Shown here one piece after another: positions 1 through 64,000 of a DNA stretch of 64,000 bases. Both the position numbers and the translations under genes were made by a program. How positions within the stretch are numbered: position 1 is the stretch's first letter; each line of letters begins with the position of its first letter. This DNA is from Vermamoeba vermiformis (Eukaryota). The notes under the pieces are model-generated. The model was not told where the DNA came from. It was given only the letters and a program-made list of their open reading frames with translations, and ran no database searches. The stretch spans positions 1-64,000 of the forward strand of contig JBEWZL010000048.1 of assembly GCA_045837725.1 (NCBI GenBank), given 5' to 3'.

Positions 1-200
1 TTGGCCCTCTGTGACCTGCCGGTCATGCTCTCAGCCCTCTGTGACCTGCTGGTCACGCTCTCAGTCCTTGTGACCTGTTGGTCACGCTCTCAGTCCCTGT
101 GACCTGTTGGTCACGCTCTTGGCCCTCTGTGACCTGCTGGTCACGCTCTCAGTCCTTGTGACCTGCTGGTCACGCACTGGGCCCTCTGTAACCTATTGCC
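1..200. repeat. Tandem minisatellite, 29-30 bp unit, about 6.5 copies (probably truncated by the window start)
   Basis: Unit approximately (tcag/ttgg)ccctct-GTGACCtgctGGTCAC-gctc repeats directly; each unit has a 6-bp inverted repeat around a 4-nt loop. Confidence 0.95.
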
Positions 201-335
201 ATGCCTAGCAGCTGGGTTGTAGCTGCAAAAATAAAGCAAAATTTTAAGGATATGTTTTTTTTTTATTTGCCCTAAGACCCCTAAGCCCTAAAAGGCTATA
301 TAATCTATTTATTACTAAATTATAGTACATTACAT

Positions 336-3300
336 TTAATTTTCAGACTTTGTGGTGCCACTACGATTTTGTGTGCTTGTATCAAGATGTGCTTTTGTTG
401 TGTTAGAAGTACTAACTGGAGTCGTAGTAGTAAAGGCAACAATAGTTGTGATAGGACCAACTTCAACAAGTAACAATATAACTAAAAAATACTAATTAGA
501 TACTGCATAGGCCAATCTATTGAATAGCTTACCCATAGAGACGATGTTATTTTGGTAACCGGAGAAGAGGAGGCCAAGCAAAAATGCACACTGCAAAATC
601 ATGCCAATGGAACAAATTATCGTTGTTCTTGTAACCTAGTAAACTAATTACTAATTATATTTACGGAAATGTCAACGTACCACTGCGTGCATTGAGCTTT
701 TCTTATTGGAGGACTTTGATTTTTTCAAATTATTCGAAGCTCGAATGCCGAAAATTAAGAAGCTGATTGCCAAAGATAACGCTAACACAGAGATGAAGAG
801 TCGATAAACCATGGCAATAGCATATCTGTGGTTACATTATTATTATACTGATTAATAATATGACTTCACGGCAGAAATAATTACCTCGTAACAGTGTCGG
901 CAACAACTAATCTTCCTCCGCAAGACACGGTTGGTTGTGCAGGAATAGCCTCGTACAGAATGAGCAACAGAATGAACACGAAGTACATCGATGCGTTCAA
1001 GGCAATTCCGATCTTCTTCAGCGACTTGTACAGAGTAGATCTGCTAATGTCCAAACTTCGACGCATTGACAAGGCCCTTGGATAGGTTCAGGTTAATTAA
1101 GCACACGTAACATTACACTAATGTTGCTTACCAAACGATGACGTAAAAGCTCAAAGCGGAAAGGTACAAGACAGCTGGCAATTCAACGAGCACGTAGATA
1201 CCCTCGCTGTTTTCGGAGAGAACTCCGGTCAGCAATAGGATGAAGTAAATGCATCGCACTACACGTATACGTTAATCAATTTGCACACTATATCGTTCGA
1301 CAACATACCTAAGCTCAAAGCTCCGAAGCAAGCAAAAATCCAGAATTTGACTTGAGTCGTCATTCTGTTTCTGAGCATAATGACTTCTTTGTAAATGCAA
1401 AAGGCCAAATCAAAAGCGTAACCGATGATTAAGATGATGCCAAGTGCGACTTCGGCAGGCGGGAACAGCTGTTAAATTAATTAATACGTGTGTTAATATT
1501 GCAGGTCTTTGAGCACATACCGAAGAGGACGTTTTGTCTTTCCAATCAACGGATCGCCAAATGAACATGTAGACATCAACCGAATCGCTCGTAGGATTTC
1601 CCAAAATGGTGGTAGCGATGTTGCCGCAGTAATGCGTCGAATTCTGCCAAGTTGTGGCATTGAGAGGAACAACGCTCTTATTGCCGGTATTTCTATTGAA
1701 AAGGAATGAATATTTGTGTATGCATTTGCTGTACTTTGCTTACCCTAATGCAATGTCCAAGACGGTGAAGTCGCTTGTATTGTATTGTATATCATCCCGT
1801 ATACGGACACAGATCGTAGCGCCAGCTATCGTACCGGAGTCGTACTAATAATATGCGTTAAATACAATCAGGCCATTTACGTCCCGCGTACCTTAAATAC
1901 CAGCGAGTCCGAAGCGACTTTGCCGTACATCGCATTATTGGCGTTGAACAAGCCCCACTCTTTGTTAGTTTGAGTGTTGATCAAGAAAGTACCAAGAATA
2001 TCCTGTAATCAATTAGGACCGAAGAATTATTTGAGTTGAAGGATTGACTTACCTCTTTCGTGTATCGAAATTCGGTCGCACTAGCAATTGACATGCGCAG
2101 TGTCAAACAACCATCGCCTGCCTCTGTAGTAACGGCACCTTGCCCAATGAATACATCGGACGGACCCAACTGAATGAAAGTCAGTATCGATAGTATTTGC
2201 AATGAAATGGTGCTTACATTAATGTAGGTCGTAGTGCCCACGCACGCTATTTGCATTGCAAGTGAAGCAGACAATTGATAGCCGGTAAAACAGTTCTCGG
2301 ACTTGCCGCCATTCTGGGCACAGCCACAAGCGAGCACATCGACTAACTGCGCCTTTTGACTGTGGCGACATTGAGTAATGGTCTTGACTTGGTACGAGTA
2401 CTTGACCGATGCAGCAGTGCTGATCGCATCAGACAGCTTCATCATGTCAAACGTTTGAGCCTTGACCGTATAGCGAGATTGGTATGCTCGATCTCGCCAC
2501 TCGAGCTGTCGGGCCGTGCCTGATGCCCAGGTAGCCTGTAATGTGTAGTGAATATTTTTGACCTGCGTGCTTCATCGCTAGTAGACTTACTGGAATCCAG
2601 TCGTAGATCGTTTTGTATTGGCCGCCAATCTGTTGACATTGGTCCTGCGACTTGAACGAGTACACTTGATAGCCGTTATATTGATCGTTGAACACGGTCT
2701 CTAGGCATCCGTAGCCTAAGGCATTGCAATCAGTTTTTGTCAACGGCGTCGTGATCCATTGCCCATTAAGTTGTTGGCAAAATGTCGCGTTCAGTACATT
2801 TTGATCTATGCAACCAACCTAAGGGTATCATTAAGCCATGCCTTGTTAATATTGCCTCCTTACCTTAGTGGGAATGCGATAACCTAATCGATCGAAAGTT
2901 TTGTCACAACCGCTTGGGAAGTAGTAAGGAGTGTGCGGAAACACGCAAGAGCCAGCGCCAAATATTTCGGCCTCAGCGCACTTGCCGCCTTCTGTGATGC
3001 ACGCAGGTTCATTGGTACATGGCGCGCCATTGCAAGTGGCGTTGCAGCTCATTTGCTGAGTGCATTGATCCACGGAGACGACTGATGAAACCGTGCCATT
3101 GTGAAGAATGCAGCCGAGAGAAGCGTTGCAAGCGGCCTCTGTGGTCAACAGTTTAAACTACGCAAATTAAGTTAATAAGAAGTCAATTAACGTATGTTTG
3201 TCGTACCTCATTGCAATCAAGTCCGTTTTCGCATAAACCGCAGAACTGAGCACTCAACGAGCCATTAACACAGTTCGTGCTGCAATTCGCGGGGTCGGCA

Positions 3301-6300
3301 CATTCCATCCAGTTGCAGAACATTGACGAGGAGATACATTCGTTAGTTTGACTGGTTGTTGGCCTCTGTTTACACGAAGTTAGAACGAGGAACTGCTAGA
3401 ACCACAGAGCGACATACCCAAAGGAACAGTTCGTTGAAGAAGCACGGGAAGGGCACATTGCAATTGTGATCGAGACAGTCGTATCTGACGCACATCGGAT
3501 TGTAGCGATTAGGGAGGAGATTGACTAAGATCTCAAGCGTTAGTCATCGACGCTAATGAAACGATCGATAAGCGTACTGTATTCCCAGTGAGCACGATAA
3601 GGAATGGCCGACTCAAAGTCGTTGCCGCAGTCTGTAGTGGTCATCACTGACTTCCACTGCGCCAAATTCTGCGCGATTCCCACAGAAACTGCCGAGGAAA
3701 TGTTGTATTGAGTCTCTATCTGGTCGACAACGAACGGATCCAAAGCAGCGATAGAACATGCCAATATCTTTTCGAACTGAGTCTCGATATTGTACAAGCA
3801 TCGATGCGTCAGCATGTCACATTTCACACTGCTATCCGTACTGCAGTCGCTGTCCGAATAACAAGGAACGCCTTTCTCATCAACGCCGAAGTATTTGTCG
3901 CGGCAACGGTAGAACGGAAGCATTAACTGTCCTTCATACGTGGGACGCTGCGGAGTAAACTAATTAGACCCTGAGCAAAAATGAAATAAACACGTACGTC
4001 CGGTATGTTAGCCAAGCAGCCGGTGGCGAGGTCATCAATGCGTGCTACAGTTGAAGCGTAATCCTTGATGAACAAGTTCATGCAAGTAGGAGCATAGCAT
4101 TGCGACGCAATCGTCTGGTCATTAGTACTGGCAAGCACGTTGGATTCAAACGTTGTTGGTCGCGGGACGCAACCAGGGCCCGTCCAAGGTATTGACGAAT
4201 TGCAGCAAGGATCGACTGCAAAAGCCGCGAGATCCTATTATGAATTAATTAAAGTCACACCGAAATGAATAATAGCTCGAACTTACATTAAAAGTAGTGC
4301 ACTGCGAGGTAACGGCACTTTCTTCTATTACTCTAGCAGTGTACAGCCCTTGCACCATATCTGTGCACGCTGTGAATGTCTCGGAGGACGCAATAATATC
4401 CAACTGCAGTTCGTTAGATGACGTTTCATTGATTGAACGTGCACGTACCTCATATCGTGCGTTAATGATACTTTGACCAGTAGCTTGCTCTTGGTTACTC
4501 AATAACTCTGAAGCAAAGCTTTTTCTTGACGAGAACTGAGGATAGTCGCACTGGAACTGCTTTGGTGTGAATGTCGTGGATCCAACAAAGGCCTTTGATC
4601 AAATTAACACCATACAACCATAACCAATGCTAGACTTACAACTCCGTTGCTATCGCAAAACATGCCGTTGAAAAGCAATACTGAAGAAGCAAACTCATCT
4701 TCACTGACCAAATTCAAAGGCAACGATTGCAAGGTGCTTTGGTATCGTAGACGAATGCCCACCACGAATTTGTTCGGCAAAGGATTAACCGGCCGATCAA
4801 TAATGCTGTTGGAAAGTTAGAAATGAGTTGCGCCAACGAACCTCAACTTACTCGATCAATAAGAAGCGATCATCGTACACGGAGAAAAATGGTCGCGGGT
4901 AAAAAGGGTTCGGATCCTCCGTTGCCGTAACATGCCAGAAGTTCGAGCACGATGACAGTGGTGCATAATCTTGTGAGCATGAAAACTTTCTGTCGCCATA
5001 CAAGACGGATGCCGTATCTATTGCAAATTAACCAATTGCTAGTATTGATAATAGAACGTACTGTAAAAAGTGCTCCATTCAAATGGATTGTAACTTGTGA
5101 TCGAACGAAGGTGACTCCATCCTAAGATAAACGGTTAATATCAACTGACGAAGTTAGTCTTAATTGTCATCACCTGGATTTGTTGTTACGGAGACACGCG
5201 GAACCTCCGGATATCCATTGCCCAAATCCGTGACTGTAATATACAATGTCGCGTTATCCTTTCAAAGTGTTAGTTGAATATCGTAACCGATTTTTAATCG
5301 TCGAAATTTCAAAATTGAAATAACGCCTTACGTCGTTGTTGCAGGTAGACCAAATCAAGCGAGAATCACCCATGGCGTAAGAAATTTGAAGAACCGTCGG
5401 ATCTTCGCCGTCACCCATGCGCGGATATGGATTGGTGGTGGAAGTCATCCTGTTAAGGCAGAGTTAGTGGTGGCTATTGGTGATGTCGAAGATACTTACA
5501 AACCAACGTTAGAATAGATATTGATCGTAACTGGACATTGCTTTGGAATCTTGAAAGTGAACTGGTGATACACCTCGACAGTGTCGACAACCTTGGGCAC
5601 ATCGTCGTCAAGGCATTGGTGCGTTGCCGTGCTCGTCGTACAAGGAGTACTCGGTGCAGTGGTCGTAGAGAATGGCAAGGCTGAACAAGTCCGTTAGACG
5701 AAAGAAGTGTTTACCAATGATGTGCATAACGTTCACATACCTCGACTTAGAGCGCGTAAGGTGTAATTCGCTCCGTCAGCCATCTTCATTCCGTTGGAGA
5801 AAGTGCCATCAACAAGAATAACAAACGTGCCGAGTACTAGTTGGGGTTCAGTTGGACAAATCAGCATGCGATCTGAGCCGAATCTTTCGCTCGAACGCAA
5901 AGGGGGATTCATTCCTAAAATAGACATTTAAGATTTATGACTTTTTGACACAAAAGTGAATTTTTTTTAACGCTAAGTGTTACCTTGTACATCGTAAAGT
6001 TCCGCAGTCGTAATATAAAAGTCAACGTCACCGCGTGAGGAGATGAGGTCAAGGTTGACGAAGTTACAAGGGTCGTCTTAAAAGCAATATAAGTAAATTG
6101 TTGCGGTTGAATAACGTAACTAGCTGCGTTTACTTACTGGCAAACAATCTGAACAACCGTTGTTCTCCAAACGCCATCCGGTCCACATACGAAGAGTTCA
6201 ACTGCAAAATCTAATATGACACGTTTAAGTTACTTGCAAAAGTCACGATGAAATAAGTTACTGACCCTTTCAATACTGCAAGTTGGCCCTACAGGACAAG

Positions 6301-6830
6301 GACAGGTGGGATCACTGGCACGACTTCCAGCGCACACAGCCGGATCAGTGTAGTCGCAAGGAGCGCACACGGGAGTTGACGCGCACGTCATGTTACAATG
6401 TCCTAAAGTCATGACAATATTAGTAATCATAAATCAAGTCAAACAAATTGTAGATCGACTAGTTGTGGACATTAAAACGTGAAATTTTTGCTTACCATAT
6501 GAATCGCGCACAAAAACCTCTTCGTCGAATTCAACTTCCAACATTCCCTGCATCATAATTAGTTAAGGAGTTACAAAAATTATCACTGTTGTCAGAAGTC
6601 TATCGATAAGGCGGAGTAACTCTTACCACATCAATTTCCGCTCCTAAGAGGTTCGCAGGCTTTTTCTACATCAGGAAATACGATCGTTAGTCGAAAAGCG
6701 GGATAACCCAGCAAGTACTTACGTAGCTAGTGGCAGAGGTAATAGAGAGGCCGAACGAGTCCGTCACAACTAACGAGACGACAAGCGCTATCACCAATAC
6801 CCTTTGCAAGAAAGGGCTACGGTTGTTCAT
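336..6830 (-). CDS. Large multi-exon Cys-rich secreted ectodomain protein with a C-terminal THH1/TOM1/TOM3 (GPR137-like) multi-pass membrane domain
   Basis: Signal peptide MNNRSPFLQRVLVIALVVSLVVTDS at 6830; many Cys-rich exons between 2000 and 6400; about 7 hydrophobic segments in exons 340-1470, including LVELPAVLYLSAFSFYVIVW; stop TAA at 336-338. Confidence 0.75.
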
Positions 6831-8162
6831 CTTGTCTAAAGAGGTGTGGTGACTTTCGCAATGTTTGGTGTTGAAATAATACCTGTTCGCGAAATCGATA
6901 AATGCAGAATTTTTGGCTAAATTGCCATTACTTTAGCGCTAAAATTAGCAATTTACGGCCTATTTTAAGCCATAATTCGTTAATCTACCTAAAGTCACGC
7001 TGCATCATGTATCTCTCAAAGCTAGTCACGTATGTCCTACGATCGCATTTCGCGTGTCACATATCGTTTGTAAGCCTTACAAGTTAAATCCCTAGCATGC
7101 CAACAGATGAATTCGGAACAATTAATCGACATTTTTCGGTAGTTAACCTTCATGACTTGTCTTGAACAGGCACGGAGCTTGTCGTCAAACATCGTCGGAG
7201 TAAAGGGGTGACAACCCGGTGGTGAGCATTGTTTCGAAATCGCAACCCGAAATTGCCTTAATAAGAACCAATCAATTTATAAAACACAAAAATAAATTTG
7301 AATTCATATTAAATCTAAATTTAGCGAGGTCAAACTCCTCAAGTTGGACTGTCGAGCAGAAAAGCGTGTCTCACTGTATCTTACTTACGTCGGAGTTTAA
7401 ATTGTCTTATATCATCATTATGATTATAAAGCTAGTTTGCATAGAGCGTCGGTTTGACATATCAATAGGACTTCGAGATTCGCTGCGAAGGTAAATTAAT
7501 GTTCAGTATTTCTAATAAACTTATAAAATATAAGGATGTTACCTTATATTTACGAAATATATAGCTATATATTTTGGACAAAGCATCTGGATCAATTATT
7601 AAAATTGTGATAATAATTGTTGTCGCGATCTTTTCGAAGGTTCATTTAATATGAATATTGCTTAATTTTGGAGGTGTATTATCAAAAATCCTTACCAAAT
7701 ACTGCGCCAGATTTTTGTAATTAATTCGAAACTCGATCAAGCGCTGGCCAGTATCGGCGCTGTTTAATTATCCGAGATGGTCAAATTTGTCATAAGAGCT
7801 GCGCTGTTATTGGAGCTGGCAAGGTACCTTGTCGGAGCCAATTCGTTGTTCTAAAACAAAAAATCGACGCAAAAAATATTAACCAGACCTCTAAAGGAGG
7901 TCTATTTAGTCTATTATAGATAGTTATCAAAAGTTTGACTGAATTAACCGTAATCAGATCGGCCGCTTATTTTCGCTAGCAAGTAGCATCAACATTTATT
8001 CAAAAATCCTATTCTATATTGACAAATAACTTAAATTACACATTGGATCTGCTACTATTTACAAGTATGCGTGATTGACAAGTTGGGAAACAAAAAATTC
8101 TATATTACAATGTTGTAGCTGCCCAATCAAAATTGCAAACCCAAAAAGATCGAGACCTGGCT

Positions 8163-11100
8163 TTACTCGAAAGTAAGAGCCAATGCGATGGTAGTGTCTT
8201 GTGAGAATACCTCACCTCTGCGTGCAGGTATGATGCCACGAGAGCGTGGGCTGAAGGCGGGATCAGCGTTTGTGGTCGTTGGAGCCGAAGATCGAGTCAC
8301 CACAACGCAACTATCGTTGATGCTGAAGGCAGGAGTTATAGTACTCGCCTCAACATCGCTTCGATTCTATAAATAAATGGATTAAGAACCGTGCAGGAAA
8401 GTTTCAATGTTTGGAAATTTACAGATCCGAGATCGAGTAAATTTCAAGAAGTTTAATCTTTTCGAATCTTTACCTTGCTCTCTTTCAGGTCCACCCATTT
8501 GTGCTCAGAAATGGCAAAAGCTGGATAGAAAGTCGGGTAACTAGTGTAAGTCTGGAAAGGAATCTTGCTCATCGACTCGATCTCGCGCCAGTTGCATTTG
8601 GTTTCGTAGTCAATAGCAAATTTGGCATCCTTCTTGAACACTTTGAGCTCTCCATATTTGCTGCACACGTAGAGCGAATTATTATCCGCGAAGATACTGT
8701 AAACTGGACCAGTGAAGTTGGTACTATAATAAATTTATAAGATTAGTGGGCTATGATAATTAGATTGACGTGAAATTAATTTGGTGTACGAAAGATATTC
8801 TGCAACTCATAAGAAGTAAGGAAATTTAACGAAAATTTCGAGAACATAATCTCCGAGCGTGCTTCTTAAATGTTGCGTGTGAAAATCTATTCAGTGAAGT
8901 GTTTGATATTGATGGCATTAGTTAGCTACTTACTTGATTGTCATTAACTCGTTAATAGTACCCTCGACAGAATAAATTTTGACGAAGTAATTGGCCATGA
9001 GGGGCGGATCGTTCATATTTCGGCGTTGGACTTCGGGCGTAGCACCAGGAGAAGGGGAAGGGCTAGCAGGATTACTGCTTGGAGGTCTATTCATGTTCGA
9101 AGCGGACTTGTTCATCGCTTCAGCGTAAGAGACGTAAAAATACTTGTCGTCGGCATAGAACGACGAGGAGTGCGTAAATTGGCCGAAATAAAACCAGCCG
9201 ATCTTCGTTATTTGCGGTTGAAGAGCAAAAACAGTGATGTAACCTAACGTATTTAATCAGTTTGACTACCGACATTTGTCATTGCAAAATGGTGAATTAC
9301 GTACCGTTGGTAGTTGCAACGTAGAGTAGGTTCTTATAGCGTTGAACCTTGAACGAATAGACAGTATTGAGCGTAAATGTGCCGCCGTTGGCGTTGGTCG
9401 TCGGTTTTTCAACAACAGGATTCATTTGCGTGTTGATCTGCTCGTTCAACATGACGCACTGCATGTAGTTAGCATTGATCATGTCGGGATTGTCGCCAAA
9501 GTTAATGTCCTTCAAATAGGAGAAAACAACAGTGCCATCAGCGTGGGACACAACGAGAATCTCTTCGTCCACGTAAATGTGCGAAATGTAGCACGAGGTA
9601 CTGGGAATTTTACCGTTAGTCAAATTGAAATTATGTCTTAAAGTCTTCTAAACGTACCGTAATAAGGCGTGCTTGTGGGCATTCTTATTGGTGGGGATCA
9701 ATGTTACGTTCTCGTGACAGAACGACGCTCTTTCAATAACCCTAAAAATGACTCGTGTCAGATCTGATTGGTAGCTAAAAATACGCCTTTACTTACCTCA
9801 ATTGACCAGTGAAGTAGCCGACGAAGAAGTAATTTCTGTTCACTGCAAACGACGTCACCATCTGGTTAACGGGGGTGTTCTGAAAAAAGAGATTAAAAAT
9901 TGCTTCTTTCCTATATTTGTAAGTGTTCATTGAATTCTTTTGTGGGAAGGGCATTCATGAAATTCTTACAATAGGAAGTGCAGGACGAGCAGGTGTTGCG
10001 GGTGGTGGAACAACTGCAACCAAGGTATTGGTTTCACGCTTCCAGATCAAAGTTCGACCGTCGCGACAACCACCCAAGATGAACTGAGGATCGCTCAATG
10101 TAATGCGAATACCACTCACAGGATCGCTATAATGCAGGTCAATACCAAACACGATACTAAAATAAGTTAAACGTTGGGAACTTACGGATTCTCGTTGGTC
10201 CAAGGAATTTCTCGTAATTCATCAATACGAGCCAAAGTAAGGTTGTGCAAAGCAACGAGTGGATGACTAAATAAACGGGATTAATCTCCGCTCAATCTAA
10301 TTTCGTACTGAAACTGAAACAGTTTCACACTGGATTAATCTCCTTACCTGTCAACGTAAAGTGTAGATTTGTCGACGAAGAGGTTGCGGACAATACCAGG
10401 ATGAGCTACTGAATTCACTACGGCCAAAGAACCCGATTTTGTGCGAACTTCAATTGCGCCTAAACAATAAAAACAAGATCAGATCCACGAAGTAATGCGG
10501 GAGATTATGATCTTAAGCCTATTTTTAGACTTACCACTCAACGCAAGGTACAAGAAGTCGTTATCTACAGCAAATGCTTGCAAATCAGAGTCGGTCTTGT
10601 GCGACATAATTTCTCTGAAATTATTGTTATCAACGCGCTCCCAGATCTGAATTGCCTTCGTGAAAGCGACATAAATATGCTTTCCAACAATCTCCACGGC
10701 TTTTACCACGTTTTTCTCGTTCTTATCTGTTCAAAATTAAGCTTTCAGCTACCTTTGCCTTTTTTAGACATATATAAATTATTATAATTATGCCTTTAAT
10801 AAACGAGCGAAAGTATATTGAAATTGTGGTTACTCACCGAAAAAGACGTGCTTCTTCTTCTTCCACTTGTCCAATTTGTACCAAAGGCGAACAGTCGCAT
10901 CCGAAAAGGCGGCTTAGAAATTTGATTAAAATTTGTAGACTTTTTTTGAAAAGGTTATTATCCTTACCGTATAAATATACGTCGTCTGTTTTGAGCATAT
11001 GCGGAAATGTGTTTGCTTTCAGTTTCAGAACTTTGCTGATCCTTTTGGAGCTTTTGTCGAGGATAATGATATGGCCCTTGTTGATACCGATATATATCGA

Positions 11101-12011
11101 AGTTTTGTCGACAAGGGTGCACGTAACAACTACGGGTAGGTCAATTTTCTAAAAGTTCAAAATACAAACTTGTTAGATCGCCTATTTTAGGAAACACGAT
11201 TAAATTTGCTTACCAAAGGAATTAGCTTGTGGGTAAGGTTGAGCTGTTGCATCTCGTAATTTTTGGAGACGTCCCACCAAGTAAGCCAAAGATCTTCGCC
11301 ACCTGTCACGCTGTACAAAAATTTCTCATCTCCAAAGATCTTAGATACGTGTGGTGCGTAGAGTGTAGAGACTGGCTTAAGAGTACTATGCCATTCTCCC
11401 ATCATGCTATGCTCGTTTGCTACGGTCACCATTTTATAAAGGGTCACGGTACCTTCGTCGTCGGAAAAATCAGATTCTACAAGCGTAGATCCAATCAAAG
11501 ACAAATGGAGCTGATTGCGCAGGTATCTCCGTTGAGGTTGCACGACGGCCAAAGGTTGATCAAAGATTGAGAAGCTTCTTTTTCGCTTGTTGGGGCTAGC
11601 TTCGGCCGCAGTCGGAGGAGGATTTGGAGATGAGAACCGAAAATTAGGCAGACTATTTGCAAGGAAAGAAGATATTGCTGCACCATTTCCATTTGCGGCA
11701 AAGGTGGGCTTAGGCTCTGTTGGGACAGGGATCTTGGTCTCGCGGGCCTCTTTTTGCTGTTGTTGCTGTACGAACATCTGAATTTGCTCTTGAATGGCCA
11801 TATTACCGACACCAGGATGGCACCACGAAGGGAAAAAAGCACCGTCTTGCTTTTCTACTGGAACGTTTGCCATTTGGTTCCAGTCTTGTTGACCAACGTG
11901 GTATTGTTGTTCATTGACGGGATCTGGTCCCGTGAAATAATGAACTTCGCGCTCCTCTCCATTTGCTAGGGTTATTTTCCTCTTCTTGAATGGAGGTCCA
12001 TTGGATGCCAT
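8163..12011 (-). CDS. Multi-exon protein with a low-complexity N-terminus (basic NLS-like PFKKRK) and WD40/beta-propeller-like repeats
   Basis: Exons such as FILGGCRDGRTLIWK, IYVAFTKAIQIWE, LVVSHADGTVVF and LYSVTGGEDLWLTWWD resemble WD-type blades; bounded by GT-AG sites. Confidence 0.6.
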
Positions 12012-13042
12012 TGCTATTTGGTAAAGTCGGCAAAAGCTGCAGTTCTAAATGGTCGATCGTGCCCTTGAACTGCACGAGAACGTTAGAAAATCCAACAAAA
12101 AATAATAACGCTTGCGTGGTGTTATACGCAAGGAGATTAGACAAAAATAAAAGCATAACAGAACGTTGGTGCACGCATTTTTTTTCTAGGTTTTCGAGCT
12201 GTCAAACCCAAATATGGTCCGTGTCAGCGAAAATTTTCACAATATCAAAATACAATACTAAAATTTCAGCTTATTATACGTTTTCAAGCACTAATAGCAT
12301 GTTTTTGCCAACAGCCTTAGTTTGGCTGATGTCGTAGAAGTCGGCGTAACAAAAACGGTCATACATTGTTTCAGTACTGCTTCAATTGCTCCGCGCAGAG
12401 TAATTCCCTGCCCCAATCTCGACAAGCTCAAAATTAGGGTGCGTAAGTGGGCATTTCCAACCACTAACGTCATTAATTCAATGGGCAAAAGTTATCAACC
12501 GCAGATCGAAGTCGCGATTGAGAGTCTAAAATTACCCGCACTGCGCGTGATAAATTAATACAATTTAAAAGATTCTGTATTAATCACATGCATTGAGAGA
12601 TTTTCTTTACAGATCGGGAAACAAAAGAGCGAAAATTCCGTTGGATACCTCGCTTTACACATTGCGTAAAGGTCCCGATAAGAATTAAATGCCCGACTAG
12701 TGCGTGCTGGGTACATGAAATAACTGAACTTCGATAATTGAATTTAAAAACAAATTAATTAACCGTCGAAATGCAGCATACCTCGATCCGTAATTTTAAC
12801 CCCAGTGCACCGTAGATCCCATGGGAGTTCACCAACAATAAAGATAAGTACCTACGATAGTGATATAAGGCACGCGAAATCAAGAATGAAAGTTCGTCAC
12901 AAAAGTTACCTCGCGACATCCGTACAGCACAAAGAACATTTCTGCCGCATTCCTGCCGAAGATATTCACAGAAAGGCACACCATTTGCTCGGTTAATCAC
13001 AGAGAAGAGTCGCGCATCGGAGTTTATTGGGATCTGCCTCCT

Positions 13043-14564
13043 TTACTCGCTCTTTTTGTGGCCAGAGAACCCGTCCATTCCTTTTGCCGCGGCCATAACA
13101 TCTTGCGTAATGAAGTCAAAGACTTGAATAGGCAAGAAGTAACGCAGTCCGACGGCGAATTCTAGTACCAAAGTCAATCGCGTCTGGATTAAGAATATAA
13201 AACAATTGACTTACGACCAAACCACGGTAAGAACACGCGTGCTTTTTGCAATTTGATGGCCTTGACTATTTGCTCGACGACCCATTGCTCCTCAAGCAGC
13301 ATCAAGCTTTGCAACGGTTTCAGGAACGAAATGCCGGTAAACATTCCTAAACAATAAGCATTATTTCTGGATGCAGATACGCTGGACTACGTACCAGTGT
13401 TAATCGCGTTGGGATTGACGTAAGTTATTTTGACGCCAGATACGCCCTATCGAAAAGTCGTTAGTACACCTTTAATGCCATTAAATCACGTGCGAGTTTA
13501 CTTTATGACGCAGTTCAGTTCGAAGACCGTCCGAAAAACCAACGACCGCGAATTTACTAACGGAATAATCCACGAGCCTGTAGGTGGCGAAGTGACCCAT
13601 GACTAAGGACGATATTAAGTTATAAACCTGTCGAATGCTGAGCTAGTACGTACTTGAAGCGATGTTCACAATGTGACCGCTGTTGCGTGCAATCATGTCG
13701 GGCAAGAACGCCTTGACAGTCCAAAATTGAGCCACGGCGTTGACATTAATGACGCGCATTGTTTCTTCGTCGCTGCGTAAAAATTTAAATTTAAACGTTT
13801 AATGGCTGCGGTTAGATCACAATTGAGAATTTAATAACGCCATCAAGATCTGTTATTAAACCACAGATGACGAACGTTTAGTGAGATGAGCATTATATTG
13901 TTGGCGATAAATATTTGTTCGAGATCTCGTGGTTTGGATTTGGGATCTTACCTTGTGTCGAGTAATTCTTTTCCAACAACAATGCCTGCATTATTCATCA
14001 ATATATCTACAACGCCGACTGCTGATTTTACTTCTTTAGCAACAGAGTAGACATTTTCGGGCTTGGAAACGTCGCACACAAAGCCCCAAGCTTCTCCGCC
14101 ACTGGATTTGATTTCTTCAACTAAAATGCTTTTAATCAGTACTCTCCAAATTATATGCGGTGTTTATTTTCTCATCCAAACATTGCGAGAAAGTCTGCCG
14201 TGAAAATCAAAACCTTACCCGTGCGGTCCAAGTTATTTTTGTTGATGTCCCAGAGAACTACCTTAGCACCTAACTTCGCTAACTCTTTTGCGGTCTAGAA
14301 ATAATTGGGATTAGTTTGGTAATTAAAATTAATGCGCTCGTAAGACGAAAAAGCCTATGTATGCATTAAAAATAATTAATAATGGAATGAATAATATTAA
14401 TATTGTTTTAGTATTTATATACGTACTCCTTTGCCAATTCCATGAGCTCCACCGGTGATTAAAACGATTTTTCCTTTCACATCCTTAGCCCACAGCGCTA
14501 AGCCAATATGATCATAGAAATAATATAATACACAAAATATAGTTATATAAAATAGCCAAATCAT
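13043..14564 (-). CDS. Short-chain dehydrogenase/reductase (RDH10/SDR16C/17-beta-HSD11-like) with an N-terminal membrane anchor; absent from the ORF track because exons are short
   Basis: Spliced translation gives KGKIVLITGGAHGIGK (Rossmann TGxxxGxG), VDILMNNAG, WTVKAFLPDMIARNSGHIVNIAS and catalytic YSVSK (YxxxK). Confidence 0.9.
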
Positions 14565-14658
14565 TGTGGTAACTTGACCAGATCGAAAAGATTAAATGAA
14601 ATTTTCTTCCGCTGCCTTTTCATTCAAAAACAAACTAGAGCACAATATGGCGTAGTCC

Positions 14659-17600
14659 ATGGAACACTTTATTAAGGATATTAATGGGTATGAGAACGCT
14701 TCATCAACTCATGAACGCTCAAGCAAGCCTGAATCCAGAGGACTCGGTTCTGGCTATTCAATTTTGAGCCACGGATCTCGGAGCTCAATATCCTCGACAG
14801 GAAAACCAAAAAATGTACATTCAGCTTCGAACTTTTCGGATGGTAGCTGGAACAGCTTCGATAGCAGAGGTCAGATCACCGCTCCCACTTGTATTTTCAA
14901 GAACAAATTCAGAAATTATAAATCTCGTTATTTTGTAATTTATGTATAATACTATAATGAATTATTGGAAGATAATCACTGACAGTATCTTTCAACAGAT
15001 GAAGATCAAAAACATCAATTCATTTTCCCTTCGTTTGGCTTGTATAGCTTTAATGTCGATCGATTGGAATTTATCGAAAAATTAGGCGAAGGTAAATACA
15101 ATTTGACTTGCGGTTGATCCATTCATAATCTGATTTTTAACGAAAATAGGGGCATTTGGCGAAGTGTGGAAGGTGCGCGGAGATTACTCAATAATATATT
15201 ATCGATCATTAATAGTAATATGGGTCTAATTCAATAGGCGTATTACCAAGGAGAACTATTCGCCGTCAAAATATTGAAAGACAACAATAACAACAACATG
15301 TTCACCACCTATCAAAAAATATCCAGTGAAATTGCGTGGTAAGTGTTGTAGGCTGAATACATTATTCCATCGTGTGCTAAAACCGATCCGTTCAGTGCTC
15401 TTCCGCACATCAATGTCGTGCGTCACTATTCGCTGTGCTCGAAGAATTACCAGGAGTTCTTTTTGATCATGGAGTACGTGCCTCGCGGTGCATTGGCGAA
15501 CTTACTTAGAACTAGCAAGTGGGTACGTAATGCTTCAACTTCACTCCGCACAAGTGCTGCTAATGATGGACGAATATTATCAGCTGCGCGGAAATCTGGC
15601 GGTCAGATTGCGAATGGCTAAGCAAATTGCACGAGGAATGGCAAGTATTTGCAATGAAATTGTTTGTCGAGATTATTGCTGCTGACTGTTGTTCTAGTTT
15701 GCGCTGCATTCGACCAATCCCTCGATTATTCACCGTGATTTGAGGACGGCTAATATTCTCGTGGACAAAGACTACAACGTTAAAGTCGCTGATTTTGGTC
15801 TCTCGGTGCCCAACACACCTGAGAGCTTTGCCGCGCGAGGGCGGTGCGGCTACATTCGTTGCATTGCACCAGAAATCTTGACACGACGAGAATACAGTTC
15901 TAAGTCCGATGTATATAGCTATGCTATCCTATTATGGTATGAAATCTACTACCTTCTCGGTTTTTAACTGTGTTAACTCGTGCGCGTAGGGAACTTCTCA
16001 CATGCAAAGAACCATATGAAGGAGTGTCAATGCATGACATCCGCAAGATGATTATAGCAGATGTCAAGCCAGATATCGAAGAGATTAAGAGACTAAATGT
16101 AAGTCAGTTCAGTACGCGTAGCAGATCTGTTATTAACGCGTGTCAAATAGGTGACCGAGAAAATTGTCTCTTTAATCGAACAATGCTGGCATAAGGATCC
16201 AAACGTTCGTCCGTCCTTTGGTCAGATATTAGATACATTAGACGAGGTATTAATAAGACATATCATTGCTGACGTGCGAGTAACTCATGACGGTTGAGCA
16301 GATCTTGTGCGTGCCCTTGGACATTTTCGAAGCAGCAGAACGAGGCAAATTATCTCTCGTGCAAAAGAGGCTCGAGGCTTTATCTCGCAAAAAGCTTCAT
16401 TTGACAAATAAGAACACAAAGACCAGCTCTGAAAACGACGAGAAAGAAGCACTGCTGCCGCCCGATTTCAAAGCGTACACTGAGCCCAACAATGTACATA
16501 CGAACACCAATAACAGTAATGAGAAGTCTCACAAACTGGCGACGAGCTGGGGCAGTGTCGAAGATAATTTGCGCGGCTCGGCCAATGGACCTGAAATGTT
16601 CAAGTTGCAAGAGATTATTTCGGATCTGAATGGAGTAGTAGAGCGACAGTTGTTAGTAGCGAGAAGAAGAGCGTTGGCAGAGTCAGATTTGCATGGCAGA
16701 ACAGCTTTGGTAAGTCATTCTTTAGTTTTTCTTTGGATTTGAATCTGAGTTGTAGCGAAACGTCAAATTTATTTGAGCTAGTGCACAATTTACATTGCAC
16801 CAAGCCAAGTTATAGAAGTATATCAGACTTGGAAGCTTATGCTACGGATCTAACTCGGTTGCGAAATGACAAAGAAAGAATCCGTAAGGAAAGTAAAAAA
16901 ACCCGTAAAATAGGGCACTACTATTTCAAAAGAAATAGGTAAGCGTGTCATTATTCGCAGCGAGTAGATTTCGATCGCAAATAAGCTCCAGTCCAAATTT
17001 CTCGTTGGGTCGACATCTGGCTAGTTACTCTTGCGGAAAGCGCTTTTCGTACAGAGACCGCTTCTTAGCGCGACCCTTAGAGACCTTCTTCTTCTCTTGC
17101 TTGGGTACGTGAGGGGTAGCGAGCTTGACCTTGCCGGCCTTGTTGATGTTTCCGTGGCGAACTAAAGGCTGAAAGTTAGATGTGATCTGACTACTGTAGT
17201 AGGCGGTACAAGAGAGGCGTATTCTTACCCATTGTGCGTGTTGTGAAATGTGAGGATTTTAATGACTGAGTTGCTCTTTTAAATCCTCGGATCTGCGAAA
17301 TAAGCCAGATTGAACTTCGCCAAATTTTACGCAACGGAAATTTCACTTTAATAGTACTGGATCCGTTACTAACAATAACAAATGCAGATATACTCAGCGA
17401 TGCATGGATTCTATGATGTGGTAGAGTAAGTTAACTCTAAAAACGGATCTTGGATCTGACCATTGTCTTAGGTACTTGGTGGAGGTCGGAGCGTTTTTAG
17501 ATCAACAAGACGGAGACTTTAAGACCGCCCTTCACTACGCGGTGTTGAACAGTCGTGTGGACATTGTGCGATACATTTGCAAGTGTTTATTGCGTCGTCA

Positions 17601-19301
17601 ATCACTGCTCGCACCTCACGCCCAATCAGCGGCCTGGTACATCAATGTGCGCGACAGACAAGGCATGACACCACTACACTATGCCTGCATCAGAGGCAAT
17701 ACTGAGGTACACGACTCTTATAATCAAACAATATGTATTCTAATCCCGTCAGGTCATCAAAACGTTAATCGAATCTGGAGCCGATATTTATGGCCGCAAT
17801 AATCTGCAATTGACCTCGTTGCACTTGGCTTGCAGACACGGACTCGATCACGTTGTGGTGTTGCTACTCGAGACCGAACAAAAACAAATGTTGGCGGATC
17901 AGATCGTGCCTGAGTTGGTTCCCAAGATGGTTGGGGAACTCGAAGATTTCTTCAAAAAACGATTCAAAATCGACGAGAAGAGTCAAAACACAGACGAGTC
18001 GCATAAAAAAGACAAAAATCACGTGAAGAGCATGCGCAGCAATCAAAAGTTCAGCGAGCTGGTTAACTTTGTGGACCGAGACAGGCGATGTTGCTTGCAT
18101 TATTGTGCCTTTGGTGCAAAAGAAAACATCATTGAACTGCTGCTTCAATACGGAGCCGACGTCAACGTCAAAGACAGGGTAAGAAGATACAAGTGACTCT
18201 TATTATATGATCGAGACTGACGCGACAATCCCTCAGTATGGCATGTCCGCACTTCACTACGCCAGTTTTTTCGCGAACAAAAAGCTCGTTAAAGTGCTGT
18301 TGCAACAAGGAGCCAAGAACAACGAGTACTCGATCGATCTACTCGGCATTAGTCCCTTGCACTGCGCGTGTTTCTTCGGTGATCCCAACACGGTGGAAGC
18401 ACTCGCCAATGAGAACAACATTGACATGCAAGATGACGAGGGAAACACACCGCTTCACATTGCAGCTATGCACGGTCATCAAAAGGTACCAAGTTCAGTG
18501 ATTTAATATCGTCTAATAGCTATGCAGGTGACTTTGGTCCTGCTGCAAAAACGAGCAGATCCGTTCAGACTCGACAAAAAAGGCTTCAATTGTCTGCATC
18601 ACGCAGCAATGTCAGGCCACACAAGTGTCACGGAGATACTGTTGCAAGACGTCAAATCACTGTCCAAGCGTGTCATTCAGCACTACAATCCTCTCGAGTT
18701 GTTGGAGTCACGTGATCCCAATGGCATGACTGCGTTCCATTGGGCAGTGTACCAAGGACAGATTCAAACTGTTACATCGTTACTCGAGAAATATCCTCAG
18801 CTCGCTCACTCGCAAGATCTCAACGGCAACACGCCGTTTCATTGTGCGTGCGAACGAGGCAACGAACGCATTGCAATCATGCTGGCCGAGGCAGGAACTG
18901 ATCTATTTCAACGTAAGTAATATAATCACGTCAAGTCTATTATAACCTAGTATCCTCAGGTACTAACGATGGCACGACACCGTTGCACTACGCGGCGATG
19001 TCAGGCAATGTAAATATTGTAAAATTTTTAGTGGAAAGTGGTGCATTTGTAAATTGTTTAAACAGCGCCAAGTAAGTCACAACACATACTGCTCGCGACT
19101 GCAATACCTAATCTTCTGCCTAGACAAACTGCTCTACATGCTGCGTGCATTGGTGGCTCGGTCGAAGTAGTTGCGTATTTGTTGCTGCGATCAGCGGTGA
19201 TTATGCACGACTGCTATGGCCGTACGCCGTTGTCTTATGCGCTTGAATACAAACGCGATGGGATCATCTCGTATTTCATGAATAGAGCGCAGCGAAATTG
19301 A
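14659..19301 (+). CDS. Tyrosine kinase-like (TKL) protein kinase followed by many ankyrin repeats
   Basis: LGEGAFGEVWK, FAVK, HRDLRTAN, DFG, APE, SDVYSYAILLW and RPSF motifs; spliced in frame to TPLH/TALH ankyrin repeats (about 16300-19300); stop TGA at 19299-19301. Confidence 0.9.
17025..17232 (-). CDS. RPS30: 40S ribosomal protein S30 (eS30), 46 aa, two exons, nested antisense in an intron of the kinase-ankyrin gene
   Basis: ATG-G (17232-17229), GT-AG intron 17228-17162, exon 17161-17025 translate to MVRHGNINKAGKVKLATPHVPKQEKKKVSKGRAKKRSLYEKRFPQE*, matching the eS30 pattern HG.....GKV...TP...KQEKKK...GRAKKR..Y..RF. Confidence 0.88.
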
Positions 19302-19391
19302 GAATAAAAAACTCAATTCCCAACACAACACCATTGAACAACATAATTATATTTATTACCAATACTAATCTACACTAATACTCAAAACAAT

Positions 19392-22300
19392 CTAAAATAA
19401 GGTGGCCATCAAGCCGAGCACAAGGAACAACAATCCGACGTGACAAAGAGAGCCACTTGAGACGACTGGAGTGTTGCCCGAAGACGAAGGACTGCTGCCC
19501 GGGCCATTGCCGCTGTCGAAAGGACTCGCAGGAATGTCGTACTGCAGATTCACGCTGTAGCCAGGAATAGCCTCAATACCTAAATCACTGTTAGAATGCG
19601 CTTTTAATGACACTGCGGTTGACTTACTGGTCGTGTACGAAGCCAATTGGATGCCGTCAATGTAAGTCTCGAACAATGTAACTGATCCTCGTTGAGCAAT
19701 ATACATGCCAGACAAGTTGATGTCTTGCGGCCAGTTGAACTCTGACAGCGCGACACGAATGACAGACCAACGATCAGCAGTGGTCGGCTGCTCGTTACTG
19801 TAGACAGGACTGCTCAAATCGACACTGCCGAGGCCCATCGAAGTGCCGTTAGTGAGTCTGCCATTGAGTGACACGGAGAAGGTGCGTTGAGCATCCTTCG
19901 AGCCAATGCGAGCCTTGAACTCGAGATGAGTGTAGCCAGCGGCAATCGGATCAAAAGCGTTCTTCCACGAGTCAGTTTTGCCAATGTAGATGCCACCGTA
20001 AGAATTCAAATTGTTCAACTTGAGACTAACACTGCCATCGTAGTATTGATCCGTGGCAAAGTTGTACGCCAAGTTTGTGGAGACGTTCCAAGCGTTACGC
20101 CAGTTGTCATCGAAGATCACGTAGGCTACGGACAGAAAGGTCAGCAAATGGCCCAGGTAAGATGACTCAAACTTACGTTCTTTGCCAGTATTGGTCCAAA
20201 CCATTCTGCCATTGATCGGCAAGGGACCGTTCTTCTCGCACCAGTTCTCACGCTTGCTGTCGTCAGGTTGAGGAGTGAAGCTGCTCACAGATCCAGCATC
20301 GAACCCAGGGACCGCACAGTTGTTATTAGGGCACACGGCAGCGACGTTGTAAGCGTAATAATTGTTGGGATACGACAGACCTAATCACTCTTTAGCAACG
20401 CCCAAAATAACACTGGATGCTAGTACTTACCGTGGTACCATCTGAAGCTGTTGTCAGGGGTCTGGAGGTGGATCCACAACAGCTGTGCAGCGCTGTCAAA
20501 GTAATACGTCCACGTGCTAAGATCGTTCTTTGAGTTACCAGGCTTCACTTGCGCATTGTTGTACCAAGCTGTGATATTGAAAGTCGTGCCAGTAGGGAAT
20601 GGAATGGCCAACCGGATCCACTCGCCACCTTGCACGTTGCCCAATCTGAAGTCAAGCTTTGAAGGAGTCTTCAAGCCGTCATTGCCGAACATCAACAAGT
20701 GGTCGTAGTACATGCGAACATTTGTGATGTGTTCAATCACGGCCGTTATTTCAGTAGTTCCATTGGCATAGGCATAGCTGTCCTTTTGACGAGGGTCGAG
20801 AGTGACAGAAGCTCCGTCATACAAACGAGTCAAGCGACCCGTGATCTGTGAGCGAACGTAGTCGAGGGTGCCCGTGACAGAGTATTGCGGGGCATTGCCA
20901 TCGTCCACGTACAAGTTACGCAGAGGAATTTGGTTCGAAGGACAGTGATACGCGTTCCATTCGGGCTTGGGGACACAGCCAGGAAGTCTCAAATGATCGC
21001 CAAGACCAACAACCGCGGAACCGCAGTCTCCGGTGATAGAGCCATCCGAGTCAACGAGCGCAATGCCCTGTTCATTGTTAGTAAGTTAAAAACTCAAATA
21101 ACTGAAGCTAACGTACTTTCATAGCATTCTGTCCAGAACGGAAGATGGACTCTTGGAAGTAGACACGGTTCTGAACGTTGTTGAACTTCATGTTGAAGAA
21201 CTTGTTCGAAGGGGTCAGCACATTAGGACCATCAAGACCAGTGATAGCACCGCTCGGTCTATTCACATTACTCTTCGCGAAGTTGTAATTGTTGAAGTTG
21301 TAGAAGGTGATGTCGTTCCAGATCACACCACCTCCTGCATCGTAAGATTGGATGCCAAACAGAGCGCGAGCAAGTCCGCTGGTGTATGGGGCATACCGAC
21401 TGCGCCCTTCTTCAAAGTCATAGCGAGGATTACCAACGTTGTCAGTCTCACCAACAATCAGAGCACCTTGAATGACGTTGATGCCAGGGCAGTTAACGCC
21501 AACAGCATTGTCGGCAAGGCGTGCGTTGTGAATGATGAGGTTGTCGCCACGGCCCCAAATGCCATGATTTCTGCACTTGTACGCAGTGAACTCGACCACA
21601 ACGGCATCGTCAGGAGCGACACCTTGAATGACATTTTGAAGCGTAGTCAGATCAACAGTGCTTGGGTCAGTGAAATAGTTGGCCAAGATCATGTCGACGT
21701 CTCGTGGAGTGTAAGTCGAGAGCTCAGTGTCTCCTTGATTGTTGATCTGACCGTCATCAAAGAACAAGCCCGAGTCCGCGTTTGAGTGAGCTTTGTTGCG
21801 AATGAACAATCCAAGCTTGGAGTGACGAGGCCACCATTGGTACTTTGGATCTGATGCTGCAAAGCCGAGTGGATGAAGAGGCATTGCGAACCAGAAACCG
21901 AACTGACCTCCAACTGCAACGTTGCCGATGAAGTCGTTGGAAGGGTTCGTGATCCAGAACATTGCTGGTCTGTGAACGGATTAGAAAGCGCTTGGTAGGT
22001 ATCTGACACATACTGTTTATCGGCAGTGAGCAATTGGTCAAGAGCGTTAGCTTGAATGGCCAAGTTGAAGTACAGCTTGTTGTTGGTTTCATCAGCGTCT
22101 TCGATAAAGAAACAGTGACCAAGGCTGCATCGTAACAGTGTAGTTAGAAAGAGGAATGATAAGAAGCTGGGTTGGGACAATCAGACGTACGTGTTGAAGG
22201 CAACGTTGTTTTGGACCAACAAGTTCGAAGTACCGTGAAGTGTCAAGCAACGTTGGAACAAGTCGTGGAAGCTGCAATGCGACACTCTGCTCTCTGATTG

Positions 22301-23551
22301 GTCTCCTGCAACGTGATAATGGATTGGATAGCGTGCTTTGAGTCCTTTCTGACCCATGTTCGTCACTTCAACTCCATAGAATCGACCGTGACCTGACTCC
22401 ATAACCATCACGTGACCTCCCCTATCAACCCATGTTATTTGGCCGTTATTACAATGTGTTTGTACAGCAGTCTCGCGACTTACCATCCATCATTGGTATC
22501 GACGGTGCCACGAATGACAATGTTGCGAGTCAGCATTCCGACTTCGGCACGCATGTCGATTTTGTCGTTTCCATTGCCTTGCCAGAACGAGCCCCAGTGA
22601 CCGAACTTGAGAGGGTCATTGAACGAGATGGATCTATCATAGTTCGGAATTAGGTTCGTAAATTATACCTCTCTGAAGTTCTTGCTGATTACGTACCTTC
22701 CATCGATTGCTGAGATGGTTCGCACTTCAGACTGCGATACATTAGTACCCCAGTCATAGTCAGTGCTTGTGATAACAATCGAATCTCCAACATTCCTAAA
22801 TTTAAGAGTTTCAGAACGGAATGATTCGAGATATTGGAGGTCGTAGTATGACTCGGTATGATATTATACTGATGCTTACCATTGAACATCTTCAGCAACG
22901 GTGATGGTTGTGGCACCGAAATTGACGTTGCCGTTCAAGTTTGTCCAAGTCGGGCCACGTACTGTTCCCCACATGTCCAACAAGCCATCTGCCCATACTC
23001 CGAGGACTAGTCGTGCAAGATTTAGTTTGGTATATTTCCGTTGCATAAGAAACGCTCGTTCACCAAAAATGGATGGATCGTTCAGAAAATTTAAAAAGAT
23101 AAATCAGCGCACCAATACTGACCTTTGCTGCCGAATCCATTAGGATTCAAATTGAAGTCTTTGGTTCCGTGAAGAGTAATCGTGGATTTGGAATTATAAG
23201 TGCAATCCTCGTTACCTGGAGTTACCGTATTAGCTTCAAAATCTAATTGATATCGATGTTCTTACCGATCCATAAATGGCCACCACCGCGCACGTAGATG
23301 AAGTACGCATCTAAAGTAAGATCCTTCTCGTCAAAGATTAAGTCACCATAGATCTCGAGCAATTGCATGACAGGGGTTGATTCGTCGAGAAGTATTTTAA
23401 TCCCGCTCGGAATTGTAACATTTTGCATATCACCGGTTGGTTTACCGCTCCATGAAGACCAGCGGGTCAAATCTGACCGTTGGTGCGGGCAGTCTGCATT
23501 GGCGAGAGCTACAACGCAAAGAATAATACAAAGAGCTTTGGTTAGTTGCAT
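19392..23551 (-). CDS. G8-domain / beta-helix CEMIP-TMEM2-like surface protein, copy A, with a C-terminal CBM-like domain and probable GPI signal
   Basis: Signal peptide; G8 domain; ARYPIHYH...FQRCLTLHGT...GHCFFIED and FWITNPSNDFIGNVAVGG motifs; WIRLAIPFP...YYFDS..QLLWIHL; Ser/Pro linker and hydrophobic tail. Confidence 0.88.
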
Positions 23552-23680
23552 TGTATTCGCTTGGATTAGTAAAATTAAATTTTTAAAAAGTTAGAATTTA
23601 TTTATTTCACACGCGTCCGAATCCAGTTTTGGCAATTTGCAAAATCTTTTGGGTCAAGCTTACGTAAACTTATCTACAAA

Positions 23681-23734
23681 TCATTGAGCTTCAAAAGGCT
23701 TATATCTGCGATGAATATCATTGCGTGTAAAAGA
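23681..23734. promoter_or_regulatory. Conserved non-coding element, copy 1 (130-183 bp upstream of the G8-A ATG)
   Basis: 48/54 nt identical to 25861-25914. Confidence 0.6.
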
Positions 23735-24049
23735 GACCTTCAAGATCTGTAAAATCGAGTTGCGCCTTAGACTTGCCTTTTTCAGTCGCGACTTGAGTTT
23801 CTACACCCAGCCAAAACGCAAAATCTTTGTCAAGTTTATCCAAAGCATGAAAAGGCTTATGTAAACAGCACAAGAAATAATCGCGTTTGTGATCTCGTGA
23901 CCGTTGGTCGATTAAATTACATTTACATGTAATTTACATTCTAAAGGAATCCGCATCTTGGAATTATCAGACTTGACGCTACCACGCACTTGACCACTCT
24001 GGTGTATGATTGGCTCCGGAGAAAAGTCTTAGCGAAGGCAGCTTCAATT

Positions 24050-25740
24050 TTAATTGCATAAAAATACAAAGATTACGACAAAATACACCGCTGTGATGAA
24101 GACATTCTGTGAATTTGCACCTGAAGTCAGTCTGCTGGGAGTTGTGTTCGGACTGCTATTAGGTGCTGACGAAGGATTGGTCACACTTTGAGGAGTCGCT
24201 GACGGATTGTAGTCCTCTTCAGCCACGAGCAAGTGATACGGAACTCGTGCCACGAATATGTCCATTCTGTCAGACCTCATGTTTGAACTCCACAAAATGT
24301 ACTCGCCTGTGCGATCCAATACCGCTTTAGGTAATTTTCCGTAGGTAATTCCACCACCTGACGCATTCATGAATGACATGACTGGTGCCACGATGAGCAC
24401 ATCCAGACTCGCGTCCAGTCTGAAGCACAACACTTCGTTGTTCTTCGCCCTATCATTATCGAGTAAATTACTGCCACACATGAACTGATGCTCGTAAGGG
24501 ACCATGGCAGGGTCTTTGGCGTTGGTCCAAGAGAGATGCCCAGGACAGCCAGCTGAGTTAGCCCAACCTGATAAGCGGCATTAGTTCGTGTGCATAGCCA
24601 ATCGAGTACTAACTGTCGGTGTCGTAAACTATTGTCAGGTTTTCTCTCACAGCCCCGTCAATGATTGGTTGGAAATCGTATTTGTAATGTCTGCACCCGA
24701 CGGGAGCCCAGTTATCAGTAGCAACCAGTGTGCCAACGCCATTGTCGGAGTGCCCCGGGGCACCATCTTGATCCAGCATAGTGACGTGTGCACCAGTGTC
24801 TAGGTTGATGAATATGCCTTCGACATCGTGAGTTTGATCAATGTCCGCTTTAATCAACAAATATCGACCTGATTTGTCGATTTGACACTCATCAAAATTG
24901 GTGCTGACTTAAAAATGCAAGTTAGCTTATATAGTACTAAGAGGTCCACTTACATTGTGGTCCATCGAACAAGATGAACGAATTGTTGTGCGAAAAGTAG
25001 ACTGCACATCCTATTACACTATAATCAGCGCTTCTTCTCAGTGTCAATGAAAATCCTTTATCGTCCATGCTGCTGTGCAGTTGCCACGCGTACGTCTCCG
25101 CCATGAAGTCGGTCGTATCGAACACCACCGTTTCTTCAAGCGTCAAAATATCCTTCAATATTAACTTATTCCACTCAGGTCTGAAGAGGCGATTAAAAAG
25201 ATTTGAAACTTTGAATTGTAGACTACTCTACGCACATGAACATCTTGGTCGGCTGAGTGACGAGAAAAACCAAGTTTCGCATCCACCATACGCAAGGCCA
25301 CCCGTGTTATATATTGTGCCCATTTTCTTTACTGAGAGAATGGATTAGATGATATAAATAAATAAAAAAATTACCACATCTAATAATTAATGCGTACCTT
25401 CTTCGGTGGTTTTGTCGAGTGAAAACACTGTAGCCCTCGTTCCTCCTGTTACATTCAGAGCAGCAACAATATACATCGTATCTGAGCCTGCGTGGTTATT
25501 GATCTTGGCCCAGTAAGCATAACCATTAGCATCTACCGTCCCATCCGACTCGTCGGTAATTCTGTAGCCACGAGTGTTGTAGGGGGCAGGAAACGTGAAT
25601 GCTCCTCGTGTGTTTGGCAGGAATGAGAGGTCGAAGGTATCGCGACGAGTGGATTCGAGATTAGACTTTTCTATAAACCCTCCTGGAGCTGGAGCAGCAA
25701 GTGAAACTGCAAGAAGGCTCAAAAATAAGATAGCTTTCAT
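24050..25740 (-). CDS. Secreted, probably GPI-anchored uncharacterised protein (beta-propeller-like)
   Basis: Signal peptide MKAILFLSLLAVSLAAP; about 5 exons; FTFPAPYNT, DECQIDKSGRYLLIK and YILWSSNM motifs; Ser/Pro/Thr linker and hydrophobic C-terminus. Confidence 0.8.
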
Positions 25741-25860
25741 CTTCTTTCAGTAGAAAAAGTAAGTTTAGTAATTTTTGTACGGCGATTAGTGATTTACGCA
25801 TTATTACGGCGTTTTTTCCTTAAATGTAATTTTGGTGAATTCGAAAAATCGTTGTCAAGC

Positions 25861-25914
25861 TCATTGAGCATCAAAAGGCTTATATTTACAATCAATATCA
25901 TTGTGTGTAAAAGA
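25861..25914. promoter_or_regulatory. Conserved non-coding element, copy 2 (121-174 bp upstream of the propeller gene ATG)
   Basis: 48/54 nt identical to 23681-23734. Confidence 0.6.
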
Positions 25915-26027
25915 TCTAAACATCATTTGCGTCCCTTGGTCTTGCGGAACGTCTTTCATGACTCAAGCCTTTAATTGGACTTAGGACTTTAGGACTTTAT
26001 TACTCTACAAACTAATGTTATGACGCT

Positions 26028-29000
26028 CTAAAACAAGAGGGTCAACAAGCCGAACAAAGCACACACGCCGACTTGGTTGAACGAGGCACTTGATACTGAA
26101 GAAGGGTTGTTGCCGGCAGCTGAAGGGCTGCTTCCCGGGCCGTTACCGTTATCGAATGGGCTCGATGGGACGTCGTAGTTGATGTGCACACTGTAGCCGG
26201 GAATGGCCTCAACACCTGGAAATGGATGTTAGAACTGATACGCGAAGAGCAAAGGCAACGTTTGAGCTTACCTGTGGTCATAGAAACAAATTGAATGCCA
26301 TCAATAAAGCCTTCAAGCAGGCTGAGACCTGTCTGATGAGCGAGGTAAAAGCCCGCTACGTTCATTCCGGAGGTCAAGCCCATCTCAGCAAGAGGAACGC
26401 GAATGACAGACCAACGATCGTCAGCGGTGGGCTGCTCGTTAGTGTACGCAGCGCTGCTCAAATCGACGCCAGGGAAGCTTTGGTAGGTGTCATTCGGCAA
26501 ACGAATGCCAGTGCCAATGGTGAATACGCGTTGACCGTCTTTTGAGCCAACACGAGCTTTGAACTCGAGATGCGTGAAGCCAGAACCAACGGGATCGAAA
26601 TCAGCGTTCCAAGCTGGACGGCTAAAGTAAAAGCCCGAGTACGCAGGTACTTGGATCAAGTGCAAGCTAACGCTGCCGTCGTAGTATTGATCAGTTGAAG
26701 TGTTAGTGAGCTCTGAAGACCAAGTGTTGCGCCAGTCATCGTCAAAGATAACGTGTGCTGTTGAGAACAAATCAGTAAATAAGCTCAAGCAGTCTACTAC
26801 AACCCAAACTTACGTGCTTTGCCAGTGTCGGTCCATGTCATTCTGCCGTTGAGAGGCATAGGTCCGTTCTTCTCGCACCAGTTGACTTGCTTGCTGGAAT
26901 CGGGTGGAGAAGTAAACGCAGAGATCGAGCTGGGATCAATTCCAGTCACCGCACAGACGCCACCAGGGCAAGTAGCGGCAATCTGGTAAGTGTAGTAGTT
27001 GCCAGGCATAGACAAACCTAAATCGAGTAAGTCGCGTGACTTGTGTCGGAATGTGCCTTAGTTGCTTACCGTGGAACCAGCCCCAGTGATTGTCACGAGC
27101 CCACAAGTGAATCCACAACAACTTGGCAGTACCGTCGAAGTAGTAGGTGTAGGGATCAAGGTCGTTCTTAGAAGCACCGGCCTTCAAGGGAACCTCGTCG
27201 TACCAGGCCTTAATAGAGAAGGTCGTTCCAGAAGGGAATGGAATGGCAAGACGAACCCACTCGCCACCTTGAACGTAAGGAAGAATGACGTTAATCATTG
27301 ACGGAGTCTTGGAGCCATCGGGACCAAACATCAACAAGTGGTCGTAGTACATGCGAAGGTTGGTCATGTGCTCAATCACGGCCGTTATTTCAGTCGTGCC
27401 GTTGCCATAGTCGTAGCTGTCCTTTTGACGAGGGTCGAGCGTGACGGAAGCTCCGTCAATCAAACGAACGAGCTTGCCACCAATCACAGACCGAACAAAA
27501 GGTACAGTACCAGTGACGCTGTACTGAGGGGTGTTGGCGTCTTCAACTCTGAGGTTGCGGAGAGGGATTTGGTTGGGATAGCAAATGTGAGCATTCCATG
27601 AGGGCTTAGGGTCACAGCCAGAGAGTCTCAACTGAGCACCGAGACCAACGACAACAGCACCGCAAGTACCGGTCATTGAGCCATCAGAGTCAACTAAAGC
27701 AATACCCTACAGGACAAAATTAGCAAACCGATGAAGTACATTGGATGCGCCTTACCTTCATGGCATTCTGGTCACCTTGGAAGATCGATTGTTGATAGTA
27801 GACATTGTTGTCAACGTTGTAGAACTTCATGTTGAAGAACTTGTTCGAAGGACTCAAAGTGTTAGGTCCATCAAGTGCTGTGATCGCACCGCTTGGTCTG
27901 AAGGTGTTACCGGTCTTGACGAAAGTGTAGTCATTGAAGTTATAGAAGGTAATATCATTCCAGATCACACCACCTCCTGCATCATACGACTGAATGCCAA
28001 AGATGCCTTGAGCAAGACAGCAAGTGTAAGGAATGTATCTGCTTCGACCTTCTTCGTAATCGAAGTGAGGATTGCCAACATTGTCAGTCTCACCGACAAC
28101 AAGTGCTCCTTGGATCACGTTGATGCCAGGGCAGTTGATACCGATTGTGTTGTCAGCAACACGAGCATTGTGAATGATGAGGTTGTCACTGCGACCCCAA
28201 ATACCGTGATCGCGGCACTATTGTGAATAACGTTAGCGACAACAGAATGAACTTAATAATCCTCGTGTACGTACCTTGTATGCAGTAAACTCAACAACAA
28301 CGGAATCATCAGGAGTGTGTTGCTCGATAATGTTTTGAAGAGCAGTCAAATCAACGGTGCTGGGATCACTGACGAAGTTTGCCAAGATCATGTCGACGTC
28401 ACGAGGGATGTACGATGACAACTCAGTGTCTCCTTGATTGTTGATCTGACCGTCATCAAAGAACAAGCCTGATTGGATCATCGAGTGAGCTTTGTTGCGA
28501 ATGAACAATCCAAGCTTGGAGTGACGAGGCCACCATTCATATTTGGGCTCAGAAGCAGCGAGACCGAGAGGGTGAGTAGGCATTGCGAACCAGAAACCGA
28601 ACTGACCTCCAACTGCAACGTTGCCGATGAAGTCGTTGGAAGGGTTCGTGATCCAGAACATTGCTGGTCTGATTGAAATTATGTTAGCACGAAACCTTTA
28701 CGCTTGCTTTGAGGCTTACCTGAGATCAGAGGTCAACAAGACATCGAGAACGTGAGCAGAGATGGCCAAGTTGAAGTACAAGCGGTTGTGAGTCTCATCT
28801 GAGTCTTCAATGAAGAAGCAGTGACCGAGGCTGCGTTGTAATAGCTAGTTAGACAGAGGAACGATAAGAAGTTGGGTGACAATCAGACGTACGTGTTGAA
28901 GGCAACGTTGTTTTGCACGAGCAAGTTCGAGGTACCGTGAATGGTCAAGCAACGTTGGAACAAGTCGTGGAAACTACCGTGCGACACTCTGCTCTCTGAT

Positions 29001-30305
29001 TGATCTCCTGCAACGTGGTAGTGGATTGGATAGCGTGCTTTGAGTCCTTTCTGACCCATGTTCGTCACTTCAACTCCATAGAATCGACCGTGACCGGTAC
29101 CCATAACCATCACGTGACCACCCCTGTCAACCCATGTTAGTTGGCCGTTTATACTATGGCGCTAGTTATTATAGCGTTTTGACTTACCATCCATCATTGG
29201 TATCGACAGTGCCACGAATGACAATGTTGCGAGTCAGCATTCCGACTTCAGCACGCATGTCGATCTTGTCGTCTCCATTGCCTTGCCAGAACGATCCCCA
29301 GTGACCGTACTGCAGGGGTGAGTCCAAAGTCAACGTTCTATATTGAAATTTTCAGTAAGGAGTTTCAAGCGGTCAAATCTGCTACGTACCTTCCGTTAAT
29401 CGCAGTAACAGTGCGCTTTTCAGACTGTTTCGTGTTATCGTCATATTCCAAGTCAGTGCTTGCAATCACAATTTGGTCTCCGACTTGCCTAATAACAAAA
29501 TTTCAGTGTTATTCGAAATATCACTCGGAATTGATCCAAATTTAGTTGTTGATTACACACAATATCTTCCACAAAAAATACGAAGACAAATCATGAAGGA
29601 ATATATTTTAACAACGAGTCTAAAACGTACCATTGAACGTCTTCAGCAACGGTGATGGTTGTGGCACCGAAATTGACGTTGCCGTTCAAGTTTGTCCAAG
29701 TCGGGCCACGTACTGTTCCCCACATATCCAATTGACCATCGGGCCATACAGCAAGTACTAATGAACGTGTTAATTCAGCGGCTCATATTTATCCGATACA
29801 GATGCGTAGTGAGTTCCAAAATTTTGATCAGACTAAACAAATAAATTTGGCTAATCCAACAATCTTCATTTTACCTTTACTGCCGAAGCCGTCAGGATTC
29901 AAATTGAAGTCCTTGGTTCCGTGAAGAGTAATTGTGGATTTGGAATTATAAGTGCAATCCTCGTTACCTAAATCGCGGTATGTCAACAGAGAGCGATTAC
30001 GTATTTTACTCCATACCAATCCAAAGGTGGCCACCATTACGGACGTAAACAAAGTACGCATCCAACGTAAGCGACTTCTCATCGAAGATCAGGTCGCCAG
30101 AAATATGCAAGAAATGCATGACAGGGGTTGATTCGTCGAGGAGTATTTTTGTTCCACTCGGAATTGTTACATTTTGCATATCACCGGTTGGTTTACCGCT
30201 CCATGAAGACCAGCGTGTCAAATCTGATCGTTGGTGCGGGCAGTCCGCATTAACAAGTGCAATCAAACAAACGAGCACGCAAAGTGCTTTGAGTGTTCCT
30301 TGCAT
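26028..30305 (-). CDS. G8-domain CEMIP/TMEM2-like surface protein, copy B
   Basis: Paralogous exon series to copy A; ATG of MQGTLKALCV at 30305; ends GVCALFGLLTLLF* (TAG at 26028-26030). Confidence 0.88.
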
Positions 30306-30441
30306 GTTGTTGCTTGTTGGTAAATGACGTTGAAATGAAGATAAAATTTGATTCAGTTTTACAACTGCCAAAATTTTAAATATGGCAAATTAAGATCGTA
30401 GGCCCAACTCGCTGACTAAGCATATTTACTTACGTGTTAAA

Positions 30442-33400
30442 TTAAAATAGACATAACAAACAAAATACGAGGAGCGATAATTGCACAAGAATAGTGCTGC
30501 CGCCTGAAAGTGCCTTAGAGCTCGGGTTATTACTGTTGCTAGACGGACTGCTTCCGGGAGCATTGCCACCATCGAACGGACTCGACGGAACGTCGTACTC
30601 AATGTTCACGCTGTAGCCAGGGATGGCCTCAACACCTGATAAACGTTAGATCCACGTGACGACCCTCACCAGGGGATAATTGACTTACTTGTGGTCATTG
30701 AAACGAGTTGAATGCCATCAAAGTAACCCTCAAGCAACTTAGAGCCTGAACGGTGCGCGATGTACATGCCAGCCAAGTTAAAACCGGATTCCAAGCCTTT
30801 GAAATCAGACAGCGGAACACGGATGACAGACCAGCGAGCGTCGGTAGTCGGTTGCTCGTTGCTATAAGCGGGGCTGCTTAAGTCTACTGCAGGAAAGCTG
30901 ACCCAAGTTCCGTTAGAGATAGGACCGCCTATTGCTATGAAATAGGTACGATCTGCGTCTAAAGATCCGACACGCGCTTTGAACTCGATGTGAGTGTAGC
31001 CAGAGGCAATAGGGTCAAAGTTAGTTTGCCAGTATTTATCACGGCTAAGGTAGACGCCATTATAACCCTTCAAGTTTCGCAAGAGGATGCTAGTGCTGCC
31101 GTCGTACGCTTGGTCAGTTGATAGACTCAGAGTTGCGGCAGTCGAATTCCAAAGATTGCGCCAAGCATCATCAAACACGACATAAGCTGTAGGACGTTAG
31201 TGCGAGCAAGGAATAGGTCACGCAAACTTACGTTGCTTGCCAGTGTCGGTCCAAACCATTCTTCCGTTAAGGGGCAAGGGTCCATTGTTCTCGCATCGGC
31301 TAACAGCCTTGTCTGCGTCGGGCACTGGAGTGATTGCGCTAATTGAATTGTAGTCGATGCCTTTGACAGAACAATCACCTCCAGGGCAGGTGGCGGTAAT
31401 CTTGAATGTCGGATAGTTGGCAGGCAAGGTAAGGCCTGACAAAGTTAGCTCACAAATAAACTTAAAGCGTACAACTTACCGTGGTACCAAGCATATACAG
31501 TATCCGGCGCAGTGATATGAAGCCATAAAAGTTGCGTAGCATCGTCGTAGTAATATTTCAAAGAGTCAAGCTCGTCCTTAGAGTTGACAGGTGTCATTAC
31601 ATCATCACCGTACCAAGCAATGATTGAGAAAGTGGTGCCTGAAGGGTAAGGAATGGCAAGTCGCATCCAGGTACCACCTTCAATGTAAGCGAACACAATG
31701 TTGACTTTGTTTGGAGTCTTGGAGCCATCGGGACCGAACATCAACAAGTGGTCGTAGTACATGCGAAGGTTCGTCATGTACTCCATTGCGGCAGTAATTT
31801 CAGTCGTGCCATTGCCATAGTCATAGCTGTCCTTTTGACGAGGGTCGAGCACAACCATTGCGTGATCGTGCAAACGAACAAGCTTGCCACCAATTTGTGC
31901 TCTAACTTCTTCAAGTACGCCAGTGACACGATTTTGATCGTTGCCGTCTTCAAAGCCAACGTTCTGCAAGGGAACTTGGTTCGGGGGACACACCGCAGCA
32001 TTCCATTCTGGCTTTTCAACACAACCAGGGAGTCTCAACTGAGCGCCTAAACCAACGATAACTGAACCACAAGTACCAGTGATCGAGCCGTCAGAATCGA
32101 CCAAGGCGATACCCTATTAAAAGTTAGTCACGGGTACTTCGAAAGACAGAAACGACTCACTCTCATAGCATTCTGTCCAGAACGGAAGATGGACTCTTGG
32201 AAGTAGACATGGTTGTCAACGTTGTTGAACTTCATGTTGAAGAACTTGTTAATAGGGCTCAGTGTGTTGGGTCCATCAAGTGCTGTGATCGCACCGCTTG
32301 GTCTGAAGGTGTTACCGGTCTTGACGAAAGTGTAGTCATTGAAGTTATAGAAGGTAATATCATTCCAGATCACACCACCTCCTGCATCATATGACTGAAC
32401 GCCAAAGATGCCTTGACCAAGACAGCAAGTGTAAGGAATGTATCTGCTTCGACCTTCTTCAAAGTCGAAGTGAGGATTGCCAACATTATCAGTCTCACCG
32501 ACAACAAGTGCTCCTTGGATAATGTTGATGCCAGGGCAGTTGATACCGATTGTGTTGTCAGCAACACGTGCATTGTGAATGATGAGATTGTCACTGCGAC
32601 CCCAAATACCGTGCTCACGGCACTATTGTGAGTAACATTAGCACAATAGAATGAACTTAATAGTCTTCGTGTACGTACCTTGTAAGCAGTAAACTCAACA
32701 ATAACAGCATTCAAAGGTTGGAAATCTTGGATCATTGCTTTCAAAACGTCCAAATCTGTTGCGCTAGGATTGTCGACAAAGTTGTTTAAGATCATGTCGA
32801 CGTCTCGCGGAGAGTATGTCGAGAGCTCAGTGTCTCCTTGATTGTTGATCTGACCGTCATCGAAAAACAAGCCTGATTGGGTCATCGAGTGAGCTTTGTT
32901 GCGAATGAACAATCCAAGCTTGGAGTGACGAGGCCACCATAGGTACTTTGGATCTGATGCTGCAAAGCCAAGCGGATGAAGAGGCATTGCGAACCAGAAA
33001 CCGAACTGACCTCCAACTGCAACGTTGCCGACAAAATCATTGCTAGGATTGGTGATCCAGAACATTGCTGGTCTGTGAACGGATTAGAAATGCACTTACT
33101 GATACTCTTTGACATTGATTTACCTGCGATCTGACGTCAACAAAGAGTCAAGGACCTTAGCTTGAATGGCCAAGTTGAAGTACAAGCGGTTGTGAGTCTC
33201 ATCTGAGTCTTCAATGAAAAAACAGTGACCGAAACTATGATGGATTAGCAATTGAATTACATGATGTGACGGTGGACGTACGTATTGAAGGCAACATTGT
33301 TTTGGACCAACAAGTTCGAAGTTCCGTGAAGTGTCAAGCAACGTTGGAACAAGTCGTGGAAGCTGCAATGCGACACTCTGCTCTCTGATTGGTCTCCTGC

Positions 33401-34791
33401 AACGTGATAATGGATTGGATAGCGTGCTTTGAGTCCTTTCTGACCCATGTTCGTCACTTCAACTCCATAGAATCGACCGTGACCAGACTCCATAACCATC
33501 ACGTGACCTCCCCTATCAACCCATGTTATTTGGCCGTTATTACAACGCGTTTGTACAGCAGTCTCACGACTTACCATCCATCATTGGTATCGACAGTGCC
33601 ACGAATGACAATGTTGCGAGTCAACATTCCGACTTCAGCACGCATGTCGATTTTGTCGTCTCCATTGCCTTGCCAGAACGAGCCCCAGTGACCGAGCTGC
33701 AAAGGTGAGTCCAAAGTCAACGTTCTAATCACAGGTCAGTAAAGCTATCACGAGATAAGGTCACTTTGCCTTCCGCTAATTGCAGTAATAGTGCGCTGTT
33801 CAGATTGTTTCGTGTTATCGTCATATTCCAAGTCAGTACTTGCAATCACAATTTGGTCTCCAACTTGCCTAATAACAAAATTTCAGTGTTATTCGAAATA
33901 TCACTCGGAATTGATCCAAATTTAGTTGTTGATTACACACAATATCTTCCACAAAAAATACGAAGACAAATCATGAAGGAATATATTTTAACAACGAGTC
34001 TAAAACGTACCATTGAACGTCTTCAGCAACGGTGATGGTTGTGGCACCGAAATTGACGTTGCCGTTCAAGTTTGTCCAGGTCGGGCCGCGTACTGTTCCC
34101 CACATGTCCAATTCGCCTCCCATCCATACTCCGAGGACTAATAATACTCAAGTTAGATCAACCGTTAATGAATTTAGCTCGCCACGGGTACAAACTATCG
34201 TTGGAGGTTGAGCGTATGGAAAATCAAAATTTGAGTTACAAAAGGTATTATACGCTTCTAGAGCTCAATATTTTGCACTTTACTTGCCTTTACTTCCAAA
34301 ATTGTCGGGATTGAGGTTGAAGTCTTTGCTTCCGTGCAGAGTGATCGTGGCCTTCGAGTTATAGTTACAATCCTCGCTACCTTTAATAGGATAGGATTAT
34401 TAGACGGTTCCATGGCAAGAAAAGATTTTTTGAAATCCGTACAACCAAATCAGTAATTTCAATTTACGAACTAGCGTCATTAATATTGAAACATACCAAT
34501 CCATAAATGACCTCCTTCGCGAACATAAATATAATGGGCATCAAGAGTCACATCCTTTTCGTCAAAGATCAAATCTCCGAAAATATGCAAGTAGTTCATG
34601 ACTGGAGTGTTAACATCGAGCAATATCTTAGTGCCAGCAGGGATAGTAACGTTGGTACCATCGGTAGTGGGCTTTTTATCCCACCCAGACCACCGAGTCA
34701 AATCTGATCGCTGATGCGGGCAGTCCGCTACAGCAATGGACACGATAGTCCATACGCACACTAAGAATAATAATCCCTTGAGTGGTTGCAT
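30442..34791 (-). CDS. G8-domain CEMIP/TMEM2-like surface protein, copy C
   Basis: Paralogous exon series; MQPLKGLLFLVC signal peptide; ends LSLLVFCLLCLF* (TAA at 30442-30444); requires two GC-AG introns. Confidence 0.86.
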
Positions 34792-35225
34792 GGCTTGCTA
34801 ATTTTACTATGCGTTCCAGCACGAGCTTTTTTTAGCTTTAGCCGCGTAAACCAGCGGGTTTTCGTTTTTTCGTACGGCCGACATTATTGCCAACAAGTAG
34901 GTGATAACTACACAAAAGGAAACCACGCATTAGTTGTCAATCCCGCGAAGGATAGTTCTGATCGCAGTGAAGTGCGCTTCGCGGGCATCGACCTAATCTA
35001 ACGTTAGCCATGCCCGGCTATTAATAGGTAAATTAAAATATTCACCGTAGTGTTGCACATAATCACTTGAATGCTGCGGAATAACTTTCAAATTTTTTGC
35101 GCGCCAAGTACGCTCAAACAAATTTAAAAGATTTTTTTGTTTTTCGGTCTCGCTGCTCCGCGCTACCACAAGGTTTTTCTCGCGTCATATCGGTTATTTT
35201 TATTTATTTTATACCTGTTAACACC

Positions 35226-37162
35226 ATGGAGACGTTGTCTGAGTACGAGAAACAACGTCTGCAGAAGATCAACCAAAACAAGAAACTGCTGGCATCTCTC
35301 GACTTGCCAAGTTTACCATTGAAGAGACAAGCTGCAAAACAAAAAGGGCCGAGCACCAAGCGCCAAAAGCTCGATGTCACACCTCAACCAACCTTCCGGA
35401 TGTCTCTACGATCGAAAGGTAGACCAAACATTTTTTAAAAATTCAAGGATGCCTAGATAATTGCGTTCTTGTTATCTTTTGATAAGTTTATCAACCCGCA
35501 AGCAGCCCAAACCGCCACGAATTTCTAAGAAATTATTTCTGGCCCTTTTTACTCGCGATCCAGCGCTGGCGCTAGCTTTCCCCTCAGAACTCGCTACTAA
35601 TAGTGACGTATAGGCCCTAATGAGCAACAACAAGAGGAAGAGGTACAAATACGCGAGCCGGTACGCGTTCCCAAGGTTGGTGATGTCACTTTGGATGCCG
35701 CGTACTACAAGTTCGAGGAGTTCGTTACAGTGGAGTCAGGTACATGTTCAAACTTGTATTTCTTTATATCTACACATCTTTTACCCATATATGTTATTTT
35801 CGTCCTACGACTATTGATACTAACCTCGTGTAGCGGCCAAATACGTGGCGGATCTGAATAAGGTTTTGGCTAGCAGTGCATCGAGTAAATCAAAAGCTAA
35901 ACAGTCCAGCTCGAGCAAGAAAGTGACATCGTATTGGTCTACTGCTCCTCAACCTCGTTGGATCGACAAAGTAGTTCCCGATCGAATTTTCTCGTTGGCT
36001 GTGCATCCGACGGCAGAAAAGTTGCTGGTTGCTGTTGGTGACAAATGGGGCAGATTAGGCCTTTGGGTAATGCTTAATCACACCTGGTTACCTTATAGTA
36101 TGCTAATCATTGCCTGCAGGACATTTCAGTTGACCACATCCAAGGCCACACTCCCGCGGTGAATACGAGCGTGGATGAAGAGGACGACAAAGAAAATTCT
36201 TCGGAGAATGCACAACAAGAGGGAGGATCAAAGAAGAAACGTAAACAAGAGAAGAAGTATGCTACCGAGACCGAGTACTATGACGAGAGAAAGAACATTG
36301 TGCATTGCTTCGAGCCACACGTCAAACCAATTTATTCCTTGCAAATCAAATCATTCGAGCCGTACAAAATATACTCCTCAAGCTACGACGGTGTTGTGCG
36401 TTGTCTCGATCTGCAGAAGAAGATGTGTTTGGAGCTCTATCGTGAGGAAGACCCTCGCGCCGACGGCCTGACCTACATTGACATTGCCTGCGACAACACT
36501 ATGATGTACATTGGTAACTCTTCGGGCTCAGTCATTGCTTACGACCGACGCGAAAAGTCGACTGATGGCACCAGCTACGACGTGCATGACCGCAAGGTGA
36601 CACATTTGTCTTGTCACCCGAACAGCTCGCATTTGTTGGCCACGTCATCACTCGATAAAACAGTCAAGATCTGGGATTGCAGGAAGCTCAACAACAAGAA
36701 ACTAGAGCCACTGAGCACAATCACACATGGTCAGTCAGTCACATCGGTTGATTGGAGTCCATCCGGCACTAAAATTTTGACGACTTCGTTGGACGACACG
36801 TGTCGTGTGTACAGTTGCAAGAATGGCAAAGTCACCGACGAAAAGAAATACGTCTCTATTGCGCACAACAATCATACGGGTCGATGGATTTCTGCATTTA
36901 GAGCCATGGTAGGTTACACAAACTTCAGCTCACCAATGTTCTAATGACTTTTTAGTTTGACCCTCGCAGCGACGACTACTTTGTCATCGGCAATATGAAT
37001 CGTGCACTCGAGGTCTATTCAGCCAAGAACGGAGATCTGTTGCACTTTGTCAGCGACGAAGATATCATCACTGCAATTCCCTCGTTGAACGTCATTCATC
37101 CGAAGCTCGATAACGTTGTCGTGTCTGCTAATGCCAGTGGACGAGTGTTAGTTTTTAATTAA
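35226..37162 (+). CDS. WDR76: WD repeat-containing protein 76 / DNA damage-binding protein CMR1 homolog
   Basis: N-terminal LSEYEKQRLQKINQNKKLLASL; KVVPDRIFSLAVHP...VAVGDKWGRLGLW; HNNHTGRWISAFRA, all characteristic of Cmr1/WDR76. Confidence 0.9.
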
Positions 37163-37214
37163 ACTAATCATTGTTTTATTAGTTCACAAACGTCTGCTAA
37201 TATCTACATGCTTA

Positions 37215-38748
37215 TTAAACTAACCAAGCTAAGGATCCCAAAAATGCGGTCGGGATCAAAACGGATGCATCCGAGCTCTTAGCTATAGGGCTGCTTGAAG
37301 GCGAGTTGTTGTTATTACTACCAGGGCTATTAGAGTTGGTTGGGTTGTTAGGGCTAGTCGGATTATTGGAGCCAACGGACGGTGAAATGTCTGCGCGACA
37401 CGATGTGTTTGGTAAGTCATTCATCCAAGAGCTTAAATCATATCTTACCTTGAGCAACAAAATTCTTTGCAACGTTCCAAGCTGCATCGAAATATGCCAA
37501 TCGTTGACTTAAGCCACTGTCTGTAGTGGTTGTTAGGTGGATCCAAAGTAGGAGTGGATGTGGATCACGAATTTTTGACTTACCATTCAACGAGCCAAAT
37601 ATACAGCGAGATACTTCATAATAACCTGTTGGTGGATCTTGTGTGCCCTTGCCAACGTCGGCATCGATTCTCAAGTCACCACATCCCTGGAACCCGAGCA
37701 TTTGTTCCGATCCAGTCTTGAACCACCATCCCTGCAAGCCATTAGTTATACACTATGTGCAATTAAAATATTAACGTACACCCGTTAAAAAAGCAAGTTC
37801 AGGACGACCAACAATCACGGAGGCTTCTGGATCTGTTCCACACGTGCACTTGTCAGTTGCAGTGCATGATGGAAACGCGTCAGTGAATGCTTGTTTCATT
37901 TCAGGAATTTGAGTGCATGCTACGCGGTAGTTAGCTGGTATCTATCAAAAGAATTAGGGTATGGTTAGTCAGGTACATCCAAAAAAATCGATTTGCTCCT
38001 ACCATATGAATAGCACCAGCGCCATTATCAGCAGGTTGATAAAAAGTGTTCAAACCAGCCGTTTCATGTCTGTTAAACGACACAAATTGAGTACCGGATC
38101 TAGTTTAACCATTTTAGGAAATTATTATAATTACCTGACTTGAGCAATGAACGTTGCAATGCGAACAGGACAATTTAAGTCGTATCGTTCCATGGCATTA
38201 ATAATATGCGAAATATAGGCGCTGCAATTGTTGCATTGGTACTCTAGCATTGCAGCTAATTCACATTCGCTGATTGTATAGCGGATAGAGCAAGTATCGC
38301 CTGCGCCGTTGTTGCCACTAGTACCAGGGGCTTTAAGAGTTTCGTTCGAGCTATTATTCAGAGCGTATTAGTGAAATATACTGCGATTATCGTTTTTAAC
38401 ACAGAATCTTTTTTGCAATTAATTCGATTATTAAATTTCATAATTAGAATTAATTATTGATTAATATTGGCGTCATAATTGACTAGTATTTATGATTTAA
38501 TAATCGATAATAATTAAAAATTTAATTAATTTGAATTACCATGGCTTTCCAACTACTTGTCCGTCGCATCCGCTTTGACAACCAGTGCCGCAATACTCAG
38601 CAGTACTACCGCAATAGCCATACTGGCTGCAGCAAGGTGAGCCCGGCGTCGTGCACACAGCATTTCCAGCGTCTTTGCCGCACACCGCTTGCCCTTTCAC
38701 TATCGCGCCTAGCGCCAACACTACTACACACAACACGTATGCTTTCAT
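37215..38748 (-). CDS. Hevein-type chitin-binding domain (CBM18) + glycoside hydrolase family 19-like domain + Ser/Asn/Pro linker + probable GPI signal
   Basis: CG....GNAVC....[56 protein letters not shown]...WWF; LNG...GLSQRLAYF. Confidence 0.82.
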
Positions 38749-39101
38749 TGATCTTATTGGTAAAATATATTTTGGGGTTGAAACGAATTTTCTGTTTTAT
38801 CAACAGCCACTCCCATGAAACAAGAAATTTGGTCGTGAACAAGTAATAAAATTTAACAAAGTTCGTCATAGATCACAACATATTTTGCCCACTTGGCGGT
38901 TTTCCATGCTAGACCGTAAGAATTCTATTCGTTTTGTTCGTTTTTTTGTCAGTACTGACAGTTTAAACAGCGCAACGTTTGGCTCTATGTTACAAAGGGC
39001 AATATTTTTGTTAAGAACACGCGCATTTCAATTCTAGTCGCTGATCCTGGAAATAATAAACGAGCGCAACAACAAGAGTACAAAAAAGTACGGGCTGTTG
39101 T

Positions 39102-41476
39102 TTACTTTTTGTACAATCGTTTCATGGTGGAAAAATGCTCCGCCAACAACTTCACTTCTTTCATCACATCTTCGCTCTTCATTTCTGACCACGCAATCAC
39201 GCGATTGACCAGCACTGATTTGGTAACTTTCTCGCCTTCGTTCAAGAACCGCTTTAACTTCTCTGAATCTTCCATGTGTTCTTGTTCTTCCTCTGCAATC
39301 GCGTCAAAAAGTCAATTCGGATCTGGATCAGCAGTGCATTTATCGAAAGCTTACCTCTAAGAGCATCAAGTTCCGCAGGGGTAGAGTTCAACCTCTTAAT
39401 TGTTGATTGTAACAGTTGCACCCACGTGTCTTTATCTTGTGTCAAAAACACTAGTTCGTGCGTAATGTTATCTTCAACTGCGCGAATGGTGAACTTGTCG
39501 CGACTCGCTAAACAATAGGGTGAGTACGTATATGATAGAAATAATATGACGGCCTCGTCTTGACATACATTCTTGATCGGTGACTATAACAGTGCTCAAT
39601 GGGAATGTGTGCACGACGACAAACTTCTTCTTTCGATTGAGTTTCGTGACCAATAAAATATCATTGAACAAAAACATTCGTCGGATTTTCATTATTTTTC
39701 CGCCTGCACAGAATGTAAGATCGCCCTAAATATGGAAATTAATCGTTAAACTCGTTCAAACGGCCAAAAAAAAATCGTACCTCGAACACGTATTTTCGGT
39801 GCGGTGCTGCAATATCTACATTATTCTATAATAGATGTTATGTTAATATACTGATAGTAGGTCCCGGGTACTATTAAAATGTACGTACCAAGCTTGCTTG
39901 AATGTTCAACACACGATCCATATTTCTTCGTTTTTCGACGACGCGATCCGCGTGCCTCGTTGTATCACGCAATAATTTTAATGCGGCTACTAAATCCTCG
40001 TAATCAGGATGGTCTTTTGGTGTCAATGTGATGATATCCTATATAATAATTAATAAGCAAATGCTTTTTTACGGTGATTTTTTTTGCATGTCGGATCCGT
40101 ACCTTTAACAACGAGTCGTACATAATCATGCGATGTATAGGCAGATTCAACGATGTCAATAAATTAGTCTTCTTAGTCTTAGTTTGCTCCTATAATTAGA
40201 AATATAATTAGTTTTTAAGGCTTTTCGGTGCTTGACATGAAAGTGCCGCTGTCAAAAAAATTGGGAATTTCAAAATTATCACCATTAATTCTTTTTGCTA
40301 TTATTATGATTATAATACTATTACTTACAGTAATAAAGGCTTGAAATTCTGGAATTTTCATGCAATCTCTGTACGTCTGTTGAGCAATTTCATAATTTTC
40401 ACTGTATTGCGAATACAACTGCCGCAGAATTACAGACTACAATAACGTGTTAATATTAACGTAATTATATTAACTAATAATAGGGTATTACCATTTCAAT
40501 CAAAATGTCGCCAAAAGTGCCGTCACCGTCCTGGAAAAGAAATTACCAAAATTAGTAAATTTTTGAAATTGAGTCAAACGTTGGAAGTTAAAGGGAAATT
40601 TGCTAATCTTAGCAACAATACTGTCGTAATCGATGAAAATTTGCAAAGATACTGTCACACAAAAAGATTTAAATTTCTGGCGCGAATCTTTGAATTGCAA
40701 AAAAAAATCAAATAAATTTACCTCTAAGCGCGGCTTTAATTGCGTTAAAAATTGCATGTTCCAGCCCATAATTAGCTCCCAATTGCAAAATAATCTTTTC
40801 AATTGCGGTCGTTCTAATATTTTTTGCAAAGGACTGATGTATTCGGCCACAACTGTCTTTAATTCTTCAACGTGCTTTTGTTCCGATGTTAATAACTCTC
40901 TAATATATTTTTCTCGTCGTTCTATGCAAAAAATTGGTTAATTATCCGCTTCCAAAGCGTATTTGCAAAAATGAATCTGGCCAGATTTACTTTCGAAATT
41001 TAATTTTCACAATAAATGTTAATTTTTGCTATTTAAATTTGATGATAATTACCTTCACGTATTTTTGCAACTGTTTCTTCATCCATTGTTTCGGATTCTG
41101 AAATGCTATCAATGGGAAGGCCTAAGTCCAACCCAGAATTCGACTCCATAATAGCAATATTATTATTATTATTTAAACTATTTACATCAATTTTAGGTGC
41201 GCTATTTGAGCCGTTTGCTAGCGATGTAACGCTATCTGCATTATTATTTTTATTTTTCTCATCTAAGTCACTAGAATGATTCAATGGTGTAGAAGCATTA
41301 CTATGATTAGATGAGTTGTTGTTGTTTGATATTATATTGTCTGTTCCTTTTTTCTTTCCAGAAGAGTTTTCTCGAGATTTGATTCGTTTAACGTGTTTGT
41401 CTTCATCGTGCCTTGAGGTAACAGGCGAGCCGGGTGTTGAACTAGGCGTACCCTCGCCAGCGTGAGATGACGCCAT
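39102..41476 (-). CDS. Rho guanine nucleotide exchange factor (DH-PH)
   Basis: RREKYIRELLTSEQKHVEEL...LFCNWELI..., YSQYSENYE and TPKDHPDY (DH); RRMFLFNDILLVTK...KDTWVQLL (PH). Confidence 0.88.
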
Positions 41477-41678
41477 TGAATTATAATACTGCGAATCTCT
41501 CGCGTTTACCTCTTTGTTAACTGAAAAAGAAAATCAAATCCAAAAATAACTTAAAATTTATCAATTTTATTCTTCAGCCCTTTTTTACCCTCGCTTATTG
41601 GTGATGGAGTAACCCTTGTGGTATATAACCTTATACTCGATGTTTGTAGCGAATAAAAATTTTGCGCGGTGGATTTGG

Positions 41679-43294
41679 TTACCTGATCTTGCCTTTATCT
41701 TTATTGAATTTGATGGCAATAGGAAATGTCGCTCCTAATACAACAATCATGATTATAACCTGCACCATTCCATTCAAGAATCGCGCGTAGAAGAACGCGA
41801 GTGCACTACTCATCGATTGCACGAACTTGAACGCTGAAATGGCTTGAATCGAGACTACACCCTTCGGATATAGCTTTCCTAAGTATGCATACATATATAT
41901 GTTAAGCACACCGTCAAACGATGCAAAGAATCCAATAACATAGAAGAGCGCGTATCTCGTCGTCGGATCGGCATCCATTATCTCGTTTTTCATGAATTGC
42001 AATGCAAAATAGATCGCCATCAATGTAGCCATGATGCCAGTTAATACTTTCAAGAATCCTTGTGAGCTGAGTCGATCCTTCAGTTTGCCGCCAAGGTACG
42101 TGAACAAGATCTTGCCAAGACCATTAACAGCGAAAATTCCTCCGACTTGCATGCGATCGTCTTTGAAAAATGCAGTAAATGGACCGTTGATATACGTCGC
42201 GTATACTGCGGAGAAGAAAAAGACGCCCATCTGCGCTAATAGTTCAGGAGCAGCCACCATTGAGATGCTTTGCCAAATTTCTTGCCATAAGCTTACTGAA
42301 CCTGATGTATAAGGATATAAATTAGCTATGGCTTATAGTACGGGAGTATATGGTTGAAAAAAATTGAGCGGGATCTTACCTTCAGTTTGAGAAGGCTTTT
42401 TCTCGTCCATATTAATAATATCCTTATTCTCATCGTGCTTAATTTCATCTTCGAGTTCCACGTGATTATTTTCATCGCTCGTTTTGCTTGAACTGGCCGT
42501 TGAAACAGTCGCAGTAGATTCTTCGCTCGTGATACTTTGCGCGTCTGCACCGACATTCTTAATGTCTTCATCTTCTTGAGGAGCCTTCTGTTCATTGTGG
42601 CCGTCTTCTACATCAGACAGGGATACCCAGTGATCTTCGATCTTCTTTAGTAACAGTAAGCCACTGCATCCAACAGCGCACAACATCGCGAGTAAAATGA
42701 ACAGTATTAACGGTTGAAATCCAAAGTAGAACATCAAAAACGAGAGCAAGTTGCCGGTGATATTGCATACAGACATAATTGAAAAGAATAGGCCCGAGCT
42801 AGCTCCACGTGCTTTTGGATCTGAATTTTCTGTCAAGCTTGATCCTGCAGATCAACGGGTGAGTTCAATAATAATAATAATACAAAAAATATTATTAGCA
42901 TTATATTAAGGCAAAAATACTGTATTAAATGCCTACCTTGCGCGGACCATAATATGCCAGCACCGATCCCGATAATAACGCTGAAAATATATACAAGAAA
43001 GATCGTATTAGCCGTCGCTAGGTACACTGCAATAGCCAATAAATAAGCCGAATAAGTGTATCCTGATATCGTCATTGCCAGCTTGAGCGATCCAACTTTT
43101 CTGACAGCAGCGGATGCGAAGAAGTTCGACATGGCCATTACGAGGTAAATAATCGCCAATATAAAATAGGCATGGTTGCCTAATAAAGCTAGCGCGTAGT
43201 TTTGTGAAGGATTGTACGCTGTGAACATCAGCATGAAACAGATCCCCATTAGGATCACGTTCCTGCGCTTTATGCCGGCTATCGTCGCTTGCAT
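41679..43294 (-). CDS. UNC-93-like / MFSD11 major facilitator superfamily membrane protein
   Basis: GICFMLMFTAYNP, IIGIGAGILWSAQG and AFKFVQSMSSALAFFY; many transmembrane segments with an acidic central loop. Confidence 0.88.
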
Positions 43295-44585
43295 TTTATA
43301 AACTACGATATGTAGAGCTTATAAAAGAGCTTGAATAAATAATCTAAGTGAATGTCGGTTAGTAAAATTAATAATTTTCGGAACTACGTCCGTTTTTCCC
43401 ACTGTAAAATTAGATGGGTCTTAAATAATACCAGGTTACTTAATAATAGTAAGTAAAATATTTTAGCAGCACACCGTAATTTTTAATACGCCAGAATTAA
43501 AGTTCAAGCGAGATCGACTTATACGTCCCGTGTCATAAAGCTATCTTGGTTTCAAAATGTTTCATGCGTTTAAGTATTAAAATATTTTAGAATACTACTT
43601 ACGAATAAGGTCCAATCGATTACCGATCTACATAGATCTGGCTCGCTTGATCAAAAAATCTTCCGTTTACTCCAAGCTTTGCAAAATAGCTCGCTCGTGG
43701 TGCCCACGTAGATACAAAATAATTTTGATGACGAGGCAGGTGCATTTTCAGCCGACGTTGCAAAAATTATTATTCGCGCCACTTTTTTTGTCGCGTCCGT
43801 TATGTAAACAACAAAAGAGTACAATTTGGTTGGATCCCGCTTCGTGAATATTGCCGGTAAGTAGGATGTTACTGGGACTTGTCGATTCCACACACAACGA
43901 TGTATCTTTTTGCACATCAGTTTTATGTAGTTTTAAATTTTGCATGGAATAACCGTATCTAGATTTGGAATTCATATTTGTGTTAGTTAGACCGCATATG
44001 TACAGAAAATCTTCAAAAATAATATTTATTTTTACGTCATATTTCTAAAACCGCGTGCAAGTCATTAATATTCACAAATTGTCCTAAATTAGATTCATGA
44101 AATTGTACCGCGACTATAAAATCCCATAAAGTACTTCTATTATCAAAGAATGACGCGGCAGCAATCAGCTCTGATTTTAATTTTAACGAACAACAATCAC
44201 AGTACAAATGTTTTTCTTGTGACATCGTGAAACGGATCCCGTAGTATTAAGCGTCATTACTGCATCGGGCTTTCGGCGGTGCATACCCTGCGAGTAATAT
44301 AAGCATACGATCGAAACTGCCAATAGTTGTGTAACTGATTTCGTGTGTCGAGGAAATTCCCCTTCTGATTCACCATGAGCCTAAAAATGGCGTATTCTCT
44401 TACGCCCGTACAATCTTCAGCTCTGCGTGACATCTCCCCGATTACCCATTCAATCGCTCGGATCGTATAATTGCTATCAGCGAAATGATTATCGGCCATT
44501 CGCCGCCGCAAAAAAAAACGGGATCGGAAGAAGCTGATGAAACTGAATCTTTACTAGCTCGCTATATTTACAATAAATAAGTTAT

Positions 44586-45320
44586 TTACGTTGATATTTT
44601 GGTCCTGTAGCATCCTTGGGGACGAAAGGGATGCCCGAATATCAAGTTAATGGAGAAGTGTTCCCAAGAGTCAGGTTGATACACCGGGGAAGTCAGAATA
44701 AGAGGAGAATTATCTTTGTGATGCCTAGTGTCGGATACAATTGAAGAGGCAGCATCTAACTCCATTTGAAACAGCGGGCTATTATTGGGCGAATCCGCTG
44801 TCGTTCAATTTATTAATAATTTCAAGTAATCAATGTATTTTACCTTGCTCTGAGCTCGATGATTCATTGTTGTTCGATCTAGACGTTAATTCATGATATT
44901 CATCCAGCCAAACGAATATTTTTGTTTCCATTGCTTGCCAACCCCTGATCCGCAGCATAGAGTTCATAAATTTGCTCAATCTCGTTTGGCTATGCATAAA
45001 TTATTAATAAAATATTGCATCTGATGTTTCAATTCTTACCTTACGCCAACTTCAAGCGCTACTTCCCGCTGGGACTTGATCCCGTAAGCCATTAAATCTT
45101 TGATTGCTAATATTAAGCCCATATTTGGCTTAGAACCACTTTCTAATTTCAAGGATGATGCATCTGACTCCTCGTCTGTCTTTTGGATTGGGACGTAGCT
45201 AAAATATTCGGCACGTAATTTGATCCAATTTTTTCTTAGAGTCTCTTTATCAGACTCGGAAACGCTCTTGTCTTGTCTATTCATTGCTTTTACTTTGCAA
45301 TGTGAAGTGTTTTTGTTCAT
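44586..45320 (-). CDS. Small Cro/C1 (lambda repressor-like) HTH protein, paralog 1, 3 exons
   Basis: Spliced: ...IKDLMAYGIKSQREVALEVGVSQTRLSKFMNSMLRIRGWQAMETKIFVWLDEY...PDSWEHFSINLIFG...*. Confidence 0.7.
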
Positions 45321-46524
45321 TTGCGTAATCTTTAAACAGCTTTTGGCGTGAATTTATGCTCGCGTCCCGAGCGCTCGATTTCTCTGCAAGGAGATCTCGC
45401 ACCTACTCGGTAAAGTTAATTGCCTCACGCTTATACTCAGCTCGTACAGCATACTCTCGGACAAATGACAATTCTCTTAGTCTTTTTATTCCGTAAGCCA
45501 AGAGTTGAATTCGCTGCATGCGGATCTTAATCAAGATCTTTAGCATTGGTAATTATCGCTTGTACGCACTATTGAGCAAGTAGATTCAGCTCTAAAACTC
45601 CGAGAGAAGCATTGGGCAATTAGGCGATTTGAAAATTAGCATGGATCAGCCCAGGCAGCGGGATCCAGCACACGGAAAAGAAATCTCGAACAAAATGAGA
45701 TTTGTGCTGATTCAATAACGTAAATTTGGTCCTCTTTAATGCTGTCAGCGTCGTTGAAGTTAATTTGTTGCACATCTGCTCGGCCGTAGTGCGAGTTATT
45801 GCAAAGTTGCAAAAACTACCTACATGAGACACTCGCTTTGTAATAGTTGCACGAACGATCGTTATTTATATCTTGCTATCGTATTAGTGTCATTCAATAG
45901 GTCACGATTTGTAAAAAAGCATGCAAAAAGAAACCTTGGCAGCCGATGAGATGCACCGGGCAGAAAATATTGCAACGAGCCGATAACGACCGATATTTAA
46001 TTTTTCATACTTTTACTATATTTAGAAAAATTCAATTATTAATCGACTCAAAGCCCTGATAAAATCAATGCACTTTAATTTTGGATCTGTGTTTGAGCTA
46101 AATCATCAAAAAAATCTAATTTGTCATTCAGATAATTAATTACCTATTTTCCAATGCTAATACCTTCCCTTCGATACTCGATCAAGCAAGCAATATAAAA
46201 AATATTTAACAAATTCGTTTCGTGCCTTCCCATTCTAGCGTTTGCATCGGCGGATCGTTACGGTGGTAATGTGCATAACGCAACATTAGATAACGCATTT
46301 TGAGCTGTGTTCGTCATTAGCAGCCGGATCGAAATAAAAATTGTTACGGTCCGCCTTTGTAACCTCCTGTCAAATAAATAAGATTTATTCCGCGCTCCTT
46401 TTTACAATATTAAAATACAGGCGATATCTCTGAAGATATCTTGGTCTCCGACCGCTCAACTCCGTCAATTTTAAAATATACAGATGACAGATAGATGATT
46501 TGTGCCAAAAACGGGTGCCGACAA

Positions 46525-47115
46525 TCAGCTTGATGGCGAAAACTGATTTAGAACCATGCCTATACTGAAGTGGCTCCAAGGGTCAGGCTCTTCATCACTT
46601 TCCGTCACGTGGGGACTGTCGCATGAGGCATCCTTAGACGAATCTGGACTTTCCATACTTAGAGATTCTTCGATAGCGCTTAAATCATCCACCGGCTCTA
46701 GTTGCTCGGCATTATAATTATAAAACTCGTCGAAAAATTGCAAAAGACGTTCTTCTAGACTCGTCCATCCTCGAACACGTGTTGTTCCGTTCATATATTT
46801 GCTTAGTCGGGTTTGACTGCGGTTAAAACGTCAGATAAATTCTTAAGCGCGTTTAATGATCATGATTGTGGCAATAATTGGATGTTTGTTTTACCTGACA
46901 CCAATTTTGTAAGCGATCTCCCTTTGGGACTGGATGCCATTATCCATCAGTCGACGTATTGCGGCTATATAGTGACGATTTGGGTCGTTCCCGGCTTGGC
47001 CTAGGTTCATTAGATCATCTTCTTGCAATTTGTAAAGCCTCATTATCTCGGCACGCTGCTTGATCCATTCGGTTCGATAATTTTGTGCGTTCATTTGATG
47101 TAATTGCTTCAGCAT
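46525..47115 (-). CDS. Small Cro/C1-like HTH protein, paralog 2, 2 exons (start codon uncertain)
   Basis: Spliced: ...IRRLMDNGIQSQREIAYKIGVSQTRLSKYMNGTTRVRGWTSLEERLLQFFDEF...PDPWSHFSIGMVLNQFSPSS*. Confidence 0.7.
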
Positions 47116-47606
47116 GGCGAAGGTTATGTGAAGTACCACGCGTGGTGTTCTTCTTGTTTATTTTTTGAGATTGACTTTAATGGCTCTTGTCATACAGTTT
47201 TATAAACCCAAAAATGCCTAAAATAGCTTACTTCCGAAAGTTTGTTGTCAGCTTTTGCTATCTTTAGCAATTCGGTCTCCGAACGATTTACTAGCGAATT
47301 AAGGTCCTTTTTGCTCGATTTCTTGAACCAAAATGCTGAACTCGGGATCGGAACACCTCCCGCACCCAGCGCAAATTTACCGTCAGAAAAAGAACTCAAT
47401 TCGCAGCAGAAACGATAACGGAACCATAACATATGGCTTACGAGGAGCCTGGGCGTAGATTTTGGTGTTTCAGTACAACGCTCTTGTGCTTAGATTGCAA
47501 AATAAGGAATGTGGGAAAAAAGTTCACAGGATTGATTTAGCCGTAGACGAACAATAAATTATTAAGTCGGGAGCTACTAACCGAGTGCAATAACCGACGA
47601 TATACC

Positions 47607-48650
47607 ATGGCAGCTAATAACGAGCTACAAGGGTCACCTCATGAAGGAGACACTCCGACGCCAGTTTTCGCTGTCCAGATGTCGGTTGAAGATCAGGTAA
47701 GCGAGTTCCACGGCTTCGCACTTATTGTTTTTTCGAGCGCCGTTATGCCAACGAAATTCTTTATCGGCTCATTTTGAATTGTGCATAGTACTAAAGTGGC
47801 TAAATTCAAATCTGTTTGGGGCAAGTACAAAACCCTAACAACTCGCTAATTAATGTTGTATAAATTTAATAGAATTTTGGGAAGATTCGTTTCCCTAATA
47901 CACAATGGTTGAAGTGCACATCATTTCCGACATACAAATCCGCCCGGAGCGCACAACGACGGAGCCCAAATAGTGTTTCAGTTGCAGAAATTGATCTTGT
48001 TGAAGTCAGCGATGACGAGGACGAAGCGATTTCGAATCAAAATAACTACGAACTAATTCTAAGCGATCAAGATCTGGGATCATTAGACAGCCCAAGTGTA
48101 CGAGCCCAGAAATTCACATCTGAAGATGTTTCAGATGAGATGAGTCGCAGTAACAGCCATTCTAGTCGAAAAGAGAAGAAGAAACGCAGATCCAAGCGAA
48201 AGAAACATTCAGTAAAACTCGTTGCAAATCTGAAGAATGGAAGAACTAACACCCTCAAAGGCCTATACGTCGAGGGCGAGCCGACAAATAGCGCACAAGC
48301 TCAACGATACCGAAGGCTGCCTAGACTAGGTACATCTTGCTAAATTTTAAGCGTGATCTGGTCGCGTGCCCGGAGTTTGAATCACAAGGTGCTAATCGTT
48401 TTTCGTAGAGTCCAATGAGATCCGAATACGTTTAGAAGACGGAGACGTGTTAGTTGTTATGCCTAAGCAATTTTTCAAGCAAAACATCGAATATGGCTCG
48501 CGCTTGAAGATCCGAGCGACAATTTCAACTCGCCAAGTACCACTACGATCACTATGCATCGACGAAGATGAAACAGAGCTCATTCCAGCGTCATTAACGA
48601 GTTCAATCTTCATTGCGGATGATGTCCAAAAATGGAAAAAACTGAATTAA
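47607..48650 (+). CDS. Hypothetical protein with acidic patches and a basic NLS-like tract, 3 exons
   Basis: ATG at 47607; GT-AG introns join the reading frames of ORFs 47909-48343 and 48447-48650; RKEKKKRRSKRKK; no family recognised. Confidence 0.55.
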
Positions 48651-48936
48651 ATTCGCAAAATCACCGCACGGAGCGAGTACGTCGACGGAACTCGATTCAT
48701 TATATGCATAAGACCATATAGTGACGAGAATCTGCTGGAGCGTTATCAACGGAACAGGCTATAAATAGTTCGCGTTCCGAAATTTAAACTTATGGGATCA
48801 AGTGACGAGAAGTTCGATAAAGTGACAGAAGCTCGCGTATCGCATATCGGCCGAAAAATGTGTACGAATTGAAGTTATAGCTATTCTAATAAACTTACGA
48901 TCGTTTATGACTGGTAGTAGCTACATCCGCTGTTCG

Positions 48937-51900
48937 TTACAATTCGTCTTTGGATCGAGGTTCGATGACCGGCCTAGGGCTTAACTCGACGTTCTTATAG
49001 TTATAGTTGAACCAATCGCTAATGCCGGAATAATAAAGGCCAGAAAATCTTCGTCCTGACGGGCCGCCTGTCAAACAAAAAAAAGATTCATCAGTAGCCG
49101 TCAAATCAAAATTTATTCGCCAAAATAGCCTCATCAGATAAGTATTTCATCGGGATATCGATCGTGTCACGATAATATCAAGATCGTACCTGGCAAATTA
49201 GTTTCCATCAAATCTTTGTTGACATCCGTAACCATTCTCCACGACGGCGCGAAGAATATCGATCGTCCGCCTGGTCCAGGGAACTGCTGTCCTTGTTGTA
49301 CTGTCGCTCTGCTGCCAATGACAGTAATTGGTGCGTCAAAGCCAAGAACAGATGGTAATTGACCATTAAAGAAAATGTTGTACATCCAACCAGTTCTAAC
49401 TTGGCCCCAGGTTGGTACAGTTTGATTAGTATACTTCGATAAAGTCCTATTCAACGCGCTACGGAGATACTATTAGTACGTGCTAAAAACAGGAATAAAG
49501 ATTTTTCCGCACGTTTCGATAGCATGTGAAATAAATGTGTGCGAGATATTTTAAATTATGTCAATAAATGATATTTTAAGCTTGCCGATAATAGGCCGAT
49601 TTTACGATTGCGCAAAAAAGGGGAGAAACCAATTCTTAAGCGTAAACTTACCGTTCGAAAGTTTGTTCTCTTGTGCGTCCGATCCACAACAAGCTCGTGT
49701 AATCCTTGTCTTCGCTAAATATAGCAGTATCGAAGTAATGATAAAATACGCTGTGCGAGCCAGTCTTAGAGAAGTTAGCCCAAACGCCTTCACCAAAAAT
49801 AGGTATGAAGATCTCGTCGCGTATTTCTTTGTAGAAATCTTCGAAGAGCGTGGCGCCGATAGCATCCGCCGAATATCTGTTATCCCAATTCTTGAGAGCT
49901 TTTCCTAAAAAGGATAAAAGTATAAATAGCTGCAAGAAAAATGACAGATCAACTTTCAAAAAACGGAAGCTTACCGGCTGGTGTGTCAGGGATCATGTTG
50001 CGCATATATTTCATGAACCGTTCAGCTTGCAAGGAATAAACATCGCGCTGCATCAATTTAAAATATTCCAAGTCAACTTTGTCTTCTTTCTTCGCTTCGA
50101 GCAACATTTCGATACGTCGACGACGGTCCCAGCCCATGTGGAAATTAACGGCGACGACTGATTCGTCCGTTGGATTCCAGAAGTCATTAGCAGAGGCCAA
50201 ATAGCCTTTCTCAGGATTGTTTACTGCTGCGAGCTTCGATCCATCGTGAAATCCGTCCCAATCATACTCCGAGTCCCATCCTGGCACCGGTCCCATTCCA
50301 CTGTGTCCCTAAATTAAATCCGTAAATATTCTGGCGGTTAAAATTAAAAGATTGCTATTTTTAGTAATTTTATTAAAGCTTTGTGAAATTGCTCTGAAGT
50401 CTGCTGCACGATTATAGGTTTTGATAAGCCTAATATGATTGTAATAGTCTAGGTCTTGATAGTGCGTACCTTTCGGTTCGGGAGCTTGCCAGACTGTTGA
50501 TAGGCTACATCCCCGTTACGATCGACGAAGATCCAATTGGCAGAGAGCTCAATATCGCGAACTGCGACTTGTCCTTCTTTAACAGTAGTGAGAGAAAACA
50601 TTTTAGACACTTTTTTGAACGTTGGAAGACCTCCAGCTCCTTGAGTAGCATAACCCATCGATAAGTAATAGCCTGATAATCGATTTAGCAATTAATATAC
50701 TCACATTAATTTAAGATTTTCAGGAGATTTTTGAATTAATTAGTAAATTAAGGTCCTTGCTCTGTGGTTCAGTGAAAAGTAAATGACAGTATATCGGCTA
50801 GATCTTTACCGTTGAGAGGCCCAGTATGATCCTCAGGTACGTCGATTAGACCATGGTGTGTTCTATATACTGTTATATTCAACGGTGCTTCTCCTTGGCG
50901 CAAGATCTGCTCAAATTCTTTTGTAACGGGCATGTACTCATTGTCTCTCTTATATTTGTCGTCTTTGATCTCTTCAACGAAGTAATCAATGCAATCCATG
51001 AATCCATAAGTAAAACCAAACGCAACCTCATTCGTTCTACCCATCAAAACAACAGGAACACCTGAGGAAATTGATCCGATTAATAAAAAGGAAATTTAAA
51101 TAGTATTAGTGCAAAGACGTACCAGCAATAGTTACTCCCATAACATATCGCTCCTTGACGTGGAGGATGGCCTCGTACCAAAAGTTTGGCAAGCGACTGA
51201 CTTCCAAATGCGGATCAGATGAGTACAATGGACTTTTGTTCTTAGACCAAGCAGCACTGACACCCCAATTATTACTAGCTGACAATATTGGTGCTTCATG
51301 TGGAATCTCTTGCGTGAAGAACGGCCAGATTGATGATTTGACCGATTTTAATGCCTCGAGGACTGCAGGATCTGGATCGCTCAAATAAGGATGGAACATC
51401 TTCTTGAACAACTTGAAGGCATGATCGTTCTTTACATTGGCAATGAGAAGCTTCTCCATATCACCTTGAATCTATTGAACAATATAAGATTAAGAAATCA
51501 GAACTACAAGTCACGCGCTGACACGGTATCAGATCTGATCGTAATTTTCATTTAGATGATTTGATTTGGCTAAGATATCAGTATAGTATGGTATAATAAT
51601 TTACCTCAGCCAAGCTTGCAAAGCTCAATAACTTGACGGTCACGAGCGTGTCTGCCATCGTCCACGGATCAGGCTTGAAACCGGTAAGAAGGAATTCTAG
51701 TGGTCTTCCGTGACCTAAAATATAGATAAGTTATAATGCACATATAATATATTCGCAGCAATTAGCACTAAAAGGAATTTGGTCGGATGCATTTGTCAAA
51801 TTTGACACAATCACATTGTGTGATCGTTGTAGTCATACCCTCTTTTTCATATTCTGTAATTCCGGATGTATAAGCGGTCAATACTTCCAATACGTCCTTA

Positions 51901-52514
51901 TCAGCTGTTTTCAAGGCCTCAACAGCATCTTTGTACATCCGCAACTTTCTGAAGGTTTTGTCGAATTCAACAGTCTCAGGCGTGTTCGCCAAGAGTTCTG
52001 AAATTCTTCCTTGTCCTACTACGCGTATAAATTGCATTTGAACCTGTCTAGAATATCAAGGTGTCAAAATTGAGCTCGCGAGATGTGGTCATGAACTGTT
52101 AGGAGCAAGAACTTACCTGTCTTCCATATGAGCGTAGCCTAACCCTTTTAGTGCATCGTTTATAGTATCTGCCCAGATCTCTCTGACGCCTGTAATCTTA
52201 GCATTAGATCGGAGGAAAAAATTTTGTTTTCGCGAAAAAAAATAAAATTAAAATGCTTTTGATATCAATATTTATATAATGACATGCATTAATAGATTAT
52301 TGTTATCAAGCTACGATGGCCGGTAAATTTTATTGCACCTCGTAAAAATAATTCCTTATTAATACTAACCATCATTATTTCTTTGCAGTATAATAGCGCG
52401 TCCTTCATTATAGAGCACTTTGCGCGAAGCAGGTCCGACTGGATCTTTTAATAGCCACAGTCCGATCTGGCTGAAAGCAACAGCAACAATCAAAAATATA
52501 ACTAATTTGCGCAT
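48937..52514 (-). CDS. Penicillin acylase / acyl-homoserine-lactone acylase family Ntn-hydrolase (peptidase S45), with signal peptide and C-terminal KDEL
   Basis: GVREIWADTINDALKGLGYAHMEDR; SNNWGVS...SSDPHL...LPNFWYE (beta-subunit Ser nucleophile); NPEKGYLASAN; APSWRMVTD; GGPSG; ends SKDEL*. Confidence 0.9.
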
Positions 52515-52858
52515 ATCATTCAGCTTTTATCCGCATAAATGTAAGCACAAAAATATATACAATGTGTATGAGCTTAAACACGAACAAAAAAAATGGAAAC
52601 GGAACGGCTAGATCTAGCCAAAATTTTTTTTTCTACGCACGTGATCTCGTAGTACGAAGCATACCTTAGAGCTCTGGTATACTATATACTCTATACTATT
52701 ACATTTCGAGCCATTATCATGGTATGAGCCTTTCTTTCCTGAACAAGGAAGCCGTTAAAAATGTACGCACGTGGTTTGTTAGGTGCGCACCTTGAAAAAT
52801 CTGGTGAGACTTCTTTTGTAGCTGTTTGACCTAATTATAAACATAGTAGCACTACACG

Positions 52859-53773
52859 ATGCAGCGTAGAATTTTGCTGATTATTTCTGCTTTGTTGATC
52901 AACACCGGTACAATTTTGGCGGATGACCGAGCAGCGTTGGAAGACTTGTACAAAGCGCTCCAAGGACATGCGTGGGAGGACACTACGAACTGGTTGAGCG
53001 AAAGACATGTTTGCCATTGGTACGGCGTGACTTGCAACAAAGATCAAAATGTTAGCGCGATCGTTCTTATGGACAACCATTTAACTGGTAAAATTCCTCC
53101 ATCGTTGGCGCAAATTCAGACGTTGGAGTATATTGATATGTCGGATAATTTTATTTCTGGCACTGTTCCGGAAGAACTTGGTTTGATCCGAAATCTTCGA
53201 TCACTTAACTTGGCCAACAATTTGCTTACTGGTGGCTTGCCCAGCTGGTTCACGTCGCACAAAAAATTATACACGCTCGTTTTATCATGGAATGCGCTTA
53301 CTGGTCCGATTCCTTCTTTGAACGACCCGATGGACCTCACCATCTTGATTTTGGAGCGCAATAACTTCTCTGGCTTCCTTCCTAGCTTTGGTGAAGGTAT
53401 TAATATCGAAGTATTAGACTTGGACAGCAATAACATCACGGGTCCTATTCCTGCATCTTATGGAAGTATCAAAACGTTGAGGGATGTGGAAATCGCTGGT
53501 AACCAATTATATGGTACTATTCCTAATGAATTTGGTAATCTGCTCGCGCTTGATACGCTGGATTTGTCTAGTAATAAGTTGAGCGGCAGCATCCCGCAAA
53601 ATTTTGGAGATTTGAAACTGCTCAATAATTTGGTTCTTAACAACAATATGTTGAGTGGTAATATTCCTTCTTACTTACCCGCATTGGACCTCTCAACTTG
53701 CAGATTGCAACAAAATAGATTCAATTGTCCTGCTCCGTCAAATCTGCCTGGCGTGTGCAAGACTGACTGCTAG
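52859..53773 (+). CDS. Intronless secreted leucine-rich repeat protein (plant-specific-type LRR with LRRNT cap)
   Basis: Signal peptide; DRAALEDLY...W.....C.WYGVTC cap; about 9 LxxLxLxxNxLsGxIP repeats; C-terminal Cys cap; no transmembrane segment. Confidence 0.92.
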   Translation: MQRRILLIISALLINTGTILADDRAALEDLYKALQGHAWEDTTNWLSERHVCHWYGVTCNKDQNVSAIVLMDNHLTGKIPPSLAQIQTLEYIDMSDNFISGTVPEELGLIRNLRSLNLANNLLTGGLPSWFTSHKKLYTLVLSWNALTGPIPSLNDPMDLTILILERNNFSGFLPSFGEGINIEVLDLDSNNITGPIPASYGSIKTLRDVEIAGNQLYGTIPNEFGNLLALDTLDLSSNKLSGSIPQNFGDLKLLNNLVLNNNMLSGNIPSYLPALDLSTCRLQQNRFNCPAPSNLPGVCKTDC

Positions 53774-53951
53774 ATTATCAACTCATTATTACACTTTTAT
53801 GTAGGTAATAAATAACATTTGGAGTTGTTGTTATCTATTGAAATGACATCTGGACAGAAACAAAAATCAAATTTCCAATTTTAGCGCAGACAACGAAGAT
53901 TTTTTTTGTTGCCGCAATATATTTGTTTATTTTATTTATTAGCGAGGCAAT

Positions 53952-56900
53952 ATGACGCATTCGTTTCGCTTTAAGCTCCCGCGGCTGACGGATCCAGGTA
54001 AGCTGGTTATTGCAATCCGCTTTGCTATTTATGCACCGGCAATTTGAATATTTAATTAATCGAAATATGCAGTATTCACGTCATTGCCGTTGGATATGCC
54101 CTCAAAGAAAGCGGTGTATGAGATCCTCAAAAAATACCAGCTGCACGATGTGGAAATCGAATCTTCGCGGCTTGTATTAGCCCCAAAAGGCAATAATTCT
54201 GGTAAAATAATGGGTGATACTGAACCTCTATTGGCCTCGAGATATGATCCTGCAGGAGTAAGTTAAAAAACTAATATTTTATATTTTAGCAAATCTACTA
54301 TTTCCTCGAGCGAAGTTTACGTATTATTTCGTTTTAATATTAAAATAACTATATTATTTCAATTTATTAAATTAATACGGTTGAATTGTGAGCCAACCGT
54401 TCAAATTTGATCCAAATTTTCCAGATCTGCAGTCTGTAAAGTGTCAAATATAATAACGTATTCGTGATATTATGGTGCCACGTAATAGTAATTTCCGTAT
54501 TATTGTCTAATCGTTAAACGCACAATTTCGAATCAAAATACAGCGGGCCGAGATCCACTCCCATTTAATTCCAAATTAAAACTTGATTATATAGCCATTT
54601 ATACCCTTTATTATTATATAGCGTGTCATATTAATATTTCTTACTAACGACGCGTTTTAATTGCAGGATCTGTTCGTTATCTGCACTGAGCCCTTGACAC
54701 TCAAAGTGTCAAACAGCGATGGATCTGCTTTAGGACCGATTAAAAAATTAATTATCGATGTTAATACACCTTTAAGTAAGTACTCATGCCGAATCTCTCG
54801 ATTTGAATTCAATTTTGCGAGATCTAAAAAACGTGTCTCATATTAATTCTCATTTTAATTAATCTTTTTTATTTTTATTTTTAGATGACTTAGTGCCTGT
54901 CTTCCAACAAGTATATTTTGAGGGCAAAGAAGAGTTTGTATATCAATTATTTCGTGGCGATAAAGGTAAATGTCATGAAATTGCATTGAAATTATTAATC
55001 GATCGTTTAATAGTAAAAATATTAATTAACGATCTTATTTATACTAATTTGGTATTACAGCTGTTTGGCTCAACTCGTTGAAGACGTTAAAAGAACACGA
55101 AATTCAACCTGAAAATGACATTTTGGTTATATTCCCAATTTCAGCTCTAATGAAGGTAATTATCATAATTAATTATACTCGACAGTACAAATTTCCATTC
55201 AAAACGAATGAAATTAATTTAGACTTGAAATTCAAAATTAAGTCAAGAGATCTGACCTATTTTTTTGTTTATTATTAGAATGGTTCTTTAGTCATGCGAG
55301 ATGCGAGTCGTGGAGGCTGGTTATATAAACAGAGCAAAGGTGGCGAAGAATCAAAACAAACCTTCAGAATTGGAAATCTCGGACGGCAGATCAGACCGAG
55401 CATATCCGTGTTTAAAGATCAATCGACCGTTGGTGGTCTAAGCAAGAAATCTCGCAAATATTTTGTGTTTAAGGACATATTTTTATCTTACTTTGATAAT
55501 CCTACGGTAAGTTTCATTTTCGCATTGGATCTCCGATCAGATCTGATTCGTTCTGCAATTATGATTCGAAAGAAACTATTCAAATTATAGCACATCATCA
55601 GAATATGTATCAATAATGCTATTTGTCATTAGGATCCAAACCCAAGGACGATTATCCCTCTTAACTTTCAAACGGTCAAACTTAAAAAAGACGTAAATAA
55701 CCATTGGACTCTTATTTTAGAAAGGTAATAATACAATAGTTCAAAATAATGCATAATAATAATTATTTGCGATTTAACAACTATTATGAGGATAGTTTTT
55801 GTAACTGACCATTTGCAGAACGTTCAAGAATTATTTTTCCAAATCGGGAGCACCAGGAAAATTATTCGTCCTCACGGCAGACGAAAATGAACAGAATTTA
55901 ATTCCTCAGTGGTACGAAGCAATCAAAGAACAGTGCATTAATACCGGTGTCAACCGCATGTTTGGCGCACCTTTGGACTCGATCTTATTTAAGCGATACA
56001 AACAAACGATACCTCCTCTTATTACCAAGACCATTGGCTACATGGACGCGCAAGGTATGGTTAATTCAGCCTTAATGATTTCGTTGTGACACGTGTCAAA
56101 CATGTCACCTCAAAATGTTCCACGATTACCTTTGTTAGAAATAATTTAACACCACTAACCATGAGAACGATTATATATCAATATTTGCGTTACAAAATAT
56201 AATCGTTTTTTAACTTGCTTTTGCAGGTCTGGATGTGGAAGGTATTTTTAGGTTGAGCGGAAGCAACAGTGAAATCGAAAAATATCGAGATTTATTTGAT
56301 CAAGGTAATATCTAATAGTTATATCATGTCATATTAAAATTATTAATATTAATCTTAGGCGAGGATGTTGACTTGGGCGTTTGTCGAGATCCGCACACAG
56401 TGGCGTCATTGCTCAAACAATACTTGAGAGAATTACCCGAGCCTATTCTGACCTTTGACATGTATGATAGTTACATTGCGGCTGTGCGCGATAATCGTAA
56501 GTTCAAAGCTAGATTTTTTTTCCTTTTTAGGCCTGAGGCAATTTCTTGATAAAATCTTCCGTATTGATTCTAACATGACAATCATATTAATTCCGAGTAA
56601 TATTAACGTTTTAATGCTATTTTTTAGCGGCTGAACATCGCCTGCCAATTTTGTTAGAGTTGACTAGTAACTTGCCCGAGCAGTACTTTACGATATTGAA
56701 ATATTTATTGTCGTTTTTGCATCGTGTCAATACGATGGCATCGATCAACAAGATGAGCTTGGCGAACTTGGCAACTTGTTTTGGTCAAAATCTGTTGCGG
56801 CCACGTGACTCGAGCAATCCTGCAACTATCGTCGAGGCACGTATTTTTTGGACCAAAAAAAATATTGTTAAATGTTCGCAAAGACTAATTTTCCTTATTA

Positions 56901-59106
56901 GGACTCCATTCATATCAACCAAGCCACACAAATGTTAATCGAACACGAAGCCAAATTGTATTATAAGAACCCACAGGTAAATCATTGCAAATATTAATTT
57001 GCTGGCATTTTATTTATTTCCTTATTAGGTCAATGAAAGACTGGAACAGACGCAAAAAGAAATTCAAAACACGGAAAAGCACAAAGTTCGTCATTCACTG
57101 AAAATGTTGCACAACGAACTGGTTCAACGACAAAGTCTGATCCGTTCAGAGAATGCAGCGGATTCAGTGAAAGACGCCATGTGGCCCGAAGAAGAGCACT
57201 TGACTTCACCTTTTGAGCCATTGAACGAGCGCAATTCATTTTCACATGACATTCCAGTCCCGCCCATTGAAACTCGCAAAACTCTTTCAAAGCCATTGCC
57301 TCCTGCTCCCAAGTACGTATACCTCAATATTTATATATATCTAACACACCACATTATTATTAGTAAATATTTTGATATTTTATTCCGCGTCGAAAAATTT
57401 TGCGACATGACACGTGTCAAATTGAACTGTAACTTGGTGTAATTAGCTCAATTAACTGACCGTTATTATTGTTCCAATAGTGCTGGACAAATGATGCGAA
57501 GATCAAAGAGCTACGATTCGTTGGTCAGGGAAGAACCGGGGTCAGTTTACTTGCCTCCTATTCAACCCAAGCAAACTCTCGTTAGTAACGTAAGTCATAC
57601 CCGCCGAGTACTTCCTAATTAGGAAATTTCATTAAATTTGGTTGCTTACGAACTTCAATTATAGCCTGCAAACTTGCCTCCTCGCGCGAGTAACTTACCC
57701 AAGCCGTTATTGCACACGGGCTCTTATTCGCCGAATTCCAAGAGAATGTCGCAAGCAATTAACGCACAACGACTCAATTTTGAACAAATGACTTTGAATG
57801 GCAGTCAAGACGGACCAGTATCTATATCTGCGGTCAATAACAACAATGCGACCCTCACTCCGCCGAGACCTGCACCTCCGCCAAGAAATTCCGTCATGCT
57901 GCCACAACCTCCGAAATTCCCCGCACCGACACCTAAAGCAGCTGCGCCACAGCCACAGTCACATCAGTCGCCTGTAGTCCCACCAAAATCGAACGCAAAG
58001 TACCGGTACTCCACGATGATGCCCTCGACAGCTGTTCCTTTGCCCATGCCTGGCGCCGACACAACGTTGCGAAGGCCAACTTTGGCTGATCAACCCAATA
58101 GTGGCCAGGGACCTTCCTTAAATGGCAATAATGCGGGGGCTAGCGGAGTTCCTCCCGCTCCACCAAAGAGCCCAAAACCACGTGCCTCGATGATGATCAA
58201 TCCCAACGCACTTCCGGGAATTGCTTTGCCCCAACCTCCAGCACAAAACAACCACAATACTATGAACAGCAATGCTACTGCTGCTAATAATAGTGGTCCA
58301 CAATCCACGCCGACGTTTGTCATGCCGCGGCCAGTGTCCATTTCTACCGCGCCTCAAATGAACGGTGAGCAGCAACAAGGACCTTCTTCACCGCGCCAAT
58401 CGCCTAATGCCTCTGTTATTGTTACTCCCGTGCAAAACCGACCAACGTCCATGTCTGTTGTGGTAAGTTTAATGTCCAAAAAATCCAGATCGGCAAAAGT
58501 TTATAATTTTTTTCGAGTAATCTAATGAGTATCTTTTTTTTAGAATTCAAAGCCGACTTGGATGACCCACGTGCTCAAAGAAGGCTTGTTAACCAAAAAA
58601 GGAGAAATTAGACATAATTGGAAAGTACGGTGGTTCATCTTAACGCCAGCGAGTCTTTATTACTTCAAATCGAAGCAAGAAACAGTTACTCCGCTCGGAA
58701 TTGTTCCGCTGCAAGACGCGGAGGTGATGTCCTTTGAAGGCAAACGATTTTCCTTTTTTGTCAAGACGCCTGTTCGAACCTACTACATTCAGACCAAATC
58801 TGATTTTGAACAGCAAGATTGGATGAATGCTATAATTAGCACCATTAACAAGTACGAATACTTCCATTTATGGTAATAGTTCATTTCTAACTTAAATTTT
58901 GAAGGATGAAAGGAGCAGATCCGCAGAATTTGGAACAGATCCAACGCGAGACTCAATTAGTGACTCAGCAAGTAGAGATGAATAAGGCGAATAGGAGAAG
59001 GTACCTAATAAGTGAAAAAAATATTTTTGTTCAATTATTAATCAACCTTGGATCTAGCGCAATGATTTCGTCGGAAGAATTGTCCAACATTGACTCGAGC
59101 CAATGA
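53952..59106 (+). CDS. Multi-exon PH - RhoGAP - proline-rich - PH protein
   Basis: GLDVEGIFRLSG (arginine finger), DPHTVASLLKQYLRELPEP and NKMSLANLATCFGQNLLR; PH domains GWLYKQ... and KEGLLTKKGEIRHNWKVRWFIL. Confidence 0.9.
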
Positions 59107-59292
59107 GAAATCGTTGAATAAGTAAATAGAGTCCTAAAGTGTCAGTCCGTAATGTACATAAATTCTTGCCAGAAAAAATTGCTCTCTATTATTCAATATT
59201 TGACTGAGGGTTGTAAGGTTTTAATTCGAGCCCTAGGCTTCTTTAACGATGGCTCATACTGCTGATCCGATTAGCTGTTCGTCAATCTTACA

Positions 59293-62200
59293 CTAGAATA
59301 ACAGCGCCACAATTCCAGCAAAGCTCGCAACAATTAAACTCGTGTGTTTGTGATCACTGTCGCTGGTCTTGCCTGCCTCGCTCGGAGCTGACACAGGCGC
59401 TGGTCGTGGTACAACTGTTGCGACCGGCGAGCTTAATGGACCAGCGCTGATTGGTGGCTCAACAGTGCTCGGTGGTGTCGCTGTCGGTGGATTCAAGCAC
59501 GTGACAGTAGCGTTGCAGTAGAAGTTGTCAGAATAGGCACGTGAGAACTTGAACGTGTACGTGCTGACCTCGCGACTAATGTGAACATTCTCCAAGTCCA
59601 CGTCCGTACAACTGTCACCAACAGTGTAAAGCTGATTGTACGGGATGTCAATTTCAGTTTGACACGTGTCAACAGTGACATCTTGACACTTGTATTTCAT
59701 CGGCTGCAAGCACGGCGGAATAACTACTAGAACGTACTTGTAAATCAATTGATGCGCTGATTGCACTATTATGTCGTAGTCGTTCTTAGCGAGGTTAAGT
59801 CCAAAATATTTGTGCGCGCTGGATCCGATGACACGTGTTGTGATCTGCCAATCTCCGTTGATTCGTTCCAAGTAAAACACTTCTCCGCCAAATCTACTCG
59901 GCGCGCTAATCACAACAAAATTCTTATCGACCATCAGTGTCGTAAAACCGAAGGTATATTCAGAGCTGTTGCACACTTGAGAGCCTTTGATAGTTTTAGT
60001 CAGGTCCCACGCGCCGTTGGTCTTCGTGAAAATCAAAAGTTGACCGGTCCCGCTTGTTTCTTGGAACGCCGTGTCAAACAGAATGACCGTGTCATCGCCA
60101 GTCCAAACGATGTTATTGGCATGGAACAACGACGTGTTGACAAGCACTGCATCGACCAGACTCCACGTCTTGTTGGTGTTACGCGTGTACAGCTCGACAA
60201 AGTTCGTGGTTGGATTGAACGCGGCCAATGTCGTGTCGGTCAGATGCGGCATACTTGCAATCGGACCGATTATTCCCAGCCGCGTCAATACTGTGAAGTT
60301 AACAGGCTGCGTGAGACTATTGGCCCAAGTTCCATTGATTGCTTGAAATTCGTACGTCCATATGTTCGTCGTGCTCACCCACACCAAGCTGTTGTCGCTC
60401 ATGTATCGTGCGAAGGTATACAATGGACTCATTGGCGTAGGATACCTATCGAATGATTTTAGCAACTGTTTGTTATGGCCTTATGGTACTGTTCGACTCA
60501 TTCACATTAAATTACCAATAGATTTTTTCGCGGAAAACAACCAAATTGTCGGCGCTCGTCCGCGACCCCAAAGTCACGTGGGACTTTCCTAATAAGGCAT
60601 ATCCGGAGGCATCCCTAACGGCATTGTTGCCATATGGGACTAATATAGATACGATGCCTAGGAAGGTCGGGAGAGTGCCACAACAACATTATGGTTGTTT
60701 TCGTCGAATTTGAATGCGTCGAACAGTAATGTAGTACTTACGTTGTAGTATTAGTTAAAGTGCCATTTGGACCGAGTTGAAAATTAATCATATTTGCCCA
60801 GACAGTGCCGAACCAGTTTCCATTCGTTGCCAAACAATAGGCCAGCCCGCTTTTGCTGTAACTCGTGGAATAATTGCCGAATGAATCTCGTTCCAATACA
60901 ACGGAACTAATGTCTTCCCAATGACTCGTCATGATGTACTTGCCACTCGCCACAACGTTGTTCAGGTACATCTGCCCAGTCTGTACATGAACTGACGGGT
61001 CATACGACGTGTATGCGTTGTTTTGTAATTGCAATGTCTGAACGGGACACGTGAATATAGCTCAATTTTGTAATCGACATTTTACGTACCCACTTGTACA
61101 GAGTGCTGGGGGCAGGTGGAGTGATCGGAGGACTGACCGGAGTTGTTGCTACAGGAGTGCTGACAGGTGCTGCGACCGGTGGACTGACAGGTGTCATTGG
61201 AGCAGACAAGGGAGGCGAGGTGATTGGTGAGGTGGCTGGAGGATTAGTGCACGTGACAGTGGAGTTGCAGTAGAACGTGTCGGAGTAGTTCCGAGAGAAG
61301 CTGAATGTCACCGTGGTATTGGCTCCGTCAACGCGAGTCTCCGTCACATTAACAACAGTGCAGTTGTCTCCGACAGTGTAGAGCTGATCGTATGGTATAT
61401 TGTTTGTTTGACACGTGTCAAGTGTCAGATCCAAGCACGCGTACTTCAAGGGAAGGTAACACGGAGGAATGACGACTTGTTGTGCAAGTGTGCTGTTGTC
61501 AGCATTCACTGAGAACGTTTGCACGAGGACCCCGAAGTCATTCTGCATAACACTGAAGCCAAATAACACAGTTGCGCCTTGGCCAACGAATTCTAGCGCC
61601 ACGTGCCAATCACCAGTGCCAAAGCGTTGAAGGTACAGCACGGACCCCGCGGCAAGATTACTCGTGTCACCACCAGGGGCGCCAATAGCAATCAAATTTC
61701 GATCGATTAGCTGCATTGAGAATCCTAAGTAGCCAGGAGTCGTAGAAAGATATTGGTAACTCGGCACTAATTGCGTCATGTTCCAAACTCCCGCGTTCTT
61801 CACGAAGATCAGGACGGCTCCTTGGCTCGATGGGTTCACCGAGTCTTTATACGACGTGTCGCCAATAACGACGGTGTCGTCGCCATTCCATATGATTCTA
61901 TTGGCGTGGTACTGCGTTGTGTCAAGTGTGATCCCATCAACGAGCGTCCACGACTTGTCAGCGTTGCGAGTGTACAATTCAACGACGTCTAGAATAGGAT
62001 TAAACGCTGCAAGTGTCGTGTCGGTCACGTGGGGCACACTATCGGAGGAGTTTCCGCCATTTGTGAGCGTGAGATAAGGCGTCACAGTGAAGTTGACAGG
62101 TTGGTTGAGGATCGTGGTCCAACCGCCCGAAGACACAAATTCGTACGTGTCAATCGAGGATTGGGTTAGCACCACGAGTGTATTGTCGTTCATAAACTGA

Positions 62201-62728
62201 ATAAACTGCGCAGTTGATGTTGCAAAACTAAAAAAAAATGAATTAAATGGATGCAGGATTTCCGAAGTATTTTAAATAATAAAATTAGGAATTATACTTA
62301 CGAGGTAATATTTTCGAACGTTCCGGTTGGACTAAGCTGAAAAGTATCAATATAACCCTGGCTTAGAGCCCCGAACCAATTTCCGTTTGTGGTAATGTAG
62401 CTAGGTTGTCTCGTCCAAGCCATTTGATAGGTTATTGTAGTATATGTACCTTGGCTATCTCTTTCAAATACAATTATGCGACCACCGCTATTGAGATCGT
62501 AAACAAAAATATATTTGCCGCCTGCTGCGTTTAAAGAAGGGCAATCGGGAAAGTCAGGGAGACTACTGCCACTAGTAGCATAATCTAGCAATTGGACCGT
62601 CTAAAAAATATCAGTTAATTGATTCAGTTCAGATGCGTTGGATCGGCGACACTTACTGGCACTCCGCCAATGCACAGGTGGACAAAAGCCAGTGCTAGTG
62701 CAGCATATATAGCAATACGAGCCACCAT
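59293..62728 (-). CDS. Secreted surface protein with two tandem FG-GAP-like propeller + Cys-domain + Pro/Thr stalk modules and a probable GPI signal
   Basis: Signal peptide MVARIAIYAALALAF at 62728; IAIGAPG / VVISAP and FGFS motifs; in-frame splice joins (LYKW|TLQLQ and TT|YPTP) link module 1 to module 2. Confidence 0.75.
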
Positions 62729-63202
62729 CAGGCTTTGTGGTGGTTACCGCATCAATTTGACATATTTAAAGCAAATCTTTTAGCTTAATTTAGCTTTCAA
62801 TTCACGCGATCTTTGCGGAGCGAATCTGAGCGTAGAAGAACATATTTTAGGTTCCAAATGCCGCGACTAAAAATGACATACCCTAAAATCGCCATTCCGA
62901 CCGCAACGAACTAACATTGAGATGCAGATGGGATCAGATGTGCCAGTAAGCATCGAAAAAATTATTTGTATAAGACAAAAATTATCTTACTATCCGGCTT
63001 GGTTGGTTGGACAACTTTAACACGGCGTGCAAATTGTGTAACCATGAGATCGAAATTGTTAAACTCACCAGCATCAATTAAGTACTCTGAATAATAATAC
63101 GTTAATAATTATTAAATTATAATTTTTAATTTTTAATTTTGTACGTACGGCTACCATAGAAACCTGTCTGGAGGCGGATCTGTTTTCCCTTCGTTTCATT
63201 TC

Positions 63203-64000
63203 TCAAAGCTGTGCGAGTGCGAGCAACGGAGTCTTAAAAAACACAAATAACCTGTTGTGGGAGCTCGATGAAATTATCAGAAACAATGCGCAATGAAAGA
63301 AACTTCTGCAGCTAGAAAAAAGTCCACAAACAACCATAAGCGACAGGATTACTGATCGATTCAAACGAGTGCCAGCACTAGTGACTTTGCCTGCATCGTT
63401 TGGAATCGGAACGTTAGTTTGGATCGGAGGAGTGTTGGTCGTCATCGGTGAAGTCGCTGGATTGGGTGATTGAACAGGTGAAGCTGGACTGGGCGGTTGA
63501 ACAGGCGAAGAGACAGGAAGACTATAGCTCGGTGCTGACTGCGAAGGCGAGCTGGAAGGAGATGGAAGAGGTGAGGCAATTGGACTGGAATTTGGCGACA
63601 CCTCGATTGGTGCACTAACAGGCGATTCTACCGGTGGATCGATGGGTGTCACTGGAGGATTGACGCACGTGATCGTTGAATTGCAGTACAACGTGTCAAA
63701 TTCACCGCGTGAAAAGCTGAATGTAAGTGTGCTGGTGTCTCCTTCGAATCGAATGTTCTTCAAATTGACTACCGTGCAGCTGTCCCCAACTGCATAGAGT
63801 TGATCATTTGAGACACTGAATATTTGACACGTGTCAGAAGTGACATTTTGACACTTTTGCTTGATTGGCAGGTAACAGGGAGGAATGAAGGCTTGGTACG
63901 CAATAGCAAGTGGGAAATCTGCCGTGGATGCTGTTTGCACAATGACCTCGGAATCAGTTTTCATAAGACTAAAGCCAAAATATACTCTATCACTTCTGCC
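63203..64000 (-). CDS. 3' part of a paralogous propeller/Cys-domain/Pro-Ser stalk surface protein (5' end outside the window)
   Basis: IPPCYLP...C.....DTC...DQLY.VGDSCT...FSFSR...LYCNSTITC.NPP is shared with both modules of the 59293-62728 gene. Confidence 0.8.
   Translation of the reverse strand, partial: GRSDRVYFGFSLMKTDSEVIVQTASTADFPLAIAYQAFIPPCYLPIKQKCQNVTSDTCQIFSVSNDQLYAVGDSCTVVNLKNIRFEGDTSTLTFSFSRGEFDTLYCNSTITCVNPPVTPIDPPVESPVSAPIEVSPNSSPIASPLPSPSSSPSQSAPSYSLPVSSPVQPPSPASPVQSPNPATSPMTTNTPPIQTNVPIPNDAGKVTSAGTRLNRSVILSLMVVCGLFSSCRSFFHCALFLIISSSSHNRLFVFFKTPLLALAQL

Follow-up and report, generated by a model that had tools for sequence, protein, structure and literature searches.

Genes nested within other genes are estimated, in passages of PMC4394429, at about 10% of the genes of Drosophila and about 1% of human genes, with two thirds of them in antisense orientation. 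The product of the nested gene treated here, ribosomal protein eS30, has been described with functions at both of its ends: the N-terminal histidine reaches the A site and helps to stabilise codon-anticodon pairing (in passages of PMC11698992), and the C-terminal tail lies on h18 as a GPNAN loop, from which it is displaced by EDF1/Mbf1 (in passages of PMC7486125). In a narrow full-text literature search no earlier description of an eS30 gene nested in another gene was found, which is weak evidence of absence.

In the present study we analysed an intron of unusual length, belonging to a protein-kinase/ankyrin-repeat gene, in which a sequence-only reading had placed an eS30 gene on the opposite strand. 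It was our interest to compare this locus with sequenced relatives, with RNA data and with eS30 of solved ribosomes. The arrangement is very probably what it appears to be, namely a functional eS30 gene that is transcribed independently, and antisense to the host, from within a single host intron.

Materials and Methods

The window is the whole 64-kb stretch of DNA from Vermamoeba vermiformis that was analysed, and all positions refer to it. Sequences for comparison were a metagenome contig of 2762 nt (L001), which blastn aligned collinearly to window 19310-16858 as three segments with 75-86% identity, and a protein (P0002), which was the sole relative obtained from a word-index search of 5.8 billion proteins.

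RNA evidence was taken from four runs (X5, X7, X21 and X23), and runs with a small share, such as water and aquifer metagenomes and others, were excluded. X5 is nearly identical to the window; X21 and X23 are raw RNA runs from a related strain rather than from that of the window (645 of 836 aligned X21 reads were only 90-95% alike to it). The libraries of both were unstranded, with first mates on + and - in roughly equal numbers, and therefore the strand of the eS30 transcript rests on its coding frame and splice signals. Depths given for X21 and X23 sum both mate directions.

Results

Host gene and its long intron

The host lies on the + strand and was recognised by a kinase domain in the exon 15698-15955 (Pfam, 71.8 bits) and by ankyrin repeats, which Pfam detected in the translations of five downstream exons from 17473 to 19301. 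Its frame ...AESDLHGRTAL stops at 16709 with gtaagt next, and ccgTTACTAACaataacaaatgcag precedes the restart of the frame at 17388; a branch-point-like TACTAAC, already pointed out by the sequence-only reading, is located at 17367-17373, 15 nt upstream of the host 3' splice site. The joint 16709>17388, which skips 678 nt between GT and AG, is carried by one contig in X5 and one in X7, the former starting from 16625-16708, the latter from 16581-16708, and each continuing straight on to 17387/8. The reading, which had the frame split in mid-ankyrin-repeat by this intron and was to fall if no host transcript spanned 16709 to 17388, is borne out by these spliced contigs.

The same contigs of X5 and X7 have the 46-nt intron 17426-17471 removed, and in X5 this also applies to 17705-17750 (46 nt). 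Twelve further host introns of 38-58 nt were predicted over 15238-19301 by a heuristic that seeks an open frame with the fewest introns, in which models of the kinase region are uncertain and two predicted introns are confirmed by RNA. At 12-15x the local intron size the 678-nt intron is as unusual in length as had been claimed, the actual ratio being somewhat higher than the ‘about ten times’ first stated.

Table 1: Features of the nested eS30 locus and its flanking host exons in the window.
Feature	Position	Strand	Remarks
Host exon end	16581..16709	+	linker, then first ankyrin repeat begins, ...LHGRTAL; donor gtaagt next
Host intron, 678 nt, GT..AG	16710..17387	+	spliced contigs in X5 and X7
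38-nt host exon IYSAMHGFYDVVE	17388..17425	+	completes ankyrin repeat; same exon in L001
Conserved box (AGTTCAATCTGGCTTATTTC[G/T]CAGAT)	17290..17318	-	58-86 nt upstream of eS30 ATG; 26/29 identical to L001
eS30 exon 1: short 5' UTR and ATGG	17229..17255	-	ATG 17232-17230; start approximate, 5' UTR at least about 20 nt
eS30 intron, 67 nt, phase 1	17162..17228	-	gtaaga...ctaac...cctttag
eS30 exon 2, coding part (V)RHGNINKAGKVKLATPHVPKQEKKKVSKGRAKKRSLYEKRFPQE	17025..17161	-	Pfam 57.7 bits; stop TAA 17027-17025
eS30 3' UTR	16825..17024	-	extent seen in RNA contig; AATAAA at 16773-16768
Long imperfect hairpin, three-way top, 174 nt	16823..16996	-	fills most of 3' UTR

Structure of the nested gene

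By its coding exons the two-exon eS30 gene lies on the minus strand wholly within the host intron (Table 1). Membership of the eS30 family was established with Pfam Ribosomal_S30 (PF04758), the check that the reading had proposed: the match at 17028-17159 (-) reached 57.7 bits, the cut-off being 27 (E 1.3e-15), and spans profile positions 3-43 of 58. No other eS30-like stretches were found by tblastn in the 64-kb window. The stop-to-stop frame 17025-17258 is without any Met, and therefore the ATG must be spliced on (ATGG/gtaaga...cctttag/TTCGC). Within the intron ctaac stands at 17179-17175, cctttag terminates at 17162 and exon 2 starts with TT at 17161; reading through the intron leads to a stop 13 codons past the ATG. 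With its start codon in a 4-nt coding exon and an unspliced frame that lacks Met, the gene is missed by the ORF track, just as the reading had remarked.

Other models of the gene were tried and rejected. Use of the first AG as acceptor (tttcag, 6 nt upstream) yields a frameshifted product unlike eS30, and this AG is missing in L001. A third exon that supplies a C-terminal tail was considered on account of a GT after CAAGA in window and L001, yet the X5 contig runs across the 3' region with no splice, six-frame ORFs below 17024 contain nothing eS30-like, and indels between window and L001 disrupt every frame. Reassignment or read-through of the stop was likewise rejected, the codon being TAA in the window but TGA in L001, and identity past it being only 54%, with gaps. 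A processed retrocopy was dismissed in view of a spliced intron at a position common to L001 and a frame under purifying selection.

Transcripts of host and nested gene

A 329-nt contig of X5 covers 16825-17153 ungapped and with 1 mismatch, and therefore one transcript, without a further splice, holds exon 2 together with a 3' UTR of at least 200 nt. Reads of X21 and X23 extend below 16826; we infer the position of the poly(A) site, and the AATAAA (Table 1) suggests that the true transcript end lies nearer 16750. At the other end, loose read ends finishing ...CACAATG have a median length of 24-28 nt, from which the 5' end was estimated; the unit inside the host intron comprises the coding exons and the 3' UTR of at least 200 nt down to the contig end at 16825.

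In X23, 16 reads join ...CACAATG to G/TTCGC at 17162 (loose ends; consensus agreement 0.6). Exon 1 being too short for alignment, and X21 and X23 coming from a related strain, this exact junction shows up as loose ends and not among the listed joints. Spliced reads, which had been called for at both junctions and from stranded libraries, were accordingly obtained as a listed joint for the host and as loose ends for eS30, and the libraries are unstranded. Taken together, the four runs show that the host is spliced, that the eS30 splice is used and that the nested gene is expressed. Three fixed coding differences in X21/X23 (17067, 17079, 17085) are in third position and synonymous, with codons read by eye.

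Depth at 17055-17111 was about 191 in X21 and about 86 in X23, against 0-3.4 per bin on host exons in these runs; it was 0 over 17169-17339 (eS30 intron and upstream) in all four. The word depth of X5 was 6.64 for the eS30 contig and 6.78 for the host contig, contig depth being a poor measure, and in X7 the host contig is present and an eS30 contig absent, where holes prove nothing. The claim that the nested gene is highly transcribed therefore applies to X21 and X23 and fails in X5; the equal depth there and the missing eS30 contig of X7 are unlike a typical ribosomal protein gene.

These depths also bear on the proposal that convergent transcription is a regulatory device, by which one of the two genes, eS30 or the host kinase, holds down the other through polymerase collision or antisense RNA. 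The two units are indeed convergent, the eS30 unit ending about 50-115 nt from the host 5' splice site, the host is about 100x less covered than eS30 in X21/X23, and inverse regulation has been proposed for antisense nested pairs (in passages of PMC4394429). However, X5, X21 and X23 each contain both RNAs, X5 at equal depth, and a kinase mRNA would be expected to be low relative to a ribosomal protein mRNA anyway, so that such a device is improbable.

Conservation in relatives

L001 repeats the arrangement on one side of the nested gene. The 38-nt host exon is found at 2216-2253 (-) with ag and gtaagt flanks, the eS30 ATG is at 2411, and the distance from host exon to ATG is 157 nt compared with 155 nt in the window. 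The eS30 gene of L001 has the ATGG, an intron of 55 nt in the corresponding place, which contains a stop in frame, an exon 2 starting with TTCGC and a TGA at the same codon. The contig ends before the upstream host exon, so that its nesting is seen on that one side only; to this extent the synteny in relatives for which the reading had asked was found.

Identity between window and L001 is 91% in the eS30 coding exon, 49% in the eS30 intron, 51-52% in upstream intronic DNA (17233-17289; 17319-17387) and 74% in the 3' region 16858-16989. Twelve nucleotide differences fall into the 45 codons (stop included), 9 of them synonymous changes and 3 in two replaced residues. Judged by sequence, arrangement and coding sequence are both conserved in this relative. 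The complete two-exon antisense gene that had been described is hence backed by Pfam, by RNA evidence and by a conserved orthologous locus.

Upstream of the gene the box at 17290-17318 stands out with its identical positions in L001 (Table 1) against 51-52% in flanking intronic DNA; no second copy was found in the 64-kb window. It is presumed to be a promoter element, past which a TATA-like TTTAAAAG follows at about 17283-17276 (-). The eS30 promoter would then lie within roughly 150 nt of the host intron's 3' end, between the host branch point and the eS30 start.

P0002 has 65 aa, is 93% identical and has the same RFPQE end; its extra N-terminal 20 residues, which begin with MGK, would fit a gene model in which a 57-nt intron, placed like that of the window, was retained in frame. 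The 5.8-billion-protein word index contained no fused or longer forms of the eS30 protein. A search of 1.84 billion representatives gave 441 matches at E<=0.001, among which only P0002 was below 1e-10, with the next match scoring 52.8 bits.

A short eS30 protein

The product has 46 aa with the C-terminus ...YEKRFPQE and is the shortest eS30 among those compared. Of the eS30 sequences from solved ribosomes (PDB), 72 distinct ones match it at E<=0.01, the best being 6zj3_Se with 48 bits; with this chain, 8oo0_Se and 7olc_Se it is about 60-70% identical over 40 residues. Kept in common are a His-Gly at the N-terminus, the motif AGKV and a basic helix region TP.V.KQEKKK...GRAKKR..Y..RF. The N-terminal His is retained, ...VRHGN aligning with ...KVHGS of the PDB chains, with one residue fewer before it.

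Differences from these chains lie in the residues following HG and in the C-terminus. SLAR, found in 145 of the best 150 relatives among the 1.84 billion representatives, is replaced by NINK, which among those 150 occurs only in P0002, the remaining 4 having other variants; the divergence of HGNINKAGKV from the usual motif was therefore rightly noted. The stop comes 3 residues past RF, compared with a median tail of 21 residues in the 119 relatives in which the motif GRA..R...RF was found. A tail of <=6 residues is present in 4/119 (P0002, P0049, P0131 and P0136), the last two of which look like truncated models. With profile positions 44-58 unmatched, the C-terminal tail with its basic run and G-P-N-type loop is missing, in agreement with the reading, and the short C-terminus is common to window, L001 and P0002.

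The protein is, as far as its sequence tells, a truncated and lineage-specific eS30 variant. The basic residues described for eS30 would lie in the part that is missing here, and in this lineage the protein has lost the C-terminal loop by which eS30 of other eukaryotes attaches to 18S helix 18, at the mRNA entry channel; incorporation of the nested eS30 into ribosomes is presumed.

A shortest eS30 with its conserved tail missing and a low depth in X5 could also be taken for a decaying, truncated pseudogene or relic that is transcribed by chance. However, window, L001 and P0002 agree in frame, splice sites and position of the stop, synonymous differences exceed those in replaced codons by 9 to 3, and the coding sequence is 91% identical next to non-coding DNA at about 50%. 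Its own intron means that it is not a processed retrocopy, and its mRNA is abundant in X21 and X23. A relic is thus very improbable, and a functional gene is the preferred reading.

A hairpin in the 3' UTR

The hairpin that fills most of the 3' UTR (Table 1) has a minimum free energy of -57.2 kcal/mol (z -4.1, 0/200 shuffles as good), and the + strand folds equally. RNAalifold with L001 gave one compensatory pair in the inner stem. Six strain differences are found in the outer arms, where 18 of about 100 positions are unpaired: those at 16834, 16960, 16970, 16971 and 16980 are unpaired and that at 16840 changes U-A to U-G. Rfam 15 contained no relevant match for 16600-17500 at E<=10, the sole match being a chance CRISPR-DR (E 3.5) in a host exon, and the 64-kb window contained no second copy of the hairpin, with a best chance match of 12 nt. 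A box C/D or H/ACA snoRNA was also considered and rejected, the motifs being poor, not conserved by eye and without counterpart in Rfam.

The hairpin may serve to process the 3' end or to terminate transcription before the host exon is reached, it may control the mRNA, or it may be a separate small RNA. That it is a separate functional RNA or a processing signal (RNase III-type cleavage or termination, or a small-RNA precursor) is suggested by its z value, a conservation well above the intronic background, strain differences that avoid paired positions, the compensatory pair, and its location, with the eS30 stop on one side and the host exon on the other. However, this rests on two or three sequences and a single compensatory change, both strands fold equally well, so that either could be the acting one, Rfam gave no match at E<=10 and the RNA runs yielded no mapped transcript ends. 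Such a role is accordingly rather doubtful, though less so than the regulatory collision discussed above.

A second eS30-type mRNA

In X21 and X23, 506 and 448 reads, respectively, match the window only over 17124-17156. They belong to a second eS30-type mRNA, which also encodes HGNINKAGKVK with 32/33 nt identical and one silent difference at 17133, and which differs on both sides (...ATGGTCAAG before; NSTPKIEPKD after, translated by eye). At 17133 the second type accounts for 529/631 reads in X21 and 475/526 in X23, and it is 5-9x as abundant as the window type. This mRNA may stem from a paralog of the same genome, the nested gene then being the minor copy, or from another organism. The idea of a specialised eS30 paralog, put forward in the sequence-only reading, gains some support from it insofar as its source is the same genome.

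That the nested gene is one of two eS30 genes, and the less expressed one, has about an even chance. Somewhat behind this stands the explanation that it is the only eS30 gene, that the second mRNA comes from a related organism in the X21/X23 samples and that a paralog does not exist. In its favour, the 5.8-billion-protein word index holds no second NINK-type protein of near or longer length besides P0002, which is likewise the only one of that type among the best 150 of the representatives, and the RNA runs differ by several percent from the window with a loose-end agreement of 0.6-0.83, which suggests mixed templates. Against it, the second type keeps the lineage-specific HGNINKAGKVK and then diverges sharply, which fits a paralog better than an ortholog of another species, and an eS30 depth that is low relative to the host in X5 and nil in X7 is odd for a sole eS30 gene.

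Discussion

According to the reading preferred here, of a functional eS30 gene transcribed on its own from the strand opposite to the host, transcription would pass the box and the TATA-like stretch, then a short 5' UTR, the ATGG exon, the 67-nt intron, the coding exon and finally a structured 3' UTR. The nested unit, from about 17320 to about 16750, would fill the host intron and leave a remainder of approximately normal intron length for the host splice signals. Presumed promoter, exons, intron and 3' UTR together thus account for almost all of the extra length of the host intron.

A more far-reaching picture would combine the separate findings: two eS30 genes are kept, the nested, tail-less form leaves empty the h18 site, which the canonical loop occupies and EDF1/Mbf1 takes when ribosomes have collided, and so gives rise to distinct ribosomes, and the hairpin is a processing and termination signal that controls the nested copy and shields the host exon against convergent transcription. 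As a whole this is unlikely, about on a par with the regulatory collision.

For annotation the locus is an example of a real gene overlooked by ORF-based tracks owing to a start codon in a 4-nt exon. It also indicates that a whole ribosomal protein gene can persist in an intron across species despite genome introns of about 50 nt, and it documents an eS30 without the C-terminal h18-binding loop. Should the gene be the sole eS30, the lineage can dispense with this loop; as one member of a pair, it would be a candidate for ribosome heterogeneity. Neither outcome would change a field.

Duplicated eS30 genes are known as eS30A/eS30B (PDB 9axt, 4u3m), and the present case would be alike if the second mRNA comes from the same genome. 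The two types here, however, diverge in protein right after GKVK instead of being near-identical.

Compared with nested genes in general, the arrangement is, by analogy, of an ordinary and well-known kind. Like the nested antisense genes of Drosophila and human it has what is apparently the whole unit within a single intron, the host gene being unrelated, and a relative shows it conserved. It differs from these in that the genome has introns of about 40-60 nt and the nested gene makes up approximately the whole intron, and in that the ends of the unit come within about 50-150 nt of the host splice sites.

Conserved elements flanking the coding sequence of the nested eS30 gene

Two elements, one on either side of the eS30 coding sequence, were delimited within the host intron (see table). 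The upstream box keeps 26 of its 29 positions in L001, the collinear metagenome contig of a relative, against about 50% identity in the surrounding intronic DNA, and is presumed to be a promoter element of eS30; a second copy elsewhere in the 64-kb window was not found. The downstream hairpin yielded a folding z-score of -4.1, its paired positions are spared by strain differences, and the comparison with L001 provided one compensatory pair. It had no match in Rfam, and no further copies were found within the 64-kb window.

Conserved elements in the vicinity of the eS30 gene
Element	Window position	Strand	L001 position	Location relative to eS30	Basis
Conserved box AGTTCAATCTGGCTTATTTC[G/T]CAGAT	17290-17318	-	~2323-2351	58-86 nt upstream of ATG	window/L001 comparison
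Conserved imperfect hairpin, 174 nt	16823-16996	both		adjoins the stop on its 3' side	

Intron acceptor and the closest database protein

The acceptor of the eS30 intron (17162-17170, minus strand) holds two AG dinucleotides 6 nt apart (tttcAG cctttAG), the first of which would cause a frameshift if used; in L001 the second AG is present and the first absent. In P0002, the closest database protein (65 aa), the N-terminal 20 residues (MGK...NWT) look like a retained in-frame intron of 57 nt, matching the position of the eS30 intron in the window, and the deposited model is therefore probably 19 residues too long.

Transcripts in unstranded RNA reads

Reads of X21 and X23, two raw RNA runs of a related strain, showed several 'opposite strands' joints clustered at the 5' end of eS30 exon 2 (17146-17162); the joint 17154/17156, for instance, is supported by 12 X21 reads and seven X23 reads. 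These joints may have arisen as cDNA snap-back artefacts where a very short mRNA ends. Both runs also contain a second eS30-type mRNA, which has solely a 33-nt core (17124-17156) in common with the window, differs in both flanks and is, at 17133, five to nine times as abundant as the window type; it may represent a paralog or derive from another organism.

Immediately past the eS30 stop, a 3-nt deletion was called in two alternative placements, 17005 and 17006 (13/34 and 21/34 reads, respectively, in X21; 4/13 and 9/13 in X23), and five reads of X21 skip 80 nt within 16928-17009 with the non-canonical ends AA..GG. Both look like strain or allele heterogeneity of the eS30 3' UTR.

RNA runs sharing the species label of the best DNA holder diverge from the window by several percent, and near-identical spliced transcripts are present in X5 and X7, runs filed as two other organisms. 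The species label probably spans diverged strains, and the organism also occurs in samples that carry the labels of other organisms.
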